Of a stretch of DNA of 38,988 nt, positions 1 to 38,988 are shown in pieces (within the stretch, counting starts at the first letter, position 1; every line of letters begins with the position of its first letter). The position numbers and the translations under genes are program-made. The stretch spans positions 1 to 38,988 of the forward strand of contig JAPYWX010000001.1 of the NCBI GenBank assembly GCA_028276145.1, in the 5' to 3' direction. The notes under the pieces are model-generated. The model saw nothing but the letters and a program-made list of their open reading frames with translations. It was not told where the DNA came from and did not search any database. The DNA is from Spirochaetota bacterium. GTDB taxonomy: Bacteria > Spirochaetota > Brevinematia > DTOW01.

Positions 1-1128
1 TCACAATTCCTTAACCCAATTCACAAATGTCGGACACAATCCCTTACTCCTCACAGCCTCAACAAACTCATCAACACTTCTACTATCCGCTATATCAAAC
101 TGCCCATCAGTCTTTCCTTCGGAATATCCCCCAACATAAGTAGAAGAACCTGCAGACATTCTGGTAGGTCCAAGCAACATTATATTATCCCTAAACTCTT
201 TCGTTTCCCTCGTTGAAATATTTATACCCACTCTATTAAGGAACAACCTAGCAACAGCAACAAACTGCAGTATATCCTCATCACTAACATCATATATATC
301 GAAACTAAAGGAATTTTTTCCATGTATGGGCCTAATTCTAGGAAATGACACGGCAACTTCTACATGTGGGTAGTTTTCATAAATATACTCAGCATGTTTT
401 AAAGTAAAGAAAACCTCTTTTCTAACTGGTGCCAAACCCAATAAAGCACCTATGTTTATTTCTCTAAAACCAGCTCTTGCTCCTCTATCTGGTGTCTCAA
501 GTCTAAAAAGATAATCTCTTTTAGGTCCAAAAACATGTAACCTATCATATATTACGGGGTCATAAACTTCTTGATAAACGGTAAGCCCTTCAGCTCCGCT
601 CTCTATAACCCTTGCATAATCTCCTTCAGTCATAGGATATATCTCAATTGAAATCTCATCAAAATACTCCTTAAGTATCTTAACAACATTACATATGTAC
701 TCAACTCCTACTAATTTTGACTCACCTGTCAAAAGAAGAACATGTTTTATACCCCTACCACTCAATATCTCTGCTTCTTTCCTAACTTCATCATAATTCA
801 AAGTCCTTCTTTTAAATTTGTTAAAAACACTAAAGCCACAGTAAAGGCAAGCATTGACACAGTGGTCAGAAACATAAAGAGGTGCATAAATAAAAATTAC
901 ATTTCCAAAGTATTTTCTTGTGAGGAAATACGACTTTTTCAACATAAAAGGCAAGTATTCTTTAGCCAAAGGAGATAAAAGTGCTATAAGGTCACTATCA
1001 CTGAGATAATCCTTAGCTAAAGCCCTCTCCACATCATCACGAGAAACTTGACTTAGCTTCTCCTCAAAACCTAGATTTCTGTACGATTGAAAAACATCAA
1101 AAAAGCTTTTCTTAACGACTACTTGCAT
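1..1128 (-). CDS. thiH: 2-iminoacetate synthase ThiH (radical SAM, thiamine biosynthesis)
   Basis: Radical-SAM cluster motif CVNACLYCGF. C-terminal STRE..FRDN..LGPTRMSAGSSTYVGGY matches the ThiH signature as I recall it. About 375 aa when started at the ATG at 1128 (MQVVVKK...); the ORF-track start at 1170 is an upstream alternative codon. Stop codon at 1-3. Confidence 0.8.
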   Translation of the reverse strand: MQVVVKKSFFDVFQSYRNLGFEEKLSQVSRDDVERALAKDYLSDSDLIALLSPLAKEYLPFMLKKSYFLTRKYFGNVIFIYAPLYVSDHCVNACLYCGFSVFNKFKRRTLNYDEVRKEAEILSGRGIKHVLLLTGESKLVGVEYICNVVKILKEYFDEISIEIYPMTEGDYARVIESGAEGLTVYQEVYDPVIYDRLHVFGPKRDYLFRLETPDRGARAGFREINIGALLGLAPVRKEVFFTLKHAEYIYENYPHVEVAVSFPRIRPIHGKNSFSFDIYDVSDEDILQFVAVARLFLNRVGINISTRETKEFRDNIMLLGPTRMSAGSSTYVGGYSEGKTDGQFDIADSRSVDEFVEAVRSKGLCPTFVNWVKEL

Positions 1129-1170
1129 AAGATAAAGATAAAAAAGAGGGAAAAGAAAATTCAATAACAA

Positions 1171-1190
1171 AAGGGGGCTTTCGCCCCCTT
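1171..1190 (-). terminator. Intrinsic terminator downstream of flaA
   Basis: AAGGGGGC-tttc-GCCCCCTT is an 8-bp GC-rich stem. On the minus strand the loop reads GAAA and the stem runs into TTTTGTTATT. It lies 28 nt after the flaA stop. Confidence 0.8.
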
Positions 1191-1217
1191 TTAAAATAGA
1201 TAACCTTAAAAAACTTA

Positions 1218-2252
1218 CTATTGTGCCTTCTGACCTGTAGATTCTGTTGATGCCGCTTTTCTCTTCTTCTCTAATTCAGCAAGCTCTATCATATCGATAA
1301 TCCTTCTTAGAGACCTCTTTGTATATTCTATCTTTGCCTTAGACAGTATCTGCCAGTACTTTTCATCGTCTATATCAAGCTCTTCCTGAACAACAGCCCT
1401 GTCAAAAGATATAGCAACATCCTTGAAGTATACAACAAAGTCACCACCTGGCTCTTCCTGAGGTTTGTAAACCTTGAAGTAAGCGAACTCTTTGAATGGT
1501 AAAGACCTTGGATAAAGAGGTAACCTTTGTAAAACTCTCTGGTTAACTGATTCTATATAGTTAGGATTCTCCCATGCCAATCTTCTCCAACCTTGGAAGT
1601 ACAAGGGTCCCATGAAATACTCTTCCTCAACACCATCTTCATTTCTTAGAACAACTGAAAGCAAGTGCCTATAGTTCCTTCCTGAAACCCAAACAGATAC
1701 CCTCTTAACCTGTAAAACATTCATAAGTATACCATTTTTGACTTTTTCTTCATCAGTGAACTGCTGTTTTGAGAAATCACCCTCAGGATCAACAGGTGAA
1801 CCATCCAGATAGTAAGGAGTAAACCTAAAAGGTGGCAATATCTTTGCGTTGGCTAAAAAATGCCAGTTCTCTGGGAATTTTATCCTCACTCCCATCACCG
1901 TTCCCCATCTTTTACTATCAACCTTCAAAACATAAGAATCAACAATATTTGGTATAAACCTAGATGAAGAAACTAATTCAACTTTCCACTGATCCATTTT
2001 CCAGGTGTTCGGATCAAACCATATATCAAGAAGTTTTTGAGCGTTCTCTTGAGAATAGAACCACTCCCTGTAAAGATCAATACCCTTCTGTTTGTAAGAA
2101 TCTACAAGATTCTGTAGATTCTGTTTCTCCTTATTTAGATACTGGGCCTGCTTCTGCTCGTACACTCCAAAATCTATAAGGGTTCTCTCTATCTCAGCAC
2201 TAGCGACCCCCACCATCACTAGAAACAAAACCACTATAGATATTCGCTTCAT
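1218..2252 (-). CDS. flaA: Flagellar filament outer layer (sheath) protein FlaA, spirochaete type
   Basis: Signal peptide followed by TLIDFG. YFMGPLYFQGWRRLAWENPNYIESV...LPLYP and GGDFVVYFKDVAISFDRAV closely parallel treponemal FlaA as I recall it (YFMGYLLFDSWKELVWNNPSYISDV; GGDYVGYFKDVKIIYDKAV). RBS AAGGAGGGA lies upstream. Confidence 0.8.
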   Translation of the reverse strand: MKRISIVVLFLVMVGVASAEIERTLIDFGVYEQKQAQYLNKEKQNLQNLVDSYKQKGIDLYREWFYSQENAQKLLDIWFDPNTWKMDQWKVELVSSSRFIPNIVDSYVLKVDSKRWGTVMGVRIKFPENWHFLANAKILPPFRFTPYYLDGSPVDPEGDFSKQQFTDEEKVKNGILMNVLQVKRVSVWVSGRNYRHLLSVVLRNEDGVEEEYFMGPLYFQGWRRLAWENPNYIESVNQRVLQRLPLYPRSLPFKEFAYFKVYKPQEEPGGDFVVYFKDVAISFDRAVVQEELDIDDEKYWQILSKAKIEYTKRSLRRIIDMIELAELEKKRKAASTESTGQKAQ

Positions 2253-2281
2253 ACACTCCCTCCTTGTCTCTTACGATTATC

Positions 2282-2323
2282 GGAAAGCCAATTTTGTTAG
2301 TTTAAACCAACAAAAGGCTTTCC
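2282..2323 (-). promoter_or_regulatory. Long imperfect hairpin in the predicted flaA 5' leader
   Basis: GGAAAGCC...GGCTTTCC form 8-bp outer arms. They enclose a near-palindromic TTTTGTTaGTTTAAACcAACAAAA, giving about 17 paired positions. The hairpin sits between the putative flaA promoter and the flaA RBS and has no U-tract after it. Confidence 0.45.
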
Positions 2324-2338
2324 TTTTTACCTCTCTTA

Positions 2339-2367
2339 ATCATAAAAATAAACATACTAACTTTCAA
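2339..2367 (-). promoter_or_regulatory. Sigma70-like promoter for flaA (TTGAAA-17 nt-TATGAT)
   Basis: The minus strand reads TTGAAA (2367-2362), a 17-nt spacer, then TATGAT (2344-2339). This is about 90 nt upstream of the flaA ATG. Confidence 0.5.
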
Positions 2368-2378
2368 CAGATTAGATA

Positions 2379-3335
2379 TTAACAATTCAAAAACTCACAA
2401 ACTTTTTCAAATATTTTCTCTACAACCTCAACTAGAGTTCTCTCAGATATCTCATTAAGGTATACAACTTCATCAATAGGCGTATGCCTAAAGAGAGTTA
2501 TCTGTCTCTTAGCAAAATTCTTTGTATTTCTCTTAATCAGCTCTATAGCCTGAGTCAATGAAATGCTACCTCTAAGAAACTCTACCATCTCCTTATAACC
2601 TATAGACTGAAGAGGATATATCTCTGTGCCGTAATTTTGAATAATCCATTTAACTTCATCTATCAGACCCTTTTCAATCATTTTGTCAACCCTCTCATCA
2701 ATCCTTTCGTAAAGCAACCTTCTCTCAGGCAACATCAAAAATGAATAAATTTTATGCCGTGAAGGTACTGAAAATGAATGAATCTCAGAAAACTGTTTTC
2801 CAGTTAATCTGAATACTTCCAAAGCTCTAATTATTCTCTTTAAATCATTTTTGCTGATTTTAGAAGCGTAAATTTCATCTACCTTTTTTAAAATATCATA
2901 GAGAAAGCCTGTTCCTTTCTCTTTAGCTAGCCTAGTAAGCTCATTTCTTATTTCATTATTTGCTTCAGGAGCTTCAGCAAACCCAACTCTTACGCTTTTA
3001 TAATAAAGCCCCGTCCCTCCAACCATTATTGCCACACTACCACGAGAATTTATACCCTCAACGATTTCGTCAAAAGATTTCCTAAATTGCCCTGCACTGA
3101 ATCTTCCCTCGTTAGGCTCAAGTATATCAATCAAATGATAAGTTACCTCCTTCCTCTGCGAAAGTGGAACTTTATCAGTACCAATATCAAAATATTTATA
3201 CACTTGCACAGAATCACAAGATATTATCTCCGATGGAATCTTCAAATCGTTCATTATCCTTAATGCCAAAGTGTGAGCTACAAAGCTTTTGCCTGAAGCA
3301 GTAGGACCTACAATTGATATGACTGGAACTTTCAT
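2379..3335 (-). CDS. miaA: tRNA dimethylallyltransferase MiaA
   Basis: P-loop GPTASGKS follows MKVPVISIV. IPP-transferase-like body (DSVQVYKYFDIGTDK, VGGTGLY). The ATG at 3335 overlaps the upstream stop (ATGA). The ORF-track start at 3374 is probably an over-extension. Confidence 0.9.
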   Translation of the reverse strand: MKVPVISIVGPTASGKSFVAHTLALRIMNDLKIPSEIISCDSVQVYKYFDIGTDKVPLSQRKEVTYHLIDILEPNEGRFSAGQFRKSFDEIVEGINSRGSVAIMVGGTGLYYKSVRVGFAEAPEANNEIRNELTRLAKEKGTGFLYDILKKVDEIYASKISKNDLKRIIRALEVFRLTGKQFSEIHSFSVPSRHKIYSFLMLPERRLLYERIDERVDKMIEKGLIDEVKWIIQNYGTEIYPLQSIGYKEMVEFLRGSISLTQAIELIKRNTKNFAKRQITLFRHTPIDEVVYLNEISERTLVEVVEKIFEKVCEFLNC

Positions 3336-4597
3336 AACATTCTGTTTCGCAAAATACCATTTATCTCCAACCAAGTCGTATATTCTTCCGGCAATATATT
3401 TTCAGAGAACATTAACCTCTTAGAAATAACTCTAAGGCTAAGAATTTCGATATCAAGCTCTTGTAAAAACCTAGCTGTATAAGGATTTATTGTACCTATA
3501 TCTAGTTCTTTATCCTCAGACCTAACTAAAAAAGTGTCTTTATGATTGACAATCTTGATACTCTTTAAGTTAATACGTTCCAAATAATCCTGAGAGGGAA
3601 AGTATTTACGCAGGTCAATAATCGGCGTTAAAATTTTCACCTTAACCAAATCTGTAGTTTTATGTCTAAACAGAAAATCATACTCGTATCCCTCAAAGAA
3701 GGATTCTAATAATTTCTGCAAATTCTTGACATCATGCGATATCCCCTGATCTGCTAGATAACTAACAATATTTTTCATTTCAAAAAGCAACCATATCATT
3801 TCTTGTTTAACAAGCTTATTTATTATCTCCCTCTTAGTCCTTTCATCATCAAGAATTCCAAACTCGGTATAGAGTAAATACAAAAACTCGTGGAAAAATT
3901 CTATAAAATTCCTCTCTTCTATTTTTAGCACTAACGAACCAAGCTTTATGGAAGGGTCAAAATACACTGTTGAAAGTTGGGAAGAAAAGTCAACCTTTCT
4001 TACCAAAAAGAAAAACCTTTCAGATGGAAGTCCCGTAGGAAACATCTGCTTAAGAGAAATAAAAATCGACTCCTCAAACAACTCAGCCAAGTCCTCAGGT
4101 AAAATAAACTTCTTACCTTTGACAGTCACCACGAAGTGACCTTCGTCAGTTATGTAGTAGTTTATGGAATTTCCATAAAACTCAACATGAGATAGTGACA
4201 AAATATCAATAGGGGTACCATTAACCACAACTTCGTTAACACCAAATTTAACCATATATTCCTTTATCTCACCTAAACTCTTCAAAGGTATACCAATGTT
4301 ACTAGAAAATTTTTCAAGTTTAACATCATTCAAGTTCTTAGCCTGTATCAATATACTAGCTGTTTCGTTCGGAGTCAAAACCAAATTTTCAAGCAAATTT
4401 TTTGCCTCATCAATGGTGGAGTTTCTATAGAGAAGTCTTAATCCTGGCAATAAGTACCTGTTTTTTATAAGCGCAACACCAAGCAAAGACTTATCCTTTA
4501 TTCCAGGAAAACTATTTTTCAACTGAAAATAGGTACTCAATACTTGAGAATTAGACAAAAAAACATGAGGTATTTCTTCAACAATGAGACCTTCCAT
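3332..4597 (-). CDS. Hypothetical cytoplasmic protein (421 aa), no recognisable motif
   Basis: Long uninterrupted ORF packed between the LivJ-like gene (2-nt gap) and miaA (4-nt overlap). No TM segment, signal peptide or catalytic motif that I recognise. Confidence 0.6.
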   Translation of the reverse strand: MEGLIVEEIPHVFLSNSQVLSTYFQLKNSFPGIKDKSLLGVALIKNRYLLPGLRLLYRNSTIDEAKNLLENLVLTPNETASILIQAKNLNDVKLEKFSSNIGIPLKSLGEIKEYMVKFGVNEVVVNGTPIDILSLSHVEFYGNSINYYITDEGHFVVTVKGKKFILPEDLAELFEESIFISLKQMFPTGLPSERFFFLVRKVDFSSQLSTVYFDPSIKLGSLVLKIEERNFIEFFHEFLYLLYTEFGILDDERTKREIINKLVKQEMIWLLFEMKNIVSYLADQGISHDVKNLQKLLESFFEGYEYDFLFRHKTTDLVKVKILTPIIDLRKYFPSQDYLERINLKSIKIVNHKDTFLVRSEDKELDIGTINPYTARFLQELDIEILSLRVISKRLMFSENILPEEYTTWLEINGILRNRML

Positions 4598-4599
4598 AG

Positions 4600-5736
4600 T
4601 TACTTAACAACATCAACCACCACAAATTTTCCATTTGATACAGTGTATATTGTAAATATTGTGTTCAAATTATCACCTTTCTCATCAAACTTTATTTTTG
4701 ACGATATTCCCTGAAATTCCGTCTTTGCTATGTAATCAATAGCCTTTTCTCTTGAAAAATCACCATTTTCGTCAAGAGAATTTGTAAATGCTGAAAGAAG
4801 TATCCTTGCAGCCTCGTAAGAAAACAAATCAAAAGGTTCTATACTATCATTAGGGAACATTTTCTTGTATTTCTTATAAAACTCATCATTTTCAGTTATC
4901 GGCGCCCCAATAAAAGTAACTATATCTCCTTCGCAAGTAGTCCCCGCTAGCTCTACATACTTATCCGTCTTCAAGCCATCACCACCAACGAAAGGAACAT
5001 TTAACCCAACTTCATCAGCTTGCTTTGTCAGCAAAGCTCCTTCAGAATACACACCACCAAAGAAAACAGCTTGAGGATTAAAAGACTTTATTTTCGTCAA
5101 GATAGCCTTAAAATCTTTATCCCCCACCCTTATAGAATCTCTACCCAAAATTGTACCGCCTAGCTTTTTAAATTCCTTTGAAAACTCATCTGCCAACCCC
5201 TGACCATACTCAGTTTTATCATCCAAAACGAAAACTCTAGTTATGTTTCTCTTAATTAAGAATCTTGCAGCGATTGGTCCTTGTTGAGCATCCGTTGGGC
5301 ATATTCTAAACACATTCTTGAAACCTTGAAGAGTTAACTTAGGATTTGTTGAAGCTGGTGTTATCATCGGTAAGTTTCTTCTATTATACACAGAAGAAGC
5401 AGGTATTGAACAGCCACTGTTTAGATGCCCAACAACACCTATTACTCTAGGATCAGAAGCTATTTTCTCAGCAACATTCACTGCCTCACTCTCCGTAGCT
5501 CTGTCATCAAAAAAAGCAAGCTCAACCTTTACATTAGTGTAAGTATTAGTAAACTCAGTATAAGCTAATATAACCCCTCTTTTCATTCCCTGACCAAGTG
5601 GAGCTATATCCCCAGTCAAAGGAGCAGCTAAAGCAAGTTTGTAAACCTTCGAACTCTCTGAACTACACCCAGAAATGAATACACCAAATACCCCTACAGT
5701 AAACAAAATACCAAAAACAACAAGAATTTTTTTCAT
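4600..5736 (-). CDS. LivJ/LivK-type (branched-chain amino acid family) ABC substrate-binding lipoprotein
   Basis: Lipobox FISGC after MKKILVVFG. Periplasmic-binding-protein type I features (LAAPLTGD, GVVGHLNSG, PMITPASTNP, YGQGL). ATG at 5736 is preceded by GGAGGG. No cognate permease or ATPase gene is adjacent. Confidence 0.8.
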   Translation of the reverse strand: MKKILVVFGILFTVGVFGVFISGCSSESSKVYKLALAAPLTGDIAPLGQGMKRGVILAYTEFTNTYTNVKVELAFFDDRATESEAVNVAEKIASDPRVIGVVGHLNSGCSIPASSVYNRRNLPMITPASTNPKLTLQGFKNVFRICPTDAQQGPIAARFLIKRNITRVFVLDDKTEYGQGLADEFSKEFKKLGGTILGRDSIRVGDKDFKAILTKIKSFNPQAVFFGGVYSEGALLTKQADEVGLNVPFVGGDGLKTDKYVELAGTTCEGDIVTFIGAPITENDEFYKKYKKMFPNDSIEPFDLFSYEAARILLSAFTNSLDENGDFSREKAIDYIAKTEFQGISSKIKFDEKGDNLNTIFTIYTVSNGKFVVVDVVK

Positions 5737-5841
5737 ACTCTCTCCCTCCAAGGATTAATTTTAATAATAAAATTAAATTTTTTCAAAAAAACTTAAACTT
5801 CCCAGCCGAAACAAAAAAACTAATTCTTTCGAAAAAATCCT

Positions 5842-5906
5842 TCCTAATAGAGAAAAATTATTTTTGACAAAATCTTTTAAGAATGCAGAGATAACACGAA
5901 TCTCTG
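5842..5906 (+). repeat. Conserved 65-nt intergenic block, copy A; ends in hairpin CAGAGAT-aacacga-ATCTCTG (5886-5906)
   Basis: An ungapped alignment with 33641-33705 gives 47/65 identities by hand count. The core TTTTGAyAAAAyCTTTTAAGArTGCArAGAT matches at 26/30. A more diverged third copy lies around 25141-25187. Confidence 0.65.
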
Positions 5907-5923
5907 TTCTAAAAATAGGTAGA

Positions 5924-6003
5924 GTGCTCAACAGCACAGAGTGCTTAATAGCACGGGGTACTTAATAGCACGGGATGCTCAATAGCACTTAGTGCTATAG
6001 CAC
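5924..6003. repeat. Tandem array of 5 short palindromes (GTGCT-N2-4-AGCAC), about 17-nt period
   Basis: GTGCTCAACAGCAC 5924-5937; GTGCTTAATAGCAC 5941-5954; GTACTTAATAGCAC 5958-5971; ATGCTCAATAGCAC 5975-5988; GTGCTATAGCAC 5992-6003. Confidence 0.85.
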
Positions 6004-6050
6004 TTTCTCAATTGAGTGCTTGTAAAACCTTCCATATTCGGAGAGTGTAG

Positions 6051-6084
6051 AGAGGTGAAAACCTCTCAGAGGTGAAAACCTCTC
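6051..6084 (+). repeat. Two tandem 17-nt hairpins AGAGGT-GAAA-ACCTCT (GNRA loops)
   Basis: 6051-6066 and 6068-6083 are identical 6-bp stems with GAAA loops. ACCTCT-c-AGAGGT between them can form an alternative hairpin. The pair lies about 80 nt upstream of the GldG-like ATG. Confidence 0.7.
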
Positions 6085-6165
6085 TAAGAAAAATAAGAGT
6101 CAACCGAACCAAAACAATTTGAAACAGATACATTTTGAAATTTATTATTCACTTTAAGGTTGAGT

Positions 6166-7836
6166 ATGAAGGATTTCACGAAATATTTCTCGGATTTCTT
6201 AAATTTTCTAAAAAACAGCTACAAGATAGGATTCATTGTTCTCTTCGTCATTTTCTTGCTCTTTATCACATTTTTGGTAGTTTATGGGCTTAAGGTAGTC
6301 ACAATAACAACTGGCTTTTTCCTACTTCTAAGCCTCGCATGGGTACTTCTCGCAGGAACTAACATTATTTCAGACATAAAACAAGGTAAATTTCTAAGAG
6401 GAATTGAAGACTTATTTATAGTCGTTCTAACCTTAGCTATATTGATAGTTCTCTACGTAATAGCCTCCAACAGGTCACTAAAACTTGATTTAACTGCCGA
6501 AAAACTTTTCTCTCTCTCCCCCTACTCAATAGAAGTAATAAACAAGATAAACAACGATGTCAGAATTATTCTATTTGCCAAAAAGGATGTTGCAACAGAA
6601 CTAGAAAAAATACTAGAAGAGTATCAAAAAAATTCCAAGAAAATAACATTTATTACGGTTGACCCCATAAAGGACCCAATCACAGCAAAGAAATATGAAC
6701 TACCACAAGGTGAAGAGATAATAATAGTTGTCGAGAGCGGAGAAAACAAAAAGTATATAAGAGGTTCTTCTCTAGTAGAGTATGAAAGAACGGAATATGG
6801 CTCAAGGCCAGTAGGAATAAAAGTTGAAGAGGAAGTAACATCTGCAATTCTTAATGTAACTTCATCATCAAGGGTTATATACTTCTTAGTTGGGAATGGA
6901 GAATACAGGGTACTTCAGGATGCTCCAGGAAGCGAAGAAGAATACACATTTAAAACCCTTAGATCATACCTAGAGAAAGCTAATTTTACTTTAAGAGAAC
7001 TTAATTTATCTATGACAAAAGATATACCTAGCGATGCCGGAGGCATCGTTATAATTGCACCTCGTAGGATAATACCTGTTGAAATTCAAGAAAAACTTTA
7101 CGAGTTTTACAAAAACGGTGGAGGTATCGCTATATTCCTAGAACCTATCCTAGGTAATGTCACATACGATAGGACATTCTCTATTAACTACCTATTGACA
7201 AAATTTGGATTGTACGTCAAAAACAATGTTGTTTTTGATGAAAAAAGGTTCAATCCATACATGGGCAAACTATTCTACATAATACCCTATATACATTTTA
7301 GCCCCATAACTTCTGATATAAAAAGCAAAGGCTTACCAGTACAATTAGTCACAGCAATGGCTATAAGCAGAATGGAATCAGTCAATGAAGAGTTAGGAAC
7401 TAGAGTATACGACCTCATGTCAACATCAGAGAATAGTTGGGGTGAAACTTCAATAGATGTCAGTGGCAAATTCCTAGCTTCAAAAGACAAAAACGACATA
7501 ACACCACCGATAATTCTAGGATATGCTGTTGAATCCTTAATTACTAACAATAATAAAAGTGGAAGACTAGTAGTAATCGGTGATATAGATTTCCTCTCCG
7601 ATTACTTCATAGAAAGCATGTCCGGAAACCTAGAACTTGCTCTAAACTCAATTGAGTGGATATCCAAAGAAAATGTTTCACTTTCTATAAAACCAAAATC
7701 AATAAAAAGTTCACCTATAATACTCTCCCAAGCAGACGCTAATCTAGTTTTAGTTATAAGCTTAGTCGTCGTTCCCCTTCTAATGCTACTGCCTGGAATT
7801 ATTGTTTGGATCGTGAGAAGCAAAAAGGTGAAATAA
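6166..7836 (+). CDS. GldG-like ABC-transporter auxiliary protein (ABC-type uncharacterised transport system family), membrane anchored
   Basis: N-terminal TM helices, a large extracytoplasmic body and a C-terminal TM anchor (VLVISLVVVPLLMLLPGIIVWIV). Architecture and size are typical of the GldG/ABC_transp_aux family as I recall it. No partner ABC-2 permease or ATPase is adjacent. Confidence 0.55.
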   Translation: MKDFTKYFSDFLNFLKNSYKIGFIVLFVIFLLFITFLVVYGLKVVTITTGFFLLLSLAWVLLAGTNIISDIKQGKFLRGIEDLFIVVLTLAILIVLYVIASNRSLKLDLTAEKLFSLSPYSIEVINKINNDVRIILFAKKDVATELEKILEEYQKNSKKITFITVDPIKDPITAKKYELPQGEEIIIVVESGENKKYIRGSSLVEYERTEYGSRPVGIKVEEEVTSAILNVTSSSRVIYFLVGNGEYRVLQDAPGSEEEYTFKTLRSYLEKANFTLRELNLSMTKDIPSDAGGIVIIAPRRIIPVEIQEKLYEFYKNGGGIAIFLEPILGNVTYDRTFSINYLLTKFGLYVKNNVVFDEKRFNPYMGKLFYIIPYIHFSPITSDIKSKGLPVQLVTAMAISRMESVNEELGTRVYDLMSTSENSWGETSIDVSGKFLASKDKNDITPPIILGYAVESLITNNNKSGRLVVIGDIDFLSDYFIESMSGNLELALNSIEWISKENVSLSIKPKSIKSSPIILSQADANLVLVISLVVVPLLMLLPGIIVWIVRSKKVK

Positions 7837-7843
7837 CAAATTT

Positions 7844-8755
7844 ATGGACCTAAAAAAGGGCATTCTTGAATGCGGCAAAATCAAAATACTCGAAAATGAA
7901 CTAATGAAAAACCACACTACCTTCAGAATAGGAGGACCTGCTAAATACTTTCTGGAAGTAGAAGATACCATCTCTCTAAAAAAACTTTTATCCTTCCTCA
8001 GCAAGGAAGGAATCAACTTCTTTTTACTAGGAGCAGGTTCAAACCTACTGGTATCGGACTACCCTATTGAAGATACTGTCATAATCAAACTTGGAAACAC
8101 CTTTAAGAAAATCAATATCAACGATACAGGAAATGAAAATGTAACTGTTGAAGTTGGAGCAGGATACACACTACCCTCCTTATCAAAGGAGATGTACAAT
8201 TACGAACTCAGGGGAGCTGAGTTCTGCGTTGCAATACCTGGCACATTAGGAGGCGGACTAATAATGAACGCAGGAGCACACGGAAGTGAACTCAAAGATA
8301 TCACCGAATATGTTTATTGCTTGACGGAAGATGGAGAAGAGGTATACTTATCAAATGAAGAGGCAAAATTTTCCTATAGGAATAGTGGCTTAAGAGATTT
8401 CATAGTAGTAGGGGCAAAGCTAAAGCTAAAGAAGGGTGATAAAAAGCTTATAAAGGCAAAAATGGAAGAAAACCTTATTTATAGGGCAAATACACAACCA
8501 AAAGGTTTTTCTGCTGGAAGCGTTTTTAAGAATCCTCCTGGAACAAAAGCTTGGAAACTCATTAGAGATGTAGGCTTAAGCGGATACAGGATAGGCGATG
8601 TAATGTTTTCTGAAAAGCACGCAAACTTCATAATAAACCTGGGAAATGGCAAAGCAAATGACGTTATGGAACTAATAAACCTGGCAAAAGAAAGGGTAAA
8701 AAAAGGGTTCAATGTAGAGTTAGAATTAGAAATAAAATTGTTAGGGAAGTTCTAA
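7844..8755 (+). CDS. murB: UDP-N-acetylenolpyruvoylglucosamine reductase MurB
   Basis: NHTTFRIGGPAKYF, LLGAGSNLL, GAEFCVAIPGTLGG, AGSVFKNP and KHANFIIN are classic MurB motifs. Confidence 0.9.
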   Translation: MDLKKGILECGKIKILENELMKNHTTFRIGGPAKYFLEVEDTISLKKLLSFLSKEGINFFLLGAGSNLLVSDYPIEDTVIIKLGNTFKKININDTGNENVTVEVGAGYTLPSLSKEMYNYELRGAEFCVAIPGTLGGGLIMNAGAHGSELKDITEYVYCLTEDGEEVYLSNEEAKFSYRNSGLRDFIVVGAKLKLKKGDKKLIKAKMEENLIYRANTQPKGFSAGSVFKNPPGTKAWKLIRDVGLSGYRIGDVMFSEKHANFIINLGNGKANDVMELINLAKERVKKGFNVELELEIKLLGKF

Positions 8756-8794
8756 TTATTGAATTTCAATGGTCCTATAAGATATAATGAAAAC

Positions 8795-9202
8795 ATGAGA
8801 TTACTAAGCAGGTCAAAAAATCAGCTAAAAGTAGGAATAGACCCAACACCTTTAGTAGATGTAATGTTCCTAATAACTATATTCTTCATGCTCACATCAA
8901 GCATTATAAAAACTACATCGATAAACGTAAACTTACCAAAATCCCTAACATCAGACTCTCAACCAAGAACAAGCATAAACATAACTATAACAAAAGATGA
9001 AAAAATATACATAAACGAAAACTTAGTATCTCTCGAAGACATATCACCAATAGTGAAAAGGATAGCCGTAAAGGACCCCTCAGTACCAGTAATAATAAGA
9101 GGAGATAAAGACATAAGATACCAACTTTTAGTAGATGTAATGGATAGAGTGAGAATAGGAGGAGCTACAGAAATAAGCCTATTGGTTGAAACAAGAAGAT
9201 AA
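8795..9202 (+). CDS. ExbD/TolR family biopolymer transport protein
   Basis: IDPTPLVDVMFLITIFFMLTSS is the N-terminal TM signature, followed by a periplasmic domain with I.I.GD......LV.VMD. I chose the start at ATG 8795; the ORF-track TTG at 8759 is also possible. No ExbB/TolQ gene is adjacent. Confidence 0.75.
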   Translation: MRLLSRSKNQLKVGIDPTPLVDVMFLITIFFMLTSSIIKTTSINVNLPKSLTSDSQPRTSINITITKDEKIYINENLVSLEDISPIVKRIAVKDPSVPVIIRGDKDIRYQLLVDVMDRVRIGGATEISLLVETRR

Positions 9203-10771
9203 CTACCTAACTGTTTCTACTATTCTTGTTTCTCTTATAAGTGTCACCTTTATCTGCCCGGGAAAGTTTATTTCCTCATCTATTTTCTTTGCTATCTCTC
9301 TTGCGATAATCTTAGCTTCTTCATCTGAAACCTTAACACTATCAACGAAAACTCTAAGTTCCCTACCTGCTTGTATAGCGTAAGCCTTCTCAACGTTTTC
9401 AAACGACAAAGCTATCTTCTCAAGGTTTTCTAACCTCTTTATGTAGTTCTCTAAATTTTCCTTTCTTGCTCCTGGTCTAGCAGCAGATATAGCATCTGCT
9501 ATCATCACCAAAGAAGCATCTATAAACATTGGCTCAACTTCTCCGTGATGCGCAGCTATAGCATTCACAATTCTATCAGGATATCCCCACTTCTTAGCAA
9601 GGTTTGCTCCAACTAGTGCATGTCCTCCCTCGGATACATCCAAAGCCACTTTACCTACATCATGCAAGAGCCCTGCCTTCTTAACATTAAGAATGGTATT
9701 ATAGTCAAGCCCTAATTCTTCAGCAATCCTCGCAGCAATAATAGCCGTCTCTATGGAATGAGCTAAAACATTCTGGGAATAACTGACCTTGAATTTCAAC
9801 CTACCTACGTATTTATACTCCTCATTGGACATAGGTTGTAAGCCTAAATCATTATAGGTCTCTTCACCAACTTTGTAAATCTCCTCTTCAAACTCATTCT
9901 TAACCTTTTCATAAACCTCTTCTATAGTGGCTGGATGAATTCTACCATCATCAACAAGTTTAATCAGTGCTCTCTTAGCAAGTTCCCTCCTTATAGGGTC
10001 AAAAGAAGACAAAACAACAACTCCTGGTGTATCGTCTATTATAAGATCTACACCCGTTATTGTCTCAAAAGCTCTTATATTTCTCCCCTCTCTTCCTATT
10101 ATCCTACCTTTCATCGCATCATTAGGCAATTGAACCGAAGAAATTACAGTTTCGTTGACAACGTCAAGAGCTATCCTTTGGATAGCATCAACTATTATTT
10201 TTCTCGCTTTCTCAACAGCCTTCTGATTATATTCTTCTTCTATCTTCTTAACAAGATTCAAAGCCGAAATTTCTGTTTCTTTCTTTATACTCTCTACAAG
10301 AAGGTTTCTAGCATCCTCCTTTGTCATACCAGCAATTTTTTCAAGCTCCTGCATCAATCTCTCTCTTTCTTCCTCCAACTTCCTCTGCAAATCATTAAGT
10401 TCCCTTTCCTTTATCGCAAGTTCTCTTTCCTTTCTCTGAAGATAAGATTCTTTCCTTTCTATATTTTCTTCTCTAGATAGAAGCTTCCTTTCGAAAGCTT
10501 GTAAGTCCCTTCTTATGTTTCTTAGATCTTTTTCTATCTCCTCTCTATATCTATTTGCTTCTTCTTTGGACTCCAAAATAGCTTTACTTTTGAGTTCTTC
10601 CGCTTCTCTTTTAGCAAGTTCTAATACCCTTTTACTTTCCTCTTGAGCCTCATCCACTATTTTCTTGGCCTTTAATCTCATCTTCTGAAAACTCAAGAAT
10701 CCTACAACAAGAATAACTACATAGGTCAAGACAGAAAGCAGAATAACCACACCTGCTATAGCTGTATTCAT
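9203..10771 (-). CDS. rny: Ribonuclease Y
   Basis: N-terminal TM helix, long K/E-rich coiled coil, KH domain (GRIIGREGRNIRAFE) and HD domain (LLHDVGK...HH). ATG at 10771 is preceded by AAGGAG. The ORF-track start at 10918 would run into the upstream gene and is rejected. Confidence 0.9.
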   Translation of the reverse strand: MNTAIAGVVILLSVLTYVVILVVGFLSFQKMRLKAKKIVDEAQEESKRVLELAKREAEELKSKAILESKEEANRYREEIEKDLRNIRRDLQAFERKLLSREENIERKESYLQRKERELAIKERELNDLQRKLEEERERLMQELEKIAGMTKEDARNLLVESIKKETEISALNLVKKIEEEYNQKAVEKARKIIVDAIQRIALDVVNETVISSVQLPNDAMKGRIIGREGRNIRAFETITGVDLIIDDTPGVVVLSSFDPIRRELAKRALIKLVDDGRIHPATIEEVYEKVKNEFEEEIYKVGEETYNDLGLQPMSNEEYKYVGRLKFKVSYSQNVLAHSIETAIIAARIAEELGLDYNTILNVKKAGLLHDVGKVALDVSEGGHALVGANLAKKWGYPDRIVNAIAAHHGEVEPMFIDASLVMIADAISAARPGARKENLENYIKRLENLEKIALSFENVEKAYAIQAGRELRVFVDSVKVSDEEAKIIAREIAKKIDEEINFPGQIKVTLIRETRIVETVR

Positions 10772-10823
10772 AAAACTCTCCTTATTTAGTTGAAATATAT
10801 TTAGAGCAACCCCTAAGGAATGG

Positions 10824-12137
10824 TTATTGTTCGTTAAACAAGTATATTGTAAGTCCGCTTTCAATTTTCGGGAAAAAATCAGTAGACTTCTGAGGCATAA
10901 CGAGATTCTTTTCAGCAACTCTTATAACTTCTTCTATTGAAGTTGGATTTAGTATAAAAGCTAAATCTCTTATACCTTTCTTTACGGTACTTATAGCATC
11001 CTTTTCATACCTAGTATAATCAACATACGCTCTAGAAGTAACTTTCTCTTCACTAAGCCCCAATATTCTCTTTAAAACTAATTCTGTCAATATCGAAACA
11101 TCCAAGGAAGCAACTTCTTGACCAACTACATTTGAGATTTCCTTTATTATCTCACCTTTCAGCTCTTCCTTAAGGGTTATAAGATAAATCTTTGAAGGAT
11201 CATACATTGAATACACACCGAAACAAACCATTCCTTTTTCCTTCCTATCTCTCATTACTGTGATTAGCCTAGATATAGCAACTTCTGACATCTCATCTGA
11301 ATAAGATATCGCTGCTATTTTAAAGTACTGAGCTAACTTCTTTATAAACTCTTCCTGTAAGAAAGACTCAACCTTCACAAGCCTCTGAGTTGGTAATATT
11401 ATGAGATCCTTTGAGTACATATTGAAAAACGCAGCAAGGACATAAGAGTAAGGCTTATTCTCATCGATTCCCTTCTCCTTAGCATACAAGAGTGCCGTCT
11501 CATACCTGTGATGCCCATCAGCTATATAGATGTTAGAGTTCGATAATTTATTAACAATGAATTCTTCTAGCTTTTTATCAGGCACCTTCCAAAGAGTGTG
11601 CCTAACCCCTAGTTCATCAACTACACTCCTAGCAGTATAATCAAACTCCATGTCATAAATCTTATTGTTGATTTCAGATTCTTTGTCAGCATAGAGGAAG
11701 AAAAGAGGCTCCAAGTGTCCATTCACAGCTTCCATCAATTTCCTTCTATCCTCTTTAGGTCCCCCGAAGGTTTTTTCGTGTCTAAACACACCATTCCCGT
11801 AATCTTCTACCATCATTATAGCAATTATTCCCCTTCTTTTATAGTTCTTACCTCTAAATGAAAACTTCTGCTCATATATAAAAATTCCTTCCTCTTTGTC
11901 AGTAAAAAGAACATCTTTAAGTAACCAACTCAATAATTTCTTCTGAGCATTTTCGTACTTCCTATCCCCCTCACCTTCCGGTAAAGTTAAGTGAACTATA
12001 TTATATGGACTTTTAGCAGCAAAAACCTCTCTTTGCTCAGGTGATATTATATCATAAGGTGGCGCAACCACCAAGTTTAAATCTCCTACAACATCTTTAT
12101 TGTACAAAGTTGCTTTGAAAGGTTTTATTTTGGGCAT
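10824..12137 (-). CDS. DUF1015 family protein
   Basis: MPKIKPFKATLYN...VAPPYDIIS...ADGHHRYETAL matches the conserved DUF1015 pattern as I recall it. 437 aa. Confidence 0.7.
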   Translation of the reverse strand: MPKIKPFKATLYNKDVVGDLNLVVAPPYDIISPEQREVFAAKSPYNIVHLTLPEGEGDRKYENAQKKLLSWLLKDVLFTDKEEGIFIYEQKFSFRGKNYKRRGIIAIMMVEDYGNGVFRHEKTFGGPKEDRRKLMEAVNGHLEPLFFLYADKESEINNKIYDMEFDYTARSVVDELGVRHTLWKVPDKKLEEFIVNKLSNSNIYIADGHHRYETALLYAKEKGIDENKPYSYVLAAFFNMYSKDLIILPTQRLVKVESFLQEEFIKKLAQYFKIAAISYSDEMSEVAISRLITVMRDRKEKGMVCFGVYSMYDPSKIYLITLKEELKGEIIKEISNVVGQEVASLDVSILTELVLKRILGLSEEKVTSRAYVDYTRYEKDAISTVKKGIRDLAFILNPTSIEEVIRVAEKNLVMPQKSTDFFPKIESGLTIYLFNEQ

Positions 12138-12145
12138 TTTTTCAC

Positions 12146-13210
12146 CTATCTGATGTTATATCTTTCTGCAATAGATTTTAAAGTATTATTTATTTCTTTA
12201 GCAATGTCCAATAGGAAGTCACTCTTCCTTAACCTAATTTCATGAGTTATTGGTAGTTTGCCTTCAGCTATTTCCCTTAGTTCCTTCTTTATCCTGTGCA
12301 CAGGTCCAGCAATGCTATGAGAGAAGAACAAACCAAATATTGTTATAAGAAGAATCTGCAAGATACTCAAAGCAACAATTGGCTTCCAGTAGAGGTCCAA
12401 AAGATTATAAGCCTTCTTCTCATAAGTCCTTGTTTCATATACCAAAACATCCGAATAAGAATTAACACTATCAAGTATTGACTGTATCTTGGCTAATGAC
12501 CTATTAAGTGAATCCAAAGTTTCAGTTTCAATACCTGATTTAGGATCATTAATAAGATTCCTCAACTCATCAACAAATCCAGGTTTAGCCTTTAGAAAAT
12601 CATAAGTAGAAGTTACCAAATTTGCATATAAATTTAATCTTTCCTTAAAGGAATTGAACTTATCTTGGTACCTGGTTCCCTTGAAAACTTCCTCCAAAGT
12701 AGCAAGAGATACATTCATGTCTTCAAAAGAACACTCTTGAACTGCTCTTCTCAAACTAAGAACAGCTTTGTTGACTTTGTTAACCGTTTCCTCACCTTTA
12801 CCATTGGCCAACTCATAAGCTAAAGACACAATACCACCGCTAAAAGAAGAATTAAGATCCTTACTAAGAAGTTCCTTCTTTATCTCACTCGCTTTAACAA
12901 CATTGCTATCAAACTTTTTTATCATTGCTGAATATTCATCAACCTTTGAAATAATCTTTGAATCCGCTTTTGATTTACTCAAAACTTTCTTCATGCTATC
13001 GAGAATAAAACCTATATCAGTGGTTTTATAAAAATCTTTTGTTATCTCCTCAAATAAAACACCTTTTGAAAACTTCTGACTATCTATATACACAAAAAAA
13101 CCAAATGATATGACAGCACTAATCAATATTAGTACAACAAACCTCAAAATGAATTTCGTTTGGAAAGGTTTATCTACGAAGTATCTAAATCTTTTCTTTT
13201 TCCCAGGCAT
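12146..13210 (-). CDS. Membrane protein with two TM helices, a roughly 240-aa extracytoplasmic region and a C-terminal HAMP-like domain only
   Basis: TM1 is FILRFVVLILISAVISFGFFVYI and TM2 is IVALSILQILLITIFGLFFSHSI. TM2 is followed by IAGPVHRIKKELREIAEGKL...SDFLLDIAKEINNTLKSI, which looks like HAMP, and the protein then ends. A strong RBS (GAAGGAGGG) precedes the ATG. Confidence 0.5.
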   Translation of the reverse strand: MPGKKKRFRYFVDKPFQTKFILRFVVLILISAVISFGFFVYIDSQKFSKGVLFEEITKDFYKTTDIGFILDSMKKVLSKSKADSKIISKVDEYSAMIKKFDSNVVKASEIKKELLSKDLNSSFSGGIVSLAYELANGKGEETVNKVNKAVLSLRRAVQECSFEDMNVSLATLEEVFKGTRYQDKFNSFKERLNLYANLVTSTYDFLKAKPGFVDELRNLINDPKSGIETETLDSLNRSLAKIQSILDSVNSYSDVLVYETRTYEKKAYNLLDLYWKPIVALSILQILLITIFGLFFSHSIAGPVHRIKKELREIAEGKLPITHEIRLRKSDFLLDIAKEINNTLKSIAERYNIR

Positions 13211-13292
13211 AAACTCACCCTCCTTCTCAAGGTTATTCTAAAACAGACTCCCCTTGTAGTCAAGAAAATTTTCGTTAAAATGCTCTTGATTA

Positions 13293-14057
13293 CTAAAGCA
13301 CCAACTCAGATAACCTAAAGTTAGGTCCATCCTTACACACCAACTTGTACCCTTCTAAAGTTTTGGTGCTACATCCGTAGCATACACCTATACCACATCC
13401 CATCACTGTCTCCAAAGATACAAGAACTTTTTCCTCAGATAATCTAAGCTCTTTCATAGCTTTATACATAGGTAGAGGTCCACATGCATAAACAAACTCT
13501 CCCCCATACTTCTCTCTAAAGACATCTGTAATAAATCCCTTATAGCCTACTCCACCATCCTCAGAAGATATAAAAACCTCATCAAAGAAGTGTAGGTAAT
13601 CATCAAAAAACTCATCTTTGCTCTTTATACCCCAAAAAAGCCTTGATTTCTTATTCATATTCTTCAGTAACATCGCCAGAGAAACCATATTAGCGATACC
13701 AACACCACCAGCCACCATCGAAACACTCTCACCACCTGTGATATCAAAATCAAATATAGAATTCCCTAAAGGTCCTATTATACTCAAACTTTTCCCCTCA
13801 GTAACCTCAGATAACTCCTTAGAACCTCTACCAACCACCTTAACCAATATGGAGAACTTACCATTGTCTTTAAAAAGGAGGGTGTACGGTCTTCTAAAGA
13901 AGACTCTATTTAGTTTTATATTAACAAACTGCCCAACCTTTATAGCTTTTGCTATTCTTTTAGAAGAAAAAGTTATTTCGTGATACTTCCCCACCCTTCT
14001 ATTGGATAATACTTCACACTCTTCTTCAAAAACGCTATCATAAGAAACCATATACAA
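13293..14057 (-). CDS. PyrK-like FAD/NAD(P)-binding oxidoreductase with C-terminal 2Fe-2S cluster (dihydroorotate dehydrogenase B electron-transfer subunit family)
   Basis: RPYTL FAD-binding motif, GGVGIANM nucleotide-binding motif, and cysteine cluster CGIGVCYGC...C. No pyrD is adjacent. Confidence 0.6.
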   Translation of the reverse strand: MYMVSYDSVFEEECEVLSNRRVGKYHEITFSSKRIAKAIKVGQFVNIKLNRVFFRRPYTLLFKDNGKFSILVKVVGRGSKELSEVTEGKSLSIIGPLGNSIFDFDITGGESVSMVAGGVGIANMVSLAMLLKNMNKKSRLFWGIKSKDEFFDDYLHFFDEVFISSEDGGVGYKGFITDVFREKYGGEFVYACGPLPMYKAMKELRLSEEKVLVSLETVMGCGIGVCYGCSTKTLEGYKLVCKDGPNFRLSELVL

Positions 14058-14114
14058 AATTATATTTTAACGCTCAAGTCACTTGAAAAATACCTAATGT
14101 AAGCACTAACTTTA

Positions 14115-14136
14115 GAGGGAGGCTACCGCCTCCCTT
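14115..14136. other. Orphan GC-rich hairpin GGGAGGC-tacc-GCCTCCC in a divergent promoter region
   Basis: A 7-9 bp GC-rich stem in otherwise AT-rich DNA, between the pyrK-like start (14057, minus) and the cysS start (14297, plus). No gene lies upstream on either strand for it to terminate. Confidence 0.5.
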
Positions 14137-14296
14137 GAAATCTTTACTAAATTTTAATAGCTGTCATGCACTTAAAGCAGATAAAAGATGAATGGCAAAT
14201 TCTAATATTGTTGTTTACTTTGTAAAAATAGGCTAAGCCTGTTTTTCAAAAATCTTCTTGAAAAAATTTTCACAGCAACTTGATAATTTTTTACTT

Positions 14297-15700
14297 ATGA
14301 GGATATATAATACACTTTCAAGACAGGTAGAAGAATTTATTCCTTTGGAAGGAAACAAAGTAAGAATGTACTTCTGTGGACCTACAGTTTATGACTTTGC
14401 CCATATAGGCAACTTTAGAACTTTTGTAATGTCAGATATACTTCATAGATATCTGAAGTTCAGAGGATACGATGTTACATTTGTCATGAATCTTACAGAT
14501 GTAGACGATAAAACCATAAGAGGTGCAATGAAAGAAGGAATTTCCCTAAAAGAATACACAGACAGGTACGCAAAAGCCTTCTTTGAAGACTTAGAAACAA
14601 TGAGAATAGAAAAAGCTACTTACTACCCCAGAGCAACGGAAACAATAAATGACATAGTTGAGTTCATAAAAGTTTTAATGTCAAAAGGACATGCATATAA
14701 GACTGAAGACGGAGTATATTTTGATATCTCATCATTCAAAGAATATGGGAAACTGTCAAAGTTAGATAAATCAAACATAAAGCCCGGCGCAAGCGGTAGA
14801 GTCAGAGTTGACGAATACTCAAAAGAGGATATTGTTGACTTTGCACTTTGGAAAGCTTGGAAAGAAGAAGATGGAAACGTATATTGGGAAACGGAAATAG
14901 GCAAAGGAAGGCCAGGATGGCACATTGAATGTTCCGTCATGAGTACTAAATATTTAGGAGATACCTTAGATATTCACGGTGGTGGAGTAGACTTAATATT
15001 CCCTCACCACGAAAACGAAATTGCTCAATCCGAATGTAAAACTGGAAAACAGTTTGTAAGATATTGGTTCCACGTAGAACATCTAATGATAAACGGAAGG
15101 AAAATGTCAAAATCCGAAGGTAATTTCTTTACCTTAAGGGACCTAGTAGCTAAAGGCTACAGCCCAAAAGCTATAAGATTAGTCCTAATATCAACTCACT
15201 ATAGAAAACCCTTAGACTTTACAGAAGAAAAAGTGAAACAAGCGGAAAGTACTGTAAAGAATTTAGAGTTATTCATAGCAAAAATGAAAAAAGTCCTATC
15301 AAAAAACAATGAAATACCACCTACAAAACTAGACATCATAGAAAATGCTAAAAATAAGTTCGTAGAATCAATGGATGATGACCTAAATGTACCTGAAGCA
15401 CTAGGTATTGTATTCTCTCTTATTTCAGAATTTGAAAATACAAATATTACAGCCATCTCCTCAAAGGAAGCTGAAGAAATACTAAGGTTTCTTGCAGATG
15501 TAAAAAGAGTTCTAGATTTCTTTGACATGGATATAGACGAAGTACCTCAAGAAGCTCTTAGAATGCTAGAAGAAAGAGAGAATTTAAGGAAAAACAGAGA
15601 GTTCTCCAAAGCAGATGAAATAAGAAACAGACTCACAGAAATGGGATACGAAGTTATAGACACAAAGATAGGCAGCATAGTTGTGAAGTTCAAAAAATGA
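14297..15700 (+). CDS. cysS: Cysteine--tRNA ligase
   Basis: Class I HIGN motif (FAHIGNFRT), KMSKS motif, Zn-binding-region motif PGWHIEC, and HGGGVDLIFPHHENE. Start chosen at ATG 14297 (MRIYNTLS...). Confidence 0.92.
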   Translation: MRIYNTLSRQVEEFIPLEGNKVRMYFCGPTVYDFAHIGNFRTFVMSDILHRYLKFRGYDVTFVMNLTDVDDKTIRGAMKEGISLKEYTDRYAKAFFEDLETMRIEKATYYPRATETINDIVEFIKVLMSKGHAYKTEDGVYFDISSFKEYGKLSKLDKSNIKPGASGRVRVDEYSKEDIVDFALWKAWKEEDGNVYWETEIGKGRPGWHIECSVMSTKYLGDTLDIHGGGVDLIFPHHENEIAQSECKTGKQFVRYWFHVEHLMINGRKMSKSEGNFFTLRDLVAKGYSPKAIRLVLISTHYRKPLDFTEEKVKQAESTVKNLELFIAKMKKVLSKNNEIPPTKLDIIENAKNKFVESMDDDLNVPEALGIVFSLISEFENTNITAISSKEAEEILRFLADVKRVLDFFDMDIDEVPQEALRMLEERENLRKNREFSKADEIRNRLTEMGYEVIDTKIGSIVVKFKK

Positions 15701-15713
15701 ATTAAAAAGTAGA

Positions 15714-16664
15714 TTAAATAATCCTCACACCCAAATTATCAACCGATAGTATTTGTATGTCATAATCAATAGAGGTTTCTTTAGATAAAAAGTCTCTTAT
15801 TCTAGCCAAGTCATTGAATTTCGGAACGCCCAAAAACATAAGGCAAAATGTAGGGCCACTACCAGAAACGAAGCTACCTATATAAGGAGTTTCAAATTCT
15901 CTACCATCAAGTTCTAAGATCTTCTCAAACCCTTTGTACAAGTGTTTCCGATACTTCTGATGTAGTTCATCTTTTAAACCGATTTTAATTAAATCATATC
16001 TTCTTTTCATCACTCCGATAATCAAGCTAACAGCATACTTCATGTTTTTTACAACATCATCAAGGGGGTACATCTCGGGTAAAACTTTTCTAGCTTCCTT
16101 CGTGGAAACTTCAAACTCAGGCATTACAAAAACGAGTTTTATATCTTCAGGAAAATCAATCTTATCAAATTTATTGTAGCCGTCGAGGCTACATACAGAA
16201 AACCCTCCGATTATAGCAGGTGTCACATTGTCAGGATGTCCTTCAATCTCAATAGCCAACGGTAGTATTACCTTTTCCTTTGCTACTTTAAAATCCTCTA
16301 ACTCCCCTTTTATCTTGCCTCTACTAAGTAAGTAGAGATAACCTAATGTCAATCCTCCCACAATAGCAGAAGAACTACTTCCCAATCCCCTCTTTATGGG
16401 GATATGATTCTTTACCCATATCGACAAATCAGTAGGTATTTTTTCTCTAAATTCCTTCAAAATACGAGAAAAAGAAACAAAGACTATATTTGACTCGTCC
16501 TCTTCAGGCTTAGGTCCTACCCCGAAGTACTCTATTACTTTCCCTTTTCTCTCTCTAAACGAAAAGTAAGCATATATGCTCACTGCCAAACCGAAGGTAT
16601 CAAAGCCACTCCCTATATTAGCTGAACTTCCAGGAACTATTACGGTACACTTTGATATATCCAT
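15714..16664 (-). CDS. thrB: Homoserine kinase
   Basis: GHMP kinase motifs VPGSSANIGSGFD and PIKRGLGSSSSAIVGG. 316 aa. Confidence 0.85.
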   Translation of the reverse strand: MDISKCTVIVPGSSANIGSGFDTFGLAVSIYAYFSFRERKGKVIEYFGVGPKPEEDESNIVFVSFSRILKEFREKIPTDLSIWVKNHIPIKRGLGSSSSAIVGGLTLGYLYLLSRGKIKGELEDFKVAKEKVILPLAIEIEGHPDNVTPAIIGGFSVCSLDGYNKFDKIDFPEDIKLVFVMPEFEVSTKEARKVLPEMYPLDDVVKNMKYAVSLIIGVMKRRYDLIKIGLKDELHQKYRKHLYKGFEKILELDGREFETPYIGSFVSGSGPTFCLMFLGVPKFNDLARIRDFLSKETSIDYDIQILSVDNLGVRII

Positions 16665-16668
16665 ATAC

Positions 16669-18171
16669 TTAGAATTGCTGTAAGTTCTCTAAAAATTCGT
16701 CATTATTCCTCGTTTTCAATAGAACTTCCGTAAGCTTCTGTATTATCTCCTCATTGCTCATATCACTTATTGCTCTTCTAAGCAACCATATCCTATGAAG
16801 TTTATCGTCAGGTAGCAATAGTTCCTCTCTTCTCGTACCTGAAAGCTTAAGGTCGATAGCTGGGAAAATCCTCTTGTTAGCCAAATCTCTACTCAAGTGT
16901 ATCTCCATATTGCCTGTACCTTTAAACTCTTCGTATATCACCTCATCCATCTTACTACCTGTATCTATCAAAGCAGAAGCTATAATCGTTAAACTCCCAC
17001 CCTCCTCTATCTTCCTAGCCGAACCAAAGAAGTACTTAGGTTTCTGGAATGCACCAACTTCTATACCACCCGACATTATTCTACCCGTCGGTGGCATTAT
17101 CTGGTTATAGGCTCTCGTTAACCTTGTCAAACTATCAAGAAGTATAACAACATCCATCTTCATTTCTACTAGTCTCTTAGCTCTCTCTAAAACCATTTCG
17201 GCAACTACTCCATGTCTATGCGGCTCCTCATCAAACGTTGAACTTATAACTGTCACATTTTTAAGTGACCTCTTCCAATCTGTTACTTCCTCAGGTCTTT
17301 CATCTATTAACAATATAAACATCACAACTTCGGGGTGATTCTTACGAATTGCTGTTGCAATTTTCTTAAGCAATGTTGTTTTTCCAGCTTTAGGCTGAGA
17401 TACAACCATACCTCTCTGCCCTTTACCTATCGGGACAAACATATCAACTATCCTAGTATCAACATCATCATGCGAGTACTCCAAATTGAACTTCTCTGTA
17501 GGAAACATCGGCGTGAGATCCTCAAAATTTGGTCTTCTGTGAAGAGGACCTGTGAAAGGAACTCCATTAACATGTGTTACCTTTATTAATCCAAAATACC
17601 TTTCGTTTTCCTTCATCGGAGGTCTGATAGTACCAACAATCTCATCACCTGTTCTTAACCCCAAAGACCTTATCTGACTTTGTGCTACATATATATCACC
17701 AGGTACAGGTAAGTAATTATGTTTCTCTGACCTCAGAAAACCATATCCTTGGTTTTGGTCCGTAAGAATCTGTAAAACTCCTCTACCATAGACTATACCA
17801 CCAAGTTTAGTATGATTTTCAACAATTTTAAACAATATATCTTGTTTCGTTCTGTATGATGTTAGTTTATAACCATAAGCCTGCTCTAGAAACTCTAGAA
17901 GCTCATCAGCACTCTTCTCCTTGAGATCATCAAGATAAAGCTCTCTTATATCATCTGAAAGAATTTTTTTCGAAGGCTTAGAAGGGATTTCCTCAGCTTC
18001 AACTTCTTCTTTAATGCTTTCTAATGTCTCTTTGAATTCGTCCTCTTTTGGCTCAACCTCAACAGGCTCAGTCTCCTTCAACTCATCCTGAAAAATATTT
18101 TCTTGAGACTTAGAAAAGAGATTTGACTCAAAAGAATTAGATTCAATTTCCTTTTCAATATCACCAAACAT
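16669..18171 (-). CDS. rho: Transcription termination factor Rho, with an acidic N-terminal extension of about 80 aa
   Basis: Walker A PKAGKT, LLIDERPEEV, FDEEPHRH, LLDSLTRLTRAYN and KRIFPAIDL are canonical Rho motifs. The N-terminal residues are E/K/S-rich. Confidence 0.92.
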   Translation of the reverse strand: MFGDIEKEIESNSFESNLFSKSQENIFQDELKETEPVEVEPKEDEFKETLESIKEEVEAEEIPSKPSKKILSDDIRELYLDDLKEKSADELLEFLEQAYGYKLTSYRTKQDILFKIVENHTKLGGIVYGRGVLQILTDQNQGYGFLRSEKHNYLPVPGDIYVAQSQIRSLGLRTGDEIVGTIRPPMKENERYFGLIKVTHVNGVPFTGPLHRRPNFEDLTPMFPTEKFNLEYSHDDVDTRIVDMFVPIGKGQRGMVVSQPKAGKTTLLKKIATAIRKNHPEVVMFILLIDERPEEVTDWKRSLKNVTVISSTFDEEPHRHGVVAEMVLERAKRLVEMKMDVVILLDSLTRLTRAYNQIMPPTGRIMSGGIEVGAFQKPKYFFGSARKIEEGGSLTIIASALIDTGSKMDEVIYEEFKGTGNMEIHLSRDLANKRIFPAIDLKLSGTRREELLLPDDKLHRIWLLRRAISDMSNEEIIQKLTEVLLKTRNNDEFLENLQQF

Positions 18172-18262
18172 AAAAAACCTCTCTAGAAGATTTTTAGAAG
18201 AATGGAAAACCTCAGAGATATATTCCCTATTTTATAAGTTTGGAACATAACTATCAAGTTTC

Positions 18263-18291
18263 TTGAATGTTCCTAAGTTTTTATTGATAAT
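18263..18291 (+). promoter_or_regulatory. Sigma70-like promoter TTGAAT-17 nt-GATAAT upstream of the MalF-like gene
   Basis: TTGAAT at 18263-18268 and GATAAT at 18286-18291. RBS AAAGGAG and the ATG at 18317 follow. Confidence 0.45.
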
Positions 18292-18316
18292 AAAATAAAG
18301 TCAAAGGAGTAGGTAC

Positions 18317-20437
18317 ATGAAACTTTTCGTAAAGAAGTATGTCTTTTCAGAAGGGCAAAGGCTTTTCTGGGCAGCCTTCCTCTCAATATTTTTGCTATTC
18401 TTCCTACTATTTGTACACCTCTGGATAACATCAAACTCAATCGAAAACTTCAAGACAGAAATAAAAATAACTGCATTAATGAATACATCTAAATTGATTT
18501 ACGACAAATACGGTGGTGCTACCACCAATGAGACAGGAACGAAAAGCCAAACCAAAAAAGGTAAATCATGGCTTTCATTCTATGAAGAAGAATCCTCAGG
18601 CTTTGACCTACTCTTTCAAAGCAAACCGAAAGGAAAAGAAACAGCTAAAGAAAAAGAAGAAAACCCAAAATTCAAAGATTTCTCATACATTTTAGGTTAC
18701 ATCGTAACAAATTACGGTTTACCGGCAGATGAAAACGAGTTACTTACCAAAAACCTATGGAATATAGAGGTAATAAAGGGAGAAAAATTAATAGCTTCTT
18801 CTGACATCGAAAGCTTAGATAAAGGGAAAATATCAATAAAGAACCTATTTAGAATAAAAAAGGACTCAACAGAAAATAATTTCGTAGTTGAAGAAAGAAA
18901 TAGAGGCTCCTTCGTAGGATACGATGAAGTAATAAAAGGCTACACTTTCAAAGATGAGGACCTAACAGTAGGAGTGGGATACATAGAAAAACCTTTTGTC
19001 TTCCCATATACACCTCTTATATTTTATTTCATCCTCTCACTAATCCTAGCTTTGATTTTCATACCCATAAAGTTCCTTCCTGAGAAAATAAAGCTATACG
19101 TAGGTATAGCTCTACTCATAGTAGTAGCACTAATATTATACTCATCATACTCTAACTACTTAAACTATACAGTATATTCCAAAGCTGAAGAGGTAAAGCC
19201 ACTAATAAGCGATCTATTCAAATCACTCCAAGAAAAAGAGCTTGTAAACAGCAAAGAAGAATTTGTTCAATACCTATCGAAAGAAGTAGGAGACATAAAA
19301 GCAATTTCTTATACATCAACTGACGGAACTTTTGAAATTGAACCTAGTTCTTTAAAATACTATCAAAATTTATTTTTAACACCATTCACACTAATATACC
19401 TCATAGCATTTTTATTATCACTTGGCGTATTTTACTATTCTGCTAAAGGTGGGCTAGAGAAGTGGCTAAATGCATTTTATAACTACAGTGTTGTTTACAT
19501 ATTCATCATTCTAGCTTTATTGCTAGTATTTATACTGATAGGAGTACCTTTCCTATTTACCATAATAATGAGTTTTACCTCTCTATCTAGATACCTATCT
19601 GACCTCAACCTTGCTAGGCAATTCGTAGGATTATACAACTACCAAGACATACTGAATATTCACCACATCTTAGCGATGATAGGATTCGAAAAATCAAAAG
19701 AAATAGTAGAATCATCTCCTTTCTTCGTAAGGAATTTCACTAATTTCTATCAGGTGTTAATCAACACATTCCTTTATACCTTCTTCTCAGTTATAATTCA
19801 GGTAACACTAGGTGTCTTATTCGCTGTTATCCTCAACGATAACAAAGTAAAACTAAGAGGGATATACCAAGTTCTTCTCATCTTACCCTGGGTAATTCCA
19901 ACATACATTAGCGCTCTTCTGTGGAGAGAAGCACTAGGTCAATATGGTGTCTTCAAACAACTTTTTGATTCAATAGGTCTGGAAGGGTTCAATATATACG
20001 CAAACAGTACAGTATACTTCTTATCGATTTGCTTTGTTAGTGCGTGGTATGCATTCCCATTCATAATGATTGTAACATTAAGCGGATTACAAGGAATATC
20101 TGAATCGGTAAAAGACGCTGCATTAATAGATGGTGCTGGATGGTTTACAAGACTCTTTTCTATTTATCTACCTTTAATAAGGCCTACCTTACTACCATCA
20201 GTACTACTCTCCTCTATATGGACTTTTAATAACTTTAACATTGTCTACCTCTACACCGGTGGGAATGACGCGTATGACATACTGATAACAAGAATATACG
20301 ATTTTGTTTCGAGACCAGACCTTAGAGTATTTACTTATGGATATGCTGCCGCCTATTCTACGCTAGTTTTCATCATATTGCTTATCTACATACTAGCATT
20401 TGCCAGAATAACAAAACTAACCGAAAGAACTTATTAG
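18317..20437 (+). CDS. CUT1-type (MalF-like) ABC sugar permease fused to a roughly 390-aa N-terminal membrane/extracytoplasmic extension
   Basis: The C-terminal 320 aa or so look like a typical MalF/UgpA-type permease, including an EAA-loop region (DAALIDGAGWFTRLFSIYLPLIRP). The N-terminal part has TM segments, a K/E-rich low-complexity stretch and no motif I recognise. Confidence 0.75.
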   Translation: MKLFVKKYVFSEGQRLFWAAFLSIFLLFFLLFVHLWITSNSIENFKTEIKITALMNTSKLIYDKYGGATTNETGTKSQTKKGKSWLSFYEEESSGFDLLFQSKPKGKETAKEKEENPKFKDFSYILGYIVTNYGLPADENELLTKNLWNIEVIKGEKLIASSDIESLDKGKISIKNLFRIKKDSTENNFVVEERNRGSFVGYDEVIKGYTFKDEDLTVGVGYIEKPFVFPYTPLIFYFILSLILALIFIPIKFLPEKIKLYVGIALLIVVALILYSSYSNYLNYTVYSKAEEVKPLISDLFKSLQEKELVNSKEEFVQYLSKEVGDIKAISYTSTDGTFEIEPSSLKYYQNLFLTPFTLIYLIAFLLSLGVFYYSAKGGLEKWLNAFYNYSVVYIFIILALLLVFILIGVPFLFTIIMSFTSLSRYLSDLNLARQFVGLYNYQDILNIHHILAMIGFEKSKEIVESSPFFVRNFTNFYQVLINTFLYTFFSVIIQVTLGVLFAVILNDNKVKLRGIYQVLLILPWVIPTYISALLWREALGQYGVFKQLFDSIGLEGFNIYANSTVYFLSICFVSAWYAFPFIMIVTLSGLQGISESVKDAALIDGAGWFTRLFSIYLPLIRPTLLPSVLLSSIWTFNNFNIVYLYTGGNDAYDILITRIYDFVSRPDLRVFTYGYAAAYSTLVFIILLIYILAFARITKLTERTY

Positions 20438-20445
20438 GAGGGATT

Positions 20446-21279
20446 ATGAAAAGGATTTATTACGTATTAATTCAATTATTTTTGATATTGTCCGTAATCT
20501 TACTTCTTTTACCTGTACTTTGGGTAGTTTTAATATCTTTTTACTCTAGGGATCTAATGAGGACTATATTCTCAGAAATACTTCACGGGAGATTACATCT
20601 ATCTAGCCTTACACTAGGAAACTATCTCTATATTCTTACAGATCCTAATTTCTTACAGTGGCTTTTAAACAGCGCTATAGTCGCTGCTAGTGTGGCATTT
20701 GTTAGTACATTCATAGGATTCATGGCAGGATACGGCATATCAAGGTACCAATTCCCCGGCAGAAGAGTATTCCTAATATCACTACTTGTAACTCAGCTTT
20801 TCCCAATTGCAATGATGATAGTTCCTTTCTTGATAATAATGTCACTACTAGGACTAATCGGAACACTCCAAGGATTAAGTTTGGCATATCTAGCCACAAC
20901 ATTACCTTTCTCTATATGGATACTAAAGGGCTTCTTTGATACAGTTCCTTCTGATATAGAAGAAGCTGCCGTAGTTGATGGAGCGAATTTGTTACAGCTA
21001 ATTGGATACGTACTAATTCCTATATCACGTCCTGCTTTAGCAACATCCTTCATATTTTCATTCGTCACATGCTGGAATGAATACGCTATTTCTTTTGTAT
21101 TCCTATCAGATGTTTCGCTTTACACTCTACCACCAGGCATAAAATCATTACTTGACAACAATGACCTTTCAGGCTTTGCAGCTGCCGTAGTTTTAGTATC
21201 AATACCAGTAGTATTTCTATTCATGTACATAAGAAAAGAATTAGTAGAAAGCGTAACATTAGGTTCAGTTAAGGAGTAG
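20446..21279 (+). CDS. CUT1-type (MalG-like) ABC sugar permease
   Basis: Six predicted TM segments. EAA loop EEAAVVDGANLLQLIGYVLIPISRPAL. 277 aa. Confidence 0.85.
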   Translation: MKRIYYVLIQLFLILSVILLLLPVLWVVLISFYSRDLMRTIFSEILHGRLHLSSLTLGNYLYILTDPNFLQWLLNSAIVAASVAFVSTFIGFMAGYGISRYQFPGRRVFLISLLVTQLFPIAMMIVPFLIIMSLLGLIGTLQGLSLAYLATTLPFSIWILKGFFDTVPSDIEEAAVVDGANLLQLIGYVLIPISRPALATSFIFSFVTCWNEYAISFVFLSDVSLYTLPPGIKSLLDNNDLSGFAAAVVLVSIPVVFLFMYIRKELVESVTLGSVKE

Positions 21280-21282
21280 AAA

Positions 21283-22005
21283 ATGTTTATTCCGTTATTT
21301 GACATAAACAACAGAGGAAGTGACATTACCTTCACTCCATTCATGACACTGATAATAATATCCAATGTTATCGTATTTATCTACCAGAGCTTTCTTATTC
21401 CAGATGTTCAAGCATTCTTTAGAGAATGGGGGGTAGTTCCTTTAAAAATACTGAAAGCAAATGAAATAATTTCCGACATTCCATACTATCCATATATAAC
21501 ACTCGTAACATATTCATTTATTCATGCTAACTTTTGGCACATATTAGGCAACATGTGGTTTTTCTTCATATTTGCTAATGATGTTGAAGCAAGGATGAGA
21601 CCTATAATATTTCTTTTATTCTATCTAGGTGGAGCTATCATAGCCGCTATTTCCCAAATACTCTATACAACAAATTGGAATCTAAACATAGAAAACGCCT
21701 ACTCTAACAAAGCATTACTAGCCAGTCTTTCAACACCTTTAGTAGGAGCTAGTGGAGCTATTAGTGCTGTCTTAGGTGCTTACCTTAGGTATTTCCCTGA
21801 AGCGGAGATTGCTACATTAATTTTATTCTTCTTCATAACGATTATACCCATATCTGCGATATGGTACATAGGTGGTTGGTTCGTCTACCAAGTAATAAAT
21901 GCTCTAGCTAACCCACAATCAAGTGTCGCATGGATTGCTCACATCGCCGGATTTGTTTACGGATACCTCTTCGCTAGTGTGTACAAAGGTAAAGAAGAAT
22001 ACTAG
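21283..22005 (+). CDS. Rhomboid family intramembrane serine protease
   Basis: HANFWHILGNMWFFFIFANDVE, catalytic GASGAISAVLGAY, and the downstream AHIAGFVYG histidine. Confidence 0.85.
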   Translation: MFIPLFDINNRGSDITFTPFMTLIIISNVIVFIYQSFLIPDVQAFFREWGVVPLKILKANEIISDIPYYPYITLVTYSFIHANFWHILGNMWFFFIFANDVEARMRPIIFLLFYLGGAIIAAISQILYTTNWNLNIENAYSNKALLASLSTPLVGASGAISAVLGAYLRYFPEAEIATLILFFFITIIPISAIWYIGGWFVYQVINALANPQSSVAWIAHIAGFVYGYLFASVYKGKEEY

Positions 22006-22007
22006 AT

Positions 22008-22796
22008 ATGCCTGTTGATATAGTCAACTTCCTCATATACAACTTTCAATTTTTTCTGGTGGCATTTACAAGAACAATGGGCATGCTTTCAATACTACCA
22101 CTTTTCAGTGGCATCAATGTACCCAATAGGATAAGAGTGGTACTAGCATTCTTTCTATCGTATATAATTTTCCCTATCATATCTCAGATGGGATATGAAT
22201 TACCAAAAAGTCTAGGAGACTTTTTCTTTTTGCTTGTTGGCGAGCTGATAATAGGTTTGCTCATTGGTTTCTTCGTTTTCTTAATAGTCTCTGCTTTTCA
22301 ATTAGCTGCTCAAATATTTTCTACCTCATTTGGGCTTGGATTCATAGAAGTTGTTGACCCTCTTTCTGAAACTAGCATACCAACCTATGGTACATTACTC
22401 CTAATATTCGCAACAATGGTTTTTATTGCAGTTAATGGGCCATTTCTATCATTTCAGGCAATAATTGAAAGCTACAAAAAAATATGGCTTTCAAATATCA
22501 GAATAGAAACAATAGAGGCAGCTGCAAAGTTTATTGTTAGTGGATTCAATGCGATGTTCCTCATCGCTCTACAAATCTCCATACCAATAATAGGTGTTAT
22601 CTTCATAGTAGACATAGTTATAGGCATTATAGCCAAAACAGCTCCACAGATGAACGTTCTAAACCTTGGTTTTGATGTAAAAATGGTACTAGGGCTAATA
22701 CTCGTCATAATTTTTATTGGTCCTATACTAACATTGATGCAAGATGTCATAAAAGAAGCCTTTTATAAAATCTGGCACTTCCTCAAGATGTTCTAA
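22008..22796 (+). CDS. fliR: Flagellar type III export apparatus protein FliR
   Basis: 262-aa polytopic protein. The N-terminal FLLVAFTRTMGMLSILPLF, the later GELIIGLLIGF and the overall pattern are typical of FliR. It starts 2 nt after the rhomboid gene ends. Its 3' end overlaps gpsA by 4 nt (convergent). Confidence 0.8.
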   Translation: MPVDIVNFLIYNFQFFLVAFTRTMGMLSILPLFSGINVPNRIRVVLAFFLSYIIFPIISQMGYELPKSLGDFFFLLVGELIIGLLIGFFVFLIVSAFQLAAQIFSTSFGLGFIEVVDPLSETSIPTYGTLLLIFATMVFIAVNGPFLSFQAIIESYKKIWLSNIRIETIEAAAKFIVSGFNAMFLIALQISIPIIGVIFIVDIVIGIIAKTAPQMNVLNLGFDVKMVLGLILVIIFIGPILTLMQDVIKEAFYKIWHFLKMF

Positions 22797-23785
22797 AAAT
22801 TCTGATAAAACTCTATCTTCAAGCTCCTACTCATAAGGTTTCTAAGTGATTCGAATGGTGATTTCCCTTCATAAAGAAGGGAAAAAACTTCATTCACTAT
22901 CGGCATTTCAATATTATTTATTTCTGCTAATCTCTTTATTGCAGGTGTACTATAGTACCCTTCTGCAACCATCTTTGAACTTTTTATTACCTCTTCAGGT
23001 TTCTCACCTTTTGCTATTCTTTCGCCAAGTCCCCTATTCCTACTATGCCTACTAGTACATGTAACTATTAAGTCACCCACACCAGAAAGCCCAAAGAATG
23101 TTTCAAACTTTCCTCCCATCTTAATCCCAAACCTAGAAATTTCATGAAGTCCCCTAGTTATAAGAGACGCTTTAGCATTATCTCCTAACATTAGCCCATC
23201 ACATACACCTGCGGCAATAGCTATTATATTTTTCGTAACGCCCGAAATCTCAACACCCCTTATATCATCCCAAACATAAACCCTAAAACTCTCAGAACTT
23301 ATTGAAGATTGTATTTCTTTAGCTAGATTAAGGTTATCCATTGCCAAGGTAATAGCACACGGTAATCCTAAAGCCACTTCTTCAGCATGACTAGGTCCCG
23401 AAAGAACACCCACATCAGAAACATCTATTTCATCAATTATTATCTCCGTTGGAAACTTTAATGTCTCAAACTCTAACCCCTTGGTACAGCTTATTACTAT
23501 TTTGCCTTTGAGAACCTCCCTGAATTCCTTTAAAGTACCTCTTAGATACTTTGAAGGTACAACAACAAAAACAACATCTCTATCACTCAAATCTTGAGGC
23601 TCTGAAACCAAAGTGACTGATGAAGGAATTTTCACCCCTTTGAGATAATCAGGGCTCTCGCCATATTTCCTGATGTAATCTATCACTTCTCTCCTTCTAA
23701 CCCACAACTTAGCATCATTATTTTTTGAAAAAACTATTGACAAAGCTAAACCCCAACTACCTGCTCCGATAATACCTACCTTCAT
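22793..23785 (-). CDS. gpsA: NAD(P)H-dependent glycerol-3-phosphate dehydrogenase
   Basis: MKVGIIGAGSWG Rossmann motif, GLKN-type NIIAIAAG, GDLIVTCTS..SRN..G, and VAEG near the C-terminus. Confidence 0.9.
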   Translation of the reverse strand: MKVGIIGAGSWGLALSIVFSKNNDAKLWVRRREVIDYIRKYGESPDYLKGVKIPSSVTLVSEPQDLSDRDVVFVVVPSKYLRGTLKEFREVLKGKIVISCTKGLEFETLKFPTEIIIDEIDVSDVGVLSGPSHAEEVALGLPCAITLAMDNLNLAKEIQSSISSESFRVYVWDDIRGVEISGVTKNIIAIAAGVCDGLMLGDNAKASLITRGLHEISRFGIKMGGKFETFFGLSGVGDLIVTCTSRHSRNRGLGERIAKGEKPEEVIKSSKMVAEGYYSTPAIKRLAEINNIEMPIVNEVFSLLYEGKSPFESLRNLMSRSLKIEFYQNF

Positions 23786-23793
23786 AAAACCAC

Positions 23794-25062
23794 CTATGTT
23801 TTCCTTTTTTTCCTTTCTGATGCTGGAAACAAAACATTGTTTAGTATCAACCTGTAGCCTGGCGAATTAGGTGTAAGGGAAACATCAGTCGGCGGGTCAC
23901 CAACATAGTGTGAATAATCCTCAGGATCATGCCCACCTAAAAAACAGAAAGCACCTTTGCCAAGCTCACCTCTTATATACTTAGCATAACCAGGCAAACT
24001 ATCACCATAGTCAGCAAGGATTGTAATACTTTCTTTCATTTTCCCTTTATTAAATGCTGTTGTTTGCCCCAGAAATTCCTTTACCTTAGTCGTATGATTT
24101 TGTACCAACATAGTACTCACAGGATCGTACTTTGCTGAAAATTCTTTCAAATAAAAATAATTCGGATGATTGTAAGAAATAGCGTAGTTCGGATAATCAA
24201 TGTCAGAGTATTCGTAAACATAAGGGTCAGTAATAATTGAGAAATCTTTAAAAGCAAAGGTTATATCAAAGTTTAGTTTTGAAGAATAATTAGGATCAAC
24301 AGGTGTACCATCAAAAATTTCAGGCACAATATCAGTATTAATTGCAGACAAAGCTATATCCAAGGTATCAGTTCCAGCACACATACCAAAAAGGAATCCT
24401 CCGTTCTCTACATATTCCCTTATCTTCATTGCTACCTTAGCTTTCATTTCTCTTACACTCCTGAAACCTTTGCTTTTCGCCATATTCTCAAGGCATGAAA
24501 CCATTTTTATATACCACGGAGAAGAGCCATAACTAGAAAAAAACTTACCAAACTGGCCGGTAAAATCTTCATGGTCAAAATGAAGCCAATCTATCTGATA
24601 CTCTTCTAGCTTCCCTTCAAGAATATCCTCATCAGTAAGCTCAACAAACGGAATATTCGCATACTTCAAAGCTATCTCAACAGCATCGTCATAAGGCAAA
24701 TCTATCTTGAGTCTGTATAATCCTATTCTTGGCGCTTTAGTCAACTTTATTATATTCATATTTTCAGTATTCGTAAGACTTGAGAGGTTTACCCAGTCCT
24801 CACTAGTTACCACCTGATAAACAATATTTTCCTTCTTCAACAATTCTTCTGTAAATCTATTCAAAGGTACAACAAAACTCCCACCCCTATAATTCAGAAA
24901 CCAGTACGCTTCAATACCATTTGCTAATGTATTGTAAACAATTCCATAAGGTTTAAGATGATCCACTTGCTTCGTATCCATAGGTATCAAAATAAAATCT
25001 CCGTACGAGTGACCAAAAACTAAGAACAAAACAAGAACTAAGCACAGCTTTTTGAATACCAT
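23794..25062 (-). CDS. Secreted hypothetical protein (about 420 aa)
   Basis: Signal peptide KKLCLVLVLFLVFGHSYG. The N-terminal ILIPMD..Q.DHLKPYG...WFLNYRGGSF resembles, from memory, a conserved family of unknown function that is often mislabelled asparagine synthetase B. The GMCAGTD segment might be a GATase1-like nucleophile elbow. ATG at 25062; the ORF-track TTG at 25077 is an alternative. No SD is visible. Confidence 0.5.
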   Translation of the reverse strand: MVFKKLCLVLVLFLVFGHSYGDFILIPMDTKQVDHLKPYGIVYNTLANGIEAYWFLNYRGGSFVVPLNRFTEELLKKENIVYQVVTSEDWVNLSSLTNTENMNIIKLTKAPRIGLYRLKIDLPYDDAVEIALKYANIPFVELTDEDILEGKLEEYQIDWLHFDHEDFTGQFGKFFSSYGSSPWYIKMVSCLENMAKSKGFRSVREMKAKVAMKIREYVENGGFLFGMCAGTDTLDIALSAINTDIVPEIFDGTPVDPNYSSKLNFDITFAFKDFSIITDPYVYEYSDIDYPNYAISYNHPNYFYLKEFSAKYDPVSTMLVQNHTTKVKEFLGQTTAFNKGKMKESITILADYGDSLPGYAKYIRGELGKGAFCFLGGHDPEDYSHYVGDPPTDVSLTPNSPGYRLILNNVLFPASERKKRKT

Positions 25063-25113
25063 TACTGAATTATACAACTAAAAAAGGTCCCTTTTCTAAC
25101 TTTTATACTCAAA

Positions 25114-25328
25114 GTGCTTCTTAAGCACAGGACTCTTCAGGAAAATTCGCTATTTATGACTTAATTAAGAATGTGCTGAAAGCACATTTCAAGTAATTCT
25201 ATCTCCCACACCATTTCTCAGAAAGGCTTTGCCCTACCTCATTCTCAACAACATCTAAACAAAAAAGTACTACTCAGCACTAACATTATTAAGCACAAGT
25301 GCTAATTGATACGAAGTGTTTCAAACAC
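25114..25328. repeat. Cluster of GTGCT..AGCAC-type palindromes and variants
   Basis: GTGCTTCTTAAGCAC 25114-25128; TTAAGAATGTGCTGAAAGCACAT 25165-25187; GTACTACTCAGCAC 25267-25280; AGCACAAGTGCT 25292-25303; GTGTTTCAAACAC 25316-25328. Confidence 0.8.
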
Positions 25329-25396
25329 AAAGTGCTAAATACATTACATTGAAAATGAATTATCTTACAATTACAATTCAAATGAAGGAGGAGGAC

Positions 25397-26185
25397 ATGT
25401 CAAATAAAAAAGTTATAACATATCTAATCTTAAACATAGTAGGGCTAATATCTATGATTACTATTAATCTCATGTCAACCTTAGGTATAATAGGAGGCAT
25501 AAAACCAGATTATATATCAAATAAGTACTTCACTATACTGACACCCCCAGGCTTTTCCTTCTCTATATGGGGGATTATATACCTACTTCTGATTCTTTTT
25601 ATTGGTTATCAAATTTATTCAATTATCAAAAAAGAAAATCATATAATTCTAAAGCCAGGTATATGGTTTTTCTTGAGTTCAGTTTTTAACATATCTTGGG
25701 TTTTTGCTTGGCACTATCAAATGATAGAAATTTCGTTCTTATCCATTCTCTTACTTCTCATATCGCTAATAATGGTTTACAAAGGTATAGGTATCGGGAA
25801 ACTAGAAGTTTCTCGGGTTGAAAAATTATTCATGTACGTACCATTCAGTATATACTTAGGATGGATAACAGTAGCTACACTCTTAAATCTTCTAGTTTTA
25901 CTGACAAAACTAAACTTCACGCTTTACTTAAACTACCAAGATTTCTGGGGACTAGGTGGTTCAATACTCTTACTATTCATAACTCTGTCAGTGTTGTTTT
26001 TCAGAAACGACATATTCTACGCCCTAACAATAATCTGGGCATCCTCGGGAGCTCTATACTCAAGACTATATGACACAAGAATAGTAGTGGACAGCTTTAC
26101 AACTTCATCTTTAATTGCAACTATAACTATAGTGACTTTGTACACATTGATAAAACTGATAAGAGGCAAAATATACTCTTTCTAA
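25397..26185 (+). CDS. Polytopic membrane protein, possibly TspO/MBR-like (tryptophan-rich sensory protein family)
   Basis: About 8 predicted TM segments. LTPPGFSFSIWGIIYLLL and the W-rich SWVFAWHY resemble long TspO-like proteins as I recall them. ATG at 25397 is preceded by GGAGGAGG. The ORF-track GTG at 25316 lies inside a palindrome and is rejected. Confidence 0.45.
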   Translation: MSNKKVITYLILNIVGLISMITINLMSTLGIIGGIKPDYISNKYFTILTPPGFSFSIWGIIYLLLILFIGYQIYSIIKKENHIILKPGIWFFLSSVFNISWVFAWHYQMIEISFLSILLLLISLIMVYKGIGIGKLEVSRVEKLFMYVPFSIYLGWITVATLLNLLVLLTKLNFTLYLNYQDFWGLGGSILLLFITLSVLFFRNDIFYALTIIWASSGALYSRLYDTRIVVDSFTTSSLIATITIVTLYTLIKLIRGKIYSF

Positions 26186-26186
26186 T

Positions 26187-26321
26187 GTGCTCTTCAGCAC
26201 CAATGTGCTTTTAGCATCCTTAGAAGACTTTGCAAACTTACTATTTATTGTAAAAGGCTCTGACTCCTACAAACTCTTCAGCAGTTGAATAAGTGCTTAA
26301 AGCACTTTGTGCTTAAGGCAC
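26187..26321. repeat. Two pairs of GTGCT..AGCAC palindromes in a convergent intergenic region
   Basis: GTGCTCTTCAGCAC 26187-26200; GTGCTTTTAGCAT 26205-26217; TTGAATAAGTGCTTAAAGCAC 26285-26305; GTGCTTAAGGCAC 26309-26321. Confidence 0.8.
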
Positions 26322-26440
26322 AAAAGAAAAAAGTAATTTTAAATACTTTTATGTCTACTAAATCTCTGAGTTTTTTACAATCAAATATAACTTTCCATAA
26401 GCGTATTTCATACGCTATAAAGTATTACATAAATGATAAA

Positions 26441-27205
26441 CTACAACAAAAAGTAAATATTAAGGTACGGAATAACTGGCAGACTGATTTTGAATTCTTT
26501 CACCTCAAAACTAGTTCCTGGATAAATCATACCCAGTTGTAAATTAAGAAGGCTATCCCACAGAGAAATAGTCATTCCAATTGAGTACATTGGAGAATGA
26601 ACGAAATTACTACAAAAGAGTATCCTACTGTCTTGGCCATCTAATTTTGTCAGAAACTCAAAATAGATTGGCAAATAAAATTTTTCACCCAAAGACAAAA
26701 ATTCAGAGTACACAAATCCACCCACAAACCTCTCATTAGCTTCACTACCACTTGAAATTTTAAAAGTGAAACCTAAAACAAAGACATTATAAGGAATAAT
26801 TTCCTGCGCCAAACTCAAGAAAACTGTAGAAATAGGTGGATTTACCCTAAAATTTGATATTGAATAGGCTCTTAACACTTTGTCACTTTCATCTATTATA
26901 CCTTCTAATGAAGCACCAAACATCGTAATTCTATCACTTAACAACTCTATTTCTTGTACTAATTTAATTTCAGCATTGTAGATACCTATAATGTATTGGG
27001 GCCACTTTATTTTTGTATCTACACCCAAAGAATAGAATTTATAAGAAAACCCAATATCCATTAACCCCAATTTCAAATTTTTTTGAGGTACTGAAGGGAA
27101 AACCTCAATGATACCATCATTCTCTACCAACATAGCTTCAGAAAACCTGAAGATACCAAAAAGAATAAGAAATAAAAACAAAAACCTTCTAAAAAACAAC
27201 ATCAT
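26441..27205 (-). CDS. Secreted hypothetical protein (254 aa), possibly beta-rich or outer-membrane
   Basis: N-terminal signal-like FLFLFLILFGIFRFSEA. Alternating hydrophobic/aromatic pattern. No motif I recognise. Confidence 0.5.
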   Translation of the reverse strand: MMLFFRRFLFLFLILFGIFRFSEAMLVENDGIIEVFPSVPQKNLKLGLMDIGFSYKFYSLGVDTKIKWPQYIIGIYNAEIKLVQEIELLSDRITMFGASLEGIIDESDKVLRAYSISNFRVNPPISTVFLSLAQEIIPYNVFVLGFTFKISSGSEANERFVGGFVYSEFLSLGEKFYLPIYFEFLTKLDGQDSRILFCSNFVHSPMYSIGMTISLWDSLLNLQLGMIYPGTSFEVKEFKISLPVIPYLNIYFLL

Positions 27206-27312
27206 AACTTCACACCTTTGACCTAAAATAGTGAAAATTCTCAGAAGGTTTTTTCAACAAATCTTCAATTCTGTTGGAAGAACCTTGTGTTTTAAGTACT
27301 CTTAATAGGTAA

Positions 27313-27332
27313 AAACTACTTTTCTGTAGTTT
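27313..27332 (-). terminator. Weak hairpin plus T-tract at the fliP stop
   Basis: The minus strand reads AAACTAC-agaaaa-GTAGTTT followed by TTAC. The AT-rich 7-bp stem overlaps the fliP stop codon. Confidence 0.35.
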
Positions 27333-28080
27333 AGAAAAAACTAAGAACAAGTTTATTTATTGTCAGGGACCACCCATCTATGAGGAAAAAGAAAAGTATT
27401 TTCACAGGGAAAGATACAACAACAGGCGGTAAGAAAAACATACCCATGGACATTAGTAAGCTAGAAACAACTATATCTATTATCAAAAAAGGAATAAGCA
27501 ATATGGCTCCCATGTAAAAAGAAACAGTAAGTTCATTCACTATGAATGCTGGGATAAGAACATAAGTAGGGACATCATCTTTTGTCTTAGGTCTCGGTAA
27601 ATTAGCTAATTTGATAAATTGATATATGTACTTTTCGTTAGTCTGCTTAAACATAAACTCTCTAAAAGGCTTCATAGTGTTATCAAATGCTTTACCTATC
27701 TCCATTTTACCATCAATGTAGGGTTTTATACCTTCATTGTAAGACTTTGTGAATATGGGCCACATTATGTAAAGAGTTACGAAAAGCGCCAATCCCACTA
27801 TAACCTGGTTAGGCGGAATATTTTGAGTAGTCAAAGCTCTAGGTATAAAAGCCAAAACTATATATACCCTTATGAAAGATGTTAACATTATTAGAATTGA
27901 AGGAGCTAAAGAAAGTACAGTCAGAAGTAGAAGAATTTGAAGTGAAACGGAAACTTCTTGAGGACTCCTAGCCTGGTCAACACCGATAGTAAACCTAGGC
28001 AGTGGAACATTCTGAGCAAAAACCGAAGTAGAAACAAAAAGAAGCAAAAACACAATTACCACAAATCTTAACAATTTCAT
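27331..28080 (-). CDS. fliP: Flagellar type III export apparatus protein FliP
   Basis: Signal peptide followed by LLLLTVLSLAPSILIMLTSFIRVYIVLAFIPRALTTQNIPPNQVIVGLALFVTLYIMWP, the highly conserved FliP core. Confidence 0.9.
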   Translation of the reverse strand: MKLLRFVVIVFLLLFVSTSVFAQNVPLPRFTIGVDQARSPQEVSVSLQILLLLTVLSLAPSILIMLTSFIRVYIVLAFIPRALTTQNIPPNQVIVGLALFVTLYIMWPIFTKSYNEGIKPYIDGKMEIGKAFDNTMKPFREFMFKQTNEKYIYQFIKLANLPRPKTKDDVPTYVLIPAFIVNELTVSFYMGAILLIPFLIIDIVVSSLLMSMGMFFLPPVVVSFPVKILFFFLIDGWSLTINKLVLSFF

Positions 28081-28130
28081 AACCTTGAATTATTCTAGAA
28101 AGGGTAAACTAATAATTTCAAGTTTACAGG

Positions 28131-28150
28131 ATGAGGGCGTGAGCCCTCAT
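28131..28150. terminator. GC-rich hairpin ATGAGGGC-gtga-GCCCTCAT between pntB and fliP
   Basis: 8-bp stem 11 nt downstream of the pntB stop. The flanking A/T runs are not a canonical U-tract on the minus strand, so it could be a terminator or an mRNA-stabilising element. Confidence 0.45.
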
Positions 28151-28161
28151 TTAAAAAATAA

Positions 28162-29607
28162 TTAAGACTTAAGCCCTTTGTATTCCCTAAGTATCTCAGA
28201 TAATCCCGGTTTAGCGTCAGCAAATAACATAAGGGTATTTTCTTTGATAAAGAGAGGGTTAGGTATTCCAGCAAAACCTGGAGCTAAACTTCTCTTTATC
28301 ACAATAACCGTTTTAGCCTTATCAACATCAAGTATAGGCATACCATAAATTGGCGTGTCCTTAGCATCTCTAGCCATAGGGTTAACAACATCGTTAGCAC
28401 CAACAACTATAGCGACATCCGTATCAGGCAAGAGCTCATTGCTCTCCTCAAGTGTTTTTAACTTATCATAAGGTATGTCAACCTCAGCAAGCAAAACATT
28501 CATATGTCCTGGCATTCTACCAGCAACAGGATGTATAGCAAAATAAACTTCCTTACCGTCTTTAGTCAGCTCATTATAAAGGTCTCTAACAGCACCCTGA
28601 GCTTGAGCGACAGCCAAACCATAACCTGGCACTATTGCAATGGTATTTGCAGACTCCAAAATCATAGCAACCTCTTCAGGAGTTGTAGACTTAACTTTGC
28701 CTTGGTAGAAATCTTTACTATCCTTTGATTCTGCCATCTCTGGAGGAGTTATATTACCGAGTAGTATCCCGTAGAAATCTCTATTCATTGACTTAGCCAT
28801 TATCCTAGTCAAAATCAAGCCAGAAGCACCAACAAGAGCACCAACCATTATAAGCCCGTGGTTTAAGAAAACGAATCCTAATGTACCTGCCGAAAGACCT
28901 GCATAGGATATAAAGAGTGAAATGACAACGGGCATGTCAGCACCACCAACAGCAAGAGTAAGAGACAAACCAAGCAGTGAAGCAAGAACAAGTATACCAA
29001 TCATGTAAAGTATGTTCTCAGGGTAGAGAGTAAGAAGAACAGCAAAAACAATTATACCTACAAGTAATAGGAAATTGATGAGATTCTTAGCAGGTAAAAC
29101 TATAGGTCTTTCAGTTATGAGTCTCTGTAATTTAGCAAAAGCAACCATACTACCCCAGAATGTAATAGTTCCTACAAACATATCAAGAGAGACAGCTCCA
29201 TGGAAATACATTGCCTTAGTAGCTTCATCAAATGGCAACTTCTGAACATTTACAGGTAACTCTCCTTTCAAGAACTCAACAATAGCGACCAAAGCCGAAA
29301 CGCCACCACCAAACCCATTAAGTATAGCAACAAACTGAGGTATAGCTCTCATGTCAACAGCATAAGCAGAAACAACACCAATGATAGAACCTATCACCAA
29401 CCCTATAATTATCAAATCATACGAGAGTATGCCTTTGTATAGGAGCGTAGCCGTTATAGCAATAAGCATTCCAAGAGCACTGAGAAGATTACCCTTCCTA
29501 GCAGTCTTAGCAGAAGTGAGCAACTTAAGACCAAAAATGAAAAATATTACTGTGAAAAGATAAAAAACTGTTTGGTACTCAGTAGCAACATTCCTTAGAA
29601 AATCCAT
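28162..29607 (-). CDS. pntB: NAD(P) transhydrogenase subunit beta
   Basis: Polytopic N-terminal half and C-terminal NADP(H)-binding domain (VPGYGLAVAQAQ, FAIHPVAGRMPGHMNVLLAE, VVGANDVVNP). Confidence 0.9.
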   Translation of the reverse strand: MDFLRNVATEYQTVFYLFTVIFFIFGLKLLTSAKTARKGNLLSALGMLIAITATLLYKGILSYDLIIIGLVIGSIIGVVSAYAVDMRAIPQFVAILNGFGGGVSALVAIVEFLKGELPVNVQKLPFDEATKAMYFHGAVSLDMFVGTITFWGSMVAFAKLQRLITERPIVLPAKNLINFLLLVGIIVFAVLLTLYPENILYMIGILVLASLLGLSLTLAVGGADMPVVISLFISYAGLSAGTLGFVFLNHGLIMVGALVGASGLILTRIMAKSMNRDFYGILLGNITPPEMAESKDSKDFYQGKVKSTTPEEVAMILESANTIAIVPGYGLAVAQAQGAVRDLYNELTKDGKEVYFAIHPVAGRMPGHMNVLLAEVDIPYDKLKTLEESNELLPDTDVAIVVGANDVVNPMARDAKDTPIYGMPILDVDKAKTVIVIKRSLAPGFAGIPNPLFIKENTLMLFADAKPGLSEILREYKGLKS

Positions 29608-29616
29608 ATTAACCTC

Positions 29617-29913
29617 CTACTTTTTCTTTTTATCACCCTTAAACATTGCCAACATTCTATCAGCTATGAAGTAACCACCAACTACATTGATAGTCCCCAT
29701 AAGGAGAGCAATAAACGCAAGAATAGTTGTCAAAGATGTATTAGCTTTACCAGTCACCTCAATAGCACTAACGACCATTATAGAAGCCATAGCGTGCGAA
29801 GCAACAACCAAAGGAGTATGTAATATTGGTGGTACCTTAGTTATAACCTCAAAACCTATAATCAGAGCCAAAACAAAAAGAATTATAGCTGCAATTATTG
29901 GATCCATACACAC
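29617..29913 (-). CDS. pntAB: NAD(P) transhydrogenase subunit alpha part 2 (membrane)
   Basis: 98-aa protein with three TM segments, located between pntAA and pntB. HTPLVVASHAMASI resembles the conserved HTPLMS.TNAISG segment. Confidence 0.8.
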   Translation of the reverse strand: MCMDPIIAAIILFVLALIIGFEVITKVPPILHTPLVVASHAMASIMVVSAIEVTGKANTSLTTILAFIALLMGTINVVGGYFIADRMLAMFKGDKKKK

Positions 29914-29916
29914 CTC

Positions 29917-31059
29917 CTATTCACCTAATGCTCTTTTAACAAGCTGATTAACAATCTCTCCATCCTTAGTAACCAAGGTAGAAGATATTATCTCATCAGA
30001 AACATCTATATTTATCTTTCCATCCCTGACTAACAATGATAAGAAGTTTTTAATATTGTTCGCGTACATCTGGCTAGCATGTACAGGTACTGTACTCGGT
30101 AAATTGATGAGCCCTATTATTTTCACATTATTGTACTCATATATTTCACCAGGTTTGGTAAGCTCACAGTTCCCGCCTTTCTCGGCAGCTAGGTCAACAA
30201 TTACTGATCCTGGTTTCATCCTCTCAACCATCTCTTTTGTTATCAAAACTGGTGCTTTTTTACCTGGAACAGAAGCAGTGGATATAACAACATCACTATA
30301 CTCCAAAACCCTTAACATCATTTCTCTTTGCTTCTGATAAAACTCTTCAGACATTGCCTTAGCATAACCTGACTTATCGCTAGCCTCCTTTGTCTCTAAT
30401 CCCAACTCTATAAACTTTCCACCAACACTTTGAACCTGTTCCTTAACCTCAGGTCTAACATCATAAGCTTCAACAACAGCACCAAGTCTCTTAGCAGTTG
30501 CAATAGCTTGTAACCCGGCAACTCCTGCTCCCAAAACAAAAACTTTAGCAGCCATCAGGTTACCAGCAGCAGTCATGAACATCGGGAAAACCCTAGGCAA
30601 GTGCTCAGCAGCAATCAAAACAGCTTTATAGCCAGCAATTGTAGCCATTGAGCTCAGTACGTCCATACTCTGAGCCCTAGTTATTCTCGGTATGAGTTCA
30701 AGAGAAAAAGAAATAATACCTTTACTAGCAACAACTTTTGCAACTTCAGGATTAGCCAATGGCTCAGTCATACCTATGATGATAGAACCACTCTTGATTT
30801 TATCCAAATCCGAAAGGTTATTTTTGTCTGCTCCTGGTGCTCTTACATAAGTTATAATATCCGAATTTAAAACTTCATCTCTATTACCAATAACAGCACC
30901 AGAGTTCTTGTAATCTTCATCAGAATAATAAGCTCCTACCCCTGCTCCACTCTCAACTATAACCTCAAAACCCATCTTTACCAAAGCAGGTACAACCTGA
31001 GGGATAATAGAAACCCTTCTCTCACCCGGAAAGGTCTCCTTAACAACTCCTAACCTCAT
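29917..31059 (-). CDS. pntAA: NAD(P) transhydrogenase subunit alpha part 1 (NAD(H)-binding, alanine dehydrogenase-like)
   Basis: KETFPGERRVS, RITRAQSMDVLSS.A..AGYKAV and VLGAGVAGLQAIATAKRLGA Rossmann motif. Confidence 0.9.
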   Translation of the reverse strand: MRLGVVKETFPGERRVSIIPQVVPALVKMGFEVIVESGAGVGAYYSDEDYKNSGAVIGNRDEVLNSDIITYVRAPGADKNNLSDLDKIKSGSIIIGMTEPLANPEVAKVVASKGIISFSLELIPRITRAQSMDVLSSMATIAGYKAVLIAAEHLPRVFPMFMTAAGNLMAAKVFVLGAGVAGLQAIATAKRLGAVVEAYDVRPEVKEQVQSVGGKFIELGLETKEASDKSGYAKAMSEEFYQKQREMMLRVLEYSDVVISTASVPGKKAPVLITKEMVERMKPGSVIVDLAAEKGGNCELTKPGEIYEYNNVKIIGLINLPSTVPVHASQMYANNIKNFLSLLVRDGKINIDVSDEIISSTLVTKDGEIVNQLVKRALGE

Positions 31060-31329
31060 AATAACCCCTTTGAAAAAATATTAATTAGATTGTAAAGAAA
31101 AAACTCTTCAAATTCAAATTACACCAAGGTGCTCACAACCTGTGTTTAAAACACAAGTGTTTTAAAAACCTTACATCAAGTAATATTTTATAACATCTCC
31201 AATTGGAAATGCGATAGCATTTCTAACCAAGTAAGTTAGAAGCTCTATCGTTCTTTGGTTTCATATAAATAAGGTAATGGAATACCAAGCATCCCGATAT
31301 AAAAATAGATATTTTTTCAATATCAGACC

Positions 31330-31381
31330 GTGCTTCATAGCACATTCTTAATGTGCTTTAAGCACTTAAGTGCTTAAAGAC
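31330..31381. repeat. Three GTGCT..AGCAC-type palindromes
   Basis: GTGCTTCATAGCAC 31330-31343, identical to 33740-33753. The minus-strand flank TTAAGAATG occupies 31343-31351. GTGCTTTAAGCAC 31353-31365; degenerate GTGCTTAAAGAC 31370-31381. Confidence 0.8.
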
Positions 31382-31423
31382 TAATTAAAGAAGCTTAATT
31401 TTAAATAAGCAGACAAAGCACGT

Positions 31424-31454
31424 ACAGGTTTAACCTGTGACATGTTTAACATGT
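31424..31454. promoter_or_regulatory. Two adjacent 15-bp perfect palindromes ACAGGTTTAACCTGT and ACATGTTTAACATGT
   Basis: 31424-31438 and 31440-31454, separated by 1 nt. They lie 45 nt upstream of the 31500 ORF start. This is operator-like geometry with two dimer sites. Confidence 0.6.
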
Positions 31455-31499
31455 GAATTTTTCAGTGCAATCCAAAAGATTTGAATAGAATCAACATAA

Positions 31500-32210
31500 T
31501 TGGTTATACTTAATTTTGTGATAGACTTAAACAATATAAAAATACCCGTCTCGGCTATATTTGGACTCTTGATAGGTCTAGTAATAGGTATAATCGTTGG
31601 GATTATAAACAAAGGGTACTTTCTAGAAATAATTATGAGGTCAATACTAAGCGGGATAATAATGGGAGGAGTTCTATTTCTAGTAGAACAATTACTTCGG
31701 AACTACACTCCTGAAATCTTTGAAGAAAGTACAAACAACACTGGGATTGACATAAAAGAAGAGGATGAAAACATATCTCTAGAAGAAATATACGGTAGCG
31801 TCAAAGAAGAATCTCCAGAACCTAAGAGTCAAGAGTACACTTTCGGAGATAATTTCCAGGAATCAATATCTGCTTTTGAAAGTGCTGATAGGACTCCCGA
31901 AGAAACGACATTCAGCGAATTAAATGAGTTTTCCCTTAAATCAAGTTTTCCGGAATTTGAAAGAGAATCTTCAGTAGAAGAGTCTTTAGGAAGTTTTGAA
32001 GAACAAAAAAATACAAACCAAACTCCAGAATTTTCACCAGTTGAGTTTAGGAAAATTGAGATAACACCAAGTGAACTAGGAGTAACAAAAGAAAGCAAGG
32101 GTGGTATGACAAACGAATTCATAATACCTCCAAAAGGAAGCAAACCGATACCAAAAGATTACAAAAAGTTAGCTCAAATAATTAGAACAAAATTACATGA
32201 AGAGAAGTAA
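31500..32210 (+). CDS. Hypothetical membrane protein with acidic, E/S/T-rich C-terminal region
   Basis: Two or three N-terminal TM helices (GLLIGLVIGIIVGII; ILSGIIMGGVLFLV), then a low-complexity acidic tail. The start is uncertain: TTG 31500, GTG 31518 or ATG 31635, with no clear SD. Confidence 0.5.
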   Translation: MVILNFVIDLNNIKIPVSAIFGLLIGLVIGIIVGIINKGYFLEIIMRSILSGIIMGGVLFLVEQLLRNYTPEIFEESTNNTGIDIKEEDENISLEEIYGSVKEESPEPKSQEYTFGDNFQESISAFESADRTPEETTFSELNEFSLKSSFPEFERESSVEESLGSFEEQKNTNQTPEFSPVEFRKIEITPSELGVTKESKGGMTNEFIIPPKGSKPIPKDYKKLAQIIRTKLHEEK

Positions 32211-33299
32211 AATTAACACAACAGCAATACCAACAGCTATTATCGCTATATTAACTAGCCAAAAAATTAATTTATTACCAAATCCTTCATCCTTACCAAA
32301 AGATACACCTTCGCTAACTTTCCCTTCTTCTATTTTCTGGTCCGTAAATTCAACGGGAATCTGCTTTTGTTGAGGTTGAGTAGTGACAAATAGCTGTTCT
32401 TTTACTACACCCTCTGACTTCGTCTTCTCTGCTTTAATTTTTATATCCTCTTTTGTTATAAATTTACCTATAAAACCAGGTCCCAACTCCACATACACAA
32501 GATACCTACCAAAATCTAGCTTTTTCACGAAAAGCACTGTGGATCTCTCTTCCTTTCCTACAGAAAAAAGTTCAGCTGTTGACTGCTCAGGATTAACAGT
32601 AACGTAAACAATATCACCTTGCTTCATTTCACCAACAGTCATACCCTCAATAGGTGCAAGAACTGGTTGTACCTCAAATTCATAAATACCTTTAGGTTCT
32701 TCCTCTGTAGCTTCAAATTTACCCAATTCTATAAACTTCAAACTTTTTGGGATTTCTATCCCCAAATTCTTGAGAAAATTATAGAATTCAAACAAATCTA
32801 TCCTTTCATACGAAAATCTTACTACTGCTCTGTCATCGCCAAACATGAATGGTATATAAGTATACAAGAATCTCCTAATGTCTATTAAGGTTTTACCTTC
32901 CTCTGTAACTTTTAGCAAAGACTTCCTAAAATTATCATCAGAGTAGAATAACTTCTGAACTCTAGAGGATATATCTTCGTCTATCCTAAAGCTAGAATAA
33001 CCTTCTGAAATTTTCTTCACTAACTCTTTCCAAGGTAGCTCTATGTTCTGCTTTGTTATTTCCGGGTCAGTTGAAAAATAAGCTCTAACAAAGTCTATAC
33101 TACCACTCCTTTTATTCAAGAACAAAATGACCACTCCAGAATATATGGAAAAAGAAATTTTCATTTTAAAAACGATTATATCTTTCTGAAGCGAATTAAG
33201 AAACATCAATAATCTATCAGGATTCTCTCTGAACTTCTCAAGTAGAAACTCTGCAATATTTCTTGGTATACCCCTACTCTCAAGTTCACTAATATCCAT
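32193..33299 (-). CDS. Hypothetical tail-anchored membrane protein (368 aa)
   Basis: Soluble N-terminal body of about 340 aa with no recognised motif, plus a single C-terminal TM helix (LIFWLVNIAIIAVGIAVVLILLLF). Its 3' end overlaps the convergent 31500 gene by 18 nt. Confidence 0.55.
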   Translation of the reverse strand: MDISELESRGIPRNIAEFLLEKFRENPDRLLMFLNSLQKDIIVFKMKISFSIYSGVVILFLNKRSGSIDFVRAYFSTDPEITKQNIELPWKELVKKISEGYSSFRIDEDISSRVQKLFYSDDNFRKSLLKVTEEGKTLIDIRRFLYTYIPFMFGDDRAVVRFSYERIDLFEFYNFLKNLGIEIPKSLKFIELGKFEATEEEPKGIYEFEVQPVLAPIEGMTVGEMKQGDIVYVTVNPEQSTAELFSVGKEERSTVLFVKKLDFGRYLVYVELGPGFIGKFITKEDIKIKAEKTKSEGVVKEQLFVTTQPQQKQIPVEFTDQKIEEGKVSEGVSFGKDEGFGNKLIFWLVNIAIIAVGIAVVLILLLFM

Positions 33300-33640
33300 A
33301 AAATCATTTTCTAAGATTAAAAAAATTTTTTCAATATTTTTTTAATCAAAACACATTAATTGTTATTCACTCTTTTTCTCATGTGAGAGTAATTAAATCA
33401 TCCTTGCTACTAGTGAAAAAGTATCAAGAGCTTACTACCATTCCCCAAGTGCTTAAACCTATTTTTGTACTAAAGAACACCTTCTATTCAATTACCAAAG
33501 ATAAACAAAGTTTCTCTTCAAAAAGTAAGTTAGGTAGAAGAATTTAGAGCAAAAAATATTCTTTGATTATAGCACTACTTATATATCTTATAAGGTGAGT
33601 TTTTACATAAACTAGCAAAAGCACACCGTACTTCAAGTAC

Positions 33641-33705
33641 TCCTATAGGAAAGAACTATTTTTTGATAAAACCTTTTAAGAGTGCAAAGATGCTTCGTAT
33701 CTCTA
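33641..33705 (+). repeat. Conserved 65-nt intergenic block, copy B; ends in an imperfect hairpin AAAGAT-gcttcgt-ATCTCT
   Basis: See copy A (5842-5906). It has the same length, the same orientation relative to the downstream plus-strand gene, and the same distance of about 17 nt to the first GTGCT palindrome. Confidence 0.65.
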
Positions 33706-33722
33706 AGATAAAGATGTGTGAT

Positions 33723-33753
33723 GTGCTTAATAGCACTTTGTGCTTCATAGCAC
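33723..33753. repeat. Two tandem palindromes GTGCTTAATAGCAC and GTGCTTCATAGCAC (17-nt period)
   Basis: 33723-33736 and 33740-33753. The minus-strand flank TTAAGAAAG lies at 33753-33761. Confidence 0.85.
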
Positions 33754-33944
33754 TTTCTTAATTTTTTTTATATCACAGAGTGCAGAGAGAAGAGGTCTCT
33801 CTTCAGACGATTAGATTGTGTGGAGCACTTAACAGCACTTTTTTAAGATACTTGAGGTAATTCGTAGGGTCCTAACGGAAATTCCTTATCAAACATTGGA
33901 AATTATAAAGAGGCTTTGGCTCTTTACATCAATTAGGGTGTGGG

Positions 33945-34006
33945 GTGCTTAGTAGCACTAGTGCTTAATAGCACATCGTGCTTAAAGTACCTGTGCTACG
34001 TATCAC
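33945..34006. repeat. Tandem array of 4 palindromes (15-17 nt period)
   Basis: GTGCTTAGTAGCAC 33945-33958; GTGCTTAATAGCAC 33961-33974; GTGCTTAAAGTAC 33978-33990; GTGCTACGTATCAC 33993-34006. Hairpin AAAGAG-gctttgg-CTCTTT (33907-33925) precedes the array by 19 nt. Confidence 0.8.
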
Positions 34007-34112
34007 ATCCTTGTTTTAAATTAATAAACAGCAGTAACCTATGAGTTTTTTAAATCCTTACTAGTTGAAAGGAGAAGGTTTTGTAAATTATTCTTATTTT
34101 AAGGTATTGGAT

Positions 34113-34478
34113 ATGGATAGGACGGAAAAACCGAGTAGTGGTTTTAGATATGCTAGAGTACCAGTAAACATAGAAGCAGAGTACGAATTTAAAGGTATAA
34201 AAGGGAAATGCAACATTGTAGATATTTCCGAAGGAGGCATGAAAATACAAGTAAAGCAAGTATTTGTACCTGGAGATATGATAAGAGTTAAATTTCCAAT
34301 AATTCATGAAGGTAAGGTTATAAACATAGATGCGTGGTGTATCGTCAGAAATTCTAGCGGAAACGAGATAGGTGTAGAATTTGACGAACTACCAAATGAA
34401 CAACGTAAATTACTTGTAACATACGTTGAGAATCTACTACTAAGACATGGTAAAGACAGATACGAACCTATTGAATAA
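34113..34478 (+). CDS. Stand-alone PilZ domain protein (about 121 aa)
   Basis: DISEGG matches the D-x-S-x-x-G motif. The arginine motif upstream reads FRYARV, which is RxxR rather than the canonical RxxxR. The beta-barrel-like remainder ends in GVEFDEL. Start chosen at ATG 34113; the ORF-track TTG at 34065 is also possible. Confidence 0.7.
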   Translation: MDRTEKPSSGFRYARVPVNIEAEYEFKGIKGKCNIVDISEGGMKIQVKQVFVPGDMIRVKFPIIHEGKVINIDAWCIVRNSSGNEIGVEFDELPNEQRKLLVTYVENLLLRHGKDRYEPIE

Positions 34479-34489
34479 TTGGGGTTTCT

Positions 34490-36349
34490 ATGAATTGGGA
34501 AAAATCTGTTTTTTCAGAAGTTAACAAACACTTTGTATCAAATCCCTATCCTACTTTCAACGAATACATAAAAATTAGCCTCAGATTACTTAAAAATAGC
34601 CCAGTAAAGAATGCTTACATAAGAGCAATAATAGACGGTGGCTCTAGGTACATAAAGATGCAACCTTCCAAATACACGAACAACTTCGTATACTACACAG
34701 GCTGGCTAAAAATTTCCCAAAAATTCATTAACTATCATTTTGTATTAGACACAGGTAATAAAGTTTTCTTCTACACAAGAAAAGGTATATTCTCATATTT
34801 CCCTACAGAAGATAATGATTTTGTAATAGTAGCAGATTTTGAGAATCCTGACTGGGTACCAAAATCCGTTTTTTACCAAATATTTCCTGATAGGTTTGCT
34901 CAAGGCAAACCAGAATTAGCGGTGAAAACTGGTGAATACGAATACAAAGGATTCAAAACCCTAAAGGTAGAATTCAATTCAGAGCCGTTACCGTACTCAA
35001 AAGGAAGGTGCTTAGACTTCCATGGTGGTGACTTGTATGGAATAATTCAAAAAATACCTTATCTCAAGGAACTAGGCATCAACGCCGTATACCTAAACCC
35101 AATATTCAAAGCTCTCACACACCATAGATACGACTGTATAGATTACTTTGAGGTAGACCCACACTTAGGCGGAAACGAAGGGCTAAAAAATTTAGTAGAA
35201 GAGTTACATAAAAATGGAATAAAAATAATCCTTGATGTTTCAATAAACCACACAGGCACAGAACACAAATGGTTCAAAAAGGCTCTGGAAGACCCAAATT
35301 CTGAGGAAAGAGGATTTTACTACTTTGATGACAAAGGTAATTACCGAGGTTGGGCAGGATTAGATGACTTACCACAGCTAAACTATAACTCAAAGACTTT
35401 AAGGAAGATAATATTTGAAGATGAAAACTCTCTCGTAAGATTTTGGATAAAGAATTATGATATAGACGGCTGGAGATTTGATGTCGCAAACGATACTGGA
35501 AGGAACGGCAGAGACCAATTCGGAAACGAAATATTCCAAAAAATTAGAGAAGCCGTAAAGTCTATCAAAAAAGATGCTTACCTAATAGGAGAACATTGGG
35601 AAGACAACATAAGCTACTTACTTGGAGACCAATTAGACGGATGTATGAATTACTTCGCCTCATCAAGACCCCTTAGATGCTTCGCTGGAGAAGTAGACTG
35701 GTTCTTAAGAAATATTGTTGAACTCAATAGGAATCTAGATGCTTATTCAGGAACGGACCTAGAAATGCAAATAATACAACACTTCACCAGAATACCGAAT
35801 CAAGTAGCATTTCTACAGTTTAACTTACTAGATTCTCACGACATGCCAAGATTCCATAATTCACAAAAATTTTACTTTGATGTTTATAAGGGAATGATGA
35901 TAATACTATTTCTTTTACCCGGAACAACTTCAGTATACTATGGTGATGAAATTGGGCTAAGAGGAAGAACAGACAGTGTAGAAGGATGTAGATACCCTAT
36001 GGAATGGGATGAAACAAAATGGAATAAAGATTTCTTAACTCTTTACAAAACATTAATTAAACTAAAAACTTCTGAAGAAGCACTACAAACAGGGGCTTAT
36101 AAACCTCTATTTGCAGACGATGACACATTCGCTTTTGTAAGATTCACGGAAGAAAAGGCATTTTTAGGCGTTATTTCAAAGGCTAACGAGGAAAAAAGTA
36201 TAAAAATCCCAACTTATGTAGCAGGTGTTTTTGAAAGCAAAGGCAAAGACATATTCACTGGTGAAGAGTTTAAAGCAAATAGCGGCTATTTAGATACTAA
36301 AGTTTCAAAAAAGAAACAACTGCTAATTGAATTCAATTGCGATAACTAA
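34490..36349 (+). CDS. GH13 alpha-amylase family enzyme (neopullulanase/cyclomaltodextrinase-like), cytoplasmic
   Basis: All four GH13 conserved regions are present: DVSINHTG, GWRFDVAND, GEHWED and LLDSHDMPR. It has an N-terminal accessory domain and no signal peptide. It starts 11 nt after the PilZ gene ends. Confidence 0.85.
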   Translation: MNWEKSVFSEVNKHFVSNPYPTFNEYIKISLRLLKNSPVKNAYIRAIIDGGSRYIKMQPSKYTNNFVYYTGWLKISQKFINYHFVLDTGNKVFFYTRKGIFSYFPTEDNDFVIVADFENPDWVPKSVFYQIFPDRFAQGKPELAVKTGEYEYKGFKTLKVEFNSEPLPYSKGRCLDFHGGDLYGIIQKIPYLKELGINAVYLNPIFKALTHHRYDCIDYFEVDPHLGGNEGLKNLVEELHKNGIKIILDVSINHTGTEHKWFKKALEDPNSEERGFYYFDDKGNYRGWAGLDDLPQLNYNSKTLRKIIFEDENSLVRFWIKNYDIDGWRFDVANDTGRNGRDQFGNEIFQKIREAVKSIKKDAYLIGEHWEDNISYLLGDQLDGCMNYFASSRPLRCFAGEVDWFLRNIVELNRNLDAYSGTDLEMQIIQHFTRIPNQVAFLQFNLLDSHDMPRFHNSQKFYFDVYKGMMIILFLLPGTTSVYYGDEIGLRGRTDSVEGCRYPMEWDETKWNKDFLTLYKTLIKLKTSEEALQTGAYKPLFADDDTFAFVRFTEEKAFLGVISKANEEKSIKIPTYVAGVFESKGKDIFTGEEFKANSGYLDTKVSKKKQLLIEFNCDN

Positions 36350-36353
36350 ATAT

Positions 36354-37226
36354 TCATAGTTGGTAAACTATTTGGTTAGGCCCAACTAATTTTGATTTAT
36401 AGCAAGCTTTTTCAACATTAGATATAAGAGTCTTTGCATCTTCACCATCATCAGGATAGGTTTGAATTCCCATACTCAGCGTTAACCCAAAAACAACTCC
36501 CGATATGCTCAAAACTTCTTCATTTATCCTGTGGAGTAGCCTATTAGCAAAAAGTAAAGCACCTTTCTTATCTGTATGTGGAAGTATCATACCGAATTTA
36601 CTCATGCTAAACCTAAACGCTTCATCTTCTGCTCTCTTCGATGAATTTATTATTGAAGCCACACTTATAACAGTTTGAAGAGCAACTGAGGTATGACCAG
36701 AAATTGTTGCACTCTCAAGTCCGTTGATTTGTAATATTAACAAAGAAAATTTATGACCATGTCTTTTTGACCTATTGAGCTCTCTTGTCACAAATTTCTC
36801 AAATAAATGGCCCTTATACATTCCCGTTAGAATATCTTGAATTATTTTGTCCTTTATCTTTTCTGTCAGTATCAAATCCATCACCGAAGGATTCTTCAAA
36901 TATCTCTTAATATTCAAAAAATACTCTGATATAGTTGCCGTTATATGTATAGGTCTTCCTAAAGAAGATATCAAATAATTATGATACTTCGCTATCTCAT
37001 CCCATAACTGCTCTGCTAACTCCTCTTCTATCTTTATACCTGTAAGAAGTAGAAAGAATTTCTCAAAAAACCTTTTATCCTTCAACTTATTCCTAAGAGC
37101 ATTGATGTCTTTAATAGGATTCTTTGAAGAGAAAACAACATCATATATCTTCAACATTGTCTGGTCTTCAATCTCCGTAACTAAAGGATAAATCAGCACA
37201 GGATTCTTGCTTACAGGTAACTTCAT
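36354..37226 (-). CDS. Degenerate GGDEF-domain protein (A-site lost, RxxD I-site retained) with an unknown N-terminal domain
   Basis: The GGDEF fold is recognisable (ELNRSKRHGHKFSLLIL....GH....L....A......R.ED.AFRF-SMSKF-GMILPHTD...A...A..L; MGIQTYP; EKACYKSKLVGPNQI). SMSKF replaces GG(D/E)EF, and LQING replaces the DxD metal site. RAED lies exactly 5 residues upstream of the degenerate motif. Confidence 0.7.
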   Translation of the reverse strand: MKLPVSKNPVLIYPLVTEIEDQTMLKIYDVVFSSKNPIKDINALRNKLKDKRFFEKFFLLLTGIKIEEELAEQLWDEIAKYHNYLISSLGRPIHITATISEYFLNIKRYLKNPSVMDLILTEKIKDKIIQDILTGMYKGHLFEKFVTRELNRSKRHGHKFSLLILQINGLESATISGHTSVALQTVISVASIINSSKRAEDEAFRFSMSKFGMILPHTDKKGALLFANRLLHRINEEVLSISGVVFGLTLSMGIQTYPDDGEDAKTLISNVEKACYKSKLVGPNQIVYQL

Positions 37227-37293
37227 ACCTTCATCTCCAATAAAAAATTATCAATTTACTCATAACCTTCTTTCAAGAGCTCTATCATCTCTC

Positions 37294-38046
37294 TTATTCA
37301 GATATCATCTTGTACTTTTTTAGCTTTAGAAGTTCCTCTTTCATGGAAAGAAGTTCGATTATACCTTCCATCTTCTCTAATTCCCTATCCCTTCTTTTGG
37401 ATATTTCCTCTAAACTCTTCTTTATACTGTTTATTATTTCTCTCAACTCTGATTCACTAATTTGGCTATTTTGGATACTTCCATTTTTACTCTCATACTT
37501 AAGCTCTCTATTAGCAATAGTTGGCTTAACTGAGGAATATAGTCCAGGGTACTTATCTTTATACTTCTCCAAAAAGCTTACAGCCTCATCAATCCTACCA
37601 ATAGCTTGCAAAGAATTAACAAGGATGATAAAAACATTCTCTTCAAGGCCCCAAGAGTCACCAAACTTATCCAAATACTCCTTTGAGTAATTTATACTTT
37701 TACTAAAGTCATTCATCATATATGATGAAACTATAACATCGTACAAGCTCTTTTGATAATAAAAGTCATAACTTTTATCTTTAAGTACCTTCTCACCAAA
37801 ATAAAAAGCATTAGAGAAATCTTTTTTCAAAAAGTAGCACTCAGAAAGATAGTAATTTACTTTTCTGATTATTCCTTCATTTGTAGAAGTTATGGACCCA
37901 AGAATCCCTATAGCCTCATCGTAATTTTTCAGAGCTATGAGTGAAACAGCCTTATTCAGAGTATCGTACTCATTTTTATTTTGAGGAAATGACAACCATG
38001 AAATAGAAGATAAAATTATTATATATACCCAATATCTTATCCTCAT
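37294..38046 (-). CDS. Secreted TPR-like repeat protein with C-terminal coiled coil
   Basis: N-terminal signal-like IIILSSISWLSF. Helical repeats with Y/A/L spacing (YDEAIGIL, YYLSECYF, AFYFGEKVL, RIDEAVSFLEKY). E/K-rich C-terminus. Confidence 0.5.
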   Translation of the reverse strand: MRIRYWVYIIILSSISWLSFPQNKNEYDTLNKAVSLIALKNYDEAIGILGSITSTNEGIIRKVNYYLSECYFLKKDFSNAFYFGEKVLKDKSYDFYYQKSLYDVIVSSYMMNDFSKSINYSKEYLDKFGDSWGLEENVFIILVNSLQAIGRIDEAVSFLEKYKDKYPGLYSSVKPTIANRELKYESKNGSIQNSQISESELREIINSIKKSLEEISKRRDRELEKMEGIIELLSMKEELLKLKKYKMISE

Positions 38047-38049
38047 TAT

Positions 38050-38667
38050 TCATAAATTATCGTTCAACTTTGTTCTAAACCTTATAGCTCTTGACAATGT
38101 ATACATATCTGAGTATTCTATGTTTCCACCTAACGGTATTCCTCTGGCGATAGTAGTTATACTTAAGTCTTCTATATCCCTTAACTTTGAAACTATAAAA
38201 GCCATTGTCGTTTCCCCTTCTGAATCAGGGTCAAGAGCAAAGAAAACCTCCTTTATCCCCAATTTCTTAATTCTTTCAATGAGCTTAGAGATATTTATAT
38301 CCGAAGGGCCGACTCCTTCGAGGGGTGATATGACTCCCCACAAAACATGATATAGTCCGTTATATTCTCCCGTCTTTTCTATAGTTATAACATCAGTTGG
38401 TTTCTCAACTACACACAGAATTTCCCTATTTCTATCAGGTGACAAACATATATGACAAGGATCCGTATCCGATATCATTCCACATTCAGAACATATTTTG
38501 ATATTTTCCTTAATATCAGAAAAAACATCAATCAACTTTTGTACCATGTTGTCTTTAGAGGTTATTATGTAAAATGATATTCTCTCAGCAGTCTTAGACC
38601 CTATACCAGGTATAGTACTTAGTATATTTATAAGGCTCTCTATCTGTTTTGGTAAAATTTCCTTCAT
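38050..38667 (-). CDS. recR: Recombination protein RecR
   Basis: HhH motif IPGIGSKTAERI, zinc finger CSECGMISDTDPCHIC and Toprim motifs (CVVEKPTDV, DPDSEGETT). Start at ATG 38667. Confidence 0.92.
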   Translation of the reverse strand: MKEILPKQIESLINILSTIPGIGSKTAERISFYIITSKDNMVQKLIDVFSDIKENIKICSECGMISDTDPCHICLSPDRNREILCVVEKPTDVITIEKTGEYNGLYHVLWGVISPLEGVGPSDINISKLIERIKKLGIKEVFFALDPDSEGETTMAFIVSKLRDIEDLSITTIARGIPLGGNIEYSDMYTLSRAIRFRTKLNDNL

Positions 38668-38672
38668 ACACA

Positions 38673-38933
38673 CTACCAAAGATCTGCATCTATACCCAAG
38701 AAGTTTTTAGAATAAAAATAAATTATACCTCTTTTCATTTCTTTCAAATCAACATCACCATGAACTTGCTTAACTTTTGAAAGTACGTAAGTTATAAAGG
38801 GGTGCAAGTTACCATCTTTACCCAGTTCTCCTAACTTTGACTTAGATATCATATCATCATAGTACATTTTTGCAGTTTGGTCATTCTTTATTAATTTCTC
38901 GATAGTATCTGAAATTTCCCTATACGATGTCAT
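38673..38933 (-). CDS. Hypothetical small protein (86 aa)
   Basis: ORF immediately upstream of recR (5-nt gap), with GAGGGAG upstream of its ATG. No similarity to YbaB/EbfC that I can see. Confidence 0.45.
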   Translation of the reverse strand: MTSYREISDTIEKLIKNDQTAKMYYDDMISKSKLGELGKDGNLHPFITYVLSKVKQVHGDVDLKEMKRGIIYFYSKNFLGIDADLW

Positions 38934-38988
38934 AACTCCCTCTCTTCAATCAGTGGCATTTCAGGTGAATAGATAGTTATTCTATTCC

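Follow-up and report, generated by a model that had tools for sequence, protein, structure and literature searches.

REP/BIME, BOX and Correia repeats have established effects on transcription, on the stability of mRNA and on genome plasticity. REPs are imperfect palindromes of about 20-40 nt, longer than the units described here, with a conserved 5' tetranucleotide (GTAG-type) and usually an arrangement in inverted pairs; most sit inside transcripts, at gene 3' ends, and they are associated with a RAYT gene. Correia elements carry 26-bp terminal inverted repeats and a TA duplication. Two single-purpose sequences also bear comparison. The pilE G-quadruplex tract is found at a single locus, on one strand of an intergenic region, has a dedicated sRNA promoter, is linked to recombination and drives pilin variation, and the CIRCE operator, with 9-nt arms 9 nt apart, is present in one or two copies per genome, ahead of chaperone operons. 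In Streptococcus pneumoniae, BOX elements (boxA - boxB(n) - boxC) are predicted to form stem-loops, occur in over 100 copies per genome, cluster, and vary in boxB number between strains (PMC3049150). Here, we describe an apparently undescribed family of structure-forming DNA repeats between the genes of an uncultured hot-spring spirochaete, which is probably a BOX/BIME-like, lineage-specific composite DNA repeat with GTGCT-loop-AGCAC as its tandem, variable-number subunit.

The window is the whole stretch of DNA analysed, 38,988 nt from the Brevinematia contig JAPYWX010000001.1 (GCA_028276145.1). GTGCT-N2-5-AGCAC occurs there in 13 exact copies versus 0.03 +/- 0.17 in 100 dinucleotide-preserving shuffles, all 13 are intergenic, and GTGCT is the most frequent 5-bp hairpin stem. 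The preliminary description had proposed a genome-wide comparison with shuffled controls; in the window, the enrichment and, for exact copies, the intergenic restriction are both confirmed. With one arm mismatch permitted there are 23 sites, 20 of them within five islands; three one-mismatch sites lie in coding sequence (9967, 30601 and 31882), which is chance level given 0-4 in shuffles. Five head-to-tail copies with a 17-nt period at 5924-6003 are present exactly as first reported. Several positions listed earlier are not exact copies: 25267, 26205, 26309, 33978 and 33993 carry one mismatch, 25292 reads AGCAC-AA-GTGCT, in opposite register, and the copy at 31370 is incomplete. The family extends beyond the five islands, with degenerate pieces at 14058-14257 and 27249-27309. 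The proposed conserved 5' flank, TT(A/G)A(G/A)(A/T)A(T/A)G, shows no enrichment on its own (20 matches versus 20.6 expected) and is mostly the 3' end of an array or module; at 5877 and 33676 it is part of a larger module's 5' start. What is enriched in the window instead is the junction AGCAC-YTTCTYAA (5 matches versus 0.46 expected). The oriented, intergenic repeat family is thus real, but the motif first singled out does not make an element on its own; a larger module contains it in variable number as a subunit.

The module spans ~70-140 nt and reads, from 5' to 3', (TTAA)GAGTG, a 10-bp covarying hairpin, an A-rich linker, a G tract, one to eight mini-hairpins of the form GTGCT-N3-4-AGCAC (tandem counts that short-read assembly may have got wrong) and a TTTCTTAA end. 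The oriented flanks of arrays reveal hairpin, G tract, array and TTTCTTA in that order. The lead ahead of GAGTG is variable (TTAA, CTCG, CCGG and others), and the module ends TTAAGAGTG / CACTTTCTTAA are partly inverted over ~9 nt, imperfectly and not universally; neither a universal terminal inverted repeat nor a target-site duplication of the module was found. Mini-hairpin units are 12-15 nt in all with 5-nt arms, are separated by gaps of 2-3 nt, and are preceded by varying spacers (TTT, CTT, ATC, GTT, GCG and others). Judged by loop asymmetry, 129 of 162 arrays of at least three units are unmixed and head to tail. Modules are likewise arranged head to tail in islands, only 10-20 nt from their neighbours, at a density in the window of about one per 4 kb. 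A covariance model built from other loci only and then run on the window returned nine modules in its islands (Table 1); the same model gave 369 module matches in 813 kb of sequence.

The G tract lies 5' of the array in 70 cases and 3' in none. Its usual form in relatives is GGGNGGGNGGGNGGG; 122 tracts have exactly four G3 runs, 47 have three and 2 have five, and the base in the 1-nt loops is free to vary (T 349, C 133, A 55). Four GGG runs with 1-nt loops, as in most relatives, match the G-quadruplex motif (G3+ N1-7)x4 and may fold accordingly. Because the G tracts of the window are degenerate, with no perfect G3x3 tract among them, the G-quadruplex is dispensable in this strain.

Table 1 Repeat modules, units and boundary motifs in the window.
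Feature	Positions	Strand	Details
Boundary-type motif TTTTTGACAAAATC	5861-5874	+	T5-[C/G]A[A/C]-AAAATC; precedes first module of island A; direct reading
Module A1	5875-6013	+	Covariance model match 5875-5945, E = 4.6e-7
A1 5' lead		+	TTAAGAATG
A1 hairpin	5886-5906	+	CAGAGAT/ATCTCTG, then A-rich linker
A1 degenerate G tract	5918-5923	+	GGTAGA
A1 five units	5924-5937, 5941-5954, 5958-5971, 5975-5988, 5992-6003	+	
A1 3' end	6004-6013	+	TTTCTCAATT; junction AGCACTTTCTCAA
Module A2, truncated	6037-6123	+	Covariance model match, E = 3.4e-3; no G tract, no units
A2 lead and hairpin	6048-6086	+	Lead GGAGAGTG; hairpin TAGAGAGG...CCTCTCTA; internal 17-nt tandem duplication (AGAGGTGAAAACCTCTC)
Sixth island, 14058-14257	14116-14250 (parts)	+	Module fragments, no intact GTGCT pair
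Sixth island, hairpin	14116-14135	+	AGGGAGGC-TACC-GCCTCCCT
Sixth island, boundary	14230-14254	+	AGGCTAAGCCTGTTTTTCAAAAATC
Sixth island, weak covariance model matches	14102-14158, 14214-14262		Promoter-like site 14258-14287
Island 25078-25315	25114-25328 (parts)	.	Unit 25114-25128
Module in island 25078-25315	25165-25250	-	Unit 25173-25185; end motif TTAAGAAT/AGCACATTCTTAA; covariance model E = 3.9e-6
One-mismatch unit, same island	25267-25280		
Opposite-register unit, same island	25292-25303		AGCACAAGTGCT
Compensated variant	25316-25328		GTGTTTCAAACAC; listed with island 25078-25315
Island 26186-26440	26187-26321 (parts)	+	Between convergent genes
Units, same island	26187-26200, 26205-26217	+	Directly 3' of stop codon
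Weak module, same island	26250-26313	+	Units 26293-26305, 26309-26321; covariance model E = 6.4e-3
Island 31060-31499	31142-31473 (parts)	.	Compensated variant unit GTGTTTAAAACAC 31142-31154
Module in island 31060-31499	31266-31351	+	Unit 31330-31343; end ATTCTTAA
Unit of opposite loop orientation, same island	31353-31365		
Partial unit, same island	31370-31381		
Second-type mini-hairpins, same island	31425-31437, 31441-31453		CAGGTTTAACCTG; CATGTTTAACATG
Boundary	31454-31473		TGAATTTTTCAGTGCAATCC; promoter-like -35 box TTGAAT starts at 31481, 18 nt after the boundary's C
Boundary-type motif and module B1	33660-33763	+	TTTTTGATAAAACC; B1 is 33674-33763
B1		+	Covariance model match 33674-33744, E = 2.4e-10; lead TTAAGAGTG; hairpin AGATGC-TTC-GTATCT 33688-33702
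B1 G tract, units and end	33723-33736, 33740-33753 (units)	+	Degenerate G tract; end TTTCTTAATT
Module B2	33772-33849	+	Covariance model match, E = 1.8e-6; lead AGAGTG
B2 parts	33784-33802 (hairpin)	+	Hairpin AGAGAGA-AGAGG-TCTCTCT; degenerate G tract GTGTGGA; damaged unit AGCACTTAACAGCAC; end TTTTTTAAG
Module B3	33895-34006	+	Best covariance model match of the window, E = 3.2e-11
B3 hairpin	33906-33926	+	TAAAGAGGC-TTT-GGCTCTTTA, then linker
B3 G tract	33936-33945	+	GGGTGTGGGG
B3 units	33945-33958, 33961-33974, 33978-33990, 33993-34006	+	
Degenerate boundary element	34030-34058	+	AGCAGTAACCTATGAGTTTTTTAAATCC; just upstream of the PilZ gene's promoter-like site 34065-34094

Both hairpin types show stem covariation at related loci, which was the outcome sought by the covariance-model check put forward earlier. 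In the 10-bp hairpin, 93% of alignment cells are paired and compensatory changes are seen at nine of the ten pairs; double-changed cells number 71 versus 21.9 +/- 4.5 in shuffles, a value reached by 0 of 500. The mini-hairpin arms are nearly invariant (542 perfect versus 144 one-mismatch units in oriented arrays), and among variants with one change per arm 27 are compensated and 10 are not, where ~7-20% compensated would be expected. Given these compensatory changes, the pairing is under selection in both hairpin types. Loop length ranges over 2-5 nt, most often 3 or 4, without affecting the spacer (3 or 2 nt), so the array period floats between 16 and 17 nt; because of this variation the unit is not a rigid duplex site. 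Compensatory changes and variable arm spacing together uphold the earlier preference for a base-paired hairpin over a fixed-spacing dimeric operator. The element would act as a folded nucleic acid rather than as a duplex operator, and the folded form would most likely be DNA, with hairpins or cruciforms and a G-quadruplex on the G-rich strand. Most triloops in the large hairpin read C(GAA/GGA/GTA)G on that strand. G:T is as rare as A:C in the two hairpin types (15 versus 14 and 56 versus 49), which favours DNA over RNA and also meant that the folded strand could not be assigned by an asymmetry between G:U and A:C. DNA-parameter folding at high temperature was erratic for long arrays, and those values were discarded.

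Strains with 96-100% identical flanks differ by indels of exactly one 17-nt unit or one ~123-125-nt module. The 17-nt duplication in the A2 hairpin is missing from a near-identical strain (L018), and another strain (L072) has one additional 17-nt unit at B1 and, at B3, one whole additional ~125-nt module inside the array. A 20-nt direct repeat of the module junction flanks the cleanest indel, which argues for recombination rather than target-site duplication. Between near-identical strains, arrays and islands thus grow and shrink by whole units and modules, with slipped-strand mispairing and unequal exchange between the repeats as the likely mechanism. A search for paired empty and filled sites gave none: the L112 and L097 islands differ wholesale with no clean insertion. 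The modules may be mobile, but no mobilising enzyme and no target-site duplication was found, and their 5' lead varies.

Coding sequence makes up 84% of ~1 Mb of related metagenome DNA, yet 797 of its 812 exact units fall between genes; these counts come from redundant metagenome populations and from loci picked for carrying the motif. At least 120 metagenome stretches contain the family, on contigs with about 20 sample prefixes, most of them from five or six. One of the prefixes, Ga0078972, is a Yellowstone metagenome according to the literature. The search of GTDB gave one real match among 185,579 species, and in viral contigs there was no related match, the single unrelated one resembling coding sequence. 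Analogous arrays of any stem sequence were absent from the more distant Brevinematales L006 and L007, in which GldG is 66-70% identical. As judged from these searches, the family is confined to a narrow clade of uncultured Brevinematales that comes at least in part from Yellowstone. The host bacterium is probably thermophilic. Within this clade the arms are identical across species with GldG only 85% identical, and also in L012; a sequence-specific factor or a copying mechanism would keep the GTGCT/AGCAC arms alike across species. The preliminary description knew of no described element with this consensus, and our searches agree: no Rfam family matched the window at the gathering score, two islands gave only chance-level matches at permissive E-values, far below gathering, and no description of Brevinematales repeats was found in the literature sources searched.

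Units occur in 56% of divergent, promoter-bearing spacers versus 13-14% of other spacers, and module orientation matches the downstream gene in 164 of 216 cases (164:52; 47:26 in tandem gene contexts). The distance from unit to gene start is broad (1 to about 1900 nt), and units also lie between convergent genes (26187-26321 in the window). In the divergent islands of the window, outward promoter-like sites flank the modules, which would fill untranscribed spacer between outward-facing predicted core promoters; these sites are consensus matches no commoner than in shuffles, which limits this suggestion. A boundary motif made up of CAGGY hairpins and then T5-CAAcAaAATC (family consensus TTTTTCAAcAaAATC, 65 loci) often closes an island, and the downstream gene is co-oriented with it in 47 of 56 cases. 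The window's AGCAGTAACCTATGAGTTTTTTAAATCC boundary aligns with this family via the orthologous L072 row. At 27 promoter-like sites the -35 hexamer starts exactly 18 nt after the boundary in 13 and 17-20 nt after it in 19, and the boundary motif would sit where an UP element of the downstream promoter is expected. Replication-strand bias was considered and rejected as an explanation of module orientation, which is locally clustered and not uniform along a contig; GC skew is confounded with gene strand (r = 0.81). The proteins flanked by islands (25316-26185, 26441-27205 and 31500-32210) are membrane-like or unknown, and no nuclease or transposase domain was found in them.

Taken as a composite DNA repeat, the family is most like BOX, in which fixed end modules also surround a variable tandem array of short modules. 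Here, the arrays hold one to eight units and strains differ by whole units and modules, and GTGCT-loop-AGCAC would, by analogy, play the part of boxB. The likeness is one of architecture, not of membership: there is no sequence relationship, the phylum is another, and the subunit is a 13-14-nt mini-hairpin versus the 45-nt boxB. Unlike BOX, the modules contain a G-quadruplex tract, and their islands, located between promoters, terminate in a boundary motif close to the promoter. With REP/BIME the family shares extragenic, high-copy, hairpin-forming oriented units in mosaic clusters with linker motifs, but not the long palindrome with a 5' tetranucleotide, the inverted or alternating pairs or the usual position at gene 3' ends. 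Correia elements of Neisseria and other bacterial MITEs resemble it as ~100-150-bp intergenic repeats with hundreds of copies, near promoters and with partly inverted ends; in contrast to Correia elements, the inverted ends here are short, imperfect and not universal and the clean indel falls at a 20-nt junction repeat. Of the three roles offered in the preliminary description, a REP/BIME-like element family comes nearest to this reading, a structured leader or small RNA is weakened and a duplex binding array is disfavoured.

The modules may instead be a genome-wide class of functional DNA-structure elements, topological or structural insulators and tuners of promoter output between divergent promoters, or landing pads for a hairpin- or G-quadruplex-binding protein, a reading that is possible although we hold it unlikely. 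It would couple cruciform-prone hairpins, a four-run G-quadruplex and mini-hairpin arrays to the UP-like boundary, and if it is true, changes in unit number would give heritable, rapidly evolving differences in expression. Selected cis-regulation or a dedicated binding protein could explain the constant arms, the few compensated variants, the co-orientation and the fixed distance from boundary to promoter. For the G tract taken alone, the pilE tract of Neisseria gonorrhoeae (GGGTGGGTTGGGTGGGG) offers a parallel, its G3-N1-2 x4 sequence being almost identical to GGGTGGGTGGGCGGG here, but the tract in this family is present in hundreds of copies inside a repeat module and is degenerate in the window's strain.

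It is also unlikely that the modules work as RNA, either as multi-copy sRNAs or protein sponges or as structured 5' leaders, attenuators or weak terminators. Covariation in both hairpin types and the co-orientation of modules with downstream genes would suit an RNA, as would the T-rich tail that ends 59% of arrays in array orientation but only 22% when the opposite strand is read. Many arrays close with a unit that fits a simple terminator pattern, and L012 has an array of five units between a possible promoter and a start codon, 57 nt from the latter. However, the 5-bp stems would be barely stable in a hot spring (-1.6 and -0.4 kcal/mol by folding at 65 C), the canonical terminators of this genome are GC-rich and of another kind, and most arrays point towards the start of the next gene instead of trailing the end of the preceding one. 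Neither strand shows a preference for G:U over A:C, no Rfam match was found, modules only 10-20 nt apart have no conserved promoter at a fixed distance ahead of them, and the flanking genes have their promoter-like sites beyond the modules, directed away from them. A regulator RNA with hundreds of genomic copies would be unusual. Two specific forms were rejected: independent sRNA genes with their own promoters, since the modules have no conserved -35/-10 pair ahead of them and TTGACA and TAAGAAT are separated by only 9 nt, and a CsrA sponge, suggested by fliW-csrA adjoining the orthologous island in L003 and L005, since the loops have no GGA and the adjacency is absent in the window and L004.

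We regard as improbable that the arrays are multi-site duplex operators, with a dimeric or nucleoid-associated protein on each palindrome regulating many promoters. Nearly invariant arms, the preference for divergent promoter-bearing spacers and the placement of modules upstream of promoter-like sites are what such an operator would show, and its half-site resembles the AGCAC/GTGCT core of the CIRCE/HrcA operator (TTAGCACTC-N9-GAGTGCTAA), which likewise forms an inverted repeat. The half-site distance, however, is variable and the array period not constant; the predominance of compensatory double changes is not something that independent reading of half-sites would select, and the distance to gene starts is broad, with units also between convergent genes. 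The CIRCE geometry is absent: the 5-nt arms are 2-5 nt apart, and there are hundreds of copies with no link to chaperone genes.

Still more improbable are true REPs, mobilised and maintained by a RAYT (IS200/IS605-type Y1) transposase that reads the single-stranded hairpin. The units are extragenic, high-copy, hairpin-forming and oriented, in BIME-like clusters, their arm sequence is invariant with pairing kept, as for a protein-read hairpin, and the large hairpin has stable triloops of the DNA type, C(GNA)G, that suit a single-stranded DNA intermediate. Yet the arms measure 5 bp rather than roughly 10-15 bp, a conserved GTAG-like 5' tetranucleotide is absent, and the head-to-tail units share one orientation instead of forming inverted pairs. 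Searches with phmmer, a weak test with approximate E. coli RayT and IS200 TnpA queries, gave no match among 1868 ORFs of at least 80 aa from ~1 Mb of unit-rich sequence of incomplete genomes. A chance or compositional artefact of recurring short AT-rich palindromes has a negligible probability, since only the degenerate flank motif sits at chance level, and the shuffle excess in the window, the intergenic location in relatives and the recovery of the islands by an independent covariance model already refute it.

The composite, BOX/BIME-like repeat we favour marks synteny breaks and hypervariable sites and is usable for strain typing, and it is a hazard when assembling these metagenome genomes. 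No module in the known families compared unites a covarying hairpin with a canonical four-run G-quadruplex tract and a variable array of mini-hairpins. A selfish family would be a case of non-coding DNA persisting in the only 'safe' niche of a compact genome, the divergent-promoter spacer, and would also point to an unknown copying mechanism. If the host has instead recruited it, perhaps to buffer DNA structure or topology between divergent promoters, it would provide hundreds of natural test cases for the effect of non-B DNA (cruciform, G4) on promoters in a probably thermophilic bacterium.

The window (38,988 nt, 35% G+C) contains 13 copies of the palindromic unit GTGCT-N2-5-AGCAC, compared with 0.03 ± 0.17 in 100 dinucleotide-preserving shuffles of the window, and GTGCT is the most frequent 5-bp hairpin stem in it. 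This frequency check and the five head-to-tail copies (see table) bear out the preliminary description. When one arm mismatch is permitted there are 23 sites, 20 of them inside five islands and three within genes, which is chance level (0–4 per shuffle). The proposed limit of five islands was too narrow, given that further fragments lie in a sixth island and a short spacer. Likewise, the degenerate 5′ flank TT(A/G)A(G/A)(A/T)A(T/A)G is not enriched on its own (20 matches versus 20.6 expected), whereas the junction AGCAC-YTTCTYAA is (5 versus 0.46), and the supposed flank therefore corresponds for the most part to the 3′ terminus of oriented arrays. In approximately 1.0 Mb of related sequence, from partly redundant loci chosen for carrying the motif, 797 of 812 exact units (both arms perfect) lie between genes, in sequence that is 84% coding.

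Coordinates of features in the window and in compared loci (L numbers)
Feature	Position (strand)	Remark
Five tandem units, island A	5924-6003	head to tail
Island A, promoter-like sites	5786-5758 (-); 6119-6148 (+)	simple promoter scan
Island 31060-31499, promoter-like sites	31117-31089 (-); 31481-31510 (+)	simple promoter scan
Island B, promoter-like sites	33334-33306 (-); 34065-34094 (+)	simple promoter scan
Sixth island	14058-14257	repeat fragments; like arrangement of edge sites, less clean
Short spacer	27249-27309	repeat fragments
17-nt tandem duplication, island A	6052-6085	inside the hairpin of the truncated module A2
Terminator-like hairpin	1171-1200	between two minus-strand genes
Membrane protein gene	25316-26185	islands on both sides
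fliW and csrA	L003 7386-8074; L005 7152-7840	one sister population
Five-unit array	L012 6024-6108	57 nt upstream of a start codon

The unit loops come in reverse-complement pairs (TAA/TTA, TAAT/ATTA, TCAT/ATGA and TAT/ATA), and the units are therefore oriented. Arrays hold one to eight units, mostly in a single orientation, with an inter-unit gap of 3 nt in 282 cases and 2 nt in 64, irrespective of loop length, so that the array period floats between 16 and 17 nt. Alignment of the oriented flanks reveals that arrays are the middle section of a larger module, which comprises a lead with GAGTG at its end, a hairpin of approximately 10 bp of several types (GAGAGG/CCTCTC, TTAAGGGAGG/CCTCCCTTAA, GTTGGAAGG/CCTTCCAAC and AGAGATGC/GCATCTCT), an A-rich linker, a G tract, the mini-hairpins (the units) and the end motif TTTCTTAA. 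A covariance model trained on 37 modules from loci other than the window recovers nine modules from the islands of the window (E 3e-11 to 6e-3) and 369 from 813 kb of related loci. Among the relatives, 189 G tracts are intergenic and 7 coding; 70 precede an array on its 5′ side, and none follows on the 3′ side. Exactly four G3 runs is the commonest number (122 tracts; three in 47, five in 2), with freely varying loops of one nucleotide each, as would be expected if conservation acted on a predicted G-quadruplex and not on one specific sequence. The window's own tracts are degenerate (GGGTGTGGGG, GGTAGA and GTGTGGA), and no perfect G3x3 tract was found in it.

The preliminary description had proposed stem covariation as a check, and compensatory changes are present in both hairpin types. 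The 10-bp hairpin is 93% paired, with compensatory changes at 9 of 10 pairs and 71 double-changed cells compared with 21.9 ± 4.5 in shuffles (0 of 500 reach 71), and sliding the partner columns removes the signal. Mini-hairpin arms are almost invariant; among units adjoining a perfect unit and carrying one change in each arm, 27 are compensated (GTGTT/AACAC 14, GTACT/AGTAC 7, GTGCC/GGCAC 5 and ATGCT/AGCAT 1) and 10 are not, whereas the expected compensated share is approximately 7% with independent changes and 20% counting transitions only. This excess indicates that pairing is selected in both hairpin types, and in the mini-hairpin the arm sequence is also constrained. An array of duplex operators is disfavoured, because the spacing varies and the changes are compensatory.

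Several features bear on whether the folded species is DNA or RNA. G:T is about as frequent as A:C both in the large hairpin (15 versus 14 among 1303 Watson–Crick pairs) and in the mini-hairpins (56 versus 49), which gives no hint that RNA is read from one strand in particular. Folded as RNA, single units reach −5.1 and −3.9 kcal/mol at 37 °C and −1.6 and −0.4 at 65 °C, so the predicted fold would be marginal at hot-spring temperature. The large-hairpin loops are mostly triloops, C-G-closed on the G-rich strand (GAA 31, GGA 13 and GTA 10, with 18 complements of these). DNA mini-hairpins with the C(GNA)G motif are unusually stable, which is suggestive only. We favour DNA as the probable folded species.

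Units are present in 56% of divergent spacers, compared with 13% of tandem and 14% of convergent ones. Overall, 164 arrays point to a downstream gene in the same orientation and 52 do not, with a lower ratio, 47 to 26, in the informative tandem-gene context. Each of the window's divergent islands has one sigma-70-like site per edge, both facing outward, with the modules between them; these sites are consensus matches whose number is not above shuffles, and their placement is no more than suggestive. Many islands are closed by a second mini-hairpin type, CAGGY-N3-RCCTG (146 intergenic versus 22 coding), followed by T5-CAAcAaAATC. This boundary is co-oriented with the downstream gene in 47 of 56 cases, and in 31 of 47 cases GTGCT arrays precede it in the same orientation. 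Of 27 promoter-like sites downstream of the boundary motif, 13 have a −35 hexamer beginning exactly 18 nt past the C of CAA and 19 have one 17–20 nt past it, which places the T/A-rich boundary at approximately −59 to −45, where an UP element would lie. The family may be simply tolerated or may have been recruited; its biased orientation, together with the fixed distance from boundary motif to −35 box, hints at a degree of integration with promoters, and the favoured niche of the element would be the inter-promoter spacer. In L015, L070, L077 and L127 the boundary-type hairpin forms long tandem arrays (AACAGGCTAATGCCTGTTTTTT three to five times, or CCTGAGCAGGTTA-type units), so this second family also expands. 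In L055, L063, L073, L118 and L122 the boundary motif is followed by a repeat, CGCTCAGAGGGATTCTTCACTTCGTTCAGAATGAC, sometimes in tandem, which appears to be a separate dispersed family of the same genomes.

RNA elements, whether small RNA, sponge, leader or terminator, are disfavoured, given that modules lack promoters, lie outside predicted transcription units and do not prefer G:U. The last unit with TTTCTTAA does form a formal weak terminator pattern in 59% of arrays, versus 22% on the other strand. Elsewhere in the window, AAAAGGGGGCTTTCGCCCCCTTTT, a canonical GC-rich hairpin with an A run and a T run, looks by sequence like a bidirectional intrinsic terminator, and the organism would thus use conventional terminators unlike the mini-hairpins.

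Between strains with 96–100% identical flanks, islands differ by discrete pieces, and about half of orthologous island pairs differ by at least 12 nt, although these polymorphisms come from short-read assemblies, which can miscount tandem repeats. L072 has one extra 17-nt unit and a whole extra module of ~125 nt in island B, island A of L061 is shorter by two units and the following module, and the duplication in island A (AGAGGTGAAAACCTCTC twice) is absent from the near-identical L018. L028 and L040 have flanks that match at 100%, and their islands differ by precisely one module of 123 bp, with a 20-nt direct repeat of the module junction at its borders. These differences are consistent with slippage and with unequal recombination among repeats; neither a target-site duplication nor a clean empty/filled site pair was found among the compared islands. 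The gldG-upstream island is a synteny breakpoint between the very closely related L003/L005 and L004; fliW and csrA directly adjoin it in L003 and L005 and are absent from L004 and the window.

Genes beside the islands are ordinary chromosomal ones, among them those for a PilZ protein, alanine dehydrogenase, MurB, GldG and a periplasmic binding protein. One neighbour, a 289-aa multi-pass membrane protein without a Pfam match, has an annotated GTG start overlapping the variant unit GTGTTTCAAACAC, and its true start is therefore probably further downstream. The nearest named GldG homologues are 66–67% identical, from Brevinematia/Brevinematales MAGs, and metagenome proteins reach 85–97%. Searching one genome per species across 185,579 GTDB species with two adjacent units gave five matches, four of them single high-GC chance matches and the fifth L012, an uncultured Brevinematales bin. 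The L012 array precedes an HMGL-like (citramalate/homocitrate synthase-type) gene and carries compensated GTACT/AGTAC arms in its last two units. The window's own population, rich in adjacent units, is not matched among these representatives; its lineage seems absent from that collection and known only from metagenome contigs. The same query matched at least 120 stretches in JGI metagenomes; among the matches listed, nearly all have ~35% G+C and the contigs carry approximately 20 sample prefixes, mostly five or six of them. One prefix, Ga0078972, is a Yellowstone metagenome (PMC8986864), and contig Ga0308410_1000003 represents the population of which the window is one strain. In more distant Brevinematales (GldG identity 66–70%), arrays of this kind are missing whatever the stem sequence, the viral contigs scanned gave a single unrelated match, and Rfam, suggested earlier as a check, holds no family that fits the repeat. 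The family is confined to a narrow clade, and the main populations of that clade are missing from the GTDB representatives, where only the relative L012 appears.

The best-supported reading is a composite, structure-forming intergenic repeat family, of which the palindrome first noticed is the variable subunit. Its closest analogue is the pneumococcal BOX element, a MITE-like element with predicted stem-loops in which a variable tandem boxB array lies between boxA and boxC and varies between strains (PMC3049150). BIMEs come next. The earlier REP/BIME-like suggestion stands in part; the anatomy does not match a true REP/RAYT system, and a search for a Y1 gene among 1868 ORFs from about 1 Mb of unit-rich sequence, a weak test, found none. 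A putative sequence-specific factor or copying process may hold GTGCT/AGCAC constant across species. Dispersed repeats between genes are already known as a type of element; new here is the combination of hairpin, four-run G tract and mini-hairpin array in one module. The family is real, strikingly dense and rich in testable structure, while its general category is familiar and its function only a candidate.

Follow-up and report, generated by a model that had tools for sequence, protein, structure and literature searches.

The 813-base gap at 33300-34112, which separates the divergently oriented gene 32193-33299 from the PilZ gene, is probably a hypervariable cluster in which a modular extragenic repeat, specific to this lineage and present in high copy number, occurs three times, and not a locus-specific RNA gene or a regulator of PilZ. 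An earlier note on this DNA had described three modules here, each consisting of a purine-arm hairpin, a spacer of ~17 nt and a GTGCT array, and had proposed them as a candidate large structured RNA or complex regulatory region upstream of PilZ. At the coordinates that the note gave, such modules are indeed present, with a G/T-rich spacer, and they constitute a reused unit of fixed internal order and orientation rather than random low-complexity DNA; the same grammar recurs between other genes of the window and at over 200 sites of related genomes. Gene and ORF calls bear out that the gap is the longest non-coding stretch of the window, by which we mean the whole 38,988 nucleotides analyzed, and an ORF check agrees that no internal ORF of 60 aa or more is present. 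Only two ORFs were found, one of 54 aa with a GTG start at 33383-33547 and one on the minus strand that overlaps pilZ; the former was rejected as a small protein because the segment is missing in strains that are ~97% identical.

Read 5' to 3' on one strand, a module starts with AGAGTG and a head hairpin whose 5' arm is rich in purines, followed by an A-rich linker that carries (T)AGGGTG together with a G-rich tract. It ends with one to 11 tandem mini-hairpins of 13-14 nt (GTGCT-loop-AGCAC), repeated with a period of 15-17 nt and joined by T-rich linkers of 2-3 nt, and with the tail TTTYTTAATT. The sequence TTTCTTAATT is such a tail, recurring after tandem GTGCT..AGCAC units across the window and related loci. 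Loops of the units are TAAT, TCAT, TAA, TTA and similar, and no GGA motif was found in them. For the head, linker and G tract we used a covariance model, R1, built on 36 modules from other loci and containing no window sequences. Its five best matches in the window start at 33777 (E 2.5e-5), 6042, 33900, 33679 and 5880 (E 5e-3), and all lie on the plus strand.

The three modules of the PilZ gap, all on the plus strand, are embedded in sequence of very different conservation. Positions 33300-33356 hold the promoter region of the divergent gene on the minus strand, where the promoter scan places TTGAAA-17-GAAAAT at 33334-33306; they are identical or near-identical in the related loci L015, L057 and L020, and nothing else on the left-hand side is conserved in relatives. 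Alignments mark 33357-33640 as hypervariable filler: in the ~97% strains, ~61 nt of unrelated sequence stand in its place, and with the ~85% relative it can scarcely be aligned. This filler contains a decayed head-like relic at 33496-33529 (covariance-model match of 16.9 bits, E 0.03) and the upstream half-sites noticed earlier, which proved to be only weak. Module 1 opens with a 5' extension at 33641-33678 (CCTAtAGGA..TTTTTTGATAAAACCTTTTA), within the block 33641-33705 for which the reported identity of 47/65 with 5842-5906 is exact, as is that of 26/30 in the best 30-nt core. The extension corresponds to the 3' portion of a ~70-nt block located ahead of GCAGAGAT-type heads at no fewer than 10 other loci, seen in L016, L052, L072, L075, L122 and others. 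The head of module 1 (33679-33725; R1 20.4 bits, E 0.004) comprises AGAGTG, the hairpin GCAAAGAT-gcttcgt-ATCTCT with one A.C mismatch, and the G/T-rich spacer aagataaagatgtgtgat. Its hairpin is followed 17 nt later by a terminator-like array at 33723-33770, made of two units (GTGCTTAATAGCAC and GTGCTTCATAGCAC, at 33723 and 33740, a 17-nt period) and the tail TTTCTTAATTTTTTTT; strain L057 has three units at this position.

Module 2 has the best-scoring head of the window (33777-33823; R1 29.3 bits, E 2.5e-5), with AGAGTGCAGAGAG, the hairpin AGAGAGA-agagg-TCTCTCT and a spacer ..ATTAGATTGTGTGG. A hairpin is present at 33789-33804, the better 7-bp stem being the one at 33784-33802, and 17-18 nt separate it from GAGCACTTAACAGCAC. 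The earlier note had rightly recognized this last unit but had placed it at 33822-33837; its true coordinates are 33823-33838, and the unit is degenerate, with AGCAC repeated directly and not as a palindrome. Together with the TTTTTT that follows, it forms the array remnant of module 2 (33823-33844), identical in L057. In module 3, the head (33900-33946; R1 25.5 bits, E 2.2e-4) carries the hairpin TAAAGAG-gctttgg-CTCTTTA and the spacer CATCAATTAGGGTGTGGGG, and 19 nt after the hairpin at 33907-33925 begins an array of four units (33945-34006) that start at 33945, 33961, 33978 and 33993, a spacing of 15-17 nt, the last two being degenerate (GTGCTTAAAGTAC, GTGCTACGTATCAC). On the 3' side of all modules, the promoter scan found a plus-strand promoter-like site for PilZ, TTGAAA-18-TATTCT, at 34065-34094; the ATG of PilZ is at 34113.

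The earlier note had called for a covariance model and a scan of related DNA, which showed that modules recur both elsewhere in the window and in relatives. A second plus-strand copy at 5842-6013 (R1 20.0 bits, E 0.005) has a 5' extension, a head at 5880-5926, a five-unit array at 5924-6002 and the tail TTTCTCAATTG; the layout of its hairpin (5886-5906) and of the array from 5924 onwards matches that of the PilZ-gap modules, as had been noticed before. A further plus-strand head, AGAGTGTAGAGAGGTgaaaACCTCTC, lies at 6042-6099 (R1 25.9 bits, E 1.7e-4); it contains a 17-nt internal hairpin duplication that is absent in strain L028, and no array comes after it. Sequence inspection and a unit scan revealed an array of GTGCTT..AGCAC units on the plus strand of the next intergenic region (31330-31379); strain L020 has one unit more at this site, and L015 retains no more than a single relic. 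On the minus strand, a weaker module at 25165-25290 combines the hairpin GGTAGGGCaaaGCCTTTCT, the tract GGTGTGGGAG, the unit GTGCTTTCAGCAC and the tail ATTCTTAATTAAG; its R1 match (11.8 bits, E 0.56) is therefore not significant alone. Directly after the stop codon of gene 25316-26185, plus-strand units GTGCTCTTCAGCAC, GTGCTTTTAGCAT, GTGCTTAAAGCAC and GTGCTTAAGGCAC occupy 26187-26321. In total, GTGCT-N4-AGCAC with at most one mismatch occurs 13 times in the window, against 0.46 +/- 0.69 (maximum 3) in 100 dinucleotide-preserving shuffles, and the exact copies are all intergenic.

Across 838 kb of related metagenome DNA, R1 gave 223 matches with E <= 0.01, and none in L015. The array is carried by at least 120 metagenome stretches. 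Among the matches listed there are 446 arrays, 256 of them unique and oriented, and 251 of these 256 are intergenic; many of the loci are strains of few species, so that the counts are not fully independent. Modules occur roughly once per 5-7 kb, almost exclusively between genes. The spacing of units is 15-17 nt in 620 of 707 cases, and arrays of the same period are built from at least eight other stem sequences, AGCAC, GATGC, ACCTG, AACAC, GAGAC, CAGGC and ATCAC being among the stems seen. A G-quadruplex-type tract is attached to modules in relatives, as in those that contain GGGTGGGTGGGCGGG.

The modules are strongly polar. Of 308 arrays, just one mixes loop orientations, arrays that share one intergenic region point in the same direction in 133 pairs versus 3, and the G-rich tract precedes the array in 36 cases and follows it in none. 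The last unit is followed by a T-rich tail, in the simple layout of a candidate intrinsic terminator, on the forward strand in 146/256 arrays (57%) versus 19/256 (7%) on the reverse strand. The stems concerned have 5 bp with three G-C pairs, and 5-bp stems would be expected to be weak terminators. Arrays situated between same-strand genes run in the direction of these genes in 73 cases versus 21, or 41 versus 14 when orthologous sites are collapsed (p = 3.6e-4), a preference that might arise because the module would act at transcript ends. Divergent gaps make up 46 of 123 sites, and consequently read-through from an upstream gene is impossible at ~37% of sites, which counts against a transcript-end role. 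Replication direction was rejected as the source of polarity, because the orientation of arrays in divergent gaps is unrelated to the locus-wide gene-strand bias or GC skew (30 versus 31).

Comparison of head hairpins indicates that their pairing is preserved through compensatory changes. Six of 11 pairs change on both sides, and 41 compensated cells were counted versus 14.3 +/- 2.4 in shuffles, a support that is overstated because the hairpins had been pre-selected for at most one mismatch. Imperfect purine-arm head hairpins show 22 G.T versus 6 A.C mismatches on the forward strand; in the mini-hairpin units the corresponding asymmetry is not significant (56 G.T versus 42 A.C). Composition-controlled fold z-scores are -4.2 on both strands and thus uninformative for strand assignment. 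The orientation of arrays along same-strand genes, the T-rich tails and the G.T excess of the head hairpins are hints that modules may act generically where transcripts end.

The clusters change rapidly between strains. With flanks ~97% identical to those of the window, L057 differs by +17 nt (one unit), by +125 nt (a whole module) and by a ~300-nt replacement, lacking ~300 nt of the window's sequence at the PilZ gap. The extra 125-nt module sits between units 3 and 4 of the module 3 array, and the junctions of this indel fall within array units, where unequal recombination would be expected to place them. The ~97% strains further differ from the window by +33, +18 and +30 nt, all of them whole units, and by a 17-nt hairpin duplication; substitutions in the strain comparison concentrate in the array. 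In L015, with ~85% DNA identity, the PilZ gap measures 305 nt and has no modules, which are missing from all three orthologous gaps, while both promoter-like sites are kept. The modules are dispensable at the PilZ locus. Assemblies L014 and L020 both end inside the PilZ-gap region.

These comparisons bear directly on PilZ. The PilZ site (34065-34094) has the same hexamers and spacing in module-free L015, where the site of the divergent gene (33334-33306) is conserved as well. Both promoter-like sites lie outside the modules, so that the modules are upstream of both divergent promoters and for this reason probably do not belong to the PilZ mRNA. The idea of a complex region that regulates PilZ is therefore not supported, the modules being outside both sites and absent in the ~85% relative. 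Nor did promoter scans predict a sigma-70-type promoter within or before the modules, contrary to the idea of an internal one. A recurrent TTGACA-17-AGAGAT was rejected as a promoter by inspection: AGAGAT lacks the invariant A2 of the -10 hexamer, leaving no usable -10, and the sigma-54 and sigma-28 consensus sequences do not fit. Most likely, the modules at this locus are passengers with little or no effect on pilZ/GH13.

In the explanation that we favor, arrays would grow and shrink through slipped-strand or recombinational events in which the unit is a hairpin with its short flanking direct repeat, and whole modules would be gained or deleted through unequal recombination between arrays. 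Read forward from an upstream gene, a module would present a strong hairpin, then a string of weak hairpins and finally a U-rich tail, and would amount to a generic terminator or a structure protecting 3' ends; it is this terminator or stabilizer role that we infer. Another account, somewhat unlikely in our judgment, is that the modules are a purely neutral or selfish by-product, replication slippage in this lineage amplifying any short hairpin with 2-3-nt flanking direct repeats, with no function at the RNA or DNA level. Copy-number differences that always involve whole units among the ~97% strains, the many unrelated stems sharing one period, the concentration of substitutions in the array and the lack of modules in as close a relative as L015 all fit such a process. 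Slippage alone, however, leaves unexplained the multi-part order of head, G tract, array and tail kept across species ~25% divergent in flanking DNA, as well as the 41 versus 14 orientation bias and the compensatory changes in the head hairpin. The period of 15-17 nt shared by at least eight unrelated stems, together with the polar module, might instead denote a dedicated system rather than a slippage accident, a reading that we consider unlikely. Such a system could involve a protein that binds RNA or ssDNA and recognizes regularly spaced strings of 5-bp hairpins, or else an enzyme specific for hairpins by which the arrays are made and spread.

Tandem small-RNA genes, or one large structured RNA, with their own promoters and with the array as a multivalent platform, for example a CsrB/RsmZ-type sponge, would account for the strict polarity and T-rich terminator-like ends, the compensatory changes and G.T excess of the head hairpins, the 12 terminator-like sites versus 0.6 expected in one module cluster, and the conserved TTGACA/TTGATA located 17 nt ahead of AGAGAT before GCAGAGAT-type heads. 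The missing sigma-70-type promoter and the AGAGAT without A2 argue against this, as do the copy number of hundreds per genome, the speed at which copies are gained and lost, their absence in L015, the equal structural z-scores on both strands and the lack of an Rfam match. Furthermore, no single large fold is conserved, because the sequences of the three modules differ and unrelated filler lies between them. The proposal of one large structured RNA thus finds no support, the modules not being conserved at the PilZ locus, and we regard RNA genes of either kind as quite improbable. It is also quite doubtful that the arrays are operators, with GTGCT-N4-AGCAC or the interleaved AGCAC-N3-GTGCT as the double-stranded site of a dimeric protein, which could be a global regulator or a nucleoid protein coating intergenic DNA and modulating nearby promoters, including that of PilZ. 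The units are 14-bp palindromes with 5-bp arms that resemble the CIRCE half-sites TTAGCAC/GTGCTAA, they cluster in promoter-containing gaps, often divergent ones, their fold z-scores are symmetric and they lack a wobble bias. Against an operator speak the asymmetric, consistently oriented loop center and the linkers and tail that are T-rich on one strand only, because a symmetric dimer site would not yield them. Orientation also tracks the direction of flanking same-strand genes, the 15-17-nt period is out of helical phase, the genes downstream of arrays have no common function, at least eight other stem sequences form arrays of the same period, and the sites are lost in L015 while the promoters stay.

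The closest analogues are the REP/BIME and BOX elements. REP/BIME elements of Enterobacteria and Pseudomonas are likewise short imperfect palindromes that number hundreds per genome and lie nearly always outside genes, arranged in mosaic clusters with conserved linkers, variable in copy number between strains and polar with respect to transcription, with a proposed role as terminators or in 3'-end mRNA protection. Many REPs start with GTAG, which often starts the head hairpin here. The modules differ in their units of 13-14 nt with 5-bp arms in direct tandem, whereas BIMEs and REPINs consist of alternately inverted REPs of 20-40 nt, and in the separate head hairpin and G-rich tract that belong to the unit. 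A search for RAYT/IS200 genes with a crude HUH plus Y-motif regex gave no match in 923 ORFs from ~1 Mb of fragmentary loci. BOX elements of Streptococcus pneumoniae (boxA-boxB(n)-boxC) are also modular intergenic repeats with a variable number of tandem internal subunits; they are polar, exceed 100 copies and are predicted to be highly structured as RNA. No sequence similarity links them to the modules, boxB measures 45 nt versus 15-17 nt here, and the terminal boxA and boxC resemble inverted ends, of which none were seen in the modules. MITE-type elements (Correia/NEMIS, RUP, ERIC) share the high intergenic copy number and strain variability and may carry terminators or promoters, but they have terminal inverted repeats and target-site duplications, neither of which is present at the module indel between the window and L057.

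Tandem-repeat RNAs of the CsrB/RsmZ and ToxI types resemble the modules in their one-strand tandem of short structured repeats and terminator-like tail. They are encoded, however, by one or few dedicated genes with their own promoters, unlike the hundreds of module copies, for which none is predicted; CsrB/RsmZ have GGA in their loops and ToxI an adjacent toxin gene, whereas the modules have A/U-only loops (UAAU, UCAU) and unrelated neighbor genes. The CIRCE operator (TTAGCACTC-N9-GAGTGCTAA, bound by HrcA) shares the AGCAC/GTGCT core of the arms, but has 9-bp arms and a 9-nt spacer instead of 5-bp arms and 3-4 nt, and the units here form tandem arrays of up to 11 that are not associated with chaperone genes. 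The intrastrand triplex motifs described in PMC4666352, abundant repeats linked to genome instability, are likewise highly repeated, structure-prone and intergenic, with loci more rearranged between close strains; the motif described there is a G/C-rich triplex former, and here we see hairpins and a G-run tract with no evident triplex-compatible arrangement. An intrastrand triplex of the G tract with the purine-arm hairpin was rejected by inspection, as neither third-strand polarity nor sequence fits. A CRISPR array was ruled out by the 15-17-nt period and 2-3-nt linkers without spacers, CRISPR repeats being 24-48 nt long with unique spacers of similar length.

The Rfam scan that the earlier note had also proposed matched nothing: there were no matches for the whole window at gathering thresholds, only chance-level ones (E > 1) for the region at E <= 10, and only matches well below gathering for four module-rich loci. 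A double-unit scan of representative genomes, a set outside the source species, returned only chance or unrelated matches in GC-rich organisms, among which a Hydromicrobium repeat (CACTCCAGTGCTGATGAGCAC) was judged unrelated to GTGCT arrays, and a scan of viral contigs gave none. A literature search found no description of these sequences or of repeats in Brevinematia.

Together, this evidence describes an undescribed and unusually compact extragenic palindromic mosaic, in which direct tandem hairpins of 13-14 nt are attached to a head hairpin, with a clear polarity relative to transcription and a very fast turnover of copy number. The cluster has no bearing on PilZ/c-di-GMP regulation, and for annotation, long 'empty' gaps in these genomes are better read as repeat clusters than as candidate riboregulators; assembly breaks fall at such repeat-filled gaps. 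The arrays could serve as strain-typing markers in metagenomes. If a protein does read the hairpin strings, the modules would represent structured RNA elements of a new, multicopy class with a part in termination or in mRNA stability in this lineage. The family provides a natural system for asking how hairpin repeats expand, and whether strings of hairpins terminate transcripts or protect mRNA ends in an AT-rich lineage.

The longest non-coding stretch of the window, 33300-34112, is free of ORFs of at least 60 aa. It is flanked on one side by a DUF4899-like gene on the minus strand (32193-33299) and on the other by the PilZ gene (plus strand, ATG at 34113), downstream of which is a GH13 amylase gene. 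Three modules are present in it, at the positions described in the earlier note. The full order of such a module is AGAGTG, a purine-arm hairpin (the head), a linker with a G-rich tract, a tandem array of GTGCT..AGCAC mini-hairpins (the units) and a T-rich tail. The reported match between block 33641-33705 and 5842-5906 (47/65 overall, 26/30 in the core) was reproduced, and GAGCACTTAACAGCAC was found, although shifted by one base, at 33823-33838. With at most one mismatch, GTGCT-N4-AGCAC occurs 13 times in the window versus 0.46 expected, and the exact copies are all intergenic, in three gaps (5924-5988, 31330-31365 and 33723-34006). On the left side of the region, gene 32193-33299 (-) shares its last 18 nt (32193-32210) with the 3' end of the convergent gene 31500-32210 (+), as is also called for their counterparts in relatives. 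On the right side, the PilZ-domain gene is separated by 12 nt from the GH13 alpha-amylase-family gene, with a GGDEF gene (36354-37226) downstream on the opposite strand and a second one truncated by the window end; this gene set (34113-38988), conserved in the syntenic relative L015, is possibly a c-di-GMP-linked glycan module.

The module is a genome-wide repeat and not a locus-specific element. Relatives' contigs were obtained through homologues of a flanking gene; those with about 68% identity to the flanking protein (about 76% in gene DNA) lack the PilZ synteny, yet the module recurs in different gaps of their contigs, e.g. AGAGTGCAGAGATGCtatGCATCTCTGC-gataaaaatGGGTGGGTGGGCGGG-GTGCTTCATAGCAC ahead of a VIT1 gene. 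A metagenome query of one and a half units matched at least 120 stretches and, among the matches listed, nearly all had a G+C content of about 35%. About 1.07 Mb of related DNA held 446 arrays of 1-11 units, with a unit spacing of 15-17 nt in 620 of 707 cases, and 251 of 256 unique oriented arrays were intergenic. Units are joined by T-rich linkers of 2-3 nt, the last one leads into a conserved tail, TTTYTTAWTT, and the recurrent head reads AGAGTG[T/A/C]AGAGAG-loop-CTCTCT.., then ..AAWTAGGGTGGG... A covariance model, R1, was based on 36 heads taken from outside the window and its near-identical strains. Its top five matches in the window, all on the plus strand (E 2.5e-5 to 5e-3), were the three heads of the region and two in the 5842-6099 island, and the next was a decayed relic at 33496; related loci gave 223 matches in 838 kb. 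The proposal in the earlier note that a functional unit had been reused is thus borne out by recurrence of the module in other gaps and related genomes. Rfam gave no matches to the module region or to module-rich loci, viral contigs gave none to the repeat unit, and no paper containing the module sequences was found in the literature searched. Elsewhere in the window, a convergent gap (26187-26321) contains units that begin one base past the stop codon of gene 25316-26185, and a weak minus-strand module (25165-25290) lies upstream of gene 23794-25077.

Modules and units turn over between close strains. In L057, a locus whose flanking genes are about 97% identical to those of the window, array 1 has one more unit of 17 nt, array 3 carries an entire additional 125-nt module between units 3 and 4, with junctions within units, and window 33357-33664 is replaced by about 61 unrelated nt. 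In the neighbouring gap the differences between the window and strain L020 (+33, +18 and +30 nt) all amount to complete hairpin units. At the 5842 island the comparison is with strain L028: a 17-nt tandem duplication at 6050-6084 gives the window two copies of the hairpin unit AGAGGTGAAAACCTCTC, which is single in L028, and the substitutions cluster in the array. Internal head-hairpin duplications also occur elsewhere, e.g. two to four copies of AGAGAGACACCGTCTC in L037, L054 and L117. Independent assemblies of this population, or of one nearly identical to it, break inside the region, L014 starting at window 33730, within array 1, and L020 ending about 70 nt beyond window 33357; these look like breaks caused by repeats, as they are expected for a repeat.

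L015 (GCA_964475465.1; 82% protein and about 85% DNA identity) has a PilZ gap of 305 nt without modules, and its next gap retains only one relic unit. The whole 21-kb locus, conserved in gene order, gave no exact unit, no R1 match and only ordinary terminator hairpins. One close lineage has therefore either lost the family or never seen it expand. The L015 PilZ gap keeps the two gene-adjacent promoter-like sites, that of PilZ (TTGAAA-18-TATTCT, 34065-34094, plus strand) and that of the divergent gene (TTGAAA-17-GAAAAT, 33334-33306, minus strand). Both are outside the modules, which consequently lie upstream of both promoters, and no sigma-70-type promoter was predicted inside the modules, here or in a relative's four-module cluster. 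At the PilZ locus, which is hypervariable, the modules can be dispensed with, and the large structured RNA or PilZ regulator suggested in the earlier note is unsupported. In the head hairpin, double changes preserve pairing at 6 of 11 pairs, with 41 compensated cells versus 14.3 in shuffles (hairpins pre-selected for at most one mismatch), and imperfect purine-arm hairpins on the forward strand have 22 G.T versus 6 A.C mismatches. Counting against an RNA-specific fold, the fold z-score is -4.2 on each strand and the wobble bias in the small units is not significant (56 vs 42).

The arrays are strongly polar. Loop orientation was mixed within an array in only 1 of 308, arrays sharing a gap pointed the same way in 133 pairs versus 3, the G-rich tract preceded the array 36 times and never followed it, and of 256 arrays 146 had the T-rich tail on the forward strand (reverse-strand equivalent, 19). 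In gaps between same-strand genes, 73 arrays followed the gene direction and 21 opposed it (41 vs 14 with orthologous sites collapsed, p = 3.6e-4). In divergent gaps, neither locus-wide strand bias nor GC skew was related to orientation (30 vs 31), so polarity goes with local transcription and not with replication.

Of 610 tandem-repeat arrays in about 1 Mb of related DNA, 361 fall in a sharp peak of periods at 15-17 nt, and at least eight unrelated 5-bp stems are in use; this common period could be a mutational signature or the sign of a dedicated reader. Such other-stem arrays include GTGTTTAAAACAC, CAGGTTTAACCTG/CATGTTTAACATG, GCATCttcGATGC and ATCACtttGTGAT (window 31137-31170 and 31425-31460; L016 19330-19410 and 19840-19900), and their copy number varies between near-identical strains. 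In the relatives of about 68% protein identity a canonical G-quadruplex-type run, GGGTGGGTGGGCGGGG, invariably on the forward strand, forms the head-array spacer (L016 8406-8421, 19129-19143 and 19653-19669; L027 686-700 and 1180-1194). The spacer of the window species is a decayed form, GGGTGTGGGG or GATGTGTGATG, and the window no longer has any G3-run motif. Heads of the GCAGAGAT type have a conserved 5' extension of about 70 nt (TCAATTCTTGAA..GCTAAATTACTTACATTTTGT..TGCCTAGGATACTTTTTTGACAAAACC) in at least 10 loci (L016 8459-8528, minus strand, L052, L072, L075, L122, L136 and others; window 33641-33678 and 5842-5879), the 3' end of which is the "conserved block" of the earlier note. The extension may be a separate repeat or hold a non-canonical promoter.

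Among known systems, REP/BIME mosaics and pneumococcal BOX elements are the nearest analogues; they too are structured, modular elements outside genes whose copy number varies. REP has inverted units of 20-40 nt whereas the units here are direct tandem repeats of 13-14 nt, which fails the REP architecture. MITE ends, CRISPR spacers and CIRCE spacing are absent, and, unlike sponge RNAs of the CsrB/RsmZ type, the modules have no GGA loops and no own promoter was seen. A crude motif scan of related-locus ORFs, which is weak evidence, found no RAYT/IS200-like proteins. The family belongs among extragenic palindromic mosaic repeats, as an undescribed variant.

The element is a multicopy, polar, modular extragenic repeat with quick gain and loss of units and of whole modules. 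Units, each a hairpin with its short flanking direct repeat, would be gained and lost by slippage or recombination, and modules through unequal exchange between arrays. Read forward, a module would give a strong hairpin, then several weak hairpins in a row and a U-rich end, and so might serve as a general terminator or protector of 3' ends; this may be why transcripts tolerate or favour the forward orientation. The modules of the PilZ locus are probably passengers.
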